Part shown: piece after piece, positions 1 through 64,000 of the stretch | How positions within the stretch are numbered: position 1 is the first letter of the stretch | How the letters are laid out: every line of letters starts with the position of its first letter | Assembly (NCBI GenBank): GCA_937880755.1 | Contig: CALGRX010000020.1 | Coordinates: forward strand, 149,645-213,644 | Length of the DNA: 64,000 nt | DNA from: an uncultured Clostridia bacterium | GTDB lineage: Bacteria > Bacillota > Clostridia > Christensenellales > UBA3700 | Direction of reading: 5' to 3' | Notes under the pieces: model-generated | The model's database searches: none | What the model was told of the DNA's origin: nothing | What the model saw: the letters and a program-made list of their open reading frames with translations, nothing else | Program-made: the position numbers and the translations under genes

Positions 1-53
1 TCTCTCCTTTTTGCATCAATTTTAGCATATCGTTAACTAATTAACAACTAAAA

Positions 54-1373
54 TCATATATCTTTTTCGCTCTTATTGCGTAGTATTATTCTTATAGGCG
101 TACCCTTGAAAGTGAAGGCTTTGCGAAGGGAATTTTCGAGATAACGTTGGTAGCTAAAGTGCAATAGCTTGGTATCGTTGACGAAGAATACGAAAGTCGG
201 CGGATTGGTCGAGGCTTGAGTTACGTAGTAGACCTTGAGCCTCTTGCCGTTGTCGGACGGCGGTTCGACGGCTATCGTTGCGTCTTGAACCACGTCGTTG
301 AGTACGCCCGTTGCAATACGCTTGCTAGCCTCTTCGTACACCTCTAAAGCCTTGGAAAGCAACTTCTCTATCCTCTGTCCCGTCTTGGCGGATACGTATT
401 CTGCCACGAAATAGTCCATAAACTTGAGCTCGGTCAAAATCTTCTTGTTGAAGGTGTTGACGGTGTATGTGTCCTTTTCGATAGTATCCCACTTGTTCAT
501 GACGATGACCGACGGTTTGCCTTGTTCGTGCGCAAAGCCGCAAATCTTGACGTCTTGTTCGCTGAGTCCTTCTTGTGCGTCAATCACCACGAGCACCACG
601 TCTGCCCTACGAATAGCCGCCAAAGAACGCATAACGCTATACTGCTCTACGCCCTCTTCGACGCTCGACTTTTTGCGAATACCCGCCGTATCTATTATAT
701 TAAACTTCTTGCCCTGCCACTCAAAATCCGTGTCGATAGCGTCACGGGTAGTGCCCGCTACGTTGCTGACGATAACTCTGTCGTAGCCCAAGATGCGATT
801 GGTGATAGAGGATTTGCCTGCGTTAGGCTTGCCCACGATAGCCACGTTGAGTTTGCCCTCATCCTGCTGTATATCGTACTTAGGAAGATGCTCTACCACT
901 TCGTCGAGAAGGTCGCCTATGCCCTTGGACTGCTCCGCCGATATCGCAACCACCGTGCCAAGTCCCAACTCGTAAAAGTCAAATGAATTCTCCGTTTCGT
1001 TGTTGTCAAGTTTGTTGACGGCTACGATGATAGGCTTGTTGCAACCACGCAAAAATTCCGCCACTTCGTAGTCGTTGGCGGTAAGTCCACTCTTGCCGTC
1101 GGCAACGTAGACTATCACGTCGGCTATGTCGACTGCTATTTGAGCTTGAGCACGAATATGTTGCCACATTTTGTCTTGGCTCTTTATCTCCAAGCCACCC
1201 GTGTCAACCAAAGTAAAGTTGTATCCGCACCACTCTGCATCGCAATACAACCTATCTCGGGTTACGCCCTCCATATCTTCTACTATACTAACTTTTTTGC
1301 CGACTATTCGGTTGAACAATGTGGATTTGCCCACGTTGGGTCTGCCGACTATAGCCACGAGCGGTTTACTCAT
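54..1373 (-). CDS. der: Ribosome-associated GTPase Der/EngA (two tandem GTPase domains plus KH-like C-terminus)
   Basis: 439-aa ORF with two P-loops (GRPNVGKSTLFN and GKPNAGKSSITN) and DTAG/DTGG motifs. Its start overlaps the stop of the upstream gene. Confidence 0.95.
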   Translation of the reverse strand: MSKPLVAIVGRPNVGKSTLFNRIVGKKVSIVEDMEGVTRDRLYCDAEWCGYNFTLVDTGGLEIKSQDKMWQHIRAQAQIAVDIADVIVYVADGKSGLTANDYEVAEFLRGCNKPIIVAVNKLDNNETENSFDFYELGLGTVVAISAEQSKGIGDLLDEVVEHLPKYDIQQDEGKLNVAIVGKPNAGKSSITNRILGYDRVIVSNVAGTTRDAIDTDFEWQGKKFNIIDTAGIRKKSSVEEGVEQYSVMRSLAAIRRADVVLVVIDAQEGLSEQDVKICGFAHEQGKPSVIVMNKWDTIEKDTYTVNTFNKKILTELKFMDYFVAEYVSAKTGQRIEKLLSKALEVYEEASKRIATGVLNDVVQDATIAVEPPSDNGKRLKVYYVTQASTNPPTFVFFVNDTKLLHFSYQRYLENSLRKAFTFKGTPIRIILRNKSEKDI

Positions 1374-2655
1374 TTGCCACCTCGCTAATTATTTTGATTA
1401 CGTCACCGCCACCACCGCTAACGTAGATTTTGCTATCCAATTTTTCCGACAATTCTTGCACGCTCATTCCGTCCAAAAAAGTGGTGGTAAACTCCCTGAG
1501 CATATTGGCGGGTATTACTACTCTACCACACGGCTCTTGTACTTGTGCTATTATATCCTTTGCCGTGATAAGCCCCGCAACCGTGATACTCTCGCCGAAA
1601 TGGTCGTTGCGCACGGCGTGTATGGTATATTGCAACCCCGAAAATTTGCTCTTGGCTCTCTCTAGCAAACTCGATAGTACGTCGCAAAACGACTTGCCCG
1701 TAACGAAATCTAGTTTTATCTGCTTGTTGCTCGGTTGTACGGCGTCGAGCGCAACCTCAAACTCTCTCTCGAATTGTGCGACCAAACCGACGCCGTTCTC
1801 GATTTGACCAAAGTCGCCGTAACTGTCGTAGTCGGGAAGAGGTAATCGGGCTTTGAGATAAAATTCGTCCGAGCAGTAGCAAAAACTTCCTCCTACGTGC
1901 TTATCAAACTTCTCTACTTGCTCTATCACCTTGCGGGCGCAATCCTCGTCGATTGGTTGCAACTCGTACAAACCCTCTCTGTGTCCGCTCAAACCTACGG
2001 GGATGACCGCCACCGAAAGCAAGTTAGGTCTTAAATCGTATAGACGGCACAAGGTTTCTTGCAATTTTTCTCCGTCGTTGATACCCTTGCAAAGTACGAT
2101 TTGGGCGTGCATTTGAATGTCGTGCTCTTTGAGATATTGCATCTTGTCAAAGAGTTCTGCTCCGTGTGGATTGGCAACCATCAACTTCTTGGTTGCCTTG
2201 TCGTAGCAATGCACCGAGATATACAGCGGGCTGAGTTTGAGTCTTGCGATACGCTCCAATTCTTTGTCGCCTACGTTGGTGAGGGTGACGTAGTTGCCAC
2301 TGACAAAGGATAGACGATAATCGTCGTCCTTGACGTAGAGAGTATCTCTCATACCCTTAGGAAGTTGGTCAACGAAACAAAAGATACACTTGTTTTTGCA
2401 GGGCATAACGTTGAGTTCCACACTCTCATCAAGTGTAAGTCCTAACTTTTCGTCAACGTCTTTCTCAATCTCGACGTCGACGATATCCCCTTGCTTGCTC
2501 TTGATATTCATCACAAACTCTTCTTGGTCGTCGTAGTAGAGATAGTCGAGAATATCAACGAGAGGATAGCCGTCGAAGCCTAAAAGCTCGTCGCCTACCT
2601 CGAGTCCTATCTCTTTGCCTATGGAATTGTCGTCTATTGCCGTTACTTTTGCCAT
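1366..2655 (-). CDS. DUF512-type PDZ/radical-SAM-like protein
   Basis: 429 aa with a PDZ-like N-terminus (GLEVGDELLGFDG) and a CKNKCIFCF cysteine motif. The position immediately upstream of der is typical for Clostridia. Confidence 0.75.
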   Translation of the reverse strand: MAKVTAIDDNSIGKEIGLEVGDELLGFDGYPLVDILDYLYYDDQEEFVMNIKSKQGDIVDVEIEKDVDEKLGLTLDESVELNVMPCKNKCIFCFVDQLPKGMRDTLYVKDDDYRLSFVSGNYVTLTNVGDKELERIARLKLSPLYISVHCYDKATKKLMVANPHGAELFDKMQYLKEHDIQMHAQIVLCKGINDGEKLQETLCRLYDLRPNLLSVAVIPVGLSGHREGLYELQPIDEDCARKVIEQVEKFDKHVGGSFCYCSDEFYLKARLPLPDYDSYGDFGQIENGVGLVAQFEREFEVALDAVQPSNKQIKLDFVTGKSFCDVLSSLLERAKSKFSGLQYTIHAVRNDHFGESITVAGLITAKDIIAQVQEPCGRVVIPANMLREFTTTFLDGMSVQELSEKLDSKIYVSGGGGDVIKIISEVANE

Positions 2656-2907
2656 AATTCACCTATGGGTGATTATATAATAATATTATTACAAAGTAAA
2701 GCAAATTTCGCCTAAGCATAGTAGTTAGAGCATGAAAAATATGTCAAAATTGCGATATATGCGTAAATCTATCTCACTAAAAACCATATAAAATCCAACT
2801 CGCGATTGACTCAAAATCAAAACACTATGGCAGTCAACACAAAATTTGCTAGAAGTTGTCAACAAAAAATCCCACGCCAAAAACACGAAAAAACAAACGA
2901 TAATACA

Positions 2908-2935
2908 CAAAAAAGTCGATACGTATCGACTTTTT
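2908..2935. terminator. Bidirectional rho-independent terminator closing the rnj-to-ppiB operon
   Basis: A6-GTCGATACGTATCGAC-T6 is a perfect 16-nt palindrome flanked by A and T runs, 34 nt past the ppiB stop. Confidence 0.7.
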
Positions 2936-2968
2936 TGATGTTTTGGGTATCGTTGACAAGTGGCAGGG

Positions 2969-3463
2969 TTAGGCTCTTTTGATAGTCTTGATGACGATTG
3001 GCTCGTAAGGCACGTCGTCGTAGTATCCTACCGATACGGTATATACTTTGGATATATCCACTGCAATATCGACGCTCTCTTGGTCACTCAAACGACCGAA
3101 CGTCGCGTATTCTCCGTCAAGAAAAGGCGTATCCTCTACGCATATAAAGAACTGCGAGCTAGCCGAATTGGGCATATTGGTCCTCGCCATTGACAGCACT
3201 CCCTTGGTATGCTTGAGAGGATTGTCGTAGCCATTGGACTTAAATTCACCCTTGATAGCCGAAGCGTTCTTGGGATTAAAAGCCACGTCCATACCTCCGC
3301 CTTGAATCATAAATTTTGGAATTACTCTATGAAAAATCAGTCCCGCAAAAAAGTCCTCGTCGATAAGCTTGAGAAAATTCTCGACGGTAACGGGCGCTAC
3401 GTCTTCGTAGAGCTCGGCGTTCATAACTCTGCCGTCACTAAGTACAATCTGAATCTTTTGCAT
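2969..3463 (-). CDS. ppiB: Cyclophilin-type peptidyl-prolyl cis-trans isomerase
   Basis: 164 aa with the cyclophilin signatures FHRVIPKFMIQGG and SMARTNMPNSASSQFFI. Confidence 0.9.
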   Translation of the reverse strand: MQKIQIVLSDGRVMNAELYEDVAPVTVENFLKLIDEDFFAGLIFHRVIPKFMIQGGGMDVAFNPKNASAIKGEFKSNGYDNPLKHTKGVLSMARTNMPNSASSQFFICVEDTPFLDGEYATFGRLSDQESVDIAVDISKVYTVSVGYYDDVPYEPIVIKTIKRA

Positions 3464-3472
3464 ATAATCCTC

Positions 3473-3760
3473 CTAATATTGAAAATCTACGCTGTGCGAC
3501 TTGGCAACCACACTCTTGACGTACTGCATAACGGGTACGTGAACGGGGTGGTCTTTGTATACTTGCATATCGGCAAGGCTGTCGAAAGTGCAAATCAAAA
3601 CTACGTCAAAACTCCTATCAGAGCCAAGACAATCTTTGCCCGATTCTATAGATTTGAGCACCTCGATTTTACCTTGCATTGACGTAAATCTTGCTACGAG
3701 CGCGTCTTTTGCCTCTTGGCTATCGTCTAGAAGCTTATACATTACTACGTGTTTAATCAT
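3473..3760 (-). CDS. Dabb (stress-responsive A/B-barrel) family protein
   Basis: 95 aa beginning MIKHVVMYKL, with a Dabb-like layout. It overlaps the upstream gene's stop by 8 nt. Confidence 0.75.
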   Translation of the reverse strand: MIKHVVMYKLLDDSQEAKDALVARFTSMQGKIEVLKSIESGKDCLGSDRSFDVVLICTFDSLADMQVYKDHPVHVPVMQYVKSVVAKSHSVDFQY

Positions 3761-4958
3761 TGTTATTTTCCTCCGTATTTTCGTCCTCGCCTGGTTTTTG
3801 CATTGTCTGCCTATGTTCGTACGCCCTATCAGTCAAGGTTGAACAAACCATTGAAGTCGTATCCTCTCCTCTGCCGTCTAGTCGAGCCATCGCCATGTCG
3901 TACTCGCCCTCGTCGTTGAGCAACGATAGCACGGACGATATAAGTTGATGCTTGCCCGCTCCACAGTACGCCAACGACTGACTGGTGAGATAGGAATAAT
4001 TGCCCTTTTCGACGTTGTTCATAGGCTTGATAAGTACCATTGGCAAGCGATTGGCAATGGCTTCGAACGTAACCCCCGCCGTTGGCGAAGTCACTAAAAC
4101 GCCGGCTATAGAATATAACTCTTGCATATCTTGCACGTTGTCGACTAGCGATACGTTGCTATCAATCCCCTTGTTGTTACAATAGGTCTTGATATAATTT
4201 TTGAGGCTCTTGCTACCCGAAGTAACGACGATGAGATTGACGGTGCGATAGTACTCGCCAAGCACGCTAAACGCGTCTTTGAGATAGTCGCAACCGTATC
4301 TACCCCCCACCATCAAAATGACGGGAAGCGATTGATCTACGCCGTACTTTTGACAAGTAGCCTCCCTATCGTAAGTGACTTGACTATGCTTGGCGGGAGT
4401 GCCGGCTACGAGTATCTTTTGGCTATCTACGCCGGCTGATAGCATAGCTTGCGCCACTTGTTGATTTTGAACGAAATAGCCGTCGCTAAGTGCGTTGATG
4501 AAGTCGAAGTCTAGACAATAATCGGTGGTCATCGCATAGATTGGCATATTTTTGCCAAGCTTTTTGCGAGCCTTGAGTGCTTTGTCGTGCGACTTAGGCG
4601 ATAGACACAAAACCACGTCGGGATCAAACCTTTTGAGCACGTTGTCTATCTTGCGATATTTGACCTTAACGTCTCCTTCCTTGGGTTGAGCCTCGGTGCT
4701 CTCAGCCCCGTCTTCTACCTCTTTCTTAGTCCCAAATAGCCTTATCGGTCCGACAAATCTATTGAAAATCGGCAACAATCTAGCGCTGGCTTTGTATAGT
4801 CCGCGTTGAATTTTGGCTGAGAAAAGATAGGAAAACCTGTCTTGGTCTACCGCCACGACCTCGTAGTCGCGATAATTGACTCTCAAATAGTCCTCTATCG
4901 CCATAGCCGATTGGTCGTACACTCCGCTTTGATACAAAATCAAAACCGTCCCTTTCAT
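3753..4958 (-). CDS. MGDG-synthase/UgtP-like glycosyltransferase (GT28 family)
   Basis: 401 aa. The C-terminal half resembles the Glyco_tran_28 C-domain (PVILMVGG ... TSPTAGVTFEAIANRLPMVLIKP). The N-terminal GxGH motif is degenerate and the tail is acidic. Confidence 0.6.
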   Translation of the reverse strand: MKGTVLILYQSGVYDQSAMAIEDYLRVNYRDYEVVAVDQDRFSYLFSAKIQRGLYKASARLLPIFNRFVGPIRLFGTKKEVEDGAESTEAQPKEGDVKVKYRKIDNVLKRFDPDVVLCLSPKSHDKALKARKKLGKNMPIYAMTTDYCLDFDFINALSDGYFVQNQQVAQAMLSAGVDSQKILVAGTPAKHSQVTYDREATCQKYGVDQSLPVILMVGGRYGCDYLKDAFSVLGEYYRTVNLIVVTSGSKSLKNYIKTYCNNKGIDSNVSLVDNVQDMQELYSIAGVLVTSPTAGVTFEAIANRLPMVLIKPMNNVEKGNYSYLTSQSLAYCGAGKHQLISSVLSLLNDEGEYDMAMARLDGRGEDTTSMVCSTLTDRAYEHRQTMQKPGEDENTEENNND

Positions 4959-6187
4959 CTATTTACCTCTTTGCGTAAAATATCTTTTGGCTCTAGCCTA
5001 TATTGGGTAGGGATATACAATACTTGTTGGACGATTTTGGCGTCATCTATCTCCTCGCCTAAGCTATCGTATATCTTATCTACCTTGATAATCTTATTCC
5101 AACAATCGCCGTCAGCGGACAAAATTTCTAGCTCGTCGCCTACCTTAAATCTATTGCGTTGCTCGACTATCACGCAACCTCTCTCTTCGTCGTATCCCAA
5201 AACCTCGGCGATAAACTCGTAGTCGCAACTAGGCTGAGAAGTGGTAAGACATACGCTATCCGACGAGTCGAAGTAAAAGCCCGTGGTGTAATCTCTATGA
5301 CTGTTTTTGAACAGCTCGCCAATCAGCATATCATTAGGCTTGTAATGCTCGGGGTCTTGATAGTATAAGTCGATTGCCTTGCGATAGGCGTTGGTGACGC
5401 TTGCCACGTAATAAGGCGATTTCATTCTACCCTCTATCTTGAAGGAATATACTCCACAATCTATTAGGCGGTCGATATACTCTATCATATTGAGGTCCTT
5501 GGAATTGAGAATATAAGTGCCTTTATCTCCCTCTTGACCTATCGTGAGCGGATTGCCTCCGCGGTTGGCTTCCACCATTTGATATTCCCACCTACACGCT
5601 TGTACGCAATCGCCCCTATTGGACGAACGTCCCGTCAATGCGTTGGAAAGTAGACACCTTCCGCTGTAGGATATGCACATTGCACCGTGAACGAAAGCCT
5701 CTATCTCCACGTCGCTAGGCAAAAAATCGCGTATTTCTCTCACGTCTTTGAGCGAAGTTTCTCTCGCAAGCACTATCCTCTTAGCGCCCAAATCCGCCCA
5801 AAACTTGGCAGAATATTTGTTGGTGGTGTTGGCTTGGGTAGAGATATGTATCTCCATATTAGGCGCATACTTCTTGCAAATCGTCATCACGCCGGGGTCG
5901 GAGATAATCACCGCATCGACGCCTATATCGTGGAGAAAAGCAAAGTACTCGCCAAGTCTGACGAAGTCGTCGTTTTTTGCCAAAATATTGGTGGCAATAT
6001 ATATCCTTTTGCCCATAGCGTGGGTGTACTTGACGGCTTCGATAAGTGCGTTGTCGTCAAAGTTTTTGGCGTTGGCACGCAAACTGAAGGCGTTGCCACC
6101 CGCATACACCGCGTCGGCACCGAAGTGCAACGCCGTCTTGAGTTTGTTGAGATCTCCCGCGGGAGATAATAGTTCCGTCTTGTTCAT
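4955..6187 (-). CDS. Peptidase U32 family protein (TrhP/YrrO-like, implicated in tRNA ho5U34 formation)
   Basis: 410 aa beginning MNKTELLSPAGDLNKLKTALHFGADAVYAGG, a typical U32 N-terminus. It overlaps both neighbouring genes by 4 nt. Confidence 0.85.
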   Translation of the reverse strand: MNKTELLSPAGDLNKLKTALHFGADAVYAGGNAFSLRANAKNFDDNALIEAVKYTHAMGKRIYIATNILAKNDDFVRLGEYFAFLHDIGVDAVIISDPGVMTICKKYAPNMEIHISTQANTTNKYSAKFWADLGAKRIVLARETSLKDVREIRDFLPSDVEIEAFVHGAMCISYSGRCLLSNALTGRSSNRGDCVQACRWEYQMVEANRGGNPLTIGQEGDKGTYILNSKDLNMIEYIDRLIDCGVYSFKIEGRMKSPYYVASVTNAYRKAIDLYYQDPEHYKPNDMLIGELFKNSHRDYTTGFYFDSSDSVCLTTSQPSCDYEFIAEVLGYDEERGCVIVEQRNRFKVGDELEILSADGDCWNKIIKVDKIYDSLGEEIDDAKIVQQVLYIPTQYRLEPKDILRKEVNR

Positions 6188-6771
6188 TTTTTCCTTATTA
6201 TCGCAACTCCGTTGCCCGCTCTAACTATTTTGCATTCTACGCCGTCGTCGTTTTGCACCGTAGAGAGGAATTGTCTTAGGTTGATAACAATCGTCCTGTG
6301 CTTGTGCGGTACGAATTCTTCGCCCTCTACCATACCGAAGTACAATACGTCGTCGGCAAAGACCACTCCGCCCTCGGATAGGTGAGGCAAGCAAGTAAGA
6401 TAATGCGACAAATACTTGCTCTTAGGTCCGTCAATGAAGATAAAATCATACTCTTTGCCCTCGATGACGCTCTCCAATATCTCGTCCGCATTGCCGAGAT
6501 AAGCGTTGATTCTATCGTCAATGCCAAGCCTTTTCCATAGAGATATTGCCTCTTGGCGCCTCGTGTCGTCCATCTCGATGGTGTCGATAACAGCATCACT
6601 GTTTAGCGCCATGAGCGACGCCGAATAGCCTATTGCCGTGCCTATCTCCAATATTCTGCGAGGCTTGAGCTCCTCTACCGTCCTAATCAAAACCTCTCGA
6701 CTGTCGTCGTCTATGACGGGGACGTGTCTATCCCTGGCGCTTGTCAGTACTTGTGATAAAATCTCATTCAT
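6184..6771 (-). CDS. Class I SAM-dependent O-methyltransferase (TrmR/YrrM-like)
   Basis: 195 aa with SAM motif I (ILEIGTAIGYS) and the FIFIDGPK motif. It is adjacent to the U32 gene, as in the B. subtilis yrrMNO locus. Confidence 0.75.
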   Translation of the reverse strand: MNEILSQVLTSARDRHVPVIDDDSREVLIRTVEELKPRRILEIGTAIGYSASLMALNSDAVIDTIEMDDTRRQEAISLWKRLGIDDRINAYLGNADEILESVIEGKEYDFIFIDGPKSKYLSHYLTCLPHLSEGGVVFADDVLYFGMVEGEEFVPHKHRTIVINLRQFLSTVQNDDGVECKIVRAGNGVAIIRKK

Positions 6772-8420
6772 TTTTCCATCACTATAGGAAGCACCATTGG
6801 CTTTTGGCGAAGCTTGTTGTTGAAGTATCTATTTATCTTCTTGCGTACGTTGCCCTTAAATTCTTCCCTAATCTCAGGCTTGTTGTAGTTGGTGTCGTCG
6901 AAGACCTTTTCGACAATGGACTTGATATAGTCGGTCTGCTCTTCGTCTAAGCTGATACCTCTGGCAATAACCTCGACGGGCGCACACATGCTCTTGTCTT
7001 GCACCGATACGCTGATAAGAACTATCACCAGCCCTTCTTTGCTGAGTTGGTGTCTGTCTTTGAGTATAGACGCGTCGACTCCGGCTAAGCCGTCCACGTA
7101 AGTGTTGCCGGCTACCACGTTGTCTAGCCTCGTCAAGCCCTTTTTGCTAACGGCTATGCAACTACCTATCTCTGCTATCATTGTATTCTTGGGATTGACT
7201 CCGAGCGATATTGCCAATTCTCTATTTTGTTGCATATGGCGATATTCGCCGTGCACGGGTATAAAAAATTGCGGTTTGACGAGCGTGGTCATGAGTTTGA
7301 TTTCTTCTTGACAAGCGTGTCCCGATACGTGCAAGGCTTCCAAAGAGCCGTACAACACCTTTGCCCCTCTGCGATAGAGGTTGTTGATGACGTTGTACAC
7401 CGCCTTTTCGTTGCCGGGAATTGGCGACGACGATATGATGATAAGGTCGTTGTCGCCCACTACCACTTTGTCTTCGCCGTTGCACATTCTCGTCAAAGCA
7501 CTCATCGGCTCGCCTTGCGAACCCGTGGTGATGATGCAAAGTTTGTGAGGCTCGATATCGCCTATCTTGTCTATGTCTAATATAGTCTGCTCGCCCGCCG
7601 ACAATAGTTTGAGTTCCTTAGCCATAACGGAGATATTCTTCATACTCCTGCCGTTGAAAGCTACTCGTCTACCTAAGTTTTCGCAAATAGATATGATTTG
7701 CTGTATGCGATTGATATTGGACGCAAAGGTGGCGATGATGATACGCTTGTCGGTGTTGTTGCGTATGATTTTGTCGAGCGTTTCGCCTACTTTGGTCTCG
7801 GATATCGTCGAGCCTTGCTTCTCGATATTGGTCGACTCGCCGAGCATAAGTCTAACTCCCTTGTTGCCTATCTCGGCAATGCGCGATAGGTTGATATGCT
7901 CGCCCGATATCGGCGTATAGTCTATCTTGTAGTCGCCCGTGTGAAATACCACGCCCTCGGGGGTGGTGATTGACAGCGCAAAAGCACCGCTGATTGAGTG
8001 CGTGACGCTGATAAATTCTACGTCGAAACAGCCGACTTTACGCACCTCTCCACCCTTGACGGTATTGAGTTTGGGGATAGAGATCCCCTTCTCTTTGAGC
8101 TTGTGCTTGACGAGCGCAAGCGTCAAAGAACTGCCGTATACGGGGATTTGACGACAGTCGTCCAATAGATACGGAAGACCGCCGATATGGTCCTCGTGTC
8201 CGTGTGTGATTACTATGCCTCTAATCTTGTCGTAGTTGTCCTCTAGATAGCTAAAGTCGGGTACGATTACGTCGACACCCGGCGTGTCAACTGTGGGAAA
8301 AGTACAGCCACAATCTATGATAAGTATATTGTCGCCGTATTCGAGAGCAGTCATGTTTTTGCCAATCTCGCCCACGCCACCCAAAAAGACAACTTTGAGT
8401 TGTTTTTTCTTTCTTGCCAT
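6768..8420 (-). CDS. rnj: Ribonuclease J
   Basis: Metallo-beta-lactamase/beta-CASP protein with HGHEDHIGG. I chose the start at MARKKKQLKVVFLGG (ATG 8420), which is preceded by GGAGG; the track ORF extends 6 codons further upstream. Confidence 0.95.
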   Translation of the reverse strand: MARKKKQLKVVFLGGVGEIGKNMTALEYGDNILIIDCGCTFPTVDTPGVDVIVPDFSYLEDNYDKIRGIVITHGHEDHIGGLPYLLDDCRQIPVYGSSLTLALVKHKLKEKGISIPKLNTVKGGEVRKVGCFDVEFISVTHSISGAFALSITTPEGVVFHTGDYKIDYTPISGEHINLSRIAEIGNKGVRLMLGESTNIEKQGSTISETKVGETLDKIIRNNTDKRIIIATFASNINRIQQIISICENLGRRVAFNGRSMKNISVMAKELKLLSAGEQTILDIDKIGDIEPHKLCIITTGSQGEPMSALTRMCNGEDKVVVGDNDLIIISSSPIPGNEKAVYNVINNLYRRGAKVLYGSLEALHVSGHACQEEIKLMTTLVKPQFFIPVHGEYRHMQQNRELAISLGVNPKNTMIAEIGSCIAVSKKGLTRLDNVVAGNTYVDGLAGVDASILKDRHQLSKEGLVIVLISVSVQDKSMCAPVEVIARGISLDEEQTDYIKSIVEKVFDDTNYNKPEIREEFKGNVRKKINRYFNNKLRQKPMVLPIVMEK

Positions 8421-8648
8421 ATATATCCTCCAAGGCATTAAGCCTAAATTCTAAATAAACGTCTACAAAAATCGAGCTAACCTCTACCGATAATTGTAAA
8501 CATACTACGTTGATTTTATTATATATAAAAATAATTAAAAAGGCAAGGGATATATCAAAATATACGACTCAATAAAGTGCGACAATATCTTTTTGGAGAT
8601 TTTTTTCAAAATATTTGTCGATTATTTTGATTGCTTGCACTTTTTGGG

Positions 8649-8677
8649 TTGATAAATGCAAAATAGAGTGCTATAAT
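8649..8677 (+). promoter_or_regulatory. Sigma-A-type promoter for serC-serA
   Basis: TTGATA, a 17-nt spacer, then TATAAT, about 35 nt upstream of the serC ATG. Confidence 0.55.
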
Positions 8678-8712
8678 CATACTAATATAATAAAATCTTA
8701 TAGGAGATCTAT

Positions 8713-9789
8713 ATGAGAGTTTACAATTTTTCGGCAGGTCCGTCGATGTTGCCTCTCGAAGTTCTTGAGCAAGCGCAAAGAGACTTCGTCGATTACTGCG
8801 GATGCGGTATGAGCGTGACGGAAATGAGCCATCGTAGCAAATTTTATGATGAGATACATACCGAATGTATCGCACTCCTCAAAGAGTTGATGAACGTACC
8901 TGACAATTACGAAGTTCTTTTGGTGCAAGGCGGTGCTTCTACCCAATTCGAAGCTATCCCTCTCAACCTACTCCCTGACACCAACGGCAAAGCCGACTAT
9001 ATCGTGACGGGCAACTTTGCAAAAAAGGCTTATAAGGAAGCTAAGAAATTCGGCGATATTCACCTCGCCGCGTCATCAGAGGACAAAACCTTTACTTACA
9101 TTCCTAAAAACCCTGACCTAAGAGATGACAGTCTGTATACGTATATATGCCAAAACAATACCATCTTTGGTACGAGATACACCACTCTCCCTACCCTCAA
9201 AAGCGGTGTCTTGGTAGCTGACGTATCTTCCAACATTCTCAGCGAAGTAATGGACGTAAATAAGTACGGCGTACTTTATGCCGGCGCACAAAAGAACGTA
9301 GCCCCCGCAGGCGTGACTATCGTCATCGTTCGCAAAGACCTCATCGGCGATGGTCAATCGATTTGTCCTACTATGCTTAAGTGGAAGACTCAAGCCGAAG
9401 CGGGAAGCCTTTATAATACCCCTCCTTGCTTCTCCATCTATATGGCTATGCTCAACCTCAGACATCTCAAAAAGTTGGGCGGTGTGAGCGAAATCCAAAA
9501 AATCAACGAGTACAAGGCAGGTCTTTTGTACGACTTTATCGACAATAGCTCCTTCTACTCCAACTATGTCAACAAGGAAGACCGCTCTTTGATGAATGTG
9601 CCTTTCGTGACGGGCGACAAGGATATGGACGCAAAATTCGTCAAAGAAGCCGGCGAAAACGGTCTGCTCTCTATCAAAGGTCACAAGCTCGTGGGCGGTA
9701 TGAGAGCTTCTATCTACAACGCTATGCCTGTAGAGGGCGTAAAAGCTTTGATAGAATTTATGAAAAAATTTGAACTAGCTAACAAATAA
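8713..9789 (+). CDS. serC: Phosphoserine aminotransferase
   Basis: 358 aa beginning MRVYNFSAGPSMLP with the SerC family layout. RBS is AGGAG. Confidence 0.95.
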   Translation: MRVYNFSAGPSMLPLEVLEQAQRDFVDYCGCGMSVTEMSHRSKFYDEIHTECIALLKELMNVPDNYEVLLVQGGASTQFEAIPLNLLPDTNGKADYIVTGNFAKKAYKEAKKFGDIHLAASSEDKTFTYIPKNPDLRDDSLYTYICQNNTIFGTRYTTLPTLKSGVLVADVSSNILSEVMDVNKYGVLYAGAQKNVAPAGVTIVIVRKDLIGDGQSICPTMLKWKTQAEAGSLYNTPPCFSIYMAMLNLRHLKKLGGVSEIQKINEYKAGLLYDFIDNSSFYSNYVNKEDRSLMNVPFVTGDKDMDAKFVKEAGENGLLSIKGHKLVGGMRASIYNAMPVEGVKALIEFMKKFELANK

Positions 9790-9798
9790 GGAGATATT

Positions 9799-10959
9799 AT
9801 GTACAATATTCTTAAACTCAACGAAATTAGTCCAAAGGTTGCTTCTATATTGCAATATAAGGACTACACCGTTTCGGCAGACTGCGCCAACCCTGACGCT
9901 ATAATCCTAAGAAGCTTTAATATGCACGAATATCCGGTACCCGCTTCCGTCAAAGCCGTAGCTCGTGCGGGCGCAGGCGTCAATAACATTCCTCTTGACA
10001 AAATGACGGCTCAAGGCGTGTGCGTATTCAATACACCGGGAGCTAACGCCAACGCTGTTAAGGAATTGGTTATTTGCGCACTACTTCTCGGCTCGAGAAA
10101 AATCTACGAAGGCATCAAATGGACGCAATCTCTCAATGTTGATGAGGACGTGGCTAAAGCCGTTGAAAAAGGTAAAAAAGCCTTCATAGGTAGAGAATTG
10201 TATGGCAAAACCTTGGGCGTAGTCGGTCTCGGCGCTATCGGTAGACTCGTTGCCAACGCCGCAATCGCTCTAGGAATGAAGGTTGTCGGTTACGACCCTT
10301 ACCTCAACGTCAACGGAGCGATGTCAATAGATAGACACGTAGAATATGTCAATGATTTGAGCAAAGTCTACGCAGAGAGCGACTATATTACGTTGCACGT
10401 ACCTGCTACGCCTAGCACCAAAGGAAGTATCAACGCCGACTCTATCGCTACGATGAAAAAGGACGTCGTTATCATCAACTGCGCTCGTGCAGAGCTTGTT
10501 GTCAACAAAGATATCGTTGAAGCTATCAAAGCCGGCAAGGTTGCCCGATACGTGGCCGACCTCCCTCAAAACGATTTGATTGGCGTGGAAAACGTAATCA
10601 CCATTCCTCACCTCGGCGCTTCTACCCCGGAGGCGGAAGACAACTGCGCAGTGATGGCAGCTAACCAGCTCAAAGATTATCTCGAAAATGGCAACGTGGT
10701 CAACAGCGTAAACTTCCCTAACGCTAGCGCTCCTAGATGCACTAAGTATAGAATTACCGTCCTTCACAAGAACGTTGCCAATATGATTGCTACCGCTTCT
10801 TCCTTTATAGCGGATAGAGGTATCAATATCAACAATCTCGTATCTGCTTCTAAGGGCGAAATCGGCTATATGATTATTGATACCGACGAAGATTTGCCTA
10901 ATTCCGCTCTCGAAGAGATGCGCAAGGTTGAAGGCTTCTTGGCAGTCAATAAATTCTAA
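9799..10959 (+). CDS. serA: D-3-phosphoglycerate dehydrogenase with C-terminal ACT-like domain
   Basis: 386 aa with the 2-hydroxyacid dehydrogenase NAD motif GVVGLGAIGRLVA. It lies directly downstream of serC. Confidence 0.9.
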   Translation: MYNILKLNEISPKVASILQYKDYTVSADCANPDAIILRSFNMHEYPVPASVKAVARAGAGVNNIPLDKMTAQGVCVFNTPGANANAVKELVICALLLGSRKIYEGIKWTQSLNVDEDVAKAVEKGKKAFIGRELYGKTLGVVGLGAIGRLVANAAIALGMKVVGYDPYLNVNGAMSIDRHVEYVNDLSKVYAESDYITLHVPATPSTKGSINADSIATMKKDVVIINCARAELVVNKDIVEAIKAGKVARYVADLPQNDLIGVENVITIPHLGASTPEAEDNCAVMAANQLKDYLENGNVVNSVNFPNASAPRCTKYRITVLHKNVANMIATASSFIADRGININNLVSASKGEIGYMIIDTDEDLPNSALEEMRKVEGFLAVNKF

Positions 10960-10990
10960 AAACTCGATACGTATCGACAAAAACAAAAAA

Positions 10991-11024
10991 ATACTCGCTT
11001 CAGTTTAGCGAGTATTTTTTTCTT
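10991..11024. terminator. Bidirectional terminator between the convergent serA and MMPL genes
   Basis: ATACTCGCT-tcagttt-AGCGAGTAT stem flanked by an A-run and a T-run. Confidence 0.75.
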
Positions 11025-11170
11025 TTGAATATCGGCAACTACCTTGTAGATAATTGACTTGTATAAATTATCTCGTTTAGGTTAAAGCCGTGCAATACCT
11101 GACTAGAGTTCTATCGATAAGACGCTCGCCTACCGTTTTGACTGAGCTGTATTACATTAGGAATATATAC

Positions 11171-13396
11171 TCAAGCCTCGAAAGCCTTATCGCTATCTTG
11201 TGAGAGAGCCTTTTTCTCTTGCTTTTTGAGTTCCTTGGACGCGCGTTTGCCTTCCTTTTTGAGTTTTCGATTGCCCGTAGTTACTACAAGTAGCGCCGGC
11301 AAAACTAACAAAGTGAGAAGTCCGCTGATGATTGAGCCTCTAGCTATCATAAGGGTGATTTCTCCCACGATACGGTTGGACGTAACTAGAGCAACCGACA
11401 AACAACAACCTGCCATTATCGCGACCGACGTGAGTATAGATACCCCACTGTCTCTGAGCGCTCTATAAGAGGCTTCTTTGGCAGGCATAACGTCCAAATA
11501 GCGTTGATACTTGACGGTGTACAAGATTGCGTAGTCAACCGTTGCGCCTAGCTGAATGGCACTGATGATTATGTACGCCATAAAGTTGACGCTCTGTCCT
11601 AAAACGTAACTGATTGAGAGGTTGATAAATATACCAAGCTCGATGACGGATATCAACAATATCGGCAATTTGATTGACTTGAGCGCTATCATCAACACGA
11701 CGAATATGAGCAATACCGACACGATATTGACAATCATATTGTCCATAGGCGTGATGACTTTGAGGTCCTCGACAGCTTGCGACATGCCTGTGATATAATA
11801 ATTGCCACTGCCGAAGTTGTCGTCGAGCATTTGACGAATTTGAGCCAAAGATTGGCTTGCCTCTTGACTCTCCGCCTCGCAGTTGACCATTATCGAATAC
11901 ATAGTGTATCCGTTGTTGGCAAAATTGGATACCATATCGAAGCCCGCAGGGAGCGGAACCTTCTTCTCCAACATCGTACCCAACATTTTGCCGTAAGACT
12001 CGGGTATCATAGAATACAAACCCAGCGTTGCTGTCACGTTGTCCATGCCTTGAAGCTCATCTAAGAAAGCATAGTTTTTGGAAGCGTTGACGGGAACGAT
12101 AGCGATGACGGAATTGCTCATAGAATCTACCGTCTGTTCTATCTCGGTCTTTTCTCCGTCGTCGTAGGTGAATTTGATATAACTTAGATTGAGTTTGCTC
12201 TGCATAATCACGCAAGGTACGATGAGCAACAGTGCAACGATAACGATAACCTTACGATTGCGCACCGAGAAGCTGGCAACGGATTTGAGTTTTGGAAGGA
12301 AAATGCGATGAGAGGTCTTTTTGTGAAGTTTGGTCATCATCAACATAAGGCATGGTTGGACGATGATGACTGTCACCAAACTCAAAAATACGCCCTTGGC
12401 AAGAACGATACCAATGTCTGCACCTATCTCAAATTTCATGAAGAATAGCGCAAGAAAACCAAACACTGTGGTAAGCGCAGACGACGATATAGTGGAAAAG
12501 GTCTTAGGAATTGCTCTCTCCATTGCTAGCGTTTCGTCCAAAGTCTTGGTGCATTCTTCCGCATACGCGTGCATGAGGAATATGGCGTAATCCATTGACA
12601 AACCTAGTTGCAAAATGGCTGACGAGGCAAATGTCACTACCGATACGCTAGGCAATATGATATTGGTGCCCATATTGATGAGTATCGATACGCCCAAAGT
12701 GAGCATAAAGATAAACGGCTCTACAAGCGACGTGGTGGTGCAAAGCAAGATAATAAACATTACTAGCACCGCTACGAGTATGTACTTCCAAATTTCGCCT
12801 ATCGTAGAGTCGAAAATATCCTTGGTCATCTGCGTGCTGCCGCCTATGGCGTGCTCGTAATCGGCAAGTATAACGTTGTCAATCTTCTCGACAAGGTCCA
12901 ATGCTTCGGTGCTAGACGTAGGCACGTTGAGTTGGAGCATTATCATATAGTTGCCCTTTTGAAGTTTAGTCTCTTCGGTAAAAGGCTCGCCCGCGTTGCG
13001 CTTTGGATAGAACAAGTTGAGCACGTCTTCGTTGCTAGTAAGCCCCGCAACTACGTCTGACATAGCGCCACCGCCCTCAGCCATCTCCAATATCATTCCT
13101 AGCCAAATTACTCCGCCCTCTTTGATACCCTTCTCAGCTTTGATTTGGTCGGTGATTGCTACCATAGTAGCGTAATCAACGTCAGCCACGCCTATGATTG
13201 CATCGCCTTGCATGTCAAAGTTTTGACGCATAAAGTCCATTCCCTCGGTCATATCGTAACCGTCGGGAAGATAAGACAATATGTCGGAATTGACGTTGAC
13301 GTAAAGCATAGCTACGACTGACGCTATTGATATGAGCGCAGTCAAACCGATGATGAGAATTTTGTGCTTGACGATAAATTTGGCTAACTTGTTCAT
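11171..13396 (-). CDS. MMPL/RND-superfamily membrane transporter
   Basis: 741 aa with two blocks of about 6 TM helices separated by large extracytoplasmic domains, plus a lysine-rich C-terminal tail. Confidence 0.8.
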   Translation of the reverse strand: MNKLAKFIVKHKILIIGLTALISIASVVAMLYVNVNSDILSYLPDGYDMTEGMDFMRQNFDMQGDAIIGVADVDYATMVAITDQIKAEKGIKEGGVIWLGMILEMAEGGGAMSDVVAGLTSNEDVLNLFYPKRNAGEPFTEETKLQKGNYMIMLQLNVPTSSTEALDLVEKIDNVILADYEHAIGGSTQMTKDIFDSTIGEIWKYILVAVLVMFIILLCTTTSLVEPFIFMLTLGVSILINMGTNIILPSVSVVTFASSAILQLGLSMDYAIFLMHAYAEECTKTLDETLAMERAIPKTFSTISSSALTTVFGFLALFFMKFEIGADIGIVLAKGVFLSLVTVIIVQPCLMLMMTKLHKKTSHRIFLPKLKSVASFSVRNRKVIVIVALLLIVPCVIMQSKLNLSYIKFTYDDGEKTEIEQTVDSMSNSVIAIVPVNASKNYAFLDELQGMDNVTATLGLYSMIPESYGKMLGTMLEKKVPLPAGFDMVSNFANNGYTMYSIMVNCEAESQEASQSLAQIRQMLDDNFGSGNYYITGMSQAVEDLKVITPMDNMIVNIVSVLLIFVVLMIALKSIKLPILLISVIELGIFINLSISYVLGQSVNFMAYIIISAIQLGATVDYAILYTVKYQRYLDVMPAKEASYRALRDSGVSILTSVAIMAGCCLSVALVTSNRIVGEITLMIARGSIISGLLTLLVLPALLVVTTGNRKLKKEGKRASKELKKQEKKALSQDSDKAFEA

Positions 13397-13675
13397 ATTG
13401 TTATTTTATTATATTTATCTATCTTTGTAAATGGTAAAGGCGACATAAAAGGCTACCTTTACAAAGAATTTACACCTTGCGTTATGGATGAAAAAAATGT
13501 GTAAAAAGTCTATAATAATCTAGCCTTAGAAATGATTAGATATAGATTACAAATGTGCACAACGGAATGATATACGGCGGTTGAGATTGCCACGTCACTT
13601 TGTTCCTTTGCTTTTGCAAAATGCACAGGGCGCAATGACAAAATAATATTACGACGCATATCCGCTATCCCCCAT

Positions 13676-13806
13676 ATTTGATGGTGGAGATGCGAGCAAG
13701 ACAAGGAGCGTGAGGATTGGGCAATAGGAGCGTACTTGGGCGTACGTGACTGAGCACAAACGCAAACTCGACACAGTATTGCGTAGTATATCCGCCGCCA
13801 AATGGC
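13676..13806 (+). repeat. Copy L of a roughly 120-nt intergenic repeat (GATGCGAGCAAGACAAGGAG ... GCAAACTCGACACAGTATTGCG ... ATATCCGCCG)
   Basis: By eye it is about 80% identical to 16259-16376 in the same orientation. It lies on the other side of pckG from that copy. Confidence 0.7.
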
Positions 13807-13807
13807 T

Positions 13808-13843
13808 TAAAAAATATCCACCCTACGTATATAGAGTGGATAT
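13808..13843 (-). terminator. Rho-independent terminator of pckG
   Basis: ATATCCAC ... GTGGATAT stem followed, on the minus strand, by a T-run. It starts 20 nt past the pckG stop. Confidence 0.7.
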
Positions 13844-13863
13844 TGATTATTATAATACCTATA

Positions 13864-15639
13864 TTATTTGTTGAGTCTGTCGATGAGTTCGTCGGCTTGC
13901 TTAGCAAGTTCAGCAGGGAGTCTGTCGCCGAAGGTCTCGTAGAATTCTTTGATACCTTCTGCTTCTTTCTTCCAAGCGTCCTTGTCAACCTTGAGGATAT
14001 CTGCAAGGGTCTCTCTAGAGAAGTCAAGACCTTCGAGGTTGATGTCCTCAGCCTTTGGAACGAAACCGATTGGGGTCTCAACTGCGTCTACTTCGCCTGC
14101 GATACGCTTGAGCATCCAGTCGAGAACACGCATATTGTCACCGAAACCAGGCCAAATGAAGTGACCTTCTGCATCGGTACGGAACCAGTTGACGTTGAAG
14201 AACTTAGGTTGCTTGTCTACGTCTACGGTCTTGCCCATATCGAGCCAGTGTTGGAAGTAATCTCCCATGTGGTATCCGCAGAATGGACGCATAGCCATTG
14301 GGTCTCTTCTTACTACGCCGACTGCGCCGGTAGCTGCCGCGGTGGTCTCGGAGCCCATGATAGAGCCGACGAATACGCCGTTTTCCCAGCTTCTTGCTTG
14401 ATATACGAGTGGAACGGTAGTTGGACGACGGCCACCGAAGATGAATGCGCTGATTGGCACGCCTGCAGGATTCTCGAACTCAGGGCTGATGCATGGGCAG
14501 TTGATTGCAGGAGCGGTAAATCTGCTGTTTGGATGAGCGCCCTTTTCGGTAGAAGTTTGACCGTTCCAAGGGTTGCCCTTCCAGTCGATAGCGTTGACCG
14601 GTGGGTTCTTGTCAAGACCTTCCCACCATACGGTGTTGTTCTCGAGGTTGAGAGCAACGTTGGTGAAGATGGTGTTTTTCATAGTAGCGGCGAGAGCGTT
14701 AGGGTTGGACTTTTTGTTAGTTCCCGGTGCTACGCCGAAGAAACCGTTCTCAGGGTTGATAGCGTAAAGTCTTCCGTCAGAACCTTTCTTAATCCAAGCG
14801 ATGTCGTCACCTACGGTGAATACTCTATAGCCCTCTGCAAGATAGCCTTGTGGAGGAATAAGCATTGCGAGGTTGGTCTTGCCACATGCAGATGGGAATG
14901 CGGCTGCCATGTATACGATCTCTTTGTTTGGCTTCTCGATACCGAGAATGAGCATATGCTCTGCCATCCACATTTCGTTTTTGCCTTGGTAAGAAGCGAT
15001 ACGCAATGCAAAGCACTTTTTGCCGAGCAATACGTTGCCACCGTAAGCACTGTTGACGGATACGATAGCGTTGTCCTCAGGGAATTGGCAGATATATCTG
15101 TTTTCAGGGTCAACGTCGCACTTAGCGTGAGTACCTCTAACGAAGTCGTTGCTGTCGCCGAGAGCGTCAAGTACGTCTTTGCCTACACGAGTCATAATTC
15201 TCATATTGAGCACTACGTAGATAGAGTCGGTAACTTCAATACCAATCTTGGAAATAGGTCCGCCTACAGGTCCCATAGAGAAAGGTATTACGTACATCGT
15301 GTTGCCCTTGTATGCACCTTCGAGTATGCTGTCAAGTTTTGCGTATGCTTCGGTAGGATTCCACCAGTTGTTGGTAGGTCCGCAGTCCTTTTCGTCTCTA
15401 GAACAAATAAAGGTTCTGTTTTCTACACGAGCAACGTCGTTTTCTTTGGTTCTGTGAAGCAAACAGCCAGGGAGCAACTCTTGATTGAGCTCTATCATTT
15501 CTCCGCTAGCAATAGCTTCTTGGGTGAGTTGGTCGTATTGTTCCTTTTCACCGGTGATCCAAACTATTTTGCCAGCGCCAACGAGTTTTGCTCTGCTGTT
15601 GACAAAATCCAAAACTTGCTTGTTTGTTGTCATTTCCAT
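13864..15639 (-). CDS. pckG: Phosphoenolpyruvate carboxykinase (GTP)
   Basis: 591 aa with the GTP-PEPCK family layout (FPSACGKTN kinase-1a motif, WMAEHMLILG). RBS is GGAG, 7 nt from the ATG. Confidence 0.95.
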   Translation of the reverse strand: MEMTTNKQVLDFVNSRAKLVGAGKIVWITGEKEQYDQLTQEAIASGEMIELNQELLPGCLLHRTKENDVARVENRTFICSRDEKDCGPTNNWWNPTEAYAKLDSILEGAYKGNTMYVIPFSMGPVGGPISKIGIEVTDSIYVVLNMRIMTRVGKDVLDALGDSNDFVRGTHAKCDVDPENRYICQFPEDNAIVSVNSAYGGNVLLGKKCFALRIASYQGKNEMWMAEHMLILGIEKPNKEIVYMAAAFPSACGKTNLAMLIPPQGYLAEGYRVFTVGDDIAWIKKGSDGRLYAINPENGFFGVAPGTNKKSNPNALAATMKNTIFTNVALNLENNTVWWEGLDKNPPVNAIDWKGNPWNGQTSTEKGAHPNSRFTAPAINCPCISPEFENPAGVPISAFIFGGRRPTTVPLVYQARSWENGVFVGSIMGSETTAAATGAVGVVRRDPMAMRPFCGYHMGDYFQHWLDMGKTVDVDKQPKFFNVNWFRTDAEGHFIWPGFGDNMRVLDWMLKRIAGEVDAVETPIGFVPKAEDINLEGLDFSRETLADILKVDKDAWKKEAEGIKEFYETFGDRLPAELAKQADELIDRLNK

Positions 15640-15683
15640 ATCATATCTCCTTGTTAAAATAATATCAATTTTAGATTATGCAT

Positions 15684-15712
15684 ATTATATCAAATAACGC
15701 CGTAGTTGGCAA
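15684..15712 (-). promoter_or_regulatory. Sigma-A-type promoter for pckG with an extended -10
   Basis: On the minus strand: TTGCCA, a 17-nt spacer, then TGaTATAAT. This predicts a 5' UTR of about 38 nt. Confidence 0.55.
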
Positions 15713-16069
15713 CAAATATAAAACACATTTTGATTATTTACGAATTTTTTGCTTTATAATAGCGCATATTTATATTATATGTAATTTTAGTCGCTCGCCG
15801 TCACTTGGGCTAGATTGCACTTGTTGCACAATCATCGTTTATCGTTTGGCTCGCTCCTCTATCTACGACCAGTCGTAAACCTGCGGCGCGCAACCTATCG
15901 GTCGTTTTCGCAGATTTAGTCGTACTCCCAAAGGATATGATTAGAATTAGCAATCCCTCTGTCTTGCCTAACGGCAAGCACCTCCCTTTGCACAAAGGAG
16001 GCTTTATATTGATTAGATTGCCAATGCACGCAACGCAATGACAGAATACTTTTGACGGCATGCGCGAGT

Positions 16070-16102
16070 TGAAAAAGGAAAAAGGCAACCTGACAAGTTG
16101 CC
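16070..16102 (-). terminator. Rho-independent terminator about 270 nt downstream of the 238-aa hypothetical gene
   Basis: On the minus strand: GGCAAC-ttgtcag-GTTGCC followed by TTTTTCCTTTTTC. Confidence 0.6.
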
Positions 16103-16140
16103 TCAAATTGTTATTAGTTGCAATGCCGCTACTCTCGTGG

Positions 16141-16378
16141 CGTAGATACGAGTTTGACAACCCTTCCACCACTATCGCGTTTTTTCTCACGGTGTAGATG
16201 CGAGCAAGACAAGGAGAACGAGTATTGCGTAATGGAGCGTACTATTGTATTTTGACGTTGAAGATACAAGCAAAACAAGGAGAGTGAGGATAGTGTGAGG
16301 GAGCATACTTGTTGTATGTGACCGACACGCTACCGCAAACTCGACACAGTATTGCGACGCATATCCGCCGTCAAATCA
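16141..16378 (+). repeat. Tandem degenerate repeat units R0/R1/R2 of the same family as copy L
   Basis: Unit heads GATACGAGTTTGAC (16145), GATGCGAGCAAGAC (16197) and GATACAAGCAAAAC (16263). The R2 tail matches the tail of copy L. Confidence 0.7.
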
Positions 16379-17092
16379 AATAACGGCGAAAGATTCGAGT
16401 ATATTACGCAAAACCTTAACGTACGACTTGAGCGGACGATAACTCTCAAAAAGGCTGTCCAAGCCTATCCATACGACTTGGATCATGCGAGAATTGCTGA
16501 TTTCGATGGAATAGTAGAAGCCCTCGAGCATTGTCATATAGTCTGCTCTCTTCTTTTCTTTGAGGGTACGGTCGGACATGACGACTTCTTTCATAGCCGA
16601 GATATAGGGATAGATTTGCTCCTTGATATTGTCGGAGAGAGGTACGTCCTTGACGGAGGACACGTCGGGAGTTTCTTCGGCTAAATCGTCTTGAAGCACC
16701 AAAGCAAAGGCTTCGATATAGGGCTCGATGACGCTCTTGCAAAAGGTTTTGTAGCCCTCTTCGTAGTCGGACACACCGTAATATTTGATGAAAAATGCGT
16801 TGAGGTTGAGTTGGCTACGGTCAATCTCAAACAACATACCCGTGACGAGAGCGACAATCTTCTTTTTGGAAGAAGGCAGTCTAAAGCTTGCACCCGACGA
16901 GGCGAGCTCGAACTCGTCGCGATAATTGAAGCCTTGGTTGCACTTGGCAACAAAGTCTATAAGACAAGGGGTGGACGCTACGTATCTAAGCAGGCGCATA
17001 ATATAATTGCCCGACATTACGTACTTGCTAGCAATAATCTCGTGGCATCTCATAGAAAATATTTGGTATGCTTGTTGCGTTTCTGCGTTCAT
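16376..17092 (-). CDS. Hypothetical protein of unrecognised family
   Basis: 238 aa from ATG 17092, with GGAG 5 nt upstream (the track ORF starts 2 codons earlier at GTG). Predicted soluble; I could recognise no motif. Confidence 0.6.
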   Translation of the reverse strand: MNAETQQAYQIFSMRCHEIIASKYVMSGNYIMRLLRYVASTPCLIDFVAKCNQGFNYRDEFELASSGASFRLPSSKKKIVALVTGMLFEIDRSQLNLNAFFIKYYGVSDYEEGYKTFCKSVIEPYIEAFALVLQDDLAEETPDVSSVKDVPLSDNIKEQIYPYISAMKEVVMSDRTLKEKKRADYMTMLEGFYYSIEISNSRMIQVVWIGLDSLFESYRPLKSYVKVLRNILESFAVI

Positions 17093-17174
17093 AATCACTC
17101 CTTGGCTTTTATTATAGAATAAACAGCCAAAATAATCAACAAAAATTTATTGACTAGGCGTGCGAAGTATTTTA

Positions 17175-17203
17175 TTGCTTTTTGCAATAATATGTATTAT
17201 AAT
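17175..17203 (+). promoter_or_regulatory. Sigma-A-type promoter for the HPr-like/DUF4364 pair
   Basis: TTGCTT, a 17-nt spacer, then TATAAT. It is followed by the palindrome ATTGATAATCAAT (17204-17216). Confidence 0.5.
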
Positions 17204-17233
17204 ATTGATAATCAATAATTTTGGAGATAGACT

Positions 17234-17461
17234 ATGAAATCGGTTTCTGTTTTACTCAATACCACCGACAGCGTAAAGAGCTTTGTCGAGTTGCTGACAA
17301 AATACGACTACGAAATGGACCTGAGAAGCGGAAGATACGTCGTTGACGCCAAATCTATCCTAGGTATTTTTTCGCTTGACCTCAACCATCCCGTCGTGCT
17401 TGAAATTTATGCCGACGAGTGTGACGAATTGCTAAATAAGCTACAACCTTTTATCGACTGA
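17234..17461 (+). CDS. HPr-family protein lacking the His15 phosphorylation site (Crh-like)
   Basis: 75 aa. The stretch GRYVVDAKSILGIFSLDL aligns with the HPr Ser46 region (GKxVNxKSIMGVMSLG). There is no His at the position of His15 (NTTDSVKS). RBS is GGAG. Confidence 0.75.
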   Translation: MKSVSVLLNTTDSVKSFVELLTKYDYEMDLRSGRYVVDAKSILGIFSLDLNHPVVLEIYADECDELLNKLQPFID

Positions 17462-17466
17462 TCGCT

Positions 17467-17985
17467 ATGTTTGACCAACAATCAATCAACAAGCTGATAT
17501 TGCTGTATATCTTCGACAAGATGGACGTGCCGCTACAAGAGAACATCATAGTCGAGATGGCTACGGAAAATAATTGGATAAATTATATGGAATGCAAAGA
17601 AAGCCTTGCAGACCTTATCAAAACGAGTTTCGTCGCCAATATCTCGCCTAGAAGCAGTACACCTAGATATACTATTACCAGCGACGGCAGAGAGTGTCTA
17701 AATCATTTCTATACCAATATCAACTCGTCGGTGCGTGACGATATTACGGATATTATCAAAAAAAATCGTATGACGTATCGTAAGAAGCAAGACTACTTCT
17801 CCGACTATTACAAGAACGCCGACGGCACCTATACCGTCGTACTAAAAATCGAGTCCAATACCATGCCGCTGATGGAGCTAAAACTCAATATCCAAAACCG
17901 CAATACCGCCAAGTGGATATTCAAAAATTGGGCGGATAAAGCTCCTCAAGTGTATGAATTTATACAAGAAAATCTAGTAGATTGA
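17467..17985 (+). CDS. DUF4364 family protein (PadR-like winged-helix N-terminus)
   Basis: 172 aa. The stretch KLILLYIFDKMDVPLQENIIVEM ... YTITSDGRECLNHF matches my recollection of the DUF4364 pattern. Confidence 0.6.
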   Translation: MFDQQSINKLILLYIFDKMDVPLQENIIVEMATENNWINYMECKESLADLIKTSFVANISPRSSTPRYTITSDGRECLNHFYTNINSSVRDDITDIIKKNRMTYRKKQDYFSDYYKNADGTYTVVLKIESNTMPLMELKLNIQNRNTAKWIFKNWADKAPQVYEFIQENLVD

Positions 17986-18025
17986 TATTAGAATTAAGCA
18001 TACCTACTCCCCATATGGTGTATCT

Positions 18026-18256
18026 ATGAGATTAGTAGATGCTGTTTATGCAAGAATTATTGAATTGGTAAAAGAAAGACAAATCTCCGTAATGCTTTGG
18101 CAATTCTAAGTGGTGTACCTCGTCCTACCATTGTTACGATGACTAGAAGCAACCGTTAAACTTTCGACGATTTATGGCATTTGCAACGGACTGAAAATCT
18201 CTTTGTAGGACTTTTTCAACTCTCCGTTGTTTAGTCCCGAAAATATTACCGATTGA
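18026..18256 (+). pseudogene. Decayed XRE-family helix-turn-helix regulator
   Basis: Three frames together spell MRLVDAVYARIIELVKERQIS / NALAILSGVPRPTIVTMTRSN / VKLSTIYGICNGLKISL*DFFNSPLF. That requires two frameshifts and contains one internal TAG. Confidence 0.7.
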
Positions 18257-18265
18257 CAAATTAAT

Positions 18266-18300
18266 CAAAAAAAACGACCTTACAAATAATTAAGGTCGTT
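18266..18300 (-). terminator. Terminator of the hprK-containing operon
   Basis: ACGACCTTA ... TAAGGTCGT stem followed, on the minus strand, by T8. Confidence 0.7.
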
Positions 18301-18379
18301 ATTTGATCGAAGTTGCAAATAAAGCCTAATTGCTACAATTTATCGAAAATCACTATCGAAAATGCAGTAAATTATGCTT

Positions 18380-18559
18380 TTACCAATCTTCTTTGTGAGA
18401 TAGCTTGATATCGGTATAAAATTCTTTGTACTTGCGTTTGAAGGCTTCGGGGTCGGACTCGTAGTCCTCGGCGTCGTAGAGAGAACAAAACTCTGCAAAT
18501 ATATCGTCGCAGTCTTCGTCGAGCCTTTCGGCAAGCTTCATCATTTCGTAATTGGTCAT
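18380..18559 (-). CDS. Small acidic protein (59 aa), below the ORF-track length cut-off
   Basis: My own translation is MTNYEMMKLAERLDEDCDDIFAEFCSLYDAEDYESDPEAFKRKYKEFYTDIKLSHKEDW. GGAG lies 8 nt upstream and the ATG is 4 nt after the hprK stop. The 64-aa track ORF in another frame (18340-18534) looks non-protein-like. Confidence 0.45.
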   Translation of the reverse strand: MTNYEMMKLAERLDEDCDDIFAEFCSLYDAEDYESDPEAFKRKYKEFYTDIKLSHKEDW

Positions 18560-18563
18560 AACC

Positions 18564-19505
18564 TTACTCCGTTATCTTGGCGTTGTTCATAAGTTCTTTG
18601 AGAGGATCGTAGCCAAACTCTTTGAGACGGAAGTTCCTTGCGGCAACTTCTACGACTATGGCAAGGTTTCTACCCGGCATAACGGGCAATACGATTTTTG
18701 GCTTTTTGATACCCAATATGGTGGTTTCGCTTTGATTTTTGCCAAGTCTTTCAACTCCACCCATATTGTCCTTCCACTTTTGAAGTTCTATAACCAAGTG
18801 GATATCTTCGCTGTCCAGCACCGCTCCCACACCGTAAAGTCTACGCACGTCAATGATACCTATACCCCTTACTTCCATAAAGAACTTGATATTGTCGGGC
18901 GCTCTACCCACGAGTTCGTTGTTGACCTTTTTGATAATTACGGCGTCGTCGGCAACCAAACGGTGTCCTCTATGCACGAGTTCCAACGCCGTTTCGCTCT
19001 TACCAAGTCCGCTGTCGCCCGTTATCAACACGCCCGTACCGCTGATATCAAGCAAGGTGCCGTGGCAAGATATGCTAGGTGCAAGTAAGTTTTGAAGATA
19101 ATCGGCAACTGTGGTGTTGAGCTGTGTGGTCGTGCAAGCCGACTGCAAAACGGGAATATTGTTTTTGCGAAAAACCTCGATTGCCGTTGCGTCGGGTTGC
19201 AACTGCCTAGCGTAGACTATGCAAGGAATCTCTTTGGTACATATTCTCTCGGTGGTCTTGCGTTTGTTTTCGCTATCGAGAGAGTCAAAATAATAGTGCT
19301 CGGCAAAGCCTACGAGTTGCACTCTGCCCGCGCCGAAATAGTCCTCGAAGCCTGCTAGCAATAGCCCCGGACGATTGACTAGCATAGAAGTAAAGGTTAC
19401 GTCGTCGTCCTCGTTGCCTACGATAATATTGAGACCGCAAGCCTTGCAAAACTGTCCGAGCTTGACTGTCTTGACTACGAGTTCTTCTTCCATATTTACT
19501 GCCAT
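18564..19505 (-). CDS. hprK: HPr kinase/phosphorylase
   Basis: Walker A GDSGLGKSE and the HprK signature LVADD ... EVRGIGI. I chose the start at MAVNMEEE (ATG 19505), which has GGAGG 5 nt upstream. Confidence 0.93.
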   Translation of the reverse strand: MAVNMEEELVVKTVKLGQFCKACGLNIIVGNEDDDVTFTSMLVNRPGLLLAGFEDYFGAGRVQLVGFAEHYYFDSLDSENKRKTTERICTKEIPCIVYARQLQPDATAIEVFRKNNIPVLQSACTTTQLNTTVADYLQNLLAPSISCHGTLLDISGTGVLITGDSGLGKSETALELVHRGHRLVADDAVIIKKVNNELVGRAPDNIKFFMEVRGIGIIDVRRLYGVGAVLDSEDIHLVIELQKWKDNMGGVERLGKNQSETTILGIKKPKIVLPVMPGRNLAIVVEVAARNFRLKEFGYDPLKELMNNAKITE

Positions 19506-19516
19506 ATTATCCTCCG

Positions 19517-20335
19517 TCAGGCTTGCTCTTCTAAGCAAAACTTATAAATTATTTGCGCAATAGCGTCTTCGTCGTTGGACACGCTGACAAAATCCGCCTT
19601 GTTCTTGGTCACGTCAAAGGCGTTGGCTGTGGCTATGCCCAAGCCCGCCGTCTGTATCATAGAAATATCGTTTTCGCTATCGCCCACGGCAATTACTTCG
19701 TCAAGACTCCAATTGTGCATTTTGCACACTTCTCTCACGGCGCTACCCTTGTTGATACCAAAGGGCAAAAACTCTACTATCACGGGTTTGGAACGGCACA
19801 TAACCACCCTATCGCCGAATTGTCGTCTTGCCTCATCGATAAGTTGAGGGGCTTTGTCGGGGGCTATGAGCGCAATGAGTTTCATAGGCGGATTGCTACC
19901 CAAAAGAAAATCGTGCAAAGTCTTGCCCGTCACGTTGTAAGATATCTGACATATCATGGCGAAGTTGTCGGTATATGGGTTTTTGTATTGCACGCAACAC
20001 TCGTCGTCCACGTAAGCCATGCCGACTAAGTCTTTGCGCTCGTCCAAAAAATCCGCCACTTCCAAAGCCAAGGAGGGCTCGAAAAAATTGCTGTATTTTA
20101 GTTTCCTCGTCTCGATATCGTATACGCCCGCGCCTTGGTAGCATATCAAATCGCCACGCAAGCCAAGCTCTTTGGCTTTGGGCAAAATAGACTGAAATAG
20201 TCTGCCCGTTGCGAGAATAAAGTGTCCGCCCGCCTCTATATAGCGTTGGATTGCATCCTTGTTGGCTTGAGATATCGTATAGTCGCTACGATATAGAGTG
20301 CCGTCAAAATCACTAAAAATTGCCTTGTATTTCAT
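19517..20335 (-). CDS. Cof-type HAD-IIB phosphatase
   Basis: 272 aa with FSDFDGTL motif I and GDSENDISM motif IV. Confidence 0.85.
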   Translation of the reverse strand: MKYKAIFSDFDGTLYRSDYTISQANKDAIQRYIEAGGHFILATGRLFQSILPKAKELGLRGDLICYQGAGVYDIETRKLKYSNFFEPSLALEVADFLDERKDLVGMAYVDDECCVQYKNPYTDNFAMICQISYNVTGKTLHDFLLGSNPPMKLIALIAPDKAPQLIDEARRQFGDRVVMCRSKPVIVEFLPFGINKGSAVREVCKMHNWSLDEVIAVGDSENDISMIQTAGLGIATANAFDVTKNKADFVSVSNDEDAIAQIIYKFCLEEQA

Positions 20336-20369
20336 AATACTTATATTGTATATCCTTTGTGATAATATG

Positions 20370-22217
20370 TCAATCTTCCGACGTATCGCCTAGGTGAAAA
20401 TGCTCGTATATCGCTATTGCGGTAGGTCTATCCATACCCTTGACGAGCAACAAGTCCTCTATGCTTGCGTTGCGAATATTGTCCATAGTCCTAAAAGCTT
20501 GTATGAGCCGTTTTTGCTTGGTTTCGCCCACACCCGCTATATCGGTAAGTCTGCTCTTGGTCTGGGTGCGTTTACGCTCGTTGCGGTGAAATGTTATGGC
20601 AAATCTATGTGCCTCGTCCCTTATGCGCTGGACGAGCTTGAGGGCGTAACTGTTGCGTGGCAAAAGCACCGATTGCGATTGACCCGGGAAGAATATCTCC
20701 TCTTCGCTCTTGGCAAGACCTACGATTTCTACACCGCTAAGCCCCGCTTTCTCTACCTCTTGCATGACGCTGCTGAGTTGTCCCTTGCCACCGTCTATGA
20801 TGATAAGGTCGGGACGTGAAGAAAAGGATTCGTCTTTTTCCTGCTCGTCTAGTAGGCGAGATATCCTACGTCTAAGCACTTCTTGGAGACTCTCGAAGTC
20901 GTTGTTGCCCTCTACCGTCTTGATATGGAACTTGCGATAGTGCGATTTGGCAGGTTGTCCGTTGATAAACACCACCATCGAACCTACCTTGTTGGTGCCC
21001 GATATATGCGATATGTCGTAGCATTCCATGCGAATAGGCATACGGGAGAGCTTGAGAAATTCTTGAAGTTGTATCATTGCGCCCACCGTCATATTGTCTT
21101 GACGTTCTTTGAGCGACAGCGACTTGTCGAGATAGTCGCAAGCGTTGCTCATTGCCATATCTACGAGTTGCTTGCGCACACCTTGATGAGGGGTGATGAC
21201 GTTGACCTTCTTGCCCTTCTTCTCGCCAATGTATTCCGCCAAAACGTCGGCGTCTTCGAGTGCAACGCTTGTGATAACTTCTTGCGGAATATACGGCACA
21301 CCGTCGTAATAGCGCAGGATATAGTTGGATAGACTGTCTTGCTCGGTTAGGCTAAGACTGTCCACGACTTGTTTGTCCGAGCCCACCAGCTTGCCCGCTC
21401 TGACGAAAAGCGTGGATACCACGACGTTGAGCCCGTTGGAAGCAATGGCAAATACGTCGAGGTCAAAATCCTTAGGCAAAGCCGTCACTTGACGACGGAT
21501 AAGTTTGTCGAGCACGGCGAGTTTTTGCTTATACATCAAGGCAATCTCGTATTCCGTCTGCTCGGACGCCTCTTTCATTTTGCGTGTAAGAATATTAGCC
21601 ACCGACTTGTCATTGCCTTGCAAAAAAGCCACGACTTTGGCTATCGTTTCGGCGTATTGCTCGGGCGTCTCGTACCCCATACAAGGCGCTTTGCACCTGC
21701 CTATGTGATAATTGAGGCAAGGTCTGTGCCCTTTGGGTGGCTTAGACATATCGATACCACACGAGCGCAAAGGAAAAGCCGAATAGATGAGATCGACTAT
21801 CTCCTTGGAAGTAATGCCTTGCATATAAGGTCCGAAGTATTTAGCTCCGTCGTTTTTGAGCTTGCGTACCACTTCAACCTTGGGATAGGCTTGCTTGGTA
21901 TTGATTTTGATAAAAGGATAACTCTTGTCGTCTTTGAGAAGTATATTGTAAGGCGGTTGGTGCTTTTTGATGAGGTTGTTCTCGAGCACCAAAGCCTCTA
22001 TCTCGTTGCGAGTGATGATGTATTCAAAATCGGCAATTTTGGACACCATAATGAGCACCTTGTCGGTCTTGCCGACGGGTGAACCGAAGTACTGAGTAAC
22101 CCTCTTTTTGAGATTGCGAGCCTTGCCGACATACAAAATCTGTCTGTCGGCGGAATACATTATATAAACTCCGCTGTTTTCGGGTAAATCCTTGACCTTT
22201 TGCCTAATCAAATCCAT
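20370..22217 (-). CDS. uvrC: Excinuclease ABC subunit C
   Basis: 615 aa with an N-terminal GIY-YIG domain (GVYIMY ... ILYVGKA), a UvrBC domain and a C-terminal HhH. Confidence 0.95.
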   Translation of the reverse strand: MDLIRQKVKDLPENSGVYIMYSADRQILYVGKARNLKKRVTQYFGSPVGKTDKVLIMVSKIADFEYIITRNEIEALVLENNLIKKHQPPYNILLKDDKSYPFIKINTKQAYPKVEVVRKLKNDGAKYFGPYMQGITSKEIVDLIYSAFPLRSCGIDMSKPPKGHRPCLNYHIGRCKAPCMGYETPEQYAETIAKVVAFLQGNDKSVANILTRKMKEASEQTEYEIALMYKQKLAVLDKLIRRQVTALPKDFDLDVFAIASNGLNVVVSTLFVRAGKLVGSDKQVVDSLSLTEQDSLSNYILRYYDGVPYIPQEVITSVALEDADVLAEYIGEKKGKKVNVITPHQGVRKQLVDMAMSNACDYLDKSLSLKERQDNMTVGAMIQLQEFLKLSRMPIRMECYDISHISGTNKVGSMVVFINGQPAKSHYRKFHIKTVEGNNDFESLQEVLRRRISRLLDEQEKDESFSSRPDLIIIDGGKGQLSSVMQEVEKAGLSGVEIVGLAKSEEEIFFPGQSQSVLLPRNSYALKLVQRIRDEAHRFAITFHRNERKRTQTKSRLTDIAGVGETKQKRLIQAFRTMDNIRNASIEDLLLVKGMDRPTAIAIYEHFHLGDTSED

Positions 22218-22255
22218 AAGGATATTATATCATACTTTGGCTGTCGATACAATAA

Positions 22256-22612
22256 TTAAACGTACTTTCCGTTGGACGTGTTGAGATTGTTGACCCCCGT
22301 CATCATTACTTCGTTGACGTAAGGGTTGACGATGCGATAAAAGACGATTTTGCCCACCCGCCTATCCGCCACTATTCGAGCGTCGCGGAGAAGTTTGAGC
22401 TGATGAGATACGGTGGTTTGGTTGAGTCCCAACAATATGCACACGTCACATACGCAAAGTTCCGTCACGGCAAGCACCGACAGTATCTTGAGCCTCGTGC
22501 TGTCGCTAAATATAAAATAAAAATCGGCTATTCCCTTGACAGCTCCGTTGGGCGGAATGTAGCTCCTAATAGATTGTTCTTCACTCTCCGTCAACGTCAA
22601 ACACCCGCGCAT
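22256..22612 (-). CDS. ArsR/SmtB-family metalloregulator with an ELCVCDVC site
   Basis: wHTH segment LKILSVLAVTELCVCDVCILLGLNQTTVSHQLKLLRDARIV. I chose the start at MRGCL (ATG 22612), which has GGAGG 4 nt upstream; the longer track ORF would leave only 58 nt for two divergent promoters. Confidence 0.85.
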   Translation of the reverse strand: MRGCLTLTESEEQSIRSYIPPNGAVKGIADFYFIFSDSTRLKILSVLAVTELCVCDVCILLGLNQTTVSHQLKLLRDARIVADRRVGKIVFYRIVNPYVNEVMMTGVNNLNTSNGKYV

Positions 22613-22669
22613 AACCCCTCCGTGCAAAATAATATGCCTATTGGTTGATAAGTACATATTATCACGGTA

Positions 22670-22697
22670 ACACAATCGTATTTTGTCTCATATTGTA
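22670..22697 (+). promoter_or_regulatory. Sigma-K-like (mother-cell) promoter candidate for cysteine-string gene 1
   Basis: ACAC-N15-CATATTGTA fits the AC-N17-CATAnnnTA consensus. The same module, with the same spacing, precedes the paralog at 60993-61020. Confidence 0.45.
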
Positions 22698-22733
22698 AAA
22701 TAAGAAAAAACATTGAAAATAGGAGGTCAATCT

Positions 22734-22919
22734 ATGGATAATTGCTGCTACTTGTGGATTATCATCTTACTCTTAAGCTGTTGCTGTGGCGACAATGAAG
22801 GAAGATCCGGCAACAACTGTTTCTTCGGCAGAGACGGTGGATGCGACTGTTGCACGCTCATAATCTTGATACTCATCATCTGCTGCTGTTGTAGAAACGG
22901 CGACGACGACGTAATCTAA
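22734..22919 (+). CDS. Cysteine-string mini-protein 1 (61 aa, 13 Cys)
   Basis: MDNCCYLWIIILLLSCCCGDNEGRSGNNCFFGRDGGCDCCTLIILILIICCCCRNGDDDVI. AGGAGG lies 7 nt upstream of the ATG, the gene has its own terminator, and a paralog lies at 60740-60961. Confidence 0.7.
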   Translation: MDNCCYLWIIILLLSCCCGDNEGRSGNNCFFGRDGGCDCCTLIILILIICCCCRNGDDDVI

Positions 22920-22948
22920 GATACGTATAAGATACATATTATGCTAAA

Positions 22949-22980
22949 ATATCCACCCCAACCAAGGGTGGATATTTCTT
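22949..22980 (+). terminator. Terminator of cysteine-string gene 1
   Basis: ATATCCACCC-caaccaa-GGGTGGATAT followed by TTCTT. Confidence 0.75.
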
Positions 22981-23096
22981 GCAATCGCATATGCGACGAG
23001 TTTCACTTAACGGTAAAAAAACGGTATGATTATAGAATTACGTTTTACTCAATCAAATATATATTTTTGCCGATACGTATTGCGTTTTTTACTATT

Positions 23097-23681
23097 TTAG
23101 CCAAATAAATCGTCTATGTTGTCGTCGTCGGGCCGAGTAGGCTCACCCCTCTTGGTGACGATGGCAACTCGCCTCGACACCAACTTAAATACTATCCTAT
23201 ACAATGGGTCGTAGGCACAAAATAGTACTACTCCCACAGCCCAAAATAACGGCTCGCTTAGTCGCCAAGAGCCTATGACTATATCGGAGATTATCAATCC
23301 CATCAACTTATAGCACGCCCAAAACGCTAAGACGAAATATGCAAGCTTAATAACCGTTATCAGTATGATTTTGACAGCTTTAGGCAAACGCAAATTATAA
23401 AAACGAAAATCTAAAAGCCACGCAACCAGAGAGTATAAGCCGAAGAATAATATAAAAGGCAGGGCTTTGATATTGCCTGCCAAAAATCCTACTGCCGACG
23501 CAACGACGTAGCTTGCGAGCGCCGACCAAAATAAGCCTTGAGTGAGAGGAAGCGATACGCATAGCGCCGATATTACGAAAAAAGCTACCTTTGCCGTAGG
23601 CAGAAACATTGCAAGCAATAGCGATATAATCGTCAATGCGGCAGATATTCCCGAAATGGCAATGCGATAGCTTCTCTTCAT
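23097..23681 (-). CDS. Polytopic membrane protein (about 5-6 TM helices) of unrecognised family
   Basis: 194 aa, hydrophobic throughout, with an acidic C-terminal tail. The ATG is 1 nt after the J-protein stop. Confidence 0.65.
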   Translation of the reverse strand: MKRSYRIAISGISAALTIISLLLAMFLPTAKVAFFVISALCVSLPLTQGLFWSALASYVVASAVGFLAGNIKALPFILFFGLYSLVAWLLDFRFYNLRLPKAVKIILITVIKLAYFVLAFWACYKLMGLIISDIVIGSWRLSEPLFWAVGVVLFCAYDPLYRIVFKLVSRRVAIVTKRGEPTRPDDDNIDDLFG

Positions 23682-23682
23682 T

Positions 23683-24324
23683 TTAGCAACAAGGTATCAA
23701 ATCTCCGCCCATACACTCGCAACAACAGTCGCAACATATGAGTGTGGAACAAGTATTGCAACAAGCTTCGTCGTTAGCGGCACGCCTTGCCTCTTGGTCG
23801 GGGCGAGAATATCCCGCTCTACCCGCCGCAGCACTACCGCTAGCTGAGCTGGCGTACTCTGCGCTTGCCCCCGATAGCACTTTGTTGAGTCTTTCTCTAG
23901 CTTGCTTATACTTTTCGTTGTCCTCGTCGAGAGTGAGGGCTATGTCGAGTTGCTTTTTGCTCTCTACGTTCCAACCGCGCTTGTGATAAATGATGGCTTG
24001 CAGATAGTGCCAATATCCGTCTCTCATCTCGATATTGTCAAGCTTAGACTGCGCCCCTTCGAGATTGCCGTCCCTAATCATATCTTCTATCTCGCCTAAG
24101 CCGTTGCCCTCCTCGGTAAAGTGGAAGTCATTGGCTTTGTCCTCTATGCATTGGTGATAGGCTCGCTCTAATTCGTCGAGTTTTTTGGCAGCCAAGTTGC
24201 CAACCTCGCCCTCTTCAAAAAGTTGAGATTGGTACTCTTCTCTAAGCCTTTCGTAGGCTTGCCTTATCTCTTCTTGCGTGGCGTCATTGTCCACACCGAG
24301 TATCAAATACGGATCTTTTTGCAC
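23683..24324 (-). CDS. J-domain protein with a C-terminal cysteine string
   Basis: The N-terminus DPYLILGVDNDATQEEIRQAYERLREEY is a J-domain helix I/II pattern. The last 27 aa, ACCNTCSTLICCDCCCECMGGDLIPCC, contain 11 Cys. The start is GTG with GGAG 9 nt upstream. Confidence 0.85.
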   Translation of the reverse strand: MQKDPYLILGVDNDATQEEIRQAYERLREEYQSQLFEEGEVGNLAAKKLDELERAYHQCIEDKANDFHFTEEGNGLGEIEDMIRDGNLEGAQSKLDNIEMRDGYWHYLQAIIYHKRGWNVESKKQLDIALTLDEDNEKYKQARERLNKVLSGASAEYASSASGSAAAGRAGYSRPDQEARRAANDEACCNTCSTLICCDCCCECMGGDLIPCC

Positions 24325-25175
24325 TTAGTTTCACTCCTTAACAGTTCTTTGGTTTTGGTTAGTAAGCCGTACCACAATACGTTGGTGATTACCCCCTCGT
24401 ATCGGGCAATATTTAGATTGTCAAACGCCTTGTTGATAGCGTCGTAACACGACATAAATAGCAGTTGGAGTTCCTCAGACTTATCCTTGAGGAATGTCGC
24501 CTTGTCGGTATAGCTATAATCTGCGAGAAATACGTTGTATTTGCCACCCTTGAAGTCGTCGTCTATATCGTCGAGAGCGTCGGCACAGTACACCCATTTG
24601 CCCACGTTATACATTACGTCGCCAACGTGCGAATTATAATCGTCGCCCGATAGCTCGGCAGCAATCTCCTTCATAATCTCGGCAAAGGCGTCGGCTACGA
24701 TATCCGCTCCCGCTTGATTGTTTTTTTCCATAATCCTTAGACGCTCGTAGCCCTCCGCTACGATTTCGTCCACCTTGGGAAGATTGGTTTTGGCTCTCTT
24801 GTAATGTCTATTGAGCACCGCCTTGTTCACAAATCTGGCTTTGGCGGAATGCTCGTCGTATATATCGTCGACAAGTTTATAGTGTGCAAGTATGGTGTTG
24901 GTATCCACGATAGCACTCATTAGGTCGTTGTGCTTGACAATGCTCTTCTTTTTGATAGGATTGAGTATACAAGTCTCGTCGGCAAACTCCACCTGTCTAT
25001 CACAAATAGCGTGCATGAACACAGCCAAAAAGGTGACGTCGTAGTTGGTGGTAAATCTCATCAACTGTCCGCACTTTTTGCCTATAGACTTGCACAATCC
25101 GCAATAAAATGCCTTGTAGACGGTGTAGTCTTTGATAAACATATTGGGTTTGTCTGGCACAACGTATCCGAACAT
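24303..25175 (-). CDS. DUF5685 family protein
   Basis: 290 aa beginning MFGYVVPDKPNMFIKDYTVYKAFYCGLCKSIGKKCG, which is DUF5685-like. Its ATG shares one nucleotide with the trpS TAA (TAATG). Confidence 0.7.
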   Translation of the reverse strand: MFGYVVPDKPNMFIKDYTVYKAFYCGLCKSIGKKCGQLMRFTTNYDVTFLAVFMHAICDRQVEFADETCILNPIKKKSIVKHNDLMSAIVDTNTILAHYKLVDDIYDEHSAKARFVNKAVLNRHYKRAKTNLPKVDEIVAEGYERLRIMEKNNQAGADIVADAFAEIMKEIAAELSGDDYNSHVGDVMYNVGKWVYCADALDDIDDDFKGGKYNVFLADYSYTDKATFLKDKSEELQLLFMSCYDAINKAFDNLNIARYEGVITNVLWYGLLTKTKELLRSETKCKKIRI

Positions 25176-26176
25176 TAAATCAAAACGTATCCTATTGCTT
25201 TCTTAAATTCGGCAAGTTTTTTGCTTGCCATCTCCGACGCCCTTTCCTTTCCTTCTCTCGCTACTTGCATAAGGTAGTCCTTATTGTTCATAAGGTCGTC
25301 GTATCTCTTTCTGAACGGTCTGAGCATCTCGATTACGCTATCCGCTACGGCAAGCTTGAGGTCGCCGTATCTCATACCTTGGCAATCCTGTTGCACTTGC
25401 TCGATACTCTTGTTAGAAGTTGCCGCAAGAATGGTGAGTAGGTTGCTAATACCCGGTTTGTTGTCGGGGTCGTAGATTATCTCGCAACCACTGTCGGTGA
25501 CTGCTTTCTTAAACTTCTTGAGAATAACCGACTCTTCGTCAAGTACGCTTACGACCGCTCCCGGGGTCGGGTCGGACTTGCTCATCTTGGCAGTAGGGTC
25601 TTGCAAACTCATAATCTTAGCGCCTACCTTGTTAATGATAGGCTCGGGCACGGTGAAGATGTCGCCGTAGATATTGTTGACTCTCACCGCTATATCTCTT
25701 GCTATCTCCAAGTGTTGCAGTTGGTCTACTCCTACGGGTACGTAGTCGCTACCGTAGAGCAATATGTCCGCCGCCATTAGTACGGGATAGTCCATAAGTC
25801 CCATATTGATATTGTCGCTATGCTTTGACGACTTGTCCTTAAATTGCGTCATCCTATTCATCTCGCCAACGTAGGTGTAGCAGTTGAGAAGCCAAGCAAG
25901 CTCGCTGTGCTCGTGCACGTGCGATTGAAAATACAATATTGACTTGTCCTTGTCTATGCCCATAGCCATGAGCAATGCAAAAAAGCTCATTGCGTTGTCG
26001 TAAAATTGCTTAGGGTCTTGTCTGACGGTGATGGTGTGAAGGTCGGCAAGCGCAAACAAGCATTGGTTGTCGTCGCTATCTTGAATGGCGCGCCAATTAT
26101 TTACAGCACCGATAAAGTTGCCTAAAGTCATGATGCCCGACGGCTGTATCGCACTATAAATAATCTTCTTTGACAT
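25175..26176 (-). CDS. trpS: Tryptophan--tRNA ligase
   Basis: Class I aaRS with a KMSKS motif. I chose the start at MSKKIIYSAIQPSG (ATG 26176), which has GGAG 7 nt upstream. Confidence 0.95.
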   Translation of the reverse strand: MSKKIIYSAIQPSGIMTLGNFIGAVNNWRAIQDSDDNQCLFALADLHTITVRQDPKQFYDNAMSFFALLMAMGIDKDKSILYFQSHVHEHSELAWLLNCYTYVGEMNRMTQFKDKSSKHSDNINMGLMDYPVLMAADILLYGSDYVPVGVDQLQHLEIARDIAVRVNNIYGDIFTVPEPIINKVGAKIMSLQDPTAKMSKSDPTPGAVVSVLDEESVILKKFKKAVTDSGCEIIYDPDNKPGISNLLTILAATSNKSIEQVQQDCQGMRYGDLKLAVADSVIEMLRPFRKRYDDLMNNKDYLMQVAREGKERASEMASKKLAEFKKAIGYVLI

Positions 26177-26296
26177 ATATTGTCTCCTTTTTTGTTTCAA
26201 ACTATAAAAATAATAACATATATTATATAAAAAGTAAAGAGCATATCGTCGATACGCTCTTGCTTAGAGTAATTTTTTCGTCAAATAATCGGTAAG

Positions 26297-27781
26297 TTAT
26301 TTCTTTACGTACTCCAAAACCACCTTTTCGATGTCGGATTTGTCGACTATCTCGGTAAATCTAACTTGCTTTTTGTCCAGATTGCTAAGTGGCTCGGGTA
26401 TCTCCTCTCCCGTAAAGCCGTAGAGCTTTTTGGAAGCCTTGAAAGCGTCCTCTATCTCGTCGCCCGTGAGGCTACGATATACGTCGCAAGGGAATTTATA
26501 CGCGTTGGCAGTGGATACGACTACGCTAGGTCTGTCGGCGCCCGTCTCCGCTACGTAAGAGTTATACACGCTCATTGCCACGCCCGTGTGGGTGTCCATA
26601 AGATAGTCGTAGAGGTCGTAGGTGCTGTCTATGGTGTCGGCAGTCTCCTCTTCGGTGGCGTATCCTACGGCAAAGACTTCGTTAAGTCGGCTAAGCTCCT
26701 CCGCCGTCACGCTATATTTGCCCTCGCTCTTGAGGCTAGCCATTCTCTCGGCAATGAGAGAGTCGTCCCTGCCCGAAAACTCAAAGAGCAATCTCTCTAA
26801 GTTGGAAGAAATGAGAATATCCATAGAAGGACTCATCGTCTTGATGAAAGGACGGTTGGTATCGTATTCTCCCGTGTTGAAAAAGTCGGTGAGCACGTTG
26901 TTGACGTTGCTGGCACATACGAGTTTGCCCACTCCTACACCCATAAGAGACGCGTAATAAGCTGCAAGGATATTGCCGAAGTTGCCACTCGGAACGACGA
27001 AGTTGACTTTGTCGCCCATCTCGATTTGACCACCCGACAAAAGATCGCAATAACTCGATACGTAGTAGGCAATTTGCGGTGCGAGACGCCCCCAATTGAT
27101 AGAGTTGGCGGAGGATAGTTTGTAGCCAGCGCTTGCGAGTTTGGACGCCATATCGGGGTCTGCAAAGATACGTTTGACCGCCGATTGCGCGTCGTCGAAG
27201 TTGCCCTCTATAGCGCATACGTAGACGTTGCTACCCTCTTGAGTCATCATCTGCAACTTTTGCATATCGCTGACGCCGTCGGACGGATAGAATACTATAA
27301 TATCCGTACCCTCAACGTCCTTGAAACCTTCGAGAGCAGCCTTGCCCGTATCGCCCGAAGTCGCTACGAGAATGAGAGTTTTGTCACTCTCTCCCACCTT
27401 CTTTCTTGCACCCGACAACAAGTGAGGCAACATGGTGAGAGCCATGTCCTTGAAGGCACACGTAGGTCCGTGCCACAATTCCAAAACGTAGAGGTTGTCG
27501 TCTACGTTGACGAGCGGACAAGGGTCGTCGCCGTAAAATCTGCCGTAGGCTTGGGTGGCGTAGTCAAGCAACTCTTGATAGCTAAAGTCTTCCAAAAATT
27601 TGGACAAGACGTAAGCCGACCTCTCGGGATAGCTCATCTCGACGAGCTTGTCGAAGTCGTACTTGGTTAGTTGAGGTATGCTCTCGGGTACGAACAAGCC
27701 ACCGTCCTCAGCCAATCCTTTGACGATTGCCTCTGCGGACGAGCACTTGAGCTGTTTGTTTCTAGTACTAATATATTGCAT
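26297..27781 (-). CDS. thrC: Threonine synthase
   Basis: PLP-enzyme motif (CAFKDMAL) and a long-form ThrC layout. I chose the start at MQYISTRN (ATG 27781), which is preceded by GGAG. Confidence 0.93.
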   Translation of the reverse strand: MQYISTRNKQLKCSSAEAIVKGLAEDGGLFVPESIPQLTKYDFDKLVEMSYPERSAYVLSKFLEDFSYQELLDYATQAYGRFYGDDPCPLVNVDDNLYVLELWHGPTCAFKDMALTMLPHLLSGARKKVGESDKTLILVATSGDTGKAALEGFKDVEGTDIIVFYPSDGVSDMQKLQMMTQEGSNVYVCAIEGNFDDAQSAVKRIFADPDMASKLASAGYKLSSANSINWGRLAPQIAYYVSSYCDLLSGGQIEMGDKVNFVVPSGNFGNILAAYYASLMGVGVGKLVCASNVNNVLTDFFNTGEYDTNRPFIKTMSPSMDILISSNLERLLFEFSGRDDSLIAERMASLKSEGKYSVTAEELSRLNEVFAVGYATEEETADTIDSTYDLYDYLMDTHTGVAMSVYNSYVAETGADRPSVVVSTANAYKFPCDVYRSLTGDEIEDAFKASKKLYGFTGEEIPEPLSNLDKKQVRFTEIVDKSDIEKVVLEYVKK

Positions 27782-27828
27782 AGATTTCTCCTTGATTTCT
27801 TTGATTATAAAATGTATGGAGGTAGATG

Positions 27829-28902
27829 TCAATCGTTCTCTACTTGCGACAACAGTTGATTTTGGTTGGCAAGTTGCAGCGCGTCTATCATCTCGAACAA
27901 GTCCCCGTCCATAAAGTCGAGCAAGTTGTACATTGTAAAGCCTATTCTATGGTCTGTAACGCGGTTTTGAGGGAAGTTGTAGGTCCTTATCTTTTCGCTT
28001 CTATCACCCGTACCTATCTGCGACTTGCGGTTGGCGGCGTATTCGCTGTCCGCCTTGCTTTGATAATATTCGTAAAGTCGGCTCTTGAGTACCGTCATTG
28101 CCCTTTCGCGGTTTTTGATTTGGCTACGCTCGTCTTGGCTGGTCACCACTATACCCGTAGGCAAGTGAGTTATACGCACTGCGCTATCCGTCTTGTTGAC
28201 GTGCTGTCCGCCCGCACCGCCACTACGGTAAGTGTCGATTTTGAGGTCCTTGTCGAGTATCTCTATATCGATATTCTCCACCTCGGGCAATACCGCAACC
28301 GTAACGGTGGAAGTATGAACCCTGCCTTGCGACTCAGTCTCGGGTACGCGTTGCACACGGTGTACTCCGCTCTCGAATTTGAGCTTGCTAAACGCGCCTA
28401 CGCCGCTTATCATAAAGGTCACTTCTTTTGCGCCGCCAAGCTCGGTGTAGTTCATATCAATCTCTTGGACTTTCCACCTCATACGCTCGGCGTAACGCAT
28501 ATACATACGCACGATTTGCGCACCGAACAAGCCTGCCTCTTCTCCGCCTGCACCCGCTCTGACTTCAATGATGACGTTTTTGTCGTCGTTGGGGTCAACG
28601 GGCAATAGCGCGATTTTGATTTCTCCGATTAGAGCCTCTTCGTCCTTGTTGGCTTGCGACAACTCTTCTTTGGCAAGCATCACCATATCTCTGTCGCTAC
28701 CGTCGTCGATAATCTCTTTGCATTCCTCTATCGTTGCCGTAAGGGCAAGATACTTCTTATACAATTCTACGGGACGCGTGAGGTCGCTATGCTCCTTGCA
28801 AAGCTTCTGCCACCTCGCTTGGTCGGCAATTATCGTCGGGTCGGAGATGAGTTGAGTGAGTTCTTCAAACCTCTCCAACATCTTTTTTAGTCTTTCAAAC
28901 AT
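27829..28902 (-). CDS. prfA: Peptide chain release factor 1
   Basis: 357 aa with the GGQ motif ([10 protein letters not shown]) and the PET tripeptide region ([10 protein letters not shown], at the RF1 PxT position). It overlaps the upstream prmC fusion by 16 nt. Confidence 0.97.
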
Positions 28903-30698
28903 TTATCCACCTTTTTGCCGACGACTATGCGGTCGACTCCCTCTAAATCTTTGACGATATTGCAATCGTAGCCTTGCTCACTCATCATTGATGCCACTTG
29001 CTCTGCTTGTCCCATACCGCACTCTAAGCACAAGCTACCACCCTCAACGAGGTATTCGCTTGCGTTAGGGATTATCTTGCGATAGCAATCCAAGCCGTCT
29101 ACTCCGCCGTCCAGCGCAATACGTGGGTCGTAATCTCGCACGTTGACGTCAAGTAAGGCTATATCCCCCGTCTTGATATAAGGCGGATTGGATACTATCA
29201 CGTCAAACTTACCCTCAACCTTGTCCCAAAAGTCGCTCTCCACGAGCGTAACTTGTTCTTCTACGGCGTTGAGTTTGATATTTTCGCTCGCTACGGCTAG
29301 CGCCTTGTCGGATATATCCACGCCTACGACGCTCGCTCCGCTCTCCTTGGCTACGGCTATGGCAATGCAACCGCTTCCCGTACACATATCGAGTACTCTA
29401 CTGTCTGCGTTGGTAAGTTTGATAACTTGCTCGGCAAGATATTCCGTCTCGGGTCTTGGGCACAATACGTCCTCGTTGACGATAATATCGTATCCGTAAA
29501 AATTGGCTTTGCCGATTGCCTTCCATACCGGCATACCGCCTACGACTTGCTTGGCATATTCCATTGCCTTGGCAAGCTTGCTACTGCGAATATGCGTAAC
29601 GCTAGCTAGCTGTTCTCGACCAACGCCAAGCACCTCGCACATTATCCAATCGCCGTCGGCTCTATCGCAACCTGCCTTGTCTAACACCTCGTCAAGTTCC
29701 TGTCTTGCTTTCTTATAAGGCTTGTTGGTGTCGAAACTTTGAGTAGGTATAGTGTTGTCGGCGTCCATTGCCAGCACCGTCTTGAATGCCACGATAGCCA
29801 CCTCTAACATATCGTCGGTTGGCTCTTTGGTAGTGATTTTTTGCAGTAAAAGTCCCGGCAACTTGAAGAATCTTACCAATGCGTTGTCGTATTTGGCAAA
29901 GAGTTTTAGGAGCTCGTAACTAACGCCGGATACAACAGGCAAAAGCGCAAGTCTTATGGCAAATCTTACAAAAAGATTGTCGCCTTGCCAACCCGTAAGC
30001 GAGAATACGAATACGCTGACTATCATTACAATAAACATAAAAGTCGTACCGCATCTATCGTGAATACGGGTCATATTGCGCGCGTTGTCTACGGTGAGCT
30101 CCAAGTCGTGCTCGTAGCAACTAATTGTCTTGTGCTCGGCGCCGTGATACATATACGTCCTTTTGACGTCCTTCATCAGCGAAGTAAGCGCGATATAACC
30201 TACGAATAGCAATATCCTCACCAAGCCCTCTACAAAGTTGAATGCAATCTGCAGTCCGATGCTCGAGTTTTGCAAATCAATCTTGGCTAGGGCTACTATT
30301 CCGCTGGTGATGAGTTGTGGCAAAAAGAAAAACAAACCGATAGACAAAGCAAGTCCCATTATGACGGAAAACGCCATAACAAGGTTGTAAAAATTGATCT
30401 TCTTAGAGGCAAACCACTTCTCTACTTTGCCGGGTTCGGCTTCTCCTTCAAAGACTTCTCCCGAGCGCATGAGAGTGCCCATACCCTGTACCATAGTGTC
30501 GATAAAATTGAATATTCCTCTCAAAAAGGGAGTGCGGAACAAAAAATTTTTCTTAGACACGGGCGTGATATACTTGCTCTCTACTACGATATTGCCCTTT
30601 TCGTCTCTTACGGCGGTAGCCATACTCGACTTGCCACGCATCATAACGCCTTCGATGACCGCTTGACCGCCTATTGAGGTACACTTTTTTCTGCTCAT
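28887..30698 (-). CDS. prmC: Fusion protein: DUF1385 (YqhQ-like membrane domain) plus release-factor glutamine N5-methyltransferase PrmC
   Basis: 603 aa. The N-terminal ~330 aa ([19 protein letters not shown], several TM helices) are DUF1385-like. The C-terminal ~270 aa carry the SAM motif [12 protein letters not shown] and the NPPY motif (VSNPPYI). Confidence 0.85.
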
Positions 30699-30715
30699 AC
30701 TTTCCTGTTAGTTAT

Positions 30716-30747
30716 TAAAAAAATAGTGCAAGATTGCTCTTGCACTA
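30716..30747 (-). terminator. Terminator/attenuator between rpmE and the DUF1385-prmC fusion
   Basis: On the minus strand: TAGTGCAAG-agcaat-CTTGCACTA followed by T7. Only about 18 nt separate it from the next ATG. Confidence 0.65.
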
Positions 30748-30756
30748 CGTCGGATA

Positions 30757-30960
30757 TTACAGATTGTAACGTTTCTTGAACTTATCCACTCTACCGCCCG
30801 TGTCTACAAGTTTTTGTTTTCCTGTATAATAAGGATGGCATTTGCTACAAACTTCTACCTTGATAACGTCCCCTTCTTTTGTCGAACCGCAAACGAACTT
30901 AGCGCCACATTGACATTCGATTGTAACATCATGATATGCAGGTTGAATCTTCTCGTTCAT
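30757..30960 (-). CDS. rpmE: 50S ribosomal protein L31 (zinc-binding type A)
   Basis: 67 aa with CxC ... CSKCHP cysteines and YTGKQK ... [10 protein letters not shown]. Confidence 0.95.
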
Positions 30961-30993
30961 AATATCACCTCACATTCCTATATTTCTTTTAGA

Positions 30994-31022
30994 ATTATAC
31001 ACAATAAGTATTTTTAAGTCAA
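30994..31022 (-). promoter_or_regulatory. Sigma-A-type promoter for rpmE
   Basis: On the minus strand: TTGACT, a 17-nt spacer, then TATAAT, about 35 nt upstream of the rpmE ATG. Confidence 0.5.
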
Positions 31023-31227
31023 GCATTATAATAAGTTTATTTATCAAAATTGTTGAAGATAATTTTTGGCTCAAATTCCAAATAACGCCACTATTAGCCG
31101 AGATTTGATAGATTTTTGAGTTAATAGAGGTTGTTTGGCAATTTTTAGCAAAATTATAAAGCTATCATTGCAAAAAAAACTTGCGATAAAAATTTTCGCT
31201 TTATATTTTTGTTTGAGCCACTTATGA

Positions 31228-31256
31228 TTGCTTTTTGATATTGGGTGTGCTATAAT
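31228..31256 (+). promoter_or_regulatory. Sigma-A-type promoter for the MDR dehydrogenase-like gene
   Basis: TTGCTT, a 17-nt spacer, then TATAAT. It lies inside the track ORF's N-terminal extension, which argues for the ATG at 31287. Confidence 0.5.
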
Positions 31257-31286
31257 CATAACCGCTTAACGTATTTGGGGGGATAT

Positions 31287-32252
31287 ATGATATCTTGGAA
31301 AATCAACTCGACACGCAATATCGAAGAGGTGGAATCGTCGGAAACGCTCGACAGCAAAGAATTTGCAAAAGTAAAGGTCACCCGTGCGGGCGTATGCGCC
31401 GGCGATATTGCGCTCTACAATAGCAATCCCGCTACCCCTCTCTCGCCTTGTCGTATCGCCGTTGGACTCATTAGCGAAAGCAACGACATTACTCTCAAAA
31501 AAGGTCAACGCGTTATGTTGTCGCCATACTCTAAGGGCGTCAACGACTCTATCAAAATTCACGGTCAAAATATTGACGGTTATCTCAGCGATTACTGCAA
31601 CGTCGCTCTTGGCGATATCTACACTATGCCCGAAGGTATGACCGACGAGGCTATCACTTTTATCGAAGACATTGCCCTCACTATCGCAATGCACGAGAAG
31701 CTAAATATCCAAAAAACTCAATACGTGTTGATATACGGCGCTAGCGCAATCAACCTAATCTTTGCTCAACTGTGCGTGTATTACCAAGCTATTCCTATCA
31801 TCGTCGACGACGACTCGGCTCGCTTAGAGATGGCAAGCGATATGGGAATTTATTATCAAATCGACCTGTCGCAAGAGGATTTGACGGACAAGCTCAAAGA
31901 GATTACTTCGGGCAAAATGGCTGACTATCTCGTCATCGATACCGACGCATTCGCCAGCGTTGGCAACGTGCTCTACAACCTAGCTCAAGACGGCAAAGTG
32001 GGACTGTACGGCTTCAATCCTTCGCTAGGCAACTTGCAAGGCGACTTTAGCCCTATCATCACCCGCAACCTCACCGTCTACGGCTTGGACAACGGTTACG
32101 GAGAATTGGAAACTGCCGTCAATATGCTTGCAACCGAGATTGTCAAAGTCGACAACCTCGTAGACAGCGTGGCTGACATCAGTCAAACCAAAGAATTGTT
32201 TGAGGAGCTGTCATCCAAGCCTATGTATTACAAGACGGTGATACGTTGCTAA
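31287..32252 (+). CDS. Medium-chain dehydrogenase/reductase (zinc-ADH-like) family protein, atypical
   Basis: 321 aa with GVCAGD in the position of GICGSD. The GHE zinc-ligand motif is replaced (RIAVGL) and the GxGxxG motif is degenerate (YGASAIN). Confidence 0.7.
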   Translation: MISWKINSTRNIEEVESSETLDSKEFAKVKVTRAGVCAGDIALYNSNPATPLSPCRIAVGLISESNDITLKKGQRVMLSPYSKGVNDSIKIHGQNIDGYLSDYCNVALGDIYTMPEGMTDEAITFIEDIALTIAMHEKLNIQKTQYVLIYGASAINLIFAQLCVYYQAIPIIVDDDSARLEMASDMGIYYQIDLSQEDLTDKLKEITSGKMADYLVIDTDAFASVGNVLYNLAQDGKVGLYGFNPSLGNLQGDFSPIITRNLTVYGLDNGYGELETAVNMLATEIVKVDNLVDSVADISQTKELFEELSSKPMYYKTVIRC

Positions 32253-33589
32253 ACCAACAAGGTGGCTAGTCCTGCAATATCCCCTGCCCCCAAAATCAAA
32301 ATTAAATCGTTTTTTTCTGCCGATTTCGTGATATAATCGGCTATTTTTTTGTCGTCGTCGATATAGCAAGCCATCTTGCCCCGCCGCACCAAAGCGCAAT
32401 ACAAGTCGAAAGCATCGGCTCCGTCGCTCTTGCTCTCTCTCGCCGAATAGGTAGGGGCGATAATTAGTTCGTCACACCAATAAAAACTGTCTACGAAGCC
32501 GTCGAGCAACACGGCGGTGCGAGAATAGGTATGTGGTTGGAATACCACCCAAATTTTGCCACGTGTCATCATCAACGCCGTGTCGATTGCCGTCTTGATT
32601 TCGGTAGGATGATGAGCGTAGTCGACGATTACCCTCGCTCCCCTCTCCGTCTTGCCCCTACATTCCATTCTTCTCTTGACCCCCTCAAAGTCGCTAAGAG
32701 CCTCACAAACGCTATCCAGAGAAAAACCTAGGTTGTGTAGAGTGGCTACGGCAAGCATACTGTTGACTACGTTGTGTCTGCCTACCACCGCAAGCTTGAC
32801 GACAACCGACTGAGAGCCGTGAACTAGCGTATATGAAAATTTGGCTCTATCTTGTTGTAGATTGCAAGCGTAATAATCGCACGTCGGCAAATAACCGCAA
32901 GTGACGAGGTTGCTACGCGAGGATAGCTTATCTATGCAATCTTGAGTGACGATACATCTTGTGCAACGCCTGCGATACTCTTCAAACGCATCGGCGTACT
33001 GTCCCTCGTCGCTATAAGTGTCGGGGTGGTCGTAGTCTATAGACGTGATGACCCCTAACCAGCTGTCAAAAGACAAAAAACTGCGACGATATTCGCAAGC
33101 TTCGCTCAAAAAATACTCGTTGCCCGTATAGACGGGCGAAGGCGTACCGTCCACCGCTTGCCCACCGATATGCGAGGCAAACTTGCACCCCAACTTACGC
33201 ATTACGTGCTCTATCATCAACGAGGTGGTGGTTTTGCCGTGACTGCCCGATATGCTGATAGTCTTGTCAAACCGACTTGCTATCAACGGCAAAAAGTCCT
33301 TCCTCTCTAGGCAAGGTACGGCTATCTTGCGGGCAAATACCAATTCTTGATCGTCAAGGTTTATTGCCGAGCTATATACCACTAGGTCGACATCTCGGAC
33401 TTTTGACGGGTCGTGACCAACCACGCAATCTACACCTCGCTCTCTCAAAAAGTCCATTTGAGCGCAATCTCTCAAGTCGCTTCCGCTCACGTCGAGTCCC
33501 ATATCCAAACACAGCGTCGCAAGCACGCTGAGGCTTGCTCCGCATACGCCGACAAAATGTATCTTGCTTATTTCGTCAAAAGTCAACAT
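32249..33589 (-). CDS. murC: UDP-N-acetylmuramate--L-alanine ligase
   Basis: 446 aa with a MurC-type N-terminal Rossmann fold (HFVGVCGASLS ... VSGSD) and the Mur ligase P-loop GSHGKTTT. Its stop overlaps the convergent dehydrogenase gene by 4 nt. Confidence 0.85.
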   Translation of the reverse strand: MLTFDEISKIHFVGVCGASLSVLATLCLDMGLDVSGSDLRDCAQMDFLRERGVDCVVGHDPSKVRDVDLVVYSSAINLDDQELVFARKIAVPCLERKDFLPLIASRFDKTISISGSHGKTTTSLMIEHVMRKLGCKFASHIGGQAVDGTPSPVYTGNEYFLSEACEYRRSFLSFDSWLGVITSIDYDHPDTYSDEGQYADAFEEYRRRCTRCIVTQDCIDKLSSRSNLVTCGYLPTCDYYACNLQQDRAKFSYTLVHGSQSVVVKLAVVGRHNVVNSMLAVATLHNLGFSLDSVCEALSDFEGVKRRMECRGKTERGARVIVDYAHHPTEIKTAIDTALMMTRGKIWVVFQPHTYSRTAVLLDGFVDSFYWCDELIIAPTYSARESKSDGADAFDLYCALVRRGKMACYIDDDKKIADYITKSAEKNDLILILGAGDIAGLATLLV

Positions 33590-33702
33590 ATTACAATATA
33601 TGCGCTCGCCACGCCTTATGTTCTCTTAGCAAAAATTTGGGTATGGACAAACGAAAAAAAAGGTAGTATAATTATATTATCCAAAATATGCGAGGTGAAA
33701 AT

Positions 33703-33981
33703 ATGAGAATAAGTGACGTTAGAGTAAGACTCATCAACAACAGCGACTCCAAACTCAAAGGCGTTGCCTCCGTGGTGATAGACGATTGTTTTGCCGTGCA
33801 CGACATCAAGATTATTATGGGCACGGAAGGAGTATTCGTGGCTATGCCTAGCAAAAAGACCCCCGACGGCGAGTTTAAGGACATAGTTCACCCTATCAAT
33901 AGCGAAACGAGGGCTATATTTACGGAAGCAATAATTGCCGCCTATAACGAAGAAACGGCAAAAGAAGGCAATCAAGACTAA
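33703..33981 (+). CDS. spoVG: Septation/sporulation regulator SpoVG
   Basis: MRISDVRVRLINNSDSKLKGVASVVIDDCFAVHDIKIIMGTEGVFVAMPS is a typical SpoVG sequence. RBS is GAGGTG. Confidence 0.93.
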   Translation: MRISDVRVRLINNSDSKLKGVASVVIDDCFAVHDIKIIMGTEGVFVAMPSKKTPDGEFKDIVHPINSETRAIFTEAIIAAYNEETAKEGNQD

Positions 33982-34001
33982 CTAATTATTTGCTTGCAAC
34001 G

Positions 34002-34030
34002 AAAAATCCACCTGTATTAGGTGGATTTTT
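34002..34030. terminator. Bidirectional terminator between spoVG and the FGGY kinase gene
   Basis: AAAATCCACC-tgtatta-GGTGGATTTT. Confidence 0.75.
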
Positions 34031-34057
34031 ACGATTATATTGTGATTAGTTTTGCTA

Positions 34058-35611
34058 TTATTTACACTTCTCTCCGAGTATGTCGTAGAGTTCGTCGTAC
34101 AACGGACGCATATAGCGATACATTCTTCTATACACTCTGTTGTAATATTCGTGATATATTTTGTGGTCCGCCGAGTTAGGAACGAACTCGTCTTTGACGT
34201 GGCGCATAGACTTGAGAGCATCTTCCAAGTCGTCAAACTCTTTGACACCGACAAAGCTTATCATAGCGGCACCCAGACCACTCGTTTCGTGAGTTTGCAC
34301 GCGGTAGACGGGTTTGCCTATCACGTCGCACAATATTTGGCAAATAACGTCGCTCTGCGAGCCACCACCCGACACGCCTACCCTATCGACTCGAATTTTG
34401 GCGCGCGTCTGCATATTGTTGAGACCGTCCAACAAGCCGTAGCACAATCCCTCGATAATGGCGCGATACATATATTCTCTATCGTGCACGTCGGTAAAGC
34501 CAATCATCGAGCCTTTGGCTTCCGGGTTTTTGAGCCCCGGTCCCCATAAAGGTTGCAAAATAAGTCCGTGCGAGCCGACGGGAACATTGGAGAGTTTTCT
34601 ATCCAATATTCTCTCCACCTTTTCGCCCGTCTCCTCGGCTTCTTTTTGTTCGTAGAGGGCAAACTGCTCTCTAAACCAACTTACCATCCAAAAGCCTCTA
34701 AATATTTGAATTTCGGGATTCCACTTGCCCATAACTACCGATGGATAGGCGGGCATAAACGCCTCGGGTTCGACGTATTTGTCGGTGCAAATCTCAACCG
34801 ACGAAGCCGTGCCTAGACTGATTGACGCTACGTTGGAGCTCACTGCTCCCACACCGAGAGATTCACATCCCTTGTCGGTGCCCGAAGCTACGACAGGAAG
34901 CCCTTGTTTGAGTCCCGTCTCCTTGCTACATTGCTCGGTTACGTATCCCAAAATTTCGCCCGGATTGACCAAATCGCACATCTTGTCAATCGGCGTGCCG
35001 AAAACGGGATAAGTCAAGCCGTGCTTGGTCTGCCAACAACGCTTTTTGTAATCAAAGGGGATTTTGCACGCAATACCCGCGTTGCTCTCGACGAGATTGC
35101 CCGTAAGACGAAAGTTGACGTAGGTGGACGGTACGACTACCTTAGCCGTCTTGGCCCAAATATCGGGTTGGTTGACTCTAACCCAATTGGTATAAGAGGT
35201 CTTGCGTGATACCCTTACGCCCTCGCTCATACCTACCAAAAAGTACAAAAATCTATTGAAAGCGGGAAGCGGGTCGGGACAATCTACCTCTCGCTTGTCC
35301 AGCCACAATATCGTGTTGCGGGAGGGATTGCCCTCGGCGTCCAAAAATACCGTGGTATTACGAATAGAGGTGACGCTGATGGCAACGACGTCGTCTAACA
35401 GCTCAGGCGCGTCCTTCCTAATTTGCTCACAAACCTCGACTACGCCGTCGTAGAGACTAAGCGTGTCCTTCTCGGCTCTGCCGTCCTCACCTAGCACGAA
35501 AAAGTCTTCGCACACTTGCGACTTATGTACGAGATTTCCTTGTTTGTCAAATAGCAATCCTCTGGTTGATTGAGTGCCTATATCAAATATCAATGCCAAC
35601 GGTCTATTCAT
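34058..35611 (-). CDS. FGGY-family carbohydrate kinase
   Basis: 517 aa with the N-terminal FDIGTQSTRG motif and the C-terminal GGGSQS motif. Confidence 0.85.
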   Translation of the reverse strand: MNRPLALIFDIGTQSTRGLLFDKQGNLVHKSQVCEDFFVLGEDGRAEKDTLSLYDGVVEVCEQIRKDAPELLDDVVAISVTSIRNTTVFLDAEGNPSRNTILWLDKREVDCPDPLPAFNRFLYFLVGMSEGVRVSRKTSYTNWVRVNQPDIWAKTAKVVVPSTYVNFRLTGNLVESNAGIACKIPFDYKKRCWQTKHGLTYPVFGTPIDKMCDLVNPGEILGYVTEQCSKETGLKQGLPVVASGTDKGCESLGVGAVSSNVASISLGTASSVEICTDKYVEPEAFMPAYPSVVMGKWNPEIQIFRGFWMVSWFREQFALYEQKEAEETGEKVERILDRKLSNVPVGSHGLILQPLWGPGLKNPEAKGSMIGFTDVHDREYMYRAIIEGLCYGLLDGLNNMQTRAKIRVDRVGVSGGGSQSDVICQILCDVIGKPVYRVQTHETSGLGAAMISFVGVKEFDDLEDALKSMRHVKDEFVPNSADHKIYHEYYNRVYRRMYRYMRPLYDELYDILGEKCK

Positions 35612-35619
35612 TTTTCCTC

Positions 35620-37239
35620 CTACCTACTCATCTGTTGCAACGCCAAAAAATCTACTTTTCCAATAGGTGTCCTTGGCAATTCGTCAATAAATTCTATAAT
35701 GCCCGGCATACTGTGCCTCATAAAGTTTTGCGCTATAGCTTGTCTGATTATTTCTATTATTTGTTCGTTGTCAAGCAAGGTGGACGTGTCCTTGACGACG
35801 TATAGCTTGGTCGAGCTCTTGCCGTTGATAGTCGTCTCTACAACGCAACTAATTTTGACGCAATCGAGGTTGTCGACGACGTTCTCAATCTCTTGAGGAA
35901 AGACGTTGACGCCCGATATCTTGACAAGTCTCTTGATACGGTCGGTAAAAAACACGTTGCCGTCCTCGTCGATATATCCCACGTCACCGCTCTTGAGCCA
36001 CTTGACGTGCTTGTCGTCCTCAAAAAAAGCCTCTCGATCGCCCTCGCTGTTATAATAACCCTTCATCAGCGTAGGACCGGATATGACTATCTCGCCCTTA
36101 TTCTTTGGCGGTAAAAAGTTGCCTTGTTCGTCTATTATCGCAAAGGTCATACTCTTGACGGGTCTACCGATTGAGTTGGGTTTGTACACCTTCATGGTGT
36201 TGATGCAACATACGCACGCTTCCGTCAGTCCGTAGCCCTCGCTGAGCAAAATATTGTTGCCTATCTTTTCCATAGCTTGCTTGAAGAGCTGTTTGGTGTT
36301 TTCCGAAACCTTGTCTCCGCCGCAATAGCAAGCGCGAATTTTGGTGAGCATTTTGCCCTTAAACTTGCCCGAGGCAAGCATCTTGGAATACATATAAGGC
36401 ACGCCCGCCACGAAAGTCACACCGTATCTTTTGATGAGATAACAAGCCGTGTCCGCCTTGAATTTAGGCATAAGTATGATGCGTATGCCGGCACATATCA
36501 TAGAATGTAGACATACGCCAAGACCGTAAGTATGGAATATCGGCAACGCCATAAGCATTGCATCCTTGTTGCTGTATCTATGGTCGATCGCGTCGAGTAT
36601 GTTGTCTGTGAGATTGTTGAGAGCCCTATTGCTCATCATCACCGTCTTGGCTTTGCCACACGTGCCGCCACTATGCATATACACCGCCATATCCTCGCCG
36701 TCAACGGCTACCGTAGGCGCGATATATTTGCCTATATCTCTATATCTCACCACGTTGGAAGAATTGTCAGTGCTCAATTTCTTGGCAACGTAGGCGTTGT
36801 AAAAAGGTTTGAATGCCATCGGCAAATAGTCTTGCGCAGAGCACAAAATTATCGGCTTGCCCGTAGCTTCAATCCAATCTTTATATTTGTAAAAAAACTC
36901 GTCGAAAAGTACGTAGGCTTTGGGCGACATCTCCTCGTCCATTGCTTGTAGCTTTTCGCTAGGTATGACGGGATGAACGAGATTGGCTATCGCTCCCGCC
37001 CTATTGATAGCGTAGAAGCATACCAATGCATTGGGGATATTGCTGAGGCAAAGCACAACGTTGTCACCTTTGCCAACGCCAAGGCTCATGAGGTAGCCGG
37101 CAAAATTCTCTACGTCCCTTATAAACTTGGCACGGGTAGTGCTCGCACCCCAAAATTGCCACACCTTGTCGGTGGCAGGATTGTGTGCCGTACACGCCTT
37201 GTAGTAAGAAAACATTGATTGATTGAAATCGACGCTCAT
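35620..37239 (-). CDS. AMP-binding (adenylate-forming) enzyme, acyl-CoA-synthetase-like
   Basis: 539 aa with the A3-type motif HSGGTCGKAKTV, plus GYGLTE and GDVGYIDEDG motifs. Confidence 0.85.
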   Translation of the reverse strand: MSVDFNQSMFSYYKACTAHNPATDKVWQFWGASTTRAKFIRDVENFAGYLMSLGVGKGDNVVLCLSNIPNALVCFYAINRAGAIANLVHPVIPSEKLQAMDEEMSPKAYVLFDEFFYKYKDWIEATGKPIILCSAQDYLPMAFKPFYNAYVAKKLSTDNSSNVVRYRDIGKYIAPTVAVDGEDMAVYMHSGGTCGKAKTVMMSNRALNNLTDNILDAIDHRYSNKDAMLMALPIFHTYGLGVCLHSMICAGIRIILMPKFKADTACYLIKRYGVTFVAGVPYMYSKMLASGKFKGKMLTKIRACYCGGDKVSENTKQLFKQAMEKIGNNILLSEGYGLTEACVCCINTMKVYKPNSIGRPVKSMTFAIIDEQGNFLPPKNKGEIVISGPTLMKGYYNSEGDREAFFEDDKHVKWLKSGDVGYIDEDGNVFFTDRIKRLVKISGVNVFPQEIENVVDNLDCVKISCVVETTINGKSSTKLYVVKDTSTLLDNEQIIEIIRQAIAQNFMRHSMPGIIEFIDELPRTPIGKVDFLALQQMSR

Positions 37240-38117
37240 AGTATCCTACCCAATAAGTTATTTTCGGACAAGTCCGTCCTATCTCCGTCAGTGCCAAATG
37301 CCAAAACCTTGGCTGTCTTGGTAACGGCATATCCGATAATACCGCCGATAGCTACGTCGGACAAGAAGTATTTGCCCGAAAAGAGCGAGCCGATGATGAC
37401 CAAAACCACGAAAAAGTTGATGGCAACTTGCATCCAACCCACCTTGTTGGCAAGTCTTGGGTGTATATTGGTCAAAGTCATCAAAGTCCATGTAGTAAAG
37501 GCGAGTGCCGTCTTGTTGTCGGGCATTGCCCAACCGCCCTCGACGTTGACAATCTTGTACCATGGACTAAAAGTAGCACCTTGTTCAACCACGTCGATAT
37601 AAGAGGCTCTCTTCCATACAAACTTCATTCCGTAAGAAATGCCCGCTACTACGCCGACAATTATGCAAGCGGTGATAGCCCACTTCTTGTACCTTTCGTA
37701 CTCTTGTCTTCTGTGCTTGGACAAATCGTTGAGAAACAGTAAATAAACGAAGACCCCGCATACCGCCGATACCGAAACGTAGTACACCCTCTTGTCAAAA
37801 ATGAGTTGAAAAAGGTCAATAACGGCGAAAGTCGCCGAAATTATACCCAAGACAAAATACGCAATGATATATAGCCTCTTGAGTACGATATTACATTCTT
37901 TGTTGTAGGCGCACTTGAGCAGTATTCCGCAAGCCGCCATCATTATCAAAAACGCGGGAACTTTGGCAATAGAATCAATTAGGACGCTAAAGGTATTGCC
38001 GGGTAGACAAATAGCCTCGGCAATAGCCAAATCTTTGAATGAACCTATGGTGAGCATCGTGAGCAAAATAAACGCTGTTGCCACGCTCCAAATCGCTTGT
38101 CTTATTGCTTCTTTCAT
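37236..38117 (-). CDS. PAP2-like membrane protein with all three catalytic motifs degenerate
   Basis: 293 aa, a paralog of the upstream PAP2 gene. KFVWKRASY replaces KFLWCRMRY, MPDNKT replaces PSGHSS, and SGKYFLSD replaces SRIVNCAHFLSD. Confidence 0.55.
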   Translation of the reverse strand: MKEAIRQAIWSVATAFILLTMLTIGSFKDLAIAEAICLPGNTFSVLIDSIAKVPAFLIMMAACGILLKCAYNKECNIVLKRLYIIAYFVLGIISATFAVIDLFQLIFDKRVYYVSVSAVCGVFVYLLFLNDLSKHRRQEYERYKKWAITACIIVGVVAGISYGMKFVWKRASYIDVVEQGATFSPWYKIVNVEGGWAMPDNKTALAFTTWTLMTLTNIHPRLANKVGWMQVAINFFVVLVIIGSLFSGKYFLSDVAIGGIIGYAVTKTAKVLAFGTDGDRTDLSENNLLGRIL

Positions 38118-39055
38118 TTAACTTCCTCTTGAGATAGAGCCCTATCGCTGATTGCGTAAGTGTACTTGTCCTTAGCAAAAAATACCTTTTTGAGCACGAA
38201 AAATATAGCGTAAGTGATATATACGCCCGCTACCGTGTCGGACAAGAAATGCGCGCAGTTGACTATCCTGGAATACATAGTCAAGCCTATGAGAATTATG
38301 CTGACGGCGTACACCGTAGGTTTGACCCACTTGCGACTCTTGAGCGAAGGTAAAATATCACACAATACCCACAACAAGCACAGATGCGTAATACTTGACG
38401 AGTGCCCCGACGGAAAGGACGTATATTTGTAAGACGGGTCGAGTTTTTCTCTACCTATCATAACTTGCCACCAGTTGCTAAAGCCGTCGAAGTTACCCTC
38501 TTTGAGCATATCGCGGTATCTCATACGACACCACAAAAACTTCATAACACGCATAACCACCAAAGCCACTATGACAAAAACTAAGGAAAATACCGCCCAC
38601 TTGAGCAGTCTATGCATAGTATCTCTTGGCAAAAAGTAGCCTATACCTAAGGTAAAAGCACCGTAGAAAAACGCCTTGAAAATCGCCCACAATACATTGT
38701 GCTCTTGCTCTGTAGGTACGACGGCAAGCTCCGTCATCTTCTGGGCGTTAAGCCCAAACATAAGCCAACCTAGCCAAATAACCACCGCGCCTGCAATCAT
38801 AATTCCGATTTTTGCTTTTTTGTTATCTAAAACATCGTAATTGTAGAATATTATCACGCCGGCTATAGGCACGGCAAAATATGCGGGATACTCGGTAATC
38901 ACGGCAAATAGTTGTCCGAAAAAGGAGCGTTGGTCGCCCACGGCTTGAGAAATTTTGAGGTCGTAAAACGACGCTATAATCATAAGCGCGACGCCTACAA
39001 CCAATGCTATAGAGTGACCGATTATTGAAATCTTATTGCTCTTAGTCAGTTCCAT
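38114..39055 (-). CDS. PAP2-family lipid phosphatase
   Basis: 313 aa, polytopic, with the motifs KFLWCRMRY, FPSGHS and SRIVNCAHFLSD. Confidence 0.8.
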   Translation of the reverse strand: MELTKSNKISIIGHSIALVVGVALMIIASFYDLKISQAVGDQRSFFGQLFAVITEYPAYFAVPIAGVIIFYNYDVLDNKKAKIGIMIAGAVVIWLGWLMFGLNAQKMTELAVVPTEQEHNVLWAIFKAFFYGAFTLGIGYFLPRDTMHRLLKWAVFSLVFVIVALVVMRVMKFLWCRMRYRDMLKEGNFDGFSNWWQVMIGREKLDPSYKYTSFPSGHSSSITHLCLLWVLCDILPSLKSRKWVKPTVYAVSIILIGLTMYSRIVNCAHFLSDTVAGVYITYAIFFVLKKVFFAKDKYTYAISDRALSQEEVK

Positions 39056-39219
39056 ATTATATATTATAATATATTATCGATATTGTTTCAAGTACTTTTT
39101 TTGATTTTTGAAGGGGCGCGACTAGTTGCGTCTTGCTCGCAAAATAAAATATCATAGCCAAGCTATTATAATCTTTGACGATCTAAAGCGACTTTACCCA
39201 AATCAGTCAAGCAATTAAG

Positions 39220-39248
39220 TAAAAAAATCCCCGACTTGTCGTCGGGGA
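39220..39248 (-). terminator. Terminator of the lipoprotein gene
   Basis: On the minus strand: TCCCCGAC-gacaa-GTCGGGGA followed by T7. Confidence 0.7.
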
Positions 39249-39269
39249 ATTAGCTAAGTCGTTAGAAAC

Positions 39270-40232
39270 TTATTTTGCCCAAGCAGCGCAATAAGTATCC
39301 TTTTCTGCCATGGTGTAACCAGCTTCGGCAGGGTTGTAAGAATATTGTTGTCTGGATTTGAGCTCGATTGCGCTATCAATAATACCTGCAATCTTAACTT
39401 GGTATTGCTCGGTGATGTAAAGGTCTGCAAGATAGCCGTTGTCCCATACTACTACGTCGAACTTGAGCGCGAGGAAAGTAAGTCCTTCGGATCCTACCGA
39501 TTGATTGAGCATATATTCCATAACTGCCTTGTAGTTTTTAGTAACTTTGTCAAGATCGAATATAATAGAGAACTTGTATTGATCCTTTCCTTCTACCTTT
39601 TCTACATTAGTGATTTGAGCGATAGCGCCGTCTACGTCGGTATCGTACATCCAAATCTTGGTTGGGTCGTTGACTTTTTCAGTTACGAGAGCGTTAACCG
39701 TAGCAAAAGATTCGGCAGCCTTAAACTTTTTGGACCAACCTTCAAGTCCCTTGCCCGTGCTATCTTTGCCGTCTTTATACTTAATGTCGCTCGCACTTCT
39801 AATGTAAGCCTTGCCGTTAGAGTCAACGTAGGTCTCCTCGTATACTTGCGCGAACAAGCTGTAAGATCTATTGTCTACGAAATACTTGCTACCTGCGGTG
39901 TTAGCCTTACCTTGTCTAACCTTGTTACCTACTACTAGTTGGTTGACTTTGAGACCCCTAATAGAGGTCTCTACGTTGCCCTTGAGATACGTAGACACGT
40001 AATCTGCGCCGTAGAAGTTGGCTATTGCAGCATAGAACATCTCGGTTGCAGTGCTATTCTCCGTAATAGCCGTAACGGGTGCTGCGGTAGGCTTGGCTGT
40101 ACCCATGGTCATTTCTTCCGGGGTGAACGGCGTAATCTTAACTTCATCGAACTTGTCGTCACATCCCATAAACATAGTACCCATAATTACGGCAATGATA
40201 ATGATTGCTAAAATTGAAACGTACTTTTTCAT
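39270..40232 (-). CDS. Putative lipoprotein of unknown function
   Basis: 320 aa with a signal peptide ending in the lipobox FMGC followed by DDK. The mature part is unrecognised. Confidence 0.7.
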   Translation of the reverse strand: MKKYVSILAIIIIAVIMGTMFMGCDDKFDEVKITPFTPEEMTMGTAKPTAAPVTAITENSTATEMFYAAIANFYGADYVSTYLKGNVETSIRGLKVNQLVVGNKVRQGKANTAGSKYFVDNRSYSLFAQVYEETYVDSNGKAYIRSASDIKYKDGKDSTGKGLEGWSKKFKAAESFATVNALVTEKVNDPTKIWMYDTDVDGAIAQITNVEKVEGKDQYKFSIIFDLDKVTKNYKAVMEYMLNQSVGSEGLTFLALKFDVVVWDNGYLADLYITEQYQVKIAGIIDSAIELKSRQQYSYNPAEAGYTMAEKDTYCAAWAK

Positions 40233-40345
40233 ATTTTCTCCTTTTTAGACGTTTGTCATAAGTTAATAATAATATACTCCAAAGTAAAAATCAAGTATAA
40301 TTGCACCAAAAAAAATCAAATACTTCTAGCCGGAGATTAGTCCTA

Positions 40346-41008
40346 CTATTCCTTACGCTCCGAGTTTGAGGTGTCTTCGTCGTTGGATTGCGACTTGGAA
40401 CGGCGCATCGACACGACGAGCTTGACGATATAAGCGACGAGCGCAACGAGTACGATTGCCATAAGTCCGTATATGATATAATCAATGTAGTTACTGAGAA
40501 AATATGACAAAAGCGTGATGATTGAAGAAGCTACTATATTGCCTAAAATCACCATTAGCATAGACTTGACAAAGCCAAGCCCCATAAAGGACGCCACGGC
40601 ACTGCCCGTCCAAACTCCCGTCATAGGAATTGGCACGGCAACGAAAGCAAAGACTCCCAAGAGTTTCTTACGCTCGATAATCTTGGGGTCAAAAGCCTTG
40701 TCGGCTTTGTCTTGCACCGCGCTGACCTTGCTCTGAAAAACACCTTCGACAGCGTGAGCCAAAAACCTAAAAGCCTTGGTATTTTTCATCCACTTAAGTA
40801 TAGGTTGCAAAATAAGCAAAAGTATAGGCGCAACGAGCGACGAACCCAAAAAGGCGCAAGCAAATGCTTGAAAGATATTCATATCCATCGCTACGGCTAC
40901 GGGTATAGCTCCCCTAACTTCGATAAGCGGTATCATAGATATGATGATTATCGTAAGATAGTCGCTCGGTAGCACGTTGCGAAAAAACTCAATAATAGAA
41001 TCTATCAA
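40346..41008 (-). CDS. COG2426 small multidrug-export-like membrane protein
   Basis: 220 aa. The stretch IIISMIPLIEVRGAIPVAVAM is a typical family N-terminus. The C-terminal tail is charged. Confidence 0.65.
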   Translation of the reverse strand: MIDSIIEFFRNVLPSDYLTIIIISMIPLIEVRGAIPVAVAMDMNIFQAFACAFLGSSLVAPILLLILQPILKWMKNTKAFRFLAHAVEGVFQSKVSAVQDKADKAFDPKIIERKKLLGVFAFVAVPIPMTGVWTGSAVASFMGLGFVKSMLMVILGNIVASSIITLLSYFLSNYIDYIIYGLMAIVLVALVAYIVKLVVSMRRSKSQSNDEDTSNSERKE

Positions 41009-41102
41009 AATACTTCTCCTATATCAATCTTATTATATATATTATTCAGCTTTTAGTCAACAAACATTTGCTTTTGGAAGACAAAACTTATATAATCAAC
41101 TT

Positions 41103-41843
41103 ATGCAAAAACTATTGAGCCTAGCAAGAAAAGCCATAAGCGACTACAAAATGATTGAGGATGGCGACAAAATTGCCGTTGGACTTTCGGGCGGTAAAGA
41201 CAGTATTACTCTACTTGCCGTGCTTGCCGCATACAAAAAATTCGCACCCGAAAAGTTTGACCTCATAGCTATCAATATAGATATGGGCTTCGAAGATATC
41301 GACAAAAATCAAGTGCAGGCAACCAAGGACTTCTGCGAGAGCGTAGGCGTTCCGCTAATAATAGAAAAGACCGATATTGCCGCAATTATCTTTGACGAAA
41401 GAAAAGAAAAAAGCCCTTGTTCTCTATGCTCCAAGATGCGTAGAGGCGCTCTCAACAACGTCGCTATCGACCACGGTTGCAACAAGCTCGCGCTAGGTCA
41501 CCACGCCGACGACGTGATTGAAACCATGATGCTCTCTCTATTGTACGAAGGCAGATTTTCGACCTTTATGCCTATAAGCTACATGGACAAAAGCAAAATA
41601 ACACTCATAAGACCGCTAGTCTATATCGAAGAAAAGCAAATCAACTGGACGGCAAAAAGACTAGGCTTGCCTGTGATTTTTAACCCTTGTCCTAGGGACA
41701 AACATACCAAAAGAGAGGACGTCAAGCAACTAATTCGCAACCTTGACGAACAATTCGTAGACTCCAAAAAGCATATTATGTCGGCTATCTTTAACCCCGA
41801 AAGAAATAGCCTTTGGGACAAAGCCAAGCCTAATGGCGACTAG
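41103..41843 (+). CDS. TtcA-family PP-loop tRNA thiolation ATPase
   Basis: PP-loop SGGKDS and CSLCSKMRRG. I chose the start at MQKLLSLARKAI (ATG 41103). Confidence 0.8.
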   Translation: MQKLLSLARKAISDYKMIEDGDKIAVGLSGGKDSITLLAVLAAYKKFAPEKFDLIAINIDMGFEDIDKNQVQATKDFCESVGVPLIIEKTDIAAIIFDERKEKSPCSLCSKMRRGALNNVAIDHGCNKLALGHHADDVIETMMLSLLYEGRFSTFMPISYMDKSKITLIRPLVYIEEKQINWTAKRLGLPVIFNPCPRDKHTKREDVKQLIRNLDEQFVDSKKHIMSAIFNPERNSLWDKAKPNGD

Positions 41844-42085
41844 GTTTTGTTCTTTTGATAGAGCTTCTTCGTACTCTCTCCTCCCCGCAGATGTCTCACC
41901 GACATATTAAAGTCCAACACACTCTTAACCCTACGATATAGCCCTGCGTCTATATAGACTAGTTTTTTGGTCATATCGTTGTGCACGGTGCTCTTGCTAA
42001 TGCCGAATATCTTAGACGCACCTCTAACCGTGCACCCCGTCATTGCTATGTATCTGGCAACGTTTAGAATTTTATCTTTTTCCAT
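41840..42085 (-). CDS. spoIIID: Sporulation transcriptional regulator SpoIIID
   Basis: 81 aa. The stretch TVRGASKIFGISKSTVHNDMT ... VRHLRGG is a SpoIIID HTH signature. Confidence 0.93.
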   Translation of the reverse strand: MEKDKILNVARYIAMTGCTVRGASKIFGISKSTVHNDMTKKLVYIDAGLYRRVKSVLDFNMSVRHLRGGESTKKLYQKNKT

Positions 42086-42124
42086 TTTTCACCTTATTTA
42101 AGCCTATTCTTAACGTGATGAAAA

Positions 42125-42168
42125 TATGAAAAATATATCGTCGTATGATTGTATAACCATACGACGAT
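42125..42168 (-). terminator. Hairpin terminator downstream of the TSUP half-transporter pair
   Basis: An 11-bp stem ATCGTCGTATG ... CATACGACGAT. On the minus strand it is followed by ATATATTTTTC. Confidence 0.55.
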
Positions 42169-42223
42169 TTGAATAAATATACATTCGCATATCTGCATAT
42201 CGGCATATTGCAATATGTGAGTT

Positions 42224-42613
42224 TTATCTTATTTTTCGTCTTGCGTTGATTATTTGAATTATAATTTTGACAAGCATCGCTACGCCAAGCAAAGTCAAAA
42301 ATATACCGAAGCCTTTGGAAAGAAATTCCCCCTTAATTCTCGGAGCAACGAAGGCGCCGACACATGCCGTTATCAATGCAGGCACACTAACACATAACAT
42401 TGCTTTGAAATCTATACGTTTATTTTTGGCGTGTATTATTACCGCCGCTATTGCCATTGGTAAAAACGATATGAGGTTAGTCAATTGCGCCTCTACTTGC
42501 TCCACACCCAAAAAAATCGTCAAAATCGGTATCAACAACGTACCGCCACCCATGCCCATTCCACCGATTATGCCGCCGATAAGCCCTGCGATTATATACC
42601 ATAAATATTGCAT
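42224..42613 (-). CDS. TSUP (TauE/SafE) family half-size transporter subunit (4 TM helices)
   Basis: 129 aa with GGMGMGGGTLLIPIL. Confidence 0.8.
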   Translation of the reverse strand: MQYLWYIIAGLIGGIIGGMGMGGGTLLIPILTIFLGVEQVEAQLTNLISFLPMAIAAVIIHAKNKRIDFKAMLCVSVPALITACVGAFVAPRIKGEFLSKGFGIFLTLLGVAMLVKIIIQIINARRKIR

Positions 42614-42653
42614 AATTATAAAATTACCTCGTTGTTATTATTACGCCTTTGCG

Positions 42654-43043
42654 TTATGCGAGCGCCATTTTTACCCCGCCCACTATCATCAAAATATAGA
42701 ATATGGGTTGTAACCACTTTGCCGGTATCTTCTTCATCAAGAGCGCTCCGACTATTCCGCCGACAACCACACCTGCCGTTACGACCAATCCGCTCTTCCA
42801 TTGCCAACCGCCTTGAGTCAAATAGAATATTACGCTGACGAGGCATAGCGGAAATATCGTCGCAATTGCCGTCGCGTGCGCTTTGACGGGCTCAAGTCCG
42901 TATAATCCCGTTAGGATAGGCACTACTATCATTCCGCCGCCACCGCCGAATACTCCCGTTGCAAACCCTGCAAATAGGCTTGCCATTACTATCAATATCC
43001 TTTTGCCGATACTTATTCGTCCACTCTCCCACAAATTTCCCAT
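42654..43043 (-). CDS. TSUP (TauE/SafE) family half-size transporter subunit (4 TM helices)
   Basis: 129 aa with GVFGGGGGMIVVPIL. Confidence 0.8.
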   Translation of the reverse strand: MGNLWESGRISIGKRILIVMASLFAGFATGVFGGGGGMIVVPILTGLYGLEPVKAHATAIATIFPLCLVSVIFYLTQGGWQWKSGLVVTAGVVVGGIVGALLMKKIPAKWLQPIFYILMIVGGVKMALA

Positions 43044-43148
43044 AGCCTTATTGTGTGCCTAACTTGATTTTTTATAAATCATCATTATCATAGCTTGACC
43101 ACATTGTAAAAAAACATTAAACGGAAAGAGAAATTTTGGGTAAATCTA

Positions 43149-43177
43149 TTGCAATATAATTGAGTTTGCTTTATAAT
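43149..43177 (+). promoter_or_regulatory. Sigma-A-type promoter for the 1221-aa surface protein gene
   Basis: TTGCAA, a 17-nt spacer, then TATAAT. Confidence 0.5.
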
Positions 43178-43226
43178 AATTAAGATTATAATAATTATAT
43201 TCAATAACATATCATAAGGTGGTACA

Positions 43227-46200
43227 ATGAACACAAAAAAACGTTTTCTTCTAACACTGCTGATTGCGATTATGTGCATAGCTATGCTTGCTACCGCAAT
43301 CGCTTGTGATAAGGACACAGACGACAACACTGACGACACCGATACCAGCGAACAACTGTTCACCAACGGTGACTTTACGCTGACAACGGGTGACACCTAT
43401 CCTGCTACTCCCGGCTCTTGGACGTCTTCCACGGGCGCTTCTAACGCACAGGCAGGCTCCGACAACGTCATTGCAGGCGTCATCGACACTAGCAGTTCTT
43501 CTTTTAAGAGCAACAAAAAGACCTACGGTTCGATAGAGAACCCCGGCAAGACGGGCGAAGACGATAAGATTTTGATGATTTATAACAAAATCAAAAATTC
43601 TTATAAGTACACCTCCGCCAACGTTACTCTTAACAAAAATTCTTATTACGAGTTGACCTTTAGCGTCAAGACTTTGTTGACCGACCCTAGCGAAACTTCG
43701 GGCGCATACGTATACCTTACGGGTGACGCTTACGCAGAGTTCAAGGCCATCGACACCAACGGCGAATGGAAAAACTATAAGATAGTTATCGAAACCTCCA
43801 ACATGAGCACTAACAGCATTTCGCTCCTTCTCTCGGCAGGTTCGACTACCGACGCCAACACTCAAGGTCACGTATTCTTCGATAGCGTCGTACTCAAAAA
43901 CTTGACCGACGTTGAAGAGGGCGAAACGGCGTTTACCGCTAGCGATTTTGCTAGCCTTGCCACCAACGAATATACCGCTAAGTATAGCGCGATAGGTGGT
44001 GATAAAGAGTTCGATTACGCTTCTATCAGCTCTACCTCTACCTTCAAAACCCCTTCTAAATACACGGGCAACGTTGGTAAAGGCTCAGGCGATAGCGCTC
44101 CGTCATCCTCTTCTTATCTTGAAAAAGGTATCGTCGACGTAACGGCTACTTCTTCGGTAACCGTGGGCGACGCTCAATACACCCTTACTACGGCAGAAGG
44201 CTCTCAAGGCAACAATATACTTGTCATCAACAACAAAAAAGCAACGGCTTACGGCTATCGTTCTTCGGTGGCTACTCGCTTCTTTGCAGGCAAATATTAT
44301 GCCGTTAGCGTCAACGTTCGCACCAATATCCTCGACGGCAACGGCGCAACGCTAAAGCTCACCAACGGTACCGATACCGACGAAAGAAATATCGTCATCA
44401 ACAATATCAATACCGCGGGCGATTGGCAAACCGTTACGTTCTTCATCCAAGCCAACGACAAGCGTAACAACGACTTGTATCTGGAATTGTGGCTAGGTCA
44501 AGGCGGTGCAAACGATACGGCAACACACGTTAGAGGTATCGCAAGCTTTGACAAAGTAACCATCAAAGAAGTTGACCAAGAGGCTTATAATAGTGGCGTC
44601 AATAGGTTCTCTTTGCTCTCCACTCACGTTGCAGAAAATATTGATATCAACAATTTCGTCAACACCACCTACGACGAAACTATTGCTACCGATAGAAGCC
44701 AAATGAGCGTAGAAGGCGGAGTGTTGACTCTCAACAACGTCTTGCCTACCGCTATTACCACGTCCAACTTTACCAAGACAGCTGACGACAAACTCGACAA
44801 GAGCAAAGGTTACACCATATACCCTAACAACTACTATCTCATGTCGGTAATGTTTAAGACTGACGTGGCAGATAAAACTAAGGGACTAACTATCAGCCTC
44901 GTTTCGTACAACGAAGACGGCACCAAGTATAGCGACTCTTACTCTTCTCTTGCATCCTTGTCGGCACTCAACACCCTCAATCTCGACGACTACAAGATAG
45001 AAGGCGACTATACCGAAGCAAGCTTCTATATCAAAGGAAGCGAATACGAAAGCAATATCGTAGGCTTGCAATTTACACTGGGAAGCGGTGCGGGCACTCA
45101 ATCGGCTTCACACGTAGTGGGCAAGGCTATGATTAAGGATATCACCGTAGAAAACATCACGCCTTCCGAATACAACGCAGTAACTACTTCTACCGTTACC
45201 AAGACGGCAAGCTTTAGCGAATCGAGCGACTCTAACGGCGTTTCTTCCAACGGCGAGTTTAAGATTATCGACGCCGCCGCTACCAGAGAGCTCTACGTCG
45301 ACGACGTATTTACCGCACAAGGCAAACTCTATAAGCATCTCGGCGTGCCTAAGAATTGGACTATCACCAAAAAGACTGCCATCACCGACGGCAACAGCAG
45401 AGCCGGCGTACTCGACGTTGAGTCCACCGACCTTATGACCGAGATGGGTCTTGACCCCGTAGGCTTCTTCAACGGCTATAACAGCGAAGACAACCCTACC
45501 GTGCTCGCTATCAACTCTATCGACTCGACGGCTATCGGATATTCTTCCAACAGTATCACGCTCAACTCTAACTCGTATTATATGTTTAGCGTATGGGCAA
45601 AGGCTGACGGAAGTCCTCTAAGCATCGAATTGGCTACTAAGACGGCAAGCGGTGACGAAAACAACAAATACTACAATATCAACCCTAGCGACGACAAGTG
45701 GCACCAATACTTTATCTACGTAGAGACCGGCATCAGCTCGGTATCGGTAAAACTTACCCTCTACTCGGGTAACCCACAAGTTAGCAGCAACACTCAAAAC
45801 GGTTGGGTATTCTTCGATAGCGCTAAGTATATTTCGATAGACGAAAACACCTACAAGCAAGGTTGCTCGCTCGAAAATAGCACTAACGTCAACGTCTTGG
45901 CTCAGTCTTGGCTCGTCGACAGCTTTGACTCTACTTCGACTTCCGACGCTTTGACTTCTCCTGAGAACTGGTCGGGCAAATTGTTGGATTCTAACGCAAA
46001 ATCAGATAGCGACTATCTCGCGGCAGGCGTGTTTGACCAAACTTGCGGTGATTGGTCCAATATCGACATCGACCCCGATACCGATACCACCGTGGCAAAT
46101 GCTATATTTGACAACGAAAAGAATATCGGCGATTCGGTACTCGTGATTTACAACAAAAAGCCTACGTCTTATCAGTACACCTCTAGTAGCACTACCCTCA

Positions 46201-46892
46201 AGTCAGACACCTATTACAAGATTTCTATCTGGGTATTGACCTACGGACTAGTTAAGAACGAAAGCGCTACGCTTACCTTGACGCTCAACAAGCAGACCTA
46301 CACCTTTGGTAAGCTCATTGGCGACAAGTCGACCGACTACGATAAGGCTCGTCAAATCAACACCTCTACCTACGACGAGGACGGCAACGAAACTATAGGC
46401 ACTTGGACGCAGTACAACTTCTACGTTAAGACGGAAAAGGACGTTACCGCAACGGCAAGCCTTACCATTTCCCTCGGTCGAACGGGTGAAGAAAAATGGT
46501 TGGAGGGCTACGTCTTTGCCGATAACTTCTCCGTTACCGAAGTTGACGAAGCTGACTTTATTGCTAGAAAACCTGTTGAGGGCGAGACCGAAGATACTAT
46601 CGACGAAAGTCTTATCGACGACGCACTGGTTGCCAACAACTTCCGTATAGTATTTACCGAAGAGTCCGCAGACGCAGAAGAAGACCTCAACGCAGAAAAG
46701 GAAGAAACTGATACCGACGACACCACCAAAGACTATTTGTGGTTGTGGATTACAACGGGCGTTGTGGGCGGTGTAATGCTCATCGTGGTAGTAGTCGTAC
46801 TAATCAAGAAGTTTGCTCCTAAGAAAAAGCGTAGCTTGACTAAGAAGAAGTCTTCTAAGGTAAGCAAAAACAACGACAGCTTTAGCAACTAA
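43227..46892 (+). CDS. Large cell-surface protein with five CBM-like beta-sandwich repeat modules
   Basis: 1221 aa with an N-terminal signal/lipobox (LATAIAC). Five modules each contain an xLVIYNKKxTxYxYxS ... NSYYxxSxxVKT block and end in GxVFFDxxxxxxx. An acidic linker, a C-terminal TM helix and a K-rich tail follow. Confidence 0.8.
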   Translation: MNTKKRFLLTLLIAIMCIAMLATAIACDKDTDDNTDDTDTSEQLFTNGDFTLTTGDTYPATPGSWTSSTGASNAQAGSDNVIAGVIDTSSSSFKSNKKTYGSIENPGKTGEDDKILMIYNKIKNSYKYTSANVTLNKNSYYELTFSVKTLLTDPSETSGAYVYLTGDAYAEFKAIDTNGEWKNYKIVIETSNMSTNSISLLLSAGSTTDANTQGHVFFDSVVLKNLTDVEEGETAFTASDFASLATNEYTAKYSAIGGDKEFDYASISSTSTFKTPSKYTGNVGKGSGDSAPSSSSYLEKGIVDVTATSSVTVGDAQYTLTTAEGSQGNNILVINNKKATAYGYRSSVATRFFAGKYYAVSVNVRTNILDGNGATLKLTNGTDTDERNIVINNINTAGDWQTVTFFIQANDKRNNDLYLELWLGQGGANDTATHVRGIASFDKVTIKEVDQEAYNSGVNRFSLLSTHVAENIDINNFVNTTYDETIATDRSQMSVEGGVLTLNNVLPTAITTSNFTKTADDKLDKSKGYTIYPNNYYLMSVMFKTDVADKTKGLTISLVSYNEDGTKYSDSYSSLASLSALNTLNLDDYKIEGDYTEASFYIKGSEYESNIVGLQFTLGSGAGTQSASHVVGKAMIKDITVENITPSEYNAVTTSTVTKTASFSESSDSNGVSSNGEFKIIDAAATRELYVDDVFTAQGKLYKHLGVPKNWTITKKTAITDGNSRAGVLDVESTDLMTEMGLDPVGFFNGYNSEDNPTVLAINSIDSTAIGYSSNSITLNSNSYYMFSVWAKADGSPLSIELATKTASGDENNKYYNINPSDDKWHQYFIYVETGISSVSVKLTLYSGNPQVSSNTQNGWVFFDSAKYISIDENTYKQGCSLENSTNVNVLAQSWLVDSFDSTSTSDALTSPENWSGKLLDSNAKSDSDYLAAGVFDQTCGDWSNIDIDPDTDTTVANAIFDNEKNIGDSVLVIYNKKPTSYQYTSSSTTLKSDTYYKISIWVLTYGLVKNESATLTLTLNKQTYTFGKLIGDKSTDYDKARQINTSTYDEDGNETIGTWTQYNFYVKTEKDVTATASLTISLGRTGEEKWLEGYVFADNFSVTEVDEADFIARKPVEGETEDTIDESLIDDALVANNFRIVFTEESADAEEDLNAEKEETDTDDTTKDYLWLWITTGVVGGVMLIVVVVVLIKKFAPKKKRSLTKKKSSKVSKNNDSFSN

Positions 46893-46910
46893 TATTTGCT
46901 AACTAATACA

Positions 46911-46938
46911 AAAAGTCCGCAGATATGCGGACTTTTTT
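46911..46938 (+). terminator. Terminator of the surface protein gene
   Basis: AAAAGTCCGC-agatat-GCGGACTTTTTT. Confidence 0.8.
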
Positions 46939-47046
46939 GTTGTGATTTTATCGTTCATTTGTTGTGTTGAATCTAAAATATTATCTAAACGTATCGGTAC
47001 GTTCTCAAAAATACTCTATCTAGAACTTGTATTTGTTCAACCAGCG

Positions 47047-47340
47047 TTATTCTGTCGGAATAAATAGCTTTTGCCCCAAAAAAACTTGGTTTATCCTATT
47101 ATACTCTTTGATTTTCGCCTTGTCTACGCCAAAATTCAACGCTATTTTGTCAAGCGTGTCAAAGGGTTGGACGACGTATTCCACCCCCTCCCTTTGTTCT
47201 ATTAAGAGGCGCATACCAACGTAGCAATCTTGTGCACGCAAGTCGTTGAGCTCAATAAGTCTATCCAAACTCATATTGTACTTTTTACTCACCTCTTCCA
47301 GCGTCGTCGACCGTGATATTCTGATAACAAAGTTTTTCAT
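47047..47340 (-). CDS. Small protein with two LysM domains
   Basis: 97 aa from ATG 47340, preceded by GGAG. The two LysM-like repeats are TLEEVSKKYNMSLDRLIELN and TLDKIALNFGVDKAKIKEYN. Confidence 0.75.
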   Translation of the reverse strand: MKNFVIRISRSTTLEEVSKKYNMSLDRLIELNDLRAQDCYVGMRLLIEQREGVEYVVQPFDTLDKIALNFGVDKAKIKEYNRINQVFLGQKLFIPTE

Positions 47341-47402
47341 ATCTCTCCTTACACTTAAGTTTGCTATATTATATTTGGCAATAGCTCCCAATATAATACA
47401 AT

Positions 47403-48893
47403 ATGAAAAGAATAGTCAAAGCCTTCGCATTAGTCACATTCTTATCGTGTTTTACGAGGTTTGTGTCCTTTATATTCAAAATCTACCTTTCTCGACTGCT
47501 GGGCGCGGAAATATTGGGCGTATATCAAATTACATTTTCGCTGTTTTCTCTCTTTGCGTGTCTTAGTATGTCGGGCATACCCGTAACTCTATCAAGACTT
47601 ACCGCCGAAGAATACACTCTCGACGGTGGCAAGGCTGTGGGCGGATTGTTTTCTTCGGCAATGCTACTAAGCCTGTCGATATGTACGGTTATTATCGCCG
47701 TTTTGGCAATATTCCCCGCTATACCTAAAGCACTGTTTAGTGACGAGAGGTGTGTAAAGCTCTTTTACGTAATGTTGCCTATGCTCGTTACCTCGTCGAT
47801 ATACTCTATCGTCAGAGGTTGGTTTTGGGGTAAAAAGGAATTTTTCACCTTTTCGATAACCGAACTTATCGAAGAGATAATCAAGATTGCATTTACTCTT
47901 TCGCTACTTATGACGGGCATATTCGGCGTTACTAAGTTTTATTCTTACGCCGTAGCCATGATTGTAAGCGATATAGTAATGGTAGTTATTCTTTTTGCCT
48001 GCTTTATTTACAAAGGAGGCGTCGCAAAAAGACCTCTATACGCCAAAAAAATTGTCAAATCGGCAACTCCTTTGACAGTAACTAGGCTCTTTGGCTCGCT
48101 TATGTCGGCGTTTTTGTCGTTGGTTATACCCGCAATGTTGGTCAAATACGGCTTGGATACGCAAGTGGCTACTGCGCAATTCGGCAGAGCGAGCGGTATG
48201 GTCATGCCTATATTGCTTGCCCCCACCAGCATCGTAGGCGCTATGACCGTCGTATTAATCCCCGAGCTTGCGGAACAAAACAAAAAAAACAGCCCCAAAG
48301 GGCTGAAAAGCAAGATTTCTACGGCAATAGAATTTAGTTTTATTATCAGTTGCGCTTTTTATATCATATTTATGGCGTGTGGGCAAAACTTCGTTTCGCT
48401 TATTTACCACGACCCCGAAGCGGGAAATTATATGCCTAAGGTTGCGTTGTTGATGATACCCCTATGTATCAATAATATGGCGATAAGCATACTCAACTCC
48501 TTAGGCAAAGAAAAACAAACGTTCCTCTCTCACATTGCGTGTTGCGTAGTTTTGGCAATAACGACTGTCGTTACACCTAAATATTTGGGTATTTATTCCT
48601 ATTTCCTCGCCTTAGCGCTATTCCACACCGTAGGCACGGTAATCAATTTGACAATGATTACCCGCATAGTTGAGCCCGATAGAAGATGCGCGTTGCATTG
48701 CTTGGCGTGCCTAGCCTTTGCTTGTATCGCGGGAGTTGGAATGTCCGCGCTAAACAATGCAATACAACACGTTCTTACGCCCGCAATTTGCACTGTGATA
48801 AGCGGTGTGTTGTCGGGCGTAATATTCGTTGCCTTTTTGCTCGGATTTAAAATAGTAGATATAGGCGGATTTTTGCCCAAAAAGTTGCGATAA
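47403..48893 (+). CDS. MOP-superfamily polysaccharide/lipid II flippase (SpoVB/MurJ-like)
   Basis: 496 aa with about 14 TM helices and an N-terminus typical of SpoVB-type proteins (FIFKIYLSRLLGAEILGVYQ). Confidence 0.8.
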   Translation: MKRIVKAFALVTFLSCFTRFVSFIFKIYLSRLLGAEILGVYQITFSLFSLFACLSMSGIPVTLSRLTAEEYTLDGGKAVGGLFSSAMLLSLSICTVIIAVLAIFPAIPKALFSDERCVKLFYVMLPMLVTSSIYSIVRGWFWGKKEFFTFSITELIEEIIKIAFTLSLLMTGIFGVTKFYSYAVAMIVSDIVMVVILFACFIYKGGVAKRPLYAKKIVKSATPLTVTRLFGSLMSAFLSLVIPAMLVKYGLDTQVATAQFGRASGMVMPILLAPTSIVGAMTVVLIPELAEQNKKNSPKGLKSKISTAIEFSFIISCAFYIIFMACGQNFVSLIYHDPEAGNYMPKVALLMIPLCINNMAISILNSLGKEKQTFLSHIACCVVLAITTVVTPKYLGIYSYFLALALFHTVGTVINLTMITRIVEPDRRCALHCLACLAFACIAGVGMSALNNAIQHVLTPAICTVISGVLSGVIFVAFLLGFKIVDIGGFLPKKLR

Positions 48894-48904
48894 TTAAGAT
48901 ATAT

Positions 48905-49507
48905 TCAACTTTGTTCTTCTACTATTTCTGTTCCTTCCGTTTCGGTCTCGGTTGGCTTTTCTTCTCGTCTTGCAAGAAAATCTTTGAACACCAATCGCTT
49001 GCATGGCTCGAAGATTGCCATGGTCAATGCCATATTGATAGCCGATACTGCGCATTGCTTTGGTAGTCTACCCCAAAGATATACCCAAAAAGTCTTGCCA
49101 CTGCCCTTGGAATAAGAATACACGTACCAAAGCGTACACGTATTGATAAACGCCGTGCATATCACGAGGCAGGCAAAGTACGACAATAATATCTTGATAT
49201 AGTTGTTAAGATTTTTGATTTTGAATATAAGTCCCGGTATCAACCCCATAAGCCCCGACGCCAGCGTTATCGTCGGAAGCCACGCCCCCTTAGGCGAGAT
49301 TAGCTGTCCGAGAATATCTCCCATTGCGCCCGTCAAAAATCCGCCTATCGGTCCACAAACGGCACCTGCGAAAAATGCGGGCATAGCGGCAAAGGATATT
49401 GCAAACGACGGAACGGGTAACCACGTAAATACGTTGGCGATTGTGCTGAGTGCTACAAATACTGCCAAATATGCGATTTTTTTGGCGTATTCTACTCTTT
49501 TGTCCAT
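48905..49507 (-). CDS. folT: ECF transporter S-component, folate family (FolT-like)
   Basis: 200 aa from MDKRVEYAKKIAYLAVFVALS (ATG 49507, AGGAGG upstream). A THF riboswitch lies directly upstream. The longer track ORF would read through the riboswitch. Confidence 0.75.
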   Translation of the reverse strand: MDKRVEYAKKIAYLAVFVALSTIANVFTWLPVPSFAISFAAMPAFFAGAVCGPIGGFLTGAMGDILGQLISPKGAWLPTITLASGLMGLIPGLIFKIKNLNNYIKILLSYFACLVICTAFINTCTLWYVYSYSKGSGKTFWVYLWGRLPKQCAVSAINMALTMAIFEPCKRLVFKDFLARREEKPTETETEGTEIVEEQS

Positions 49508-49552
49508 AAAAAAACCTCCTAAAATTAGAGGTCCATTGAAAAATATTATTTT

Positions 49553-49645
49553 GCAACGGACGCAACTCAATATCGCAAGCATAGCTTTTCGTTTGTGAGC
49601 AACATCCCATCTCACAACACTTAACGCATTGAGTTTACTCTGCTG
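49553..49645 (-). promoter_or_regulatory. Tetrahydrofolate (THF-I, folT motif) riboswitch
   Basis: The minus strand reads GCAGAGUAAACUCAAUGCGUUAAGUGUUGUGAGAUGGGAUGUUGCUCACAAACGAA ... AUAUUGAGUUGCGUCCGUUGC. This matches block by block the Eubacterium siraeum THF aptamer as I recall it (GAGUAG ... GCGUUAAGUG ... AUGGGAUGU ... ACGAAG ... UGCAUCCGCUC). P1 and P2 pairings are preserved. Confidence 0.9.
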
Positions 49646-49720
49646 AATAAATAGTATCATACTTCTATATTTTTAGCAATCAAAACGAATAAAAAATTGT
49701 AAAATACTTACGCTAAAAAT

Positions 49721-50437
49721 ATGCTAACGGTCTTTATAAGAGCAATTATAATTTATTTCTTTTTGCTCATCGCTATGCGACTAATGGGCAAAAAGCAACT
49801 TGGCGAATTGCAACCCTTCGAATTTGCAATTTCGCTGATTGTGGCAGAGCTGGCGTGCATACCCATGTCGGATACGCAAGTGCCTATCGTCTACGGTCTA
49901 GTGCCTATTTTTACCTTGTTTATACTTGAGTTTATCGTCACCAAAATGGTCAAGCACTCTATCAAGCTGCGCAAGGTTATCAACGGCAAACCCGTCATAG
50001 TAATAACGCCACAAGGCATCGACTACAAGGCAATAAGCCAACTTGATATGACTATCAACGATATTATGGAAGCCTTGCGCGCCAAGTCTTACCTATCTCC
50101 CGCCGAGATACATTACGCGATAGTCGAGACCAACGGCGACGTGTCGGTGATACCAAAATCCGCCAATCAACCAGCTACCCTAGGCGACCTCAACGTGTCC
50201 AAGCAAGACCCCGAACTGCCTTTTACGTTGGTGTGCGAAGGCAAAAAGCTGTCGGAGAATATACAGTTGTCGGGCGTGGGAGAAGACTTCGTGCAAGCGG
50301 TGATGAAAAAATATAATATCAAGCAAAAGGATATTTTGTTGTTATCCGTGTCGGGGCAAGATGAGTTTTATCTTCAACCAATAGAAAAACAATATATTAC
50401 CGGCAAAATTGACGAGGTGAATAATGACGGGAATTAA
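49721..50437 (+). CDS. DUF421 (YetF-like) membrane protein
   Basis: 238 aa. The stretch RLMGKKQLGELQPFEFAISLIVAE is a DUF421 signature. Confidence 0.85.
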   Translation: MLTVFIRAIIIYFFLLIAMRLMGKKQLGELQPFEFAISLIVAELACIPMSDTQVPIVYGLVPIFTLFILEFIVTKMVKHSIKLRKVINGKPVIVITPQGIDYKAISQLDMTINDIMEALRAKSYLSPAEIHYAIVETNGDVSVIPKSANQPATLGDLNVSKQDPELPFTLVCEGKKLSENIQLSGVGEDFVQAVMKKYNIKQKDILLLSVSGQDEFYLQPIEKQYITGKIDEVNNDGN

Positions 50438-50813
50438 AAAGATAGTATTGGTAACTGTAATATTCGTGTTGATAGTTGCGGCGGGCATAGCCGAGCAATT
50501 GTATATAGACAGAACCTTCGACAAACTCGAAGACTATGCCGACGACCTTGCCGTGCTACTACAAGCCGAGAGATACGTCGAGGCGTTGGAATTGACGGAA
50601 AAACTATCAACTTGGTGGGGAAAAGAGAGAGATAAGTTGGAATTTTTGTGCTCCAACGTAGATATAAAAGAGATATATCGTGAGATTGGCGAGTTGCAAG
50701 GCTCTCAGTACGCCGAGATGTACGACGACTCTATCACTCGTGCCAACGTGCTAAAATATATGGCGCAAAACTCCAAAAACCTCTTGGCTTTTAAATTGAA
50801 AAATATTTTGTAA
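50424..50813 (+). CDS. DUF4363 family protein
   Basis: 129 aa with one N-terminal TM helix. It overlaps the DUF421 gene by 14 nt, the usual partner arrangement. Confidence 0.75.
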   Translation: MTGIKKIVLVTVIFVLIVAAGIAEQLYIDRTFDKLEDYADDLAVLLQAERYVEALELTEKLSTWWGKERDKLEFLCSNVDIKEIYREIGELQGSQYAEMYDDSITRANVLKYMAQNSKNLLAFKLKNIL

Positions 50814-50821
50814 AATAGCAA

Positions 50822-50860
50822 AAAGGTCGATACGTATTGAATTATCGACCTTTGATTATT
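50822..50860 (+). terminator. Terminator of the DUF421/DUF4363 pair
   Basis: AAAGGTCGATA-cgtattgaat-TATCGACCTTT followed by a T-rich tract. Confidence 0.7.
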
Positions 50861-50891
50861 TTTCTAATATAAAGAAACAAGCACTATATCC

Positions 50892-51676
50892 TTAATAATT
50901 GATTATTATTTTATTGCTTTTGTAATCATTATCGGCAAGTCGGGCTTGTCTGCATAAACCTCTTGTTTGAATTTTGTATTGTTTGCCGTCTTTGATGAAA
51001 TAAGTTCCGCACCGTCTAAACTCAAAATTAACGTTTTTGCGTATACACTGCTCTTTTATATCCAAAACCCAAGCATAATCTAGTGCCCTTGCATTGATAT
51101 CCGACTCGCCACCGACAACGACCAACTCGATATCGTCAAGATATTGTTGTATGTCGATTTTTTCAAGCAACGGTTGAGCCGTGATACATTTGTGCTTTAT
51201 TGGCAAATCTCTGAATATCGACAGTTTTTGTCGGCGCTGCGTTGATTTTCTATAGTACAACATACTACTACGTTTCATATCCGTCATTCCAATCACTAGG
51301 AATACAATCCAAAAATCTTTCTATTCTTTTGGTTAAAAATAGGAATTTCAATCTTGTCTTTCTTTTATCATCTGCCAACAATTGCCTCGCAACTCATCGG
51401 CTTCTTCAATAAGAAAGTCGCCGGAAAAGCACGTGTAGACTATCACCGACTTAATTTATAATTGCCGTTTTTTTGCCTTACTATCGGCTTATCAAAATCA
51501 TTAGTCTTTACAATTTCGTTTGTATTGACTTTTCTTTTGTAGTCGCCTTTATGAATATAGCAATGCAAACAACCGTCACTACATTTTATAACCTCGCCAC
51601 GGATTCCACATTGCCATAATATCATTGTCCTATATTGCGATTGCTTCGTTGCAAGAATATTGCTTGGCAATCTCAA
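50892..51676 (-). pseudogene. Decayed DUF5131 (phage Gp37/Gp68-like) gene
   Basis: Family-like segments are spread over different frames: WQCGIRGEVIKCSDGCLHCY, then VIVYTCFSGDFLIEEADELRGNCWQMIKERQD*, then DLKFLFLTKRIERFLDCIPSDWNDG, then IENQRSADK, then LPIKHKCITAQPLLEKIDI ... VVGGESD ... VNFEFRRCG. This needs at least three frameshifts plus in-frame stops. Confidence 0.7.
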
Positions 51677-51730
51677 TTTTTCAATAATTTTTTTATTTTC
51701 GTCTGATATAAGGTTCTCAATATTTTAGCT

Positions 51731-54544
51731 CTATCTTTTGAGTTTGTCGACGAGGTATTGTCCCGTGTAACTCTCGGCAATCTTCGACACTTCTTCGGGC
51801 GTGCCTTGAGCGATAATTCTACCTCCGCCCTCTCCGCCTTCGGGTCCTATATCAATAATATTGTCAGCCACCTTAATGATGTCTAGATTGTGCTCGATAA
51901 CTATTACGGTATTGCCCGCATTGACGAATCTTTGCAATATCTCGATGAGCTTTTTGACGTCGTGAGTGTGCAAGCCCGTCGTTGGTTCGTCTAGGATATA
52001 CACCGTCTTGCCCGTGCTTCTCTTGGATAGCTCGGAAGCGAGTTTTATTCTCTGAGCCTCTCCGCCCGACAGCTGAGTAGACGGCTGTCCAAGCTTGATA
52101 TAAGAAAGTCCGACCTCTTGCAAAGTGCGTATTTTGTTGTAAATCTGCGGTATATTGCGGAAAAATTCGCACGCCTCGTCCACCGTCATATCGAGTACGT
52201 CGTATATGCTCTTGCCCTTGAATTTTACTTCCAGAGTCTCTCTATTATATCTTTTGCCGTGGCACACTTCGCACGGTACGTACACGTCGCTCAAAAAGTT
52301 CATATCAATCTTGATGATGCCGTCGCCTTGACAGTTTTCGCATCTACCGCCACTGATATTAAAACTAAACCTTCCCGCCTTGTAACCTCTCGCTTGCGCT
52401 TCCGGCGTCTTGGCAAAGAGTTCTCTTATCGGCGTAAATACGCCCGTGTACGTCGCAGGGTTGGAGCGTGGCGTTCTACCGATTGGGCTTTGGTCAATGG
52501 CAATCACCTTGTCGAGATTTTCGTACCCCTCTATGCCGTCACACTCCACTTGCGCATAGCTTGCATTGTTGAGTTTATGCGCCAAAGCCGGATAGATTAT
52601 TTCGTTGACAAGACTGCTCTTGCCACTTCCGCTGACGCCCGTTACTACGTTGAATTTGCCAAGAGGAATGGATACGTCGATATTCTTGAGGTTGTTTTTT
52701 CTTGCACCTTTGACAGTCAAAAATTTGCCGTTGCCCTCTCTGCGTCGTTCGGGTACGGGAATACTCTCTCTGCCCGAGAGATAGTCGCCCGTGATAGACT
52801 GTTTGCAATCGGCAACCTCTTGAGGCGTGCCCGCAACGACGACTTCTCCGCCGTGCACGCCCGCACCCGGTCCTATGTCAACTATATAATCTGCTCTTTG
52901 CATAGTTTCTTCATCATGCTCAACGACTATGAGCGTGTTGCCCATATCTCTCAACCTCTCGAGTGTGGAGAGTAACTTGCCGTTGTCGCGTTGGTGCAAG
53001 CCTATACTTGGCTCGTCTAATATATATAGCACTCCCATAAGTCCGCTACCTATCTGGGTGGCAAGTCTGATACGCTGAGCCTCTCCGCCCGACAAGGTCG
53101 ACGAGCTTCTGCCTAGCGTCAAATAACCAAGCCCTACGTTGAGCAAAAACTTGAGTCTTGCCTTGATTTCTTTGATGATTTGGCTAGCGATAACGGCGTC
53201 TTTTGCGCTGAGTTGAAGTTGGTCTATAAACTCGTACAAGTTGGTGATAGACATACAGCAAAGCTCGTAAATATTCTTATCCCCCACCTTGACCGCAAGC
53301 GACTCTTTTTTTAGCCTTTTGCCTTGACAAACGTCGCAAGGAATCTCTCTCATATATCTTTCGAGTTCCGCCTTGACGTAAGTCGAAGTAGTCTCTCGAT
53401 AGCGTCTATTGAGATTGTTGATGACGCCCTCGAAATTCCTCGTCATCGTCCCTTTGAACGTAGTGCTGTTGTATTCTATATTATAAGTCGTATCGTCGCC
53501 GTACAACAAGACGTCTATTACGTTCTTAGGCAATTTGCCAACCGGCGTGTGAATATCGAAGTTGTATTTTTTGGCTAGTTGCGTCATAATAGAACTCGTA
53601 ATTTTACTACTATCAAGATACCAACCCGATACGTCTAACGCCCCTTGAGCTAAACTCTTATCCCACTTGACGAGCTTGTCGGGGTCTATGCTGTAGGTAA
53701 ATCCTAGCCCCGCACAATTAGGGCATGCACCGAAAGGCGAATTGAAGCTGAACATTCTCGGTTCCAATTCTTCTATAGATATATCGCAATCCGGACAAGC
53801 GTATTTGGTAGAAAAAAGCTTGATTTCGCCGTTGATTTCTACCTCTACCAGACCTTCGGCAAGTTTGAGTGCCTGTTCTAAGCTGTCGGTGAGACGCCGA
53901 ACGATGCCCTCTTTGACGATAAGTCTATCCACGACAATGCTGATATTATGCTTGTTATTTTTGTCTATCTTGATTTCGTCTTCGAGCTCGTAGTCGATGC
54001 CGTCGATAATCGCTCTCATATAGCCCGACTTACGATAGCTCTCGAGTTGCTTTTGATACTCTCCCTTTCTACCTCTCACCACGGGAGCAAGCACGCGAAT
54101 TTTGGCACCTTCGCCACTCTCTAGCACCTTGTCGGCGATTTGGTCAATACTCTGCTGTTCTATCTTTTTGCCACATTTTGGACAATAAGGCACGCCGATA
54201 CGAGCAAAGAGCAATCTCATATAGTCGTAGATCTCCGTCACCGTGCCGACGGTGGAACGAGGATTGTGCGAAGTAGTCTTTTGGTCAATGGATATTGCGG
54301 GAGAAAGTCCTTCGATATAATCCACGTCGGGCTTGTCCATCTGTCCCAAAAACTGCCTTGCGTAGGACGACAAACTCTCCATATATCTACGCTGTCCCTC
54401 GGCAAAAATCGTATCGAAAGCAAGCGACGACTTGCCCGAACCGCTAAGCCCCGTCAATACTACGAGCTTGTTGCGTGGTATCGTTACGTCGATATTTTTT
54501 AGGTTGTGTACCCTTGCACCCTTGACGGTTATATCTTCCCTCAT
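51731..54544 (-). CDS. uvrA: Excinuclease ABC subunit A
   Basis: Two ABC ATPase modules (GLSGSGKSS and GVSGSGKSS) plus zinc-finger cysteines. I chose the start at [15 protein letters not shown] (ATG 54544), 1 nt after the uvrB stop. Confidence 0.97.
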
Positions 54545-54545
54545 A

Positions 54546-56504
54546 TTACTCCTTGTTTTCCAATGCTCTCTTGAGCGCGGCGATATCCTCTCTATATCTA
54601 ATCGCCATCTCAAAGTCGAGTCCCGCAGCCGCAACTTTCATGGCGGCGGTGAGTCTTTCTATCTCTTTGACAATATCTTTTTTGGTCTGTTTAGGCTTGT
54701 TTTCTTCGACTTTTTTGCTTATCTCCAAAGTGTTGACGATAGGCTTGACTACCGTCCTAGGCACGATGCCGTGCTCTTGGTTGTATCTATTTTGGATATT
54801 TCTTCTTCGGTTGGTCTCGTCGATTGCTCGGCGCATACTGTCGGTCATAGTATCGGCATACATTACCACCTTTGCCTCGGCGTTTCTCGCCGCACGACCT
54901 ATCGTTTGCACTAGCGAAGTTTCGCTCCTCAAAAATCCTTCTTTGTCGGCGTCCAATATTGCCACCAAAGTGACTTCCGGCAAGTCTAAACCTTCTCTTA
55001 GTAAGTTGATGCCGACTAGCACGTCAAAGTCGCCCTTACGCAAGCCTTGAATGATATCTATTCTCTCCAAAGTGTCCACGTCCGAGTGCATATATCTAAC
55101 TTTGATACGCCTTTCTTTGAGATACTCGGTGAGCGACTCAGCCATTTTTTTGGTAAGAGTTGTGACGAGTACCCTTCCGTCTTTGTCTACGTTGGTATTT
55201 ATCCTCGAAATAAGGTCGTCTATTTGTCCCTCGGTGGCCACAACCTCCACTTCGGGATCTAGTAGTCCCGTCGGTCTTATCAACTGCTCTACGACTTGTC
55301 CCGCCTCTTGCAATTCGTAAGGCGCAGGCGTTGCCGATACGCATATCATTTGTCCTACGCGCTCGTCAAACTCCTCGAATTTGAGCGGTCTGTTGTCGTA
55401 AGCCGACGGCAAACGGAAGCCAAAGTCGACAAGGTTGCGTTTGCGTGCTAAGTCGCCGTTGTACATTGCTCTAATCTGTGGCAAAGTCATATGGCTCTCG
55501 TCAACGAATAATATAAAGTCCTTAGGGAAAAAGTCTAACAACGTATAAGGCGGTTGTCCCGGAACTCTGCCGTCAAAATAGCGAGAGTAGTTCTCGATAC
55601 CGCTACAATAGCCCATTTCCCTTATCATCTCGACGTCGTAACTTACCCTCTCTTGCAATCTTTGCGCTTCGAGAAGTTTGTTCTCAGCCTTAAACTGCTC
55701 TACTTGAGCTAACATATCGAGGTTGATGCGTCTAAGCGCCTCTTCCATTTTTTGCTTTTGGACAACGTAGTGCGAAGCGGGAAAAATGTTGACGTGCTTG
55801 AGAGTGCATACCGCCTTGTTGGTGACGCAATCGAATTGCGATATCTTGTCTATTTCATCACCCCAAAACTCAATCCTCACGGCAAGCTGGGAGCTGTCTA
55901 CGGGGAATATCTCCACGACGTCGCCACGCACTCTAAACTCAGCTCTGTTGAAGTCGATTTCGTTGCGTTTGTATTGTATTGCCACCAACTTGTCTATAAG
56001 CTCGTCTCTATCGATTTGCATACCCGGTCTTAGCGATATAGCCATGCTGTAATAGTCGAGAGGCGCGCCAAGTCCGTAAATGCAAGACACCGATGCCACG
56101 ACGATGACGTCGCGACTCTCGCACAAAGCGCCCGTAGCCGAGTGGCGAAGCTTGTCTATCTCGTCGTTGATAGCGAGGTCCTTCTCTATATAGGTATCGG
56201 TGGTAGGAATATATGCTTCCGGTTGATAATAATCGTAGTACGAAACGAAGTATTCTACTCTATTATTGGGGAAAAACTCTCTAAATTCGTTGCAAAGTTG
56301 CGCCGCCAAAGTTTTGTTGTGCGCAATGACAAGAGCCGGTCTTCCCAGCTCTTTGATGACGTTGGCCATAGTAAAGGTCTTTCCGCTTCCCGTCACGCCC
56401 AAAAGCACTTGGGTGCGCAGTCCGTCGTTGACGCCTTGTACCAACTTGGATATGGCTTGCGGTTGGTCTCCGCAAGGTTGGTAATCGGAATGAAGTTGCA
56501 ACAT
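54546..56504 (-). CDS. uvrB: Excinuclease ABC subunit B
   Basis: 652 aa with the helicase motifs GVTGSGKT and DESH, plus a C-terminal UVR domain. Confidence 0.97.
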
Positions 56505-56513
56505 AAATCTAAG

Positions 56514-56885
56514 CTATTGCCATATCGCCGATATAATCCTCGTAAGAATAAACGACGCTATCACGCCCGCCACGGTCAAGATTATCTTAAATTTGATTGC
56601 TCTCTTTTCGACGGCTATTTGTCTACTAAAATCATAGCCCGGTTGGAGTAGCGTAATACAATAATAAGTAATTCCCTTTTTTTCGGTTTCTATAATTTCA
56701 AAATATCCTTCGGTGGCAAGAAGTTTGAGCGCAGGGTCAAGGTCTTCCCTATCAAAGCTGATTTTGAACGAGACGTCTTGGAGCAAATTCAAAGGGCTGA
56801 CGATGCATACGCCGTCCTTCTCTATCGCTCTATTGTATATGGCTTTCATCAAAGCTTTGGTCTTTTTGCTAAGCATATCAATCAC
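56514..56885 (-). CDS. Small protein with a winged-helix-like N-domain and a C-terminal TM anchor, unknown family
   Basis: 123 aa with LKLLATEGYFEIIETEKKGITYYCITL, then a C-terminal TM helix ILTVAGVIASFILTRIISAI. It overlaps the upstream paralog-like gene by 8 nt. Confidence 0.6.
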   Translation of the reverse strand: MIDMLSKKTKALMKAIYNRAIEKDGVCIVSPLNLLQDVSFKISFDREDLDPALKLLATEGYFEIIETEKKGITYYCITLLQPGYDFSRQIAVEKRAIKFKIILTVAGVIASFILTRIISAIWQ

Positions 56886-57318
56886 CTATCAGCGTGAGTA
56901 TCGCATACATCACGCCGCCACCTATACAGCCACCGAGCAGTCCGCCGAAAAGTCCGTAAATAAAACTAATCAATCTACCGACTTTTTTGGTAGGCTTGGC
57001 ACGCTCTTTTGTCTGCGAAACTACTATGACGTTGCCAGCATTGTTGGTGACCACTTGACAAGACTCGTCTTGCGTCACTATAGTTTTGTACTCTTGCGAC
57101 ACGAGCGTCGCCTTGTCCGTCAAGGCAAAGCAAATCTCGGTGTCACTCTTATATTTTATATCAACGCAACCGTTGATTTTGAGCTGTTCTATCATTTCTT
57201 TGGCGTCGTTATCGCCCGACAAAGAAGACAAATCGTCCCAATCCCTGATTGTATATTTGCCTGCAGGGATTAGGTCGCAAAGCTCACTCAAAAATGCAGT
57301 TGCTTGTTGAGATAACAT
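56878..57318 (-). CDS. Small protein with a soluble N-domain and a glycine-rich C-terminal TM anchor, unknown family
   Basis: 146 aa with the C-terminal segment LISFIYGLFGGLLGGCIGGGVMYAILTLI. Its ATG overlaps the hom stop. Confidence 0.6.
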   Translation of the reverse strand: MLSQQATAFLSELCDLIPAGKYTIRDWDDLSSLSGDNDAKEMIEQLKINGCVDIKYKSDTEICFALTDKATLVSQEYKTIVTQDESCQVVTNNAGNVIVVSQTKERAKPTKKVGRLISFIYGLFGGLLGGCIGGGVMYAILTLIGD

Positions 57319-58589
57319 TATTTCTCCACTCTGATAAGATTTTCGACGCTAACGACGTTTTTGAGAGCGGCAATCTCTTCAACCGCTGCCTTCATAGCCT
57401 TTTCTCTCGTCTTGTGCGTTACGAAAATGATAGGTATAATTTCGTTGTTTCTATCCTGTCTCATTTGGCTGATAGATACGTTGTGCTTCTTGAATACGCC
57501 CGCAATGTCCGCGATTACGCCCGACACGTCTCTTGCATTGAGGCGGAGATAGTAGTCGCTCTCGAAGTCTTCGATTATATCGCTAGCCGTCATAGAAGTA
57601 TTCATCTCTCCGTATCTAGCGTGTACCTCTTGTCTTGCGCAGAATACCACGTCGCTGACGATAGCGCTGCCCGTTGGCAAAGCGCCTGCGCCTCTGCCGT
57701 AGAGCATAATGTCGCCTACTGCGTCACCAACTACGAATACTGCGTTGAAGGCGTCGTTGACGTTGGCAAGCGGATGGTCTTTGGGCAAGAATACAGGATG
57801 AACTCTCGCCTCGATTTTGCCTTCTTTTTGCTTGGCAATGGCAAGAAGCTTGACTACGTAGCCGAGTTCTTTACCGATAGCGATGTCCTCTGCCGTTATC
57901 TTGGTGATACCCTCTCTATAGATGAGGTCGACAGGAAGTCTTTTGTTGAATGCAAGGCTAGACAAAATACTGAGTTTGTAGCTTGAGTCGTAACCCTCAA
58001 CGTCTGCCACGGGGTTGGCTTCGGCATATCCCAAAGCTTGAGCGTCCTTGAGTATCTCCTGATAGCTTGCGCCCTCTTGCGACATTCTCGTAAGAATGTA
58101 GTTGGTAGTTCCGTTGATGATAGCCTTTATCTCCAAAATATTGTTGGCTTGCATCGCTTGCGTCATCGTTCTGATGATAGGCATTCCGCCGCCCGTGGTC
58201 GCTTCGTAATACAATCCCGCGCCTGTCTTGGCTGCAGCAGCCTCTAACTCCGGCCAACTCTTGCAGAACATCTCTTTGTTGGACGTTACTATGCTCTTGC
58301 CCGCTTCCAAAGCTTTGAGCAAAAAGCTCTTGGCAGGTTCCAATCCGCCCATACATTCCACTACTATGTCAACGTTGGGATTAAGGGCGATTTCGTCCAT
58401 ACTCGACGCCAAAATCTTGAGGTCAAGACCAAGGTCGAGGACTCTCTCCTTTCTTAGGTCAAGCACGGCGGTAATCTCTACGTCCACACCGTATTCTTCT
58501 TTGATTTGTTGTCTGCGGTCAATCAAAATTCTTGCAGTGCCTCCGCCTACTACGCCGAGACCCAAAATTGCTACTCCGACTTTTTTCAT
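57318..58589 (-). CDS. hom: Homoserine dehydrogenase with a C-terminal ACT domain
   Basis: 423 aa with the N-terminal NAD motif VGVAILGLGVVGGG and the family core. Confidence 0.93.
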   Translation of the reverse strand: MKKVGVAILGLGVVGGGTARILIDRRQQIKEEYGVDVEITAVLDLRKERVLDLGLDLKILASSMDEIALNPNVDIVVECMGGLEPAKSFLLKALEAGKSIVTSNKEMFCKSWPELEAAAAKTGAGLYYEATTGGGMPIIRTMTQAMQANNILEIKAIINGTTNYILTRMSQEGASYQEILKDAQALGYAEANPVADVEGYDSSYKLSILSSLAFNKRLPVDLIYREGITKITAEDIAIGKELGYVVKLLAIAKQKEGKIEARVHPVFLPKDHPLANVNDAFNAVFVVGDAVGDIMLYGRGAGALPTGSAIVSDVVFCARQEVHARYGEMNTSMTASDIIEDFESDYYLRLNARDVSGVIADIAGVFKKHNVSISQMRQDRNNEIIPIIFVTHKTREKAMKAAVEEIAALKNVVSVENLIRVEK

Positions 58590-58601
58590 ATATATCTCCT
58601 T

Positions 58602-59393
58602 TTATTCTTTTGCTTGGTTTTGGTTGTTCATATTGTAGATGAGTTTCAGTCCGTTGAGGGTGAGTACTCTATCCACTTTGTCTATTGTGTTGTCGTCGTC
58701 GTTGGACGTTATCAACTCGCTAAGTCCGCCCGTTGCAATGACTTTGGCGTCGGGGGCTTTCATCTCCTTTTTGATAGAGGCGACGATATTTTTGACTAAT
58801 CCTATAAAGCCGTATATTATGCCCGATTGCATATTGCCTATCGTAGTCTTACCTATTACGCTGTTTGGCTTGACGAGTTCGACGGTTGGCAGTTTGGCAG
58901 TGCTGTCGGTCAAAGAATTGAGCGAAGTCTTGATACCCGGGGCAATACAACCGCCCAAGAACTCTCCGCTTGCCGATATGGCGTTGAAGGTCGTTGCCGT
59001 ACCGAAGTCGATGACTATACACGGTCCGCCGTACAACTTGTATGCCGCTACCGAATTGACTATTCTGTCCGCGCCCACCTCTTGAGGATTGCTGTATTTG
59101 ATATTGAGCCCCGTCTTGGTACCCGGTCCTACTATCATAGGCTTTTTGCCCACGTAATACTCGCACGCTCTCTCGAAAGTATAATTGAGAGACGGCTGAA
59201 CCGACGACATAATGACGCCCTCGAAGTCGTCTCGGCTAAGTCCTATCTCTTCGAAGAGGTTTTTGATATATATACCTATTTCGTCCGAAGTCCTCGGCGC
59301 GGATACCGACAATCTCCAAGACGCTATCAACTTGTTGGCGTCGTACACGCCCAATTTGATATTGGTATTGCCTATATCTATTACTAAAATCAT
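58602..59393 (-). CDS. coaX: Type III pantothenate kinase
   Basis: 263 aa with MILVIDIGNTNIKLGVY and GADR motifs. Confidence 0.93.
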   Translation of the reverse strand: MILVIDIGNTNIKLGVYDANKLIASWRLSVSAPRTSDEIGIYIKNLFEEIGLSRDDFEGVIMSSVQPSLNYTFERACEYYVGKKPMIVGPGTKTGLNIKYSNPQEVGADRIVNSVAAYKLYGGPCIVIDFGTATTFNAISASGEFLGGCIAPGIKTSLNSLTDSTAKLPTVELVKPNSVIGKTTIGNMQSGIIYGFIGLVKNIVASIKKEMKAPDAKVIATGGLSELITSNDDDNTIDKVDRVLTLNGLKLIYNMNNQNQAKE

Positions 59394-60013
59394 ACCGTCG
59401 TCTTCCTGTCAATTTTTTTGAGTGCAAACACTATTGCGGGCACGATGATAGGAAAAGCTATCACTTCTATGACGAAGTTGACGCTAAATAGCGTTGCTAT
59501 CCATTGCGCGCTGATTGCCGTGCTTCCAAAGGTCTGTCCCTTGAAGAGCAACAACGCCATCAAGCCCACCAGCAAGGTGTTGGTCAAAACCCCGCACGCA
59601 GTAGCCGTTACGCTTATCGCCTTTTCGCTGATAAATAGTTGCTTTTTGTTGAGCAAAACCTCTTGTCCGTCCACCTCGCCGTACTTAGGTCTAAGTAATT
59701 TGGAGAGCAAGTGATATACCGCATAGGCTACTATGCCTATCATCACTCTCGGCAAAATGCACACCAACGGGTTTTGGAATACGGGCGCTAGCAACGCTCC
59801 CGCCTTTACGGTGTACCAAGATATCAGGTTGGTAACCCCGAGCAAGAGTCCCGTAACTATGGTCATCTTGAGATCTTCCATCTGTGCCATTATCAATACG
59901 GGCAGTATCATCAGCCCCAAAGTAACGGGTCCGAATGAGATTGGCACGAAATTGAAGATAATAATCAATGCCAACATAAAAGCCATTAAGGCTATGCGCT
60001 TAGATTTTTTCAT
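59390..60013 (-). CDS. ECF transporter S-component, possibly pantothenate-specific (PanT-like)
   Basis: 207 aa from MKKSKRIALMAF (ATG 60013, GAGGTG upstream), with about 6 TM helices. It overlaps coaX by 4 nt. Confidence 0.6.
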   Translation of the reverse strand: MKKSKRIALMAFMLALIIIFNFVPISFGPVTLGLMILPVLIMAQMEDLKMTIVTGLLLGVTNLISWYTVKAGALLAPVFQNPLVCILPRVMIGIVAYAVYHLLSKLLRPKYGEVDGQEVLLNKKQLFISEKAISVTATACGVLTNTLLVGLMALLLFKGQTFGSTAISAQWIATLFSVNFVIEVIAFPIIVPAIVFALKKIDRKTTV

Positions 60014-60365
60014 ACACACCTCGCTTGAATTCCTAATAAGGATATCCATCTATGTAAAAAATTATTTTGCAAGTATCCAATCTTACGTATCGGTACTTGG
60101 CATTATTATATCAACAAAGGCACGCCTTTTGCAAGCAATATTATAAAATAATATATATCAATTATGCCACCCACTCCGTCTAATAAACCATGATAGGCGC
60201 AATTTGGCTGAGTCATAGGCTTTTCACTTCCGCCAAAGCCAAAAAATCAAGTAGCAACAAAAAAAGTGAGATGACGATTAAAATACGCAAAGTTTCGTTA
60301 TAAAGAAAAAATCAACGGCTAAATTGCCGCCGAAAATCTAATATATTGCACTATCAGCTCTACAC

Positions 60366-60650
60366 TTACTTTTCGATTGGTTGATTTTGAGTAATAGAGT
60401 CTTGTGCTTCGCTTTGGCATGCACTAAGCTTTTTGTTGTAAAAAGCATAGTTGATTGCATCCCATATCAAGTCAACGACAGCTATCGGCAACATTATGCA
60501 AAGGCTATATTTCCAATACAGGTCGCGATAAATGGCAATGCACGCCACCCAACCTATGAATACGGTAAAGGTGATGATATACTTCCAAACTTGATAGGCT
60601 TTGGGCTTAATCGACACCGACAGCCACCATTGCAAAAAGTTGTACTTCAT
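60366..60650 (-). CDS. Small two-TM membrane protein of unknown function
   Basis: 94 aa from MKYNFLQWW (ATG 60650). A consensus promoter lies inside the track ORF's N-terminal extension, and there is no RBS. Confidence 0.55.
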   Translation of the reverse strand: MKYNFLQWWLSVSIKPKAYQVWKYIITFTVFIGWVACIAIYRDLYWKYSLCIMLPIAVVDLIWDAINYAFYNKKLSACQSEAQDSITQNQPIEK

Positions 60651-60656
60651 AATGAT

Positions 60657-60685
60657 ATTATAATTTGATAGGCGTAGATAGTCAA
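60657..60685 (-). promoter_or_regulatory. Consensus sigma-A promoter positioned for a leaderless transcript
   Basis: On the minus strand: TTGACT, a 17-nt spacer, then TATAAT. The -10 element ends 6 nt before ATG 60650. Confidence 0.5.
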
Positions 60686-60693
60686 GCATTGCA

Positions 60694-60722
60694 AGAAAAA
60701 ACACGCCGATTGCTCGGCGTGT
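60694..60722 (-). terminator. Terminator of cysteine-string gene 2
   Basis: On the minus strand: ACACGCCG-agcaat-CGGCGTGT followed by TTTTTTCTT, starting 18 nt after the stop codon. Confidence 0.8.
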
Positions 60723-60739
60723 CCTTTATTATGTATCCG

Positions 60740-60961
60740 TTAGCAGCAGCCACAGCAGCAAAGCAACAGAATAATAGGTATGATGCAACAGATATTGCAG
60801 TTGTTGTTGCAACGTCTATCGCTCACTTCTACGTCGTCATCGGTTATTGCGCGTCTGTCGCGATTGCAGCAGCAACAGAGCAAAAGCAATACTATAAGTA
60901 AGCAACAGCAGTTGTTACCGCAACCGTTATTATTGTTATAACCTCCACCAAAGCAATTCAT
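60740..60961 (-). CDS. Cysteine-string mini-protein 2 (73 aa, 18 Cys)
   Basis: MNCFGGGYNNNNGCGNNCCCLLIVLLLLCCCCNRDRRAITDDDVEVSDRRCNNNCNICCIIPIILLLCCCGCC. GGAGG lies 5 nt upstream, and the gene is monocistronic with its own terminator. Confidence 0.7.
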   Translation of the reverse strand: MNCFGGGYNNNNGCGNNCCCLLIVLLLLCCCCNRDRRAITDDDVEVSDRRCNNNCNICCIIPIILLLCCCGCC

Positions 60962-60992
60962 AGTGACCTCCTTTTTAGTAGTTTTTCTATTT

Positions 60993-61020
60993 TACAATAT
61001 GACCAAAACGCCTAAGGTGT
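60993..61020 (-). promoter_or_regulatory. Sigma-K-like promoter candidate for cysteine-string gene 2
   Basis: On the minus strand: ACAC-N15-CATATTGTAAAATAGAAAAA, nearly identical to 22670-22710 upstream of gene 1. Confidence 0.45.
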
Positions 61021-61029
61021 GAATATTCT

Positions 61030-61058
61030 TTGACAAAGCTCAGCCAAATCAATATAAT
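61030..61058 (+). promoter_or_regulatory. Consensus sigma-A promoter for glyQS
   Basis: TTGACA, a 17-nt spacer, then TATAAT, which is a perfect consensus. It lies 53 nt upstream of the ATG. Confidence 0.6.
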
Positions 61059-61111
61059 GGATATGATACTAAAATATATACGCAAGCCGGCGTATATAAA
61101 AAGGAGTAATT

Positions 61112-62500
61112 ATGGCAAAATTGACAATGGAAAAATTGGTAGCACTTTGCAAAAGCCGTGGTTTCATATTTTCCGGTAGCGAAATCTACGGTGGTCTTGC
61201 AAATACTTGGGACTACGGTCCTCTCGGCGTAGAACTCAAAAACAACGTAAAAAAAGCGTGGTGGAAAAAGTTCGTTCAAGAAAACCCTTACAACACCGGT
61301 CTTGACTGCGCTATTTTGATGAACCCTAACGTTTGGGTGGCAAGCGGACACGTGGGCGGATTTAGCGACCCTCTCATGGACTGCAAGAGCTGTAATTCCA
61401 GACATAGAGCCGACAACCTTATCGAAGACTACAACGCCAAAAAAGGTATCAACCTCAATATCGCCGGTTGGACCAACGAGCAAATGGAACAATATATCGT
61501 AGACAACAATATCGTATGCCCTGTCTGCGGCAAGTGCAACTTTACGGGCGTAAGACAATTCAACCTTATGTTCAAGACCTTCCAAGGCGTGACCGAGGAT
61601 AGTAAAAATACCGTTTATCTTCGTCCCGAGACTGCGCAAGGCATATTCGTCAACTTTGCCAACGTACAACGTTCGGCAAGAGCTAAAATACCGTTTGGTA
61701 TAGCCCAAATAGGTAAATCTTTCCGTAACGAAATTACCCCGGGCAACTTTACCTTCCGTACCAGAGAGTTCGAGCAAATGGAACTTGAATTCTTCTGCAA
61801 ACCGGGCACAGACTTGGAGTGGTTTGCTTATTGGAAAGAATTTTGCAAAAATTGGCTTCTCGAGCTTGGCATCAAGGAAGAGAATCTAAAACTTAGAGAT
61901 CACGACCAAGAAGAACTCTCATTCTATTCCAAAGCTACCACCGACTTTGAATTTTTGTTCCCGTTCGGTTGGGGCGAGTTGTGGGGAATTGCCGATAGAA
62001 CAGACTACGACCTCAATCAACATATCAAGACGAGCGGTAAAAATCTCGAATACACAGACCCTGTAACCAACGAAAAATACGTACCATACGTCGTTGAGCC
62101 GTCCTTGGGCGCGGACCGTATGGTGCTCGCTTTCTTGTGTAACGCATACGAAGAGCAAGAGCTAGAAGGCGGAGACACCCGTACCGTGCTCCACTTGCAC
62201 CACGCCCTCGCTCCATACAAAGTGGCTGTACTTCCTTTGCAAAAGAAGGCTCTCGGCGAAAAATCCGAAGAAATCTTCCGTATGCTCTCTAAGAAGTTCT
62301 CTACCACCTACGACGAGACGGCAAGTATCGGCAAGAGATACAGACGTCAAGACGAAATCGGTACTCCTTACTGCGTAACCGTCGACTTCGAGACGCTTGA
62401 CGACAATATGGTAACGGTAAGAGAAAGAGATAGTATGGCTCAAGTAAGAATACCTATCGACGGATTGGTAGAGTATCTGCAAAGTAATCTCGAGTATTGA
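61112..62500 (+). CDS. glyQS: Glycine--tRNA ligase (homodimeric alpha2 type)
   Basis: 462 aa beginning [39 protein letters not shown], a canonical GlyQS N-terminus. Confidence 0.97.
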
Positions 62501-62525
62501 TTTATCACAAATATCGACAAAAAAC

Positions 62526-62553
62526 AGCGGACTTAACCGTCCGCTTATTTTTT
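62526..62553 (+). terminator. Terminator of glyQS
   Basis: AGCGGAC-ttaacc-GTCCGCT followed by TATTTTTT. Confidence 0.8.
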
Positions 62554-62605
62554 GCCAAAAATTGATTTTTGCGTATACGTATCGAGTTATTTGAGTAATT
62601 TAGAC

Positions 62606-63277
62606 TCATTTTAGATGATTGTAAGGACAAACGGAAATGCAAATTCCGCACACGCTACCCCTACCTATACTTTGGAAGTGTTCCTTCATATATCGAGAGC
62701 ATTTTTCCGCATCGAGTATGCTGTCACGAGGCTGACCGCTTACGTAATCGTTGCCGACTATTGCTCCCGCGGGGCAAGCCTTGACGCACTCGTTGCACCC
62801 TCCGCAACCGTTGACGATAGGTTGGTTGGTCACGCCGAGAGGATAGTCGGTGAGCACGGTAGCAAGTCTAATCTTGCTACCCCACTGAGGCGTAACTAAT
62901 AGTCCGCTCTTGCCTATCCAACCGCTACCCGACAATACCGCCGCCGTCTTGTGAGGAAAAGCTCCCGCATATCTGTCGCTATCCGACGATTGAGAAGCAG
63001 GTATCATATAAGAGGTGTAGCCCAATCTTTGAAGATATGTCTGACAATAAAGTGCCAGCTGGTCGAGGCAAGCGTTGACTGTGCGATAGTGATGAAAATA
63101 CTCGTACGTCGGCTTGTCGTCTATGCCTTGCAATATGTAATCGTTGAGTCGATATCCTATAGTAATTGCATAAGGAAAGCCCTTAGCTTGTTTTATTTCG
63201 CTCACGTCGCTAAAAGCAATGAGGCACGCGCCTTTATCGTAAAGATTGTCGTATAGTTTTTGAATTTGGTTGTCCAT
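62606..63277 (-). CDS. 4Fe-4S dicluster protein, epoxyqueuosine-reductase (QueG)-like short form
   Basis: 223 aa with CGGCNECVKACP and CGICISVCP ferredoxin motifs, and the QueG-like stretch AAVLSGSGWIGKSGLLVTPQWGS. Confidence 0.6.
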   Translation of the reverse strand: MDNQIQKLYDNLYDKGACLIAFSDVSEIKQAKGFPYAITIGYRLNDYILQGIDDKPTYEYFHHYRTVNACLDQLALYCQTYLQRLGYTSYMIPASQSSDSDRYAGAFPHKTAAVLSGSGWIGKSGLLVTPQWGSKIRLATVLTDYPLGVTNQPIVNGCGGCNECVKACPAGAIVGNDYVSGQPRDSILDAEKCSRYMKEHFQSIGRGSVCGICISVCPYNHLK

Positions 63278-63385
63278 AACTCAATTATATCTTATTTTCG
63301 ATTTTTTGCAACCAAAGATGTATAGTAATGTCAACGAAAAACGCAGACGGTAGATGGTCTGCGCTTGGAATATAGTTATTTTGAT

Positions 63386-64000
63386 TTATTTTTTGATATC
63401 TTTAGGGAAAGTAACCGTAACGGTTGTACCCTCTCCGACCTTGCTAGTTATATACAAGTCGGCGTCGTACAATGCGCATATATGTTTGACGATTGCAAGC
63501 CCAAGTCCCGTGCCACCCGTCTTCTTGGAGCGAGATTTATCCACACGATAGAACCTCTCGCACAGCCTTGGTATATGTTCTTGTTCTATGCCTATGCCCG
63601 TATCTGACACTGCTAAGCGCACTTCGTCTTCGTTGTCGACTATATTGACGGCAATCTTACCGCCCTCCACGTTGTAATTGACTGCGTTAGAACAAAGATT
63701 TTCTACCAATTCGTATATCTTTTTGTAGTCGCCGTCCACACAACCTTCGCCTAGAATGGTGGCAACGACGCCCTTTTTGCTCATACTCTCCGCAAGTTCG
63801 GATATAGCTTCTTGAGCGACTTGTCGTAGGTCAACCTTGACATGACTCGCCGTACTATCCTCTCCCCTTTCGTATTGGCTGAGTTTGAGCATATCTCCGA
63901 TAAGCGTAGATAATCTGGCGCTTTCTGTGTATATCCTCTCAACTTGCTTTTGCGACGTTTCGTCAAGCGTATGCTTGCTCATCAACAATTCCGACAATCC
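63386..64000 (-). CDS. Sensor histidine kinase, C-terminal part (truncated by the window edge)
   Basis: HATPase_c boxes: N (NAVNYN), G1 (DTGIGI) and G2 (GTGLGLAIVKHI). The ORF runs off the window. Confidence 0.85.
   Translation of the reverse strand, partial: GLSELLMSKHTLDETSQKQVERIYTESARLSTLIGDMLKLSQYERGEDSTASHVKVDLRQVAQEAISELAESMSKKGVVATILGEGCVDGDYKKIYELVENLCSNAVNYNVEGGKIAVNIVDNEDEVRLAVSDTGIGIEQEHIPRLCERFYRVDKSRSKKTGGTGLGLAIVKHICALYDADLYITSKVGEGTTVTVTFPKDIKK

Follow-up and report, generated by a model that had tools for sequence, protein, structure and literature searches.

What is a regulator with an arsenite-type cysteine site doing beside a divergent gene for a very small, cysteine-rich protein, in a region with no ars genes? 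The question is raised by a locus in a 64,000-nucleotide stretch of DNA from an uncultured Clostridia bacterium, the whole of which is called the window here. An earlier note on this DNA had described an ArsR regulator carrying ELCVCDVC, without arsB, acr3 or arsC nearby, and, across a spacer of 121 nt, a divergent monocistronic gene encoding 61 aa with 13 cysteines, an AGGAGG ribosome-binding site and its own terminator. All of this was confirmed in the sequence, and the peptide was exactly as given. The features of the two genes are:

22256-22612, minus strand: ArsR/SmtB-family regulator gene, 118 aa (HTH_5 and NF033788 matches)
22439-22462, minus strand: ELCVCDVC, residues 51-58 of the regulator, in the helix preceding the HTH (read from the sequence)
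22615-22621, minus strand: ribosome-binding site of the ArsR gene, GGAGGGG (read from the sequence)
22721-22726, plus strand: ribosome-binding site of the mini-gene, AGGAGG, 7 nt before the ATG, conserved in orthologues
22734-22919, plus strand: mini-protein gene, ATG at 22734, stop included (read from the sequence; ORF conserved)
22743-22787, plus strand: module 1, CC-YLWIIILLLS-CCC, residues 4-18 (read from the sequence)
22842-22892, plus strand: module 2, CDCC-TLIILILII-CCCC, residues 37-53 (read from the sequence)
22947-22977, plus strand: terminator hairpin of the mini-gene, -19.7 kcal/mol, z = -5.4

The 118-aa protein was identified as a winged-helix regulator of the ArsR/SmtB family by its matches to Pfam HTH_5 (PF01022; 2.4e-14, 53.4 bits, cutoff 22) and to NF033788, the NCBIfam model for ArsR/SmtB metalloregulators (81.1 bits, cutoff 55). 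Its gene showed 29 nucleotide differences and no amino acid changes in conspecific contigs, which indicates strong purifying selection. No ars gene was present among the Pfam-annotated neighbours within about 6 kb on either side, which were RF-1, ThrC, TrpS, DUF5685, a J-domain protein, a membrane protein, UvrC, HAD, HprK, and HPr. The J-domain protein (23683-24324) itself bears a cysteine-string tail that recalls DnaJC5.

The mini-gene stays open in six conspecific contigs despite substitutions and indels of 3, 6 or 9 nt, and across more than 45 species; it is a real gene, and appears to be a stand-alone transcription unit. None of 200 shuffled sequences folded as well as its terminator hairpin, though the U-tract behind the hairpin is weak. 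Gene callers often placed a gene on the opposite strand at this locus or called nothing, and there was no record of the exact mini-protein as a called gene. No Rfam RNA family was found in the focal region. Cysteine makes up 21% of the mini-protein, in CC, CxC and CCC motifs. AlphaFold2 predicted two helices, residues 5-17 and 38-52, at low confidence (mean pLDDT 52). Insertion of the protein into a membrane is uncertain, because no positive charges flank the hydrophobic runs.

Whether the two genes belong together was a question the earlier note had left to a gene-neighbourhood survey for recurrent ArsR linkage, and the linkage does recur. From the regulator side, a divergent mini-gene of the same architecture was found upstream of the ArsR orthologue at 47 of 77 evaluable Christensenellales species-level loci; the 30 loci without one were mostly of the CVTD subtype. 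The pair was kept in all six conspecific contigs (L001-L006) and in all six of the more distant orthologue neighbourhoods that were looked up (L007-L012). From the other side, a profile of the mini-protein led to a divergent ArsR gene within 700 nt at 20 of 22 metagenome loci. Flanking genes vary by lineage (uvrC here, UDG in L010-L012), and the cassette is not mobile: it occurs as a single, syntenic copy that is passed on vertically. The conservation of the pair marks the locus as a two-gene cassette kept by Christensenellales-type Clostridia.

The window also contains a second gene of this kind, which has no ArsR gene beside it:

60740-60961, minus strand: paralogous mini-protein gene, 73 aa, 18 Cys, same two-module plan (found in the window)
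60993-61020, minus strand: putative σK-type promoter of the paralogue, AC-N17-CATATTGTA (motif match)
60696-60727, minus strand: terminator of the paralogue, -20.3 kcal/mol, z = -4.4, followed by a U-run

This paralogue could be taken to favour the view, allowed by the earlier note, that the mini-gene stands beside ArsR by chance, and with it the view that the two genes have no functional relation. Genes of the paralogue type, however, lie beside the ArsR gene in other genomes: in L035, L049 and L089 they are convergent and just downstream of it, in the same coaX / ECF-S context. The linkage of the cassette also survives changes of flanking genes, and the promoter cores of the two genes overlap with fixed geometry (below). 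Because the pairing recurs in both search directions, coincidental adjacency is refuted, and that the genes are functionally unrelated is extremely unlikely.

The arsenite-type site of the regulator is genuine as a motif. The C-x-C-x-x-C triad that As(III)-responsive ArsR proteins of the R773 type carry in the α3 helix (ELCVCDLC) is present as ELCVCDVC, so that the regulator shares with R773 / E. coli ArsR the spacing C-V-C-D-x-C in the helix preceding the HTH, as had been claimed. The part of the claim that did not stand is its generality. Just 2 of the 80 species have C55 and C58 together (CVCDVC). Elsewhere the motif reads CV[TNSGY]D and then A or S, with C at the end in a few; the second and third cysteines are missing in 78 of 80 related species. 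Other differences from R773 / E. coli ArsR are that there is no ars operon here and that NF007528, the model for E. coli-type ArsR, gave a score of 56.5, under the cutoff of 97. Only Cys53 and Asp56 are invariant across the regulator orthologues, and most ArsR partners of mini-genes have a single cysteine. The N-terminal Cys4 is restricted to the closest clade and conserved there, and no N-terminal-arm Cys or His ligand is conserved family-wide among the orthologues. The arsenite-type triad is therefore lineage-specific, not general to this regulator lineage, and the comparison of orthologues identifies Cys4, Cys55 and Cys58 as recent acquisitions of this clade, which may add sensitivity to thiols, metals or metalloids.

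Among solved structures the best match of the regulator was SmtB (9.7e-16), whose α3N ligands C61 and D64 are matched in the alignment by C53 and D56. The α5 ligands of SmtB (Asp104, His106, His117', Glu120') are absent, the aligned residues being N96, Y98, N109, and T112. The third-best PDB match by distinct sequence was Listeria Lmo1102 (1.1e-12). With Lmo1102, pI258 CadC and other α3N-type sensors the regulator shares a CVC motif in α3 and, in its closest clade, a cysteine in the N-terminal arm; unlike them it has no N-terminal cysteine pair and no efflux ATPase partner, and its cysteines are not conserved across the orthologue group.

The gene layout, as the earlier note had remarked, is that of smtB/smtA in Synechococcus PCC 7942, where the gene divergent from the ArsR/SmtB regulator is likewise monocistronic, encodes a small (about 60 aa) cysteine-rich protein, and has a short control region in common with the regulator gene. 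On this model ArsR would repress the mini-gene, As(III), Sb(III), Cd, Zn or Cu bound at C4, C53, C55 and C58 would release it, and the mini-protein would sequester the metal at or in the membrane. The complete cysteine spacing and conserved N-terminal cysteine of the closest clade, the alignment of C53 and D56 with SmtB ligands, and the gain of cysteines by both regulator and target in this clade are consistent with such a circuit. The rarity of the triad, the lack of the regulatory α5 site, the low NF007528 score and the absence of any ars or efflux gene nearby argue against it. The mini-protein itself bears on the matter as well.

The mini-protein is, by profile comparison, a member of a previously unannotated family of 47-100 aa. 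Single-sequence searches with it returned nothing from 5.8 billion clusters or from 1.84 billion representatives (full HMMER), because its composition and small size defeat them; the family was recovered only by neighbourhood walking from the ArsR gene followed by profile search. The profile search gave 141 matches, none with a Pfam domain, and every match named in its source was called hypothetical. The family plan is two short, very hydrophobic predicted helices, a polar Asn/Thr/Asp/Gly linker between them, and lineage-variable cysteine clusters. The two hydrophobic segments of 9-10 residues are constant, while the number of cysteines ranges from 1 to 16 and their positions vary; the only nearly invariant residue is the cysteine directly after the second hydrophobic segment. 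In this species cysteines lie on both sides of both helices, a "double cysteine string". In some groups a variable cysteine-rich tail follows a conserved N-terminal part, and group B relatives have long CGCN/CxC repeats resembling metallothionein.

Five family members gave no match in Pfam or NCBIfam at E values up to 10, and this includes the metallothionein (SmtA/BmtA) models and the YjcZ family HMM. SmtA is a soluble protein whose Cys and His positions are conserved, whereas in the mini-protein two hydrophobic helices dominate. The hydrophobic, thiol-rich sink for metals or metalloids that the earlier note had suggested is unlikely as the core function of the family, because the cysteines are not positionally conserved and some members have only 1-3 of them. 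The cysteine content of the present mini-protein and the group B repeats speak for the SmtB/SmtA-type circuit, but with the family evidence against it, and with a promoter that looks σK-type rather than vegetative, that circuit is an unlikely explanation of the cassette.

A small, cysteine-rich, fast-evolving peptide, in some groups with a conserved N-terminal part ahead of a variable tail, could also be a RiPP precursor or a small hydrophobic toxin, with the ArsR gene as its regulator or antitoxin. However, no gene for a modifying enzyme, a transporter or immunity recurs next to the cassette, and the flanks differ between lineages. The single-copy, syntenic, vertical inheritance of the cassette also speaks against this possibility, as does its divergent arrangement, type II toxin-antitoxin genes being co-transcribed, and we regard it as very unlikely.

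Known proteins of spores and membranes offer partial likenesses. Proteins of the YjcZ family are hydrophobic and very small, and their flanks are rich in Gly and Cys. In B. subtilis, yjcZ is a σK-regulon gene (PMC517825), a precedent for the expression proposed here for the mini-gene. The mini-protein differs in having two hydrophobic segments instead of one and a conserved ArsR partner, and in its lack of an HMM match. CotY/CotZ/ExsY and C. difficile CdeC/CdeM are cysteine-rich, fast-evolving spore surface proteins, which are larger and not built around hydrophobic runs. As generally described, they share with the mini-protein the cysteine richness and fast evolution, and the σK-type late mother-cell expression that we infer for the mini-gene; they have no sequence similarity to it and no dedicated ArsR-type regulator. 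In eukaryotes, CYSTM proteins are small and stress-associated, and combine a short hydrophobic helix with runs of cysteines within it or on its flanks. The mini-proteins resemble these and the cysteine-string proteins in that combination, but are bacterial and have two modules, and neither the window mini-protein nor its paralogue had a Pfam match of any kind, CYSTM included. S-palmitoylation machinery is not known in bacteria.

The control region between the two genes contains the following elements:

22670-22697, plus strand: putative σK-type promoter of the mini-gene, -35 AC (22670-71), 17-nt spacer, -10 CATATTGTA (22689-97) (consensus match)
22692-22719, minus strand: predicted σA-type promoter of the ArsR gene, TTTTCA-N16-TACAAT (promoter scan and orthologue conservation)
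22676-22705, no strand: imperfect inverted repeat TCGTATTTT / AAAATAAGA around the shared -10 core, candidate operator (repeat search)
22629-22662, no strand: inverted repeat of the earlier note, ATAATATG-N18-CATATTAT, arms 22629-36 and 22655-62, in the putative ArsR leader

The σK consensus has AC at -35 and CATA at -10 (PMC3789822). Upstream elements of the kind used to define the σK regulon, a -35 AC and a CATA-type -10 spaced by 16-17 nt, were found at 22670-22697 and 60993-61020. The whole window has just two intergenic matches to AC-N17-CATATTGTA, one ahead of each mini-gene, and of 47 distinct orthologous spacers 20 carry the motif at a fixed distance. Among the aligned promoters AC is found at N17 in 20 of 23, and CATATTGT is invariant. 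The σK-like promoter proposed earlier thus holds up, both across orthologous spacers and at the paralogue, and the element most readily reads as a σK-type mother-cell promoter.

On the ArsR strand, a TTGACA-like hexamer (at least 4 of 6 positions) lies exactly 16 nt away in 21 of 23 orthologous regions, with a mean score of 4.26 at this spacing against 1.4-2.0 at others. Both promoter-like elements are conserved. The predicted -10 of the ArsR gene, TACAAT, and part of the mini-gene -10 are the same base pairs read on opposite strands, so that occupancy of one promoter should exclude the other. At the ArsR-less paralogue, AC and CATATTGTA are kept though no σA-like -35 was found on the opposite strand.

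For the binding site of the regulator the analysis yielded candidates but no defined operator. At the place equivalent to 22676-22705 other species have related TTTTGT/ACAAAA elements and, in L034, a 22-bp perfect palindrome. TTTTGT-type elements occur near the ribosome-binding site in about 24 of 46 spacers, in a region so AT-rich that their significance is not established, and a general inverted-repeat survey of the 46 spacers gave no common palindrome. The 8-bp inverted repeat of the earlier note is present where it had been placed. As an operator it was rejected, because an 8-nt perfect inverted repeat arose in 46 of 500 shuffles of the AT-rich spacer and its left arm, missing from the orthologue locus of 81% identity, is not conserved in L007 or L015. 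The ArsR strand has a second TATAAT-like box (GATAAT/TAATAT), with which the right arm of the repeat overlaps, and TATAAT-like boxes occur at the corresponding place in groups B and C.

Christensenellales are abundant in the gut and largely uncultured, and their capacity to sporulate is debated. SpoIVA, the sole core sporulation marker examined, is present in this organism: its gene lies on the scaffold of the window, 3.5 kb outside it (PF09547; all three Pfam domains), and ATA-N16-CATACAAT ahead of spoIVA matches a textbook σE promoter. The window itself has no clear sporulation genes. A SpoVB-like protein scored 206.8, too low for the SpoVB equivalog (cutoff 372.3), and a LysM protein is uninformative on sporulation. 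A copy of CATATTGTA near the LysM gene was rejected as a promoter; it is the start codon region of the SpoVB-like gene.

The promoter data also bear on a vegetative alternative, in which an ArsR-type repressor, itself autoregulated, would control the gene for a small protein that is hydrophobic or resides in the membrane. Such a cassette would have no link to sporulation or metals; it could be, for example, an envelope or thiol-stress module, with the regulator possibly sequestered by its membrane partner as in SdpR/SdpI. The element on the mini-gene strand can be read as a weak σA promoter (GTAACA-N18-TATTGT), but σA does not explain the invariant C-A of CATATTGT or the AC at N17. In group D, to which most of the family belongs, the CATA box is usually missing, and some of the loci have σA-like boxes, such as TGTATAAT in L088. 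The SdpR model matched weakly (3.1e-11), at 43 bits against a cutoff of 100, and sdpRI is an operon whereas the genes here are divergent. One machine-learning tool predicted that the majority of Christensenellales MAGs do not sporulate (PMC12536801); against this, the organism has spoIVA with a σE-type promoter. Taken with these points, the vegetative alternative is improbable.

The reading we favour, tentatively, is that of a late-sporulation hydrophobic mini-protein with a dedicated ArsR-family regulator. In this lineage the mini-gene would be read from the σK-type, late mother-cell promoter, and the mini-protein is therefore most likely made late in sporulation; it is probably a product of spore formation and not of an arsenic response. 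It may be deposited in a hydrophobic layer or membrane associated with the spore, where its thiols could serve in cross-linking or in buffering redox state or metals. The ArsR-family protein would be a dedicated DNA-binding regulator of the mini-gene, its own gene read from the σA-type promoter, and bound at the shared promoter core it could control both genes. From the sequence data we infer σK dependence, ArsR control of the mini-gene, spore localisation, and any ligand. GerE of Bacillus is a small DNA-binding protein that modulates σK promoters, and we propose a like role for the ArsR protein, that of a small HTH regulator of late mother-cell genes with σK-type promoters. The position of GerE in the mother-cell cascade has been described (PMC517825). 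GerE differs in having a LuxR/FixJ-type HTH instead of the ArsR winged helix, and in being σK-dependent and global, where the present regulator has a σA-like promoter and would act on one or two genes.

A more elaborate version of this proposal, which we consider distinctly unlikely, is a bacterial "cysteine-string" system: an ArsR-family sensor of thiols, metals or metalloids, which has a bidirectional σA/σK promoter core in common with its target, would gate the production of hydrophobic poly-thiol mini-proteins. These would be deposited in the spore as it develops, either to buffer redox state or metals or to form a hydrophobic layer cross-linked by disulfides. If true, the mini-proteins would form a new class of spore component, functionally the counterpart of CYSTM and cysteine-string proteins in eukaryotes, and the neighbouring J-domain protein with its own cysteine string might be a partner.

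These results carry a caution, namely that the ELCVCDxC motif on its own does not denote an arsenic sensor. They also define an unannotated mini-protein family with a linked regulator, comprising at least 141 clusters in public data and no Pfam domains. The shared core, with a σK-type -10 on one strand and a σA-type -10 on the other, would be a compact regulatory design that is directly testable. If the σK reading is true, the ArsR protein would be a first example of its type dedicated to a mother-cell gene, and the cassette would provide a simple sequence marker of late sporulation gene expression in the Christensenellales.

The ArsR/mini-gene locus was found as the earlier note had described it: an ArsR/SmtB-family regulator gene and a divergent mini-gene separated by a 121-nt spacer, the mini-gene having AGGAGG, 13 cysteines in 61 aa and a terminator. 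No ars genes, arsB/acr3 and arsC included, were found in the roughly 6 kb flanking the pair on each side; the note, too, had seen no arsB/acr3 or arsC gene nearby. To one side lies uvrC; on the other are genes for a membrane protein, a J-domain protein and DUF5685, along with trpS. The features considered here, including a paralogous mini-gene elsewhere in the window and spoIVA on scaffold L093, were:

22256-22612, minus strand: ArsR regulator gene, 118 aa; Pfam HTH_5 (2.4e-14); scores 81.1 bits against the NCBIfam ArsR/SmtB metalloregulator model (cutoff 55)
22676-22705: imperfect inverted repeat bracketing the promoter core, candidate operator
22721-22726, plus strand: mini-gene ribosome-binding site AGGAGG, read from sequence
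22734, plus strand: ATG of the mini-gene, 61 codons, 13 Cys; peptide as quoted in the earlier note
22947-22977, plus strand: strong hairpin 3' of the mini-gene stop, -19.7 kcal/mol, z = -5.4
60740-60961, minus strand: paralogous mini-protein gene, 73 aa, 18 Cys; own terminator; divergent from glyQS
within 60740-61020, minus strand: paralogue promoter AC-N17-CATATTGTAAAATA, same pattern as the mini-gene
L093 17251-18726: spoIVA, about 3.5 kb beyond the left end of the window
L093 about 17196-17222: σE-type promoter of spoIVA, ATA-N16-CATACAAT, canonical pattern

An identical ArsR protein was encoded in many public contigs. In six of them the mini-ORF was open despite amino acid changes, with indels of 3, 6 or 9 nt and peptides of 61 or 62 aa containing 12-15 Cys; the same comparisons gave up to 29 nucleotide changes and no amino acid changes in the ArsR gene. 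The in-frame indels and amino acid changes indicate that the mini-ORF is a gene, whose predicted product evolves fast with its frame maintained.

The pairing was followed outward through ArsR orthologues at 81%, 74%, 71%, 59%, 59% and 52% identity, and every neighbourhood contained a divergent small gene of the same plan: a short polar N-terminus, then a Leu/Ile run of 9-10 residues joined by a polar linker to another hydrophobic run, with a polar tail at the end. Scanning one genome per species gave 80 loci, all from Christensenellales-type Clostridia MAGs; 77 extended far enough upstream to be judged, and 47 of these had a divergent mini-gene upstream of the ArsR gene. In the reverse search, a profile of one mini-protein subgroup retrieved 23 metagenome loci, of which 22 extended 450 nt or more upstream; in 20 of these 22, an ArsR gene lay divergently no more than 700 nt away. 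The flanks varied by lineage (uvrC, amylase, UDG, coaX). Because the linkage recurred from both search directions in differing flanks, the two genes form a unit. The earlier note had proposed such a survey and had allowed that the adjacency may be coincidental; coincidence of two genes, an unlikely explanation, was refuted by these counts and the changing flanks.

The J-domain/TPR protein near the pair (23683-24324, minus strand) has a conserved C-terminal cysteine string, ...CCNTCSTLICCDCCCECMGGDLIPCC, recalling the eukaryotic cysteine-string J-proteins. The C-terminal motif C.CC..L[IM]CADCCCECMGGDLI.CC was encoded within 3-6 kb of the pair in 21 of 92 loci, and the J-domain gene is part of a conserved trpS-DUF5685-J-domain-membrane protein cluster.

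Single-sequence searches with the mini-protein gave no matches, and no Pfam or NCBIfam model matched. A profile from 39 members recovered 141 clusters, none with a Pfam domain, and all hits bearing a source name were labelled hypothetical. Near-constant features were limited to the pair of hydrophobic segments and a single Cys right after the second. The Cys count ranged from 1 to 16, with the cysteines beside the helices in the window's species, in a CGCN-repeat linker in subgroup B, and in the C-terminal tail in subgroup D, the majority of the family. AlphaFold2 (100 sequences) gave a low-confidence model (mean pLDDT 52) with helices at residues 5-17 and 38-52 and the linker between them disordered. 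A thiol sink like SmtB/SmtA would suit this species' Cys-rich pair but does not fit the family as a whole, and seems rather improbable; that the peptides are RiPPs or toxins is unlikely.

The paralogue type was convergent with and directly downstream of the ArsR gene in three other species (L035, L049, L089), in a coaX / ECF-S setting shared with the window copy, so both mini-gene types probably once lay beside the regulator. A THF riboswitch (77 bits; 49552-49644, minus strand) precedes a folT-type ECF S-component gene. Two plus-strand ORFs adjacent to each other, 49721-50437 and 50424-50813, had no NCBIfam match; going by their N-terminal sequences they may, at a guess, be a DUF421 (YetF-like) / DUF4363 pair.

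The arsenite-type motif ELCVCDVC was present in the regulator at residues 51-58. Among 41 aligned orthologues, the motif had just two invariant positions, C53 and D56. CVCDVC occurred in 2 of 80 species, the window's and one close relative, the others having CV[T/N/S/G/Y]D; the nearest relatives, a clade at 66% identity or more, share C58 and an N-terminal Cys4. The protein scored under the cutoff of the E. coli-type ArsR model. Its best solved-structure relative was SmtB, whose α3N ligands C61 and D64 align with C53 and D56 and whose regulatory α5 ligand positions align with N96, Y98, N109 and T112. Given this narrow distribution and the two invariant residues, the arsenite-type site, judged from the alignments, is genuine in this protein yet a recent, local acquisition, and is not what the conserved partnership rests on. 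Among the species-scan loci, the 31 with CVTD(I/L)S orthologues mostly had no detectable divergent mini-gene, whereas loci with CV[N/S/G/C/Y]D almost always had one; this split suggests two sister subfamilies of the regulator.

The most conserved non-coding block of the spacer (22670-22697) was CATATTGT(A/G), with AC 17 nt upstream. AC-N17-CATAnnnTA had five matches in the window, of which only two were intergenic, one before each mini-gene; among 47 distinct orthologous spacers, 20 had it 57-67 nt ahead of the ATG, and AC stood at N17 in 20 of 23 promoters aligned on the core. σK promoters have AC at -35 and a CATA-type -10, with σE having ATA at -35 instead (PMC3789822). The mini-gene core follows this σK pattern, and the σK-like promoter proposed earlier is borne out by sequence before both mini-genes. 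On the opposite strand the core reads TACAAT, and a TTGACA-like hexamer lay exactly 16 nt upstream in 21 of 23 spacers (mean -35 match 4.26/6, versus 1.4-2.0 at 15, 17 or 18 nt). The exceptions were L033 (3/6) and the ArsR-less paralogue (1/6), though the latter keeps AC and CATATTGTA. We read this as two putative overlapping divergent promoters with a common 9-bp core: the mini-gene would use a σK-type promoter and ArsR a σA-type one.

Some 35 nt beyond the core on the ArsR strand there is another TATAAT-like box, at the right arm of an 8-bp inverted repeat reported earlier (22629-22636 and 22655-22662). The repeat is present, but when the spacer was shuffled 500 times, one of equal length arose in 46. 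TTTTGT-type elements are further operator candidates. At locus L034, the 22 bp from about 32 to 11 nt ahead of the orthologous mini-gene's ATG form a perfect palindrome, ATATTACAAAATTTTGTAATAT, with the CATA-type box on one side and the RBS on the other; it is the strongest operator candidate in any of the species, but in this form it is not conserved elsewhere.

No clear sporulation genes were found in the window. SpoIVA, with all three Pfam domains, was encoded 3.5 kb beyond it, on a scaffold that also has the genes from the window's left end and an ArsR of identical sequence. This gene and the σE-type promoter before it are evidence that the organism has the mother-cell programme and uses standard promoter grammar. 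A SpoVB-like MurJ-family protein (47403-48893, plus strand) scored 206.8, below the equivalog cutoff of 372.3. Against such a programme and σK control, most Christensenellales MAGs were predicted to be non-sporulating in one machine-learning study (PMC12536801), and many group D loci have no CATA box. A vegetative module without a sporulation role is a less likely alternative, on a par with the thiol sink.

The pair is made of familiar component types: a small Cys-rich gene and, divergent from it, an ArsR/SmtB regulator. Four elements appear to be new, our searches having found no earlier description of them: the mini-protein family, its strict linkage with the regulator, the putative σK control, and a promoter core read on both strands. 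A loose precedent, with no homology, is yjcZ, which belongs to the σK regulon of B. subtilis (PMC517825). The best-supported reading, held tentatively at somewhat less than even confidence, is that the mini-protein would be made late in the mother cell and that a dedicated ArsR-family regulator may act at the promoter core common to both genes.

Follow-up and report, generated by a model that had tools for sequence, protein, structure and literature searches.

The window, i.e., the whole 64 kb stretch of DNA that was analyzed, harbors on its minus strand an operon composed of trpS, a DUF5685 gene, a gene for a J-like protein and a gene for a membrane protein. The elements of this operon and its upstream region are as follows:

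26261-26237, minus strand: terminator-like hairpin 3' of thrC (consensus scan only)
26238-26210, minus strand: promoter-like -35/-10 pair with TG, overlapping the hairpin 3' of thrC (consensus scan only)
25175-26176, minus strand: trpS, tryptophanyl-tRNA synthetase, 333 aa (Pfam tRNA-synt_1b, E 6.7e-68; also 333 aa according to an independent gene caller)
24303-25175, minus strand: DUF5685 protein, 290 aa, soluble and all-alpha (Pfam PF18937, E 1.1e-73)
23683-24324, minus strand: J-like protein, 213 aa, GTG start with AAGGAG 9 nt upstream
23097-23681, minus strand: small polytopic membrane protein, 194 aa, 5-6 TM

The translational coupling put forward in the original prediction was confirmed at all three junctions, namely a TAATG overlap in which the trpS stop and the DUF5685 start share position 25175, a 22-nt overlap of the DUF5685 and J-like genes (24303-24324) and a 1-nt gap (23682) in front of the membrane-protein gene. 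Judging from its sequence, the element at 26210..26261 is likely the start of the trpS-DUF5685-J-membrane transcript. An Rfam search of 20-30 kb found no element there, and no T-box before trpS.

The operon contains the Christensenellales version of a Clostridia-wide trio, tightly conserved and as yet uncharacterized, that encodes DUF5685, a J/TPR protein and a membrane protein. A DNA scan for the C-terminal motif ("tail") of the J-protein yielded 120 loci across Clostridia. Instead of showing independent distributions, J-protein and DUF5685 co-occur near-perfectly: DUF5685 lies directly upstream in 93/93 tail-bearing genes with enough upstream sequence, and the complete trio was found in 72/76 Clostridium loci chosen by DUF5685 alone, including those of botulinum, sporogenes and tyrobutyricum. 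For the latter scan a 13-sequence alignment was used, the 42-sequence one being too divergent for locus finding. The membrane gene follows downstream in 103/109 tail-bearing loci. Tail and gene order recur in >250 loci, a conservation that rules out a chance operon.

Two sets of Christensenellales-type loci, 31 and 80 in number, keep the order trpS-DUF5685-J(-membrane), including the 22-nt overlap. Conservation of the trpS-DUF5685 junction extends over these loci, but not to other Clostridia, where leuS or uvrA can be found as neighbors; the flanks consist of housekeeping genes and are otherwise not conserved. Within the Christensenellales lineage, the cassette has become part of the trpS operon, and HPD has disappeared from the J-domain. 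The constant member of the cassette is DUF5685, as the J gene is missing from two loci that feature DUF5685 and the membrane gene (L280, L288), and the membrane gene is missing in one Christensenellales subclade.

The J-like protein can be divided into four parts:

24130..24324, minus strand: J-like domain, residues 1-65, J fold without HPD, loop reading YQSQLFEEGEVG
23848..24099, minus strand: TPR-like helical domain, residues 76-159 (AF2 pLDDT 95-98; weak Pfam TPR_2 match)
23767..23847, minus strand: low-complexity linker, residues 160-186, predicted to be disordered (pLDDT <50 for 162-183)
23686..23766, minus strand: C-terminal Cys motif ACCNTCSTLICCDCCCECMGGDLIPCC, residues 187-213, 11 Cys in 27 aa

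A J-domain had been predicted for the N-terminus, and this assignment stands with respect to the fold. Residues 1-65 were modeled by AF2 with pLDDT >90, and Foldseek superimposed them on J-domains with an rmsd of 1.9-2.5 A over ~56 residues at 36-44% identity, e.g., on DnaJ of Thermus thermophilus with ~2.4 A over 56 residues. According to this model, the domain is a four-helix J-domain fold. At the sequence level, however, Pfam DnaJ (PF00226) remained below threshold (25.6 bits, cutoff 27.8; profile positions 1-28 of 63), and HPD is absent from the window protein as well as from 120/120 close homologues, with helix II being acidic. In the Christensenellales clade, F-x-EGE-x-G is conserved in the loop of the domain. 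Since HPD is needed for Hsp70 stimulation by J-domains and was lost in this copy, the protein is no canonical DnaK/Hsp70 activator. The suggested function as dedicated Hsp70 co-chaperone consequently does not apply to the window copy and its 120 close homologues, whereas most other Clostridia orthologues keep KYHPD (87/118 tail-bearing orthologues and 73/73 J proteins of the Clostridium set). The predicted helical middle region is indeed helical and could be specified as a TPR domain, its Foldseek matches being TPR co-chaperone domains, e.g., those of SGT, Sec72, PP5 and Cyp40. It is followed by the linker, which represents the least conserved part of the J-protein.

The tail, whose 11 Cys in 27 aa were confirmed, is far from being poorly conserved among orthologues. 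In fact, it is the best-conserved region of the protein, with a mean column identity of 0.75 vs. 0.63 for the J domain. Its family consensus, C-x2-C-x2-L-x-C-x-D-C-C-C-E-C-x-G-G-D-L-I-x-C-C, is kept in fixed register and is always terminal (C at -2 in 108/108, C at -1 in 104/108). In several Clostridium species the number of Cys is down to 7, with CCC being replaced by S-L-C or T-I-C. No Trp is conserved in the last 17 residues, and a W at -18 appears in some clades only; the nucleophile conserved in this region is Cys. The motif was found exclusively on the cassette J-protein and exclusively beside DUF5685; searches of Pfam and NCBIfam gave no match to known Cys domains. AF2 represents the tail as a low-confidence single helix (pLDDT 44-68). 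The tail was retained in several lineages from which HPD disappeared, which makes its role independent of DnaK.

According to the original prediction, this protein represents a palmitoylated Hsp70 co-chaperone resembling the cysteine string protein (CSP/DNAJC5), which handles or anchors cysteine-string mini-proteins, possibly during spore morphogenesis. As in DNAJC5, a J-fold is in fact combined with a segment of very high Cys density, whose presumed role is membrane association, and the only Cys-dense stretches of the window besides the J-protein tail belong to two mini-proteins, one of them located 0.2 kb from the membrane gene. However, CSP has HPD and carries its string of about 14 Cys in the interior of the protein, followed by more residues toward the C-terminus; this string is S-palmitoylated by DHHC enzymes. 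Neither DHHC enzymes nor any other S-palmitoyltransferase family is known from bacteria. The bacterial protein differs in featuring a TPR domain, a disordered tether and a strictly terminal Cys motif, which keeps a fixed register with D, E, GG and D as invariant positions rather than forming a loose string for palmitoylation, and the copy in this genome is devoid of HPD. The resemblance to DNAJC5 is therefore an analogy, with homology limited to the J fold. The link to the mini-proteins did not hold either, as the distributions are independent: the adjoining mini-protein, for which Pfam and NCBIfam gave no match, is confined to the closest relatives and invariably accompanied by an ArsR/SmtB regulator next to it, whereas the trio is spread over the entire class. 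Homology of tail and mini-proteins was likewise rejected, the latter being lineage-restricted and built of membrane-like repeats of the type CC-(9-11 hydrophobic)-CCCC. A connection to sporulation found no support in the gene context, which is of a housekeeping nature. Consequently, this model is already largely refuted through the independent phyletic distributions, and we consider it very improbable.

Regarding DUF5685, the following features appeared relevant:

25071..25103, minus strand: CGLCKSIGKKC, residues 25-35; C25 and C28 invariant family-wide, C35 in the Christensenellales-type clade only
24969-24971, minus strand: C69, the third universal Cys (alignments of 91 and 42 diverse sequences)
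24855..24869, minus strand: first acidic motif D103-D-I-Y-D107, with D103 and D107 invariant (DxxxD), at the C-terminal end of helix 84-108
24534..24581, minus strand: second acidic motif D199-A-x-D-D203-x3-D207...N214, with D199, D203, D207 and N214 invariant

The window protein matches PF18937 over almost its entire length (248.5 bits, above the gathering score, profile positions 1-271 of 272), as do 42/42 diverse members of this family, which comprises 5175 clusters at 50% identity. A Pfam scan of the 42 members provided no polyprenyl_synt, SQS_PSY or terpene synthase match at E <= 0.1; a DUF2600 match in one of them (E 0.028) and a Cap4_nuclease match (E 0.054) were dismissed as noise. PDB sequence searches with two DUF5685 profiles gave only designed helical repeats, i.e., composition artefacts. 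None of the examined loci contains a polyprenyl synthase gene, and the literature on DUF5685, the tail sequence and the C. botulinum identifiers amounted to one passing mention and nothing functional.

The AF2 model of DUF5685 (pLDDT 91.5, pTM 0.90) retrieved from the PDB, as top Foldseek matches, nearly exclusively trans-prenyl diphosphate synthases, MoeN5, UbiA or terpene cyclases, with TM 0.48-0.58 and prob 0.9-1.0 but weak E-values (2e-3 to 0.1). As confidently modeled, DUF5685 is a class-I isoprenoid-synthase-like fold. It shares with MoeN5 and the trans-prenyl diphosphate synthases the all-alpha architecture and has putative metal-binding, Asp-rich motifs ending two long helices, the second motif being placed at the C-terminal end of helix 182-209 in the model. 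The i, i+4, i+8 spacing of this motif is also known from NSE/DTE, by which class-I terpene synthases bind metal, and the combination of DxxxD and DxxxDxxxD..N reads as a putative signature of Mg2+/diphosphate binding. Nevertheless, the similarity to MoeN5 and the trans-prenyl diphosphate synthases reaches a TM of ~0.5 only, at 12-17% identity and with no profile-level similarity, and the beta-hairpin and N-terminal Cys site of DUF5685 are missing from these enzymes. Besides the Asp and Asn residues of both motifs, E150, C25, C28 and C69 are invariant in the sets of 91 and 42 diverse sequences, which have 23-31% identity to the window protein. The CGLCKSIGKKC motif noted earlier is thus present, but it is conserved as such only in part, two of its Cys being universal and the third universal Cys lying outside of it.

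Three Cys, and no more, are universal in DUF5685. The same number characterizes 3-Cys [4Fe-4S] and open-site Zn enzymes and could point to a metal-related function of the trio. Here, Zn or Fe-S would be enclosed by the 7-11 Cys of the tail (e.g., as a knob of the Zn3Cys9 or Fe-S type). The three-Cys site of DUF5685 would have the J/TPR protein as its dedicated metallochaperone, redox partner or assembly factor, with anchoring or supply of the complex falling to the membrane protein. Consistently, 7-9 Cys plus D, E, GG and D are conserved in fixed register, the gene overlap suggests a stoichiometric complex, and the anaerobic hosts are generally rich in Fe-S proteins. Furthermore, J-domains have recurrently been joined to Cys-rich metal-binding modules serving a specific client, as described for HscB-IscU, Dph4/DNAJC24, DnaJ-Fer and the DnaJ zinc fingers (PMC3339945, PMC3564930). 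The tail, however, matches none of their domains, hangs on a disordered linker and is partnered with an isoprenoid-synthase-fold protein. Such a cluster would also leave the exact C-terminal ending of the motif unexplained, and repeated HPD loss fits poorly with a DnaK-driven cluster-transfer cycle. The reduction to 7 Cys and the altered CCC in several Clostridium species speak against it as well, as does, albeit weakly since AF2 ignores metals, the prediction of a single helix rather than a compact knot. Overall, we rate a metal-cluster tail as rather improbable, yet as the chief competitor of the prenylation model proposed below.

The third gene was predicted to encode a membrane protein, in agreement with the 5-6 hydrophobic spans counted here. 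Cassette membrane proteins are about 180 aa long with 5-6 TM helices, and 152 downstream ORFs form one BLAST-connected family, present after the J gene in ~94% of loci. For the window protein, only 7 word-index homologues and no Pfam or NCBIfam match were found. The N-terminal half of DUF2232 gave matches below the gathering score in 7/78 and 3/10 family members (best E 1.6e-6), and hhalign against the window's S-component-like protein aligned 24 N-terminal residues only (prob 38%).

This faint likeness to DUF2232 or S-components would suit a membrane-associated isoprenoid-lipid enzyme complex, in which DUF5685 makes or remodels an isoprenoid lipid, like MoeN5 or squalene/phytoene-synthase-type enzymes, and the membrane protein binds the lipid used or made in the reaction. 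Within such a complex, the J/TPR protein would have the part of a regulatory or holdase subunit, and its tail would serve for docking only. Both acidic motifs of DUF5685 are intact, like in true synthases, MoeN5 and UbiA are among its best fold matches, and DUF5685 is constant while the J or the membrane gene is dispensable in some loci. Yet, such a complex offers no role for the near-invariant terminal Cys motif, the strongest signal of the system, nor does it account for the restriction of the tail to the cassette J-protein beside DUF5685, and other lipid-pathway genes are absent from the neighborhood. A lipid-synthesizing complex therefore appears unlikely to us.

The trio may represent a bacterial way to lipid-anchor or metal-load a chaperone adaptor. 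For lipid anchoring, a precedent is provided by the trans-IDS-like enzymes of Firmicutes, which prenylate the product of the adjacent gene; in the case of PalQ, the acceptor has to lie precisely at the C-terminus (PMC10853753, PMC13290415). The explanation we favor, though it is still doubtful, is that DUF5685 may S-prenylate the tail of the J-protein, by analogy to ComQ/ComX. In ComQ/ComX and PalQ/PalX, the gene of an isoprenoid-synthase-fold enzyme is likewise located directly upstream of, and overlaps, the gene of a product modified near its C-terminus, comparable to the modeled isoprenoid-synthase-like fold of DUF5685 and its 22-nt overlap with the J gene. Their acceptor is, however, a Trp of short secreted RiPP pheromones, whereas the candidate considered here is the Cys motif of a cytoplasmic J/TPR protein with 200 aa. 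Moreover, DUF5685 keeps both acidic motifs, adds the three-Cys site and has no sequence-level relationship to these enzymes.

In the proposed mechanism, DUF5685 would act as a prenyl-diphosphate-using transferase alkylating one or several Cys thiols at the extreme C-terminus of the product of the overlapping downstream gene, and its three-Cys site could hold a Zn activating the thiolate. The lipidated J/TPR adaptor would then sit at the membrane together with the product of the third gene. In most Clostridia it would recruit DnaK to the membrane, and in HPD-less lineages it would serve as a TPR scaffold only. The outcome would be akin to farnesylated Ydj1 or Rab -CC proteins. Ydj1/DNAJA is a J-protein rendered membrane-active through C-terminal S-prenylation (PMC5014548), and the geranylgeranylation of Rab at -CC/-CXC also involves a terminal double-Cys acceptor. 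The eukaryotic enzymes, in contrast, have no relation to the class-I fold, being Zn-dependent heterodimers of the alpha-alpha-barrel type. A CaaX box or a homologue of Rce1 or ICMT was not detected at the locus, where the membrane protein is devoid of a Pfam match.

Several observations were counted for prenylation of the tail, namely the conservation of the cassette, the fold and invariant motifs of DUF5685, the strong conservation of the tail and its terminal position on a disordered tether, its independence from DnaK and the ComQ/PalQ precedent. Counted against it were the weak Foldseek E-values together with the missing sequence-level link to known prenyl synthases, and the fact that all characterized trans-IDS-like peptide prenyltransferases target Trp, not Cys (PMC13290415). 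In addition, ComQ lost the second Asp motif retained by DUF5685, the 7-9 fixed-register Cys with invariant D, E and GG fit a metal-cluster knob at least as well, and translational coupling suggests stoichiometric subunits rather than enzyme and substrate. The two loci without the J gene and the Christensenellales subclade without the membrane gene were also included on this side. In its most far-reaching form, this proposal would make DUF5685 the first bacterial enzyme family to S-prenylate a protein of its own cell, with a trans-IDS-fold and Mg2+/Zn-dependent enzyme acting on the terminal cysteines of the J/TPR protein, a notion we regard as somewhat improbable.

DUF5685 is a large family with no assigned function and effectively no literature. 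New here is that it is locked to two partner genes across the class Clostridia, including pathogens, industrial strains and abundant gut lineages. Also new is a testable biochemical frame for this family, consisting of the isoprenoid-synthase fold, the Mg/diphosphate signature and the three-Cys site, as predicted from model and sequence. If metal is what the tail binds, J-proteins would include a novel type of Cys-cluster domain that is linked to a hitherto unknown isoprenoid enzyme. Under either reading, the repeated loss of HPD with the tail kept offers a natural experiment on Hsp70-independent functions of J-proteins.

Should the tail turn out to be prenylated, bacteria would have a form of protein lipidation that is new, and the reach of the so far Trp-only trans-IDS-like peptide prenyltransferases would extend to cysteine and to full-size proteins, which would be of interest to both biocatalysis and chaperone biology. 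In this case, a lipid-anchored Hsp70 co-chaperone would have arisen in Clostridia, among them C. botulinum, C. sporogenes and gut Christensenellales, as an independent invention that parallels farnesylated Ydj1 or palmitoylated CSP.

The trio of genes encoding DUF5685, a J-like protein and a small polytopic membrane protein follows trpS on the same strand, and all junctions of the original prediction were confirmed, i.e., a TAATG overlap (trpS/DUF5685), a 22-nt overlap (DUF5685/J) and a 1-nt gap (J/membrane). An independent gene caller also called these four genes on the identical public contig.

26261-26210: terminator-like hairpin and promoter-like site between thrC and trpS
25175-26176, minus strand: trpS
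24303-25175, minus strand: DUF5685 gene, 290 aa (PF18937, E = 1.1e-73)
23683-24324, minus strand: J-like gene, 213 aa, GTG start with AAGGAG 9 nt upstream
23097-23681, minus strand: polytopic membrane gene, 194 aa

Based on the hairpin and promoter-like site upstream of trpS, the four genes look like a single transcript; a search for RNA families in the thrC-trpS interval found none. Elsewhere in the window (27829-28902 and upstream; positions 1-2496 of L309, the identical public contig), a 603-aa product is encoded upstream of prfA, the release factor 1 gene. Precomputed Pfam hits place DUF1385 together with a region like the PrmC methyltransferase in this product, which may be a fusion.

The trio is a functional unit found across the Clostridia. 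Scanning 185,579 species genomes with a degenerate DNA pattern for the tail motif DCCCExxGGD of the J-like protein yielded at least 120 loci, and the matches listed span Clostridium, Thermobrachium, Caloranaerobacter, Petroclostridium, Lutispora and Sedimentibacter as well as Oscillospiraceae, Acutalibacteraceae and Ruminococcus. Among these listed matches, the motif forms the C-terminal end of a ~200-aa J-protein in 118 of 120 cases, DUF5685 lies immediately upstream in all 93 loci with enough upstream flank, and a single membrane-protein family follows in 103/109. In the reverse test by DUF5685 alone (80 loci, 76 analysable; Clostridium botulinum, sporogenes, tyrobutyricum, ragsdalei, tetanomorphum and others), the full trio was present in 72 of the 76. 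The co-occurrence of DUF5685 and Cys-tailed J-proteins, on which the original prediction depended, is thus borne out from both directions. Within the Christensenellales, trpS-DUF5685-J and the 22-nt overlap are kept down to 37% DUF5685 identity, usually together with the membrane gene, which is missing downstream of DUF5685 and J in one subclade (L043, L049, L055, L058-L062, L067-L074, L077, L079). At two loci (L280 and L288, Sporanaerobium hydrogeniformans and a MAG) the J gene is lacking, and the membrane gene comes straight after DUF5685. Of the three cassette members, DUF5685 alone is constant.

No conserved flanking genes were found beyond the trio, with uvrA, leuS or a CYTH-like gene occurring in subsets. 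In 37 of the 74 Clostridium-centred loci (L229-L308), DUF5685 is preceded by a ~184-aa protein judged CYTH-like only by eye, and in ~30 leuS follows the trio; the cassette repeatedly adjoins aminoacyl-tRNA synthetase genes, namely leuS in Clostridium and trpS in Christensenellales. Five matches to the tail pattern or to DUF5685 came from bins assigned to Phascolarctobacterium, Bacteroidaceae, Thermotogota or Solirubrobacterales. One of them (L146) contains no ORF with the motif and was rejected as a chance match, while the others (L166, L169, L184, L244) each contain the complete clostridial trio, which may reflect mis-binning or transfer. Databases name the products only as “DUF5685 family protein,” “DnaJ domain-containing protein” and “hypothetical/membrane protein.” The membrane protein evolves fast and has only seven word-index homologues, yet 152/152 downstream ORFs belong to this one family. 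A minority of its members give sub-threshold matches to DUF2232, in its N-terminal half, and the N-terminus resembles an ECF S-component-like protein of the window over just 24 residues.

For the J-like protein, the J-domain proposed for its N-terminus held as a fold. The AlphaFold2 model, built from a 58-sequence alignment, confidently predicts a J-domain fold (residues 1-65) and a TPR-like domain (76-159), followed by a disordered linker (162-183) and a helical tail of low confidence. Foldseek matched the J-like fold to bona fide J-domains, among them Thermus thermophilus DnaJ (rmsd 2.4 Å over 56 residues), and the TPR-like domain to TPR co-chaperone domains. However, the Pfam DnaJ score stays below threshold, and the window protein has an acidic helix II and no HPD tripeptide, its loop reading YQSQLFEEGEVG. 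Given what is established about J-domains, Hsp70 stimulation by this copy is not expected. HPD was likewise found in 0/120 homologues, which share the replacement motif F-x-EGE-x-G, but canonical KYHPD is present in 87/118 tail-bearing orthologues among the tail-motif matches listed and in every J-protein of the Clostridium set picked by DUF5685 alone. HPD was lost in Christensenellales and, apparently as a separate event, in some Acutalibacteraceae-type lineages. HPD-less J-proteins with the same tail also occur outside Christensenellales (L117-L119, L128, L130, L132, L138, L147, L160, L166, L192, L198, L210, L211, L217), and since their replacement loops differ between lineages (e.g., KYADD, RIYSENG, EYSDDN), HPD appears to have been lost several times with the tail intact.

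Central to the J-protein is the Cys motif at the end of its flexible tether, kept despite the loss of HPD. The predicted tail was verified as ACCNTCSTLICCDCCCECMGGDLIPCC, with 11 Cys in 27 residues; the 64-kb window contains just two other Cys-dense stretches. Across 108 diverse orthologues it is the best-conserved region of the protein, as the original prediction required, with a mean column identity of 0.75 (J-domain, 0.63; linker, 0.38). Positions outside the search pattern (C-25, C-22, L-19, C-17, C-10, I-4, C-2 and C-1, counted from the C-terminus) are 93-100% conserved, and the same motif recurs in a homologue set collected without the tail pattern. It always sits at the extreme C-terminus and, among the matches listed, is carried by this J-protein family only. 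In some Clostridium the CCC is replaced by S-L-C or T-I-C, and in a few Clostridium species the tail terminates in ...CLDCLCGGGDCGGC; from these variants, the irreducible core comprises about seven Cys. C. tyrobutyricum, C. ragsdalei and related species have shortened tails (...CLDCLCGGG(D/N)C(GGC), without GGDLIxCC; L234-L236, L238, L263, L275, L284), a natural variant that helps to define the minimal motif.

Two Cys-rich mini-proteins had been linked to the trio because of a similar Cys pattern.

22734-22919, plus strand: Cys-rich mini-protein, strong RBS (AGGAGG), CC-(9-11 hydrophobic)-CCCC twice
22256-22612, minus strand: ArsR/SmtB-family regulator, divergent from the mini-protein (NF033788, E = 5.6e-23)
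60740-60961, minus strand: second mini-protein paralogue, 73 aa, CCC-hydrophobic-CCCC design

The repeated CC-(9-11 hydrophobic)-CCCC arrangement is a design unlike the tail. Moreover, the mini-protein at 22734-22919 is kept only in the six closest genomes (L001-L005, L030), always between the membrane gene and the divergent regulator, and this distribution is independent of the class-wide trio, so that the proposed link is unsupported. The arrangement with its regulator is like that of SmtB/SmtA and suggests, by analogy, a metal-responsive Cys-rich membrane peptide. On the identical contig, the public annotation has a 54-aa antisense ORF here instead (22773-22937, minus strand; L309 7388-7552); given its RBS and the conserved Cys pattern in its own frame, the mini-protein was probably missed by standard annotation. 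The second paralogue is followed downstream by a 112-aa membrane ORF (60366-60704) and is divergent from glycyl-tRNA synthetase, with an ECF S-component-like gene (59390-60049) nearby.

DUF5685 (5175 clusters at 50% identity, single-domain) is, according to its model, the enzyme-like member of the trio and combines an isoprenoid-synthase fold with a three-Cys site and intact acidic motifs. The predicted structure (pLDDT 91.5, pTM 0.90) is all-alpha with one beta-hairpin, and Foldseek against the PDB returned almost exclusively class-I isoprenoid enzymes, including octa-, hexa- and decaprenyl diphosphate synthases, the prenyltransferase MoeN5, UbiA and terpene cyclases (TM 0.48-0.58, prob ~1.0, with weak E-values of 2e-3 to 0.1); no kinship to these enzymes was found at the sequence level. 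Even in members that share no more than 23-31% identity with the window protein, Y24, C25, C28, C69, D103, D107, E150, G192, Y196, D199, D203, D207 and N214 are invariant. Of the CGLCKSIGKKC motif noted originally, the first two Cys are thus universal and the third is not. In the model, D103xxxD107 ends one long helix and D199xxxD203xxxD207 another, ~95 residues later, a pattern which we take to recall the DDxxD/DxxxD and NSE/DTE trinuclear-Mg sites of class-I enzymes.

Our best guess, still a tentative one, is that DUF5685 could transfer a prenyl group to the terminal Cys thiol(s) of the J-protein, the product of the overlapping downstream gene, which would result in a membrane-anchored J/TPR adaptor acting together with the membrane protein. 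The genetic logic would be the same as for ComQ/ComX and PalQ/PalX, where ComQ and PalQ share the isoprenoid-synthase fold, with DUF5685 as the trans-IDS-like enzyme and the product of the adjacent gene as the candidate acceptor. Such terminal-residue chemistry agrees with the strict C-terminal position of the tail and the ComQ/PalQ precedent, as the acceptor of PalQ must be C-terminal (PMC10853753). All characterised trans-IDS-like peptide prenyltransferases target Trp according to a 2026 review (PMC13290415). The main alternative, only slightly less probable, is that the tail serves the three-Cys site of DUF5685 as a Zn or Fe-S cluster knob, which fits well with many Cys being conserved in fixed register. 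Again a little less probable, the products could form a lipid-making membrane complex with the J-protein as regulatory subunit.

The module is less likely than not to represent a categorically new form of bacterial protein lipidation. Taken together, the original prediction is borne out as an observation and correct in part as an interpretation. The cassette itself is a real, widespread and uncharacterised module, for which a specific and testable biochemical hypothesis is now at hand.
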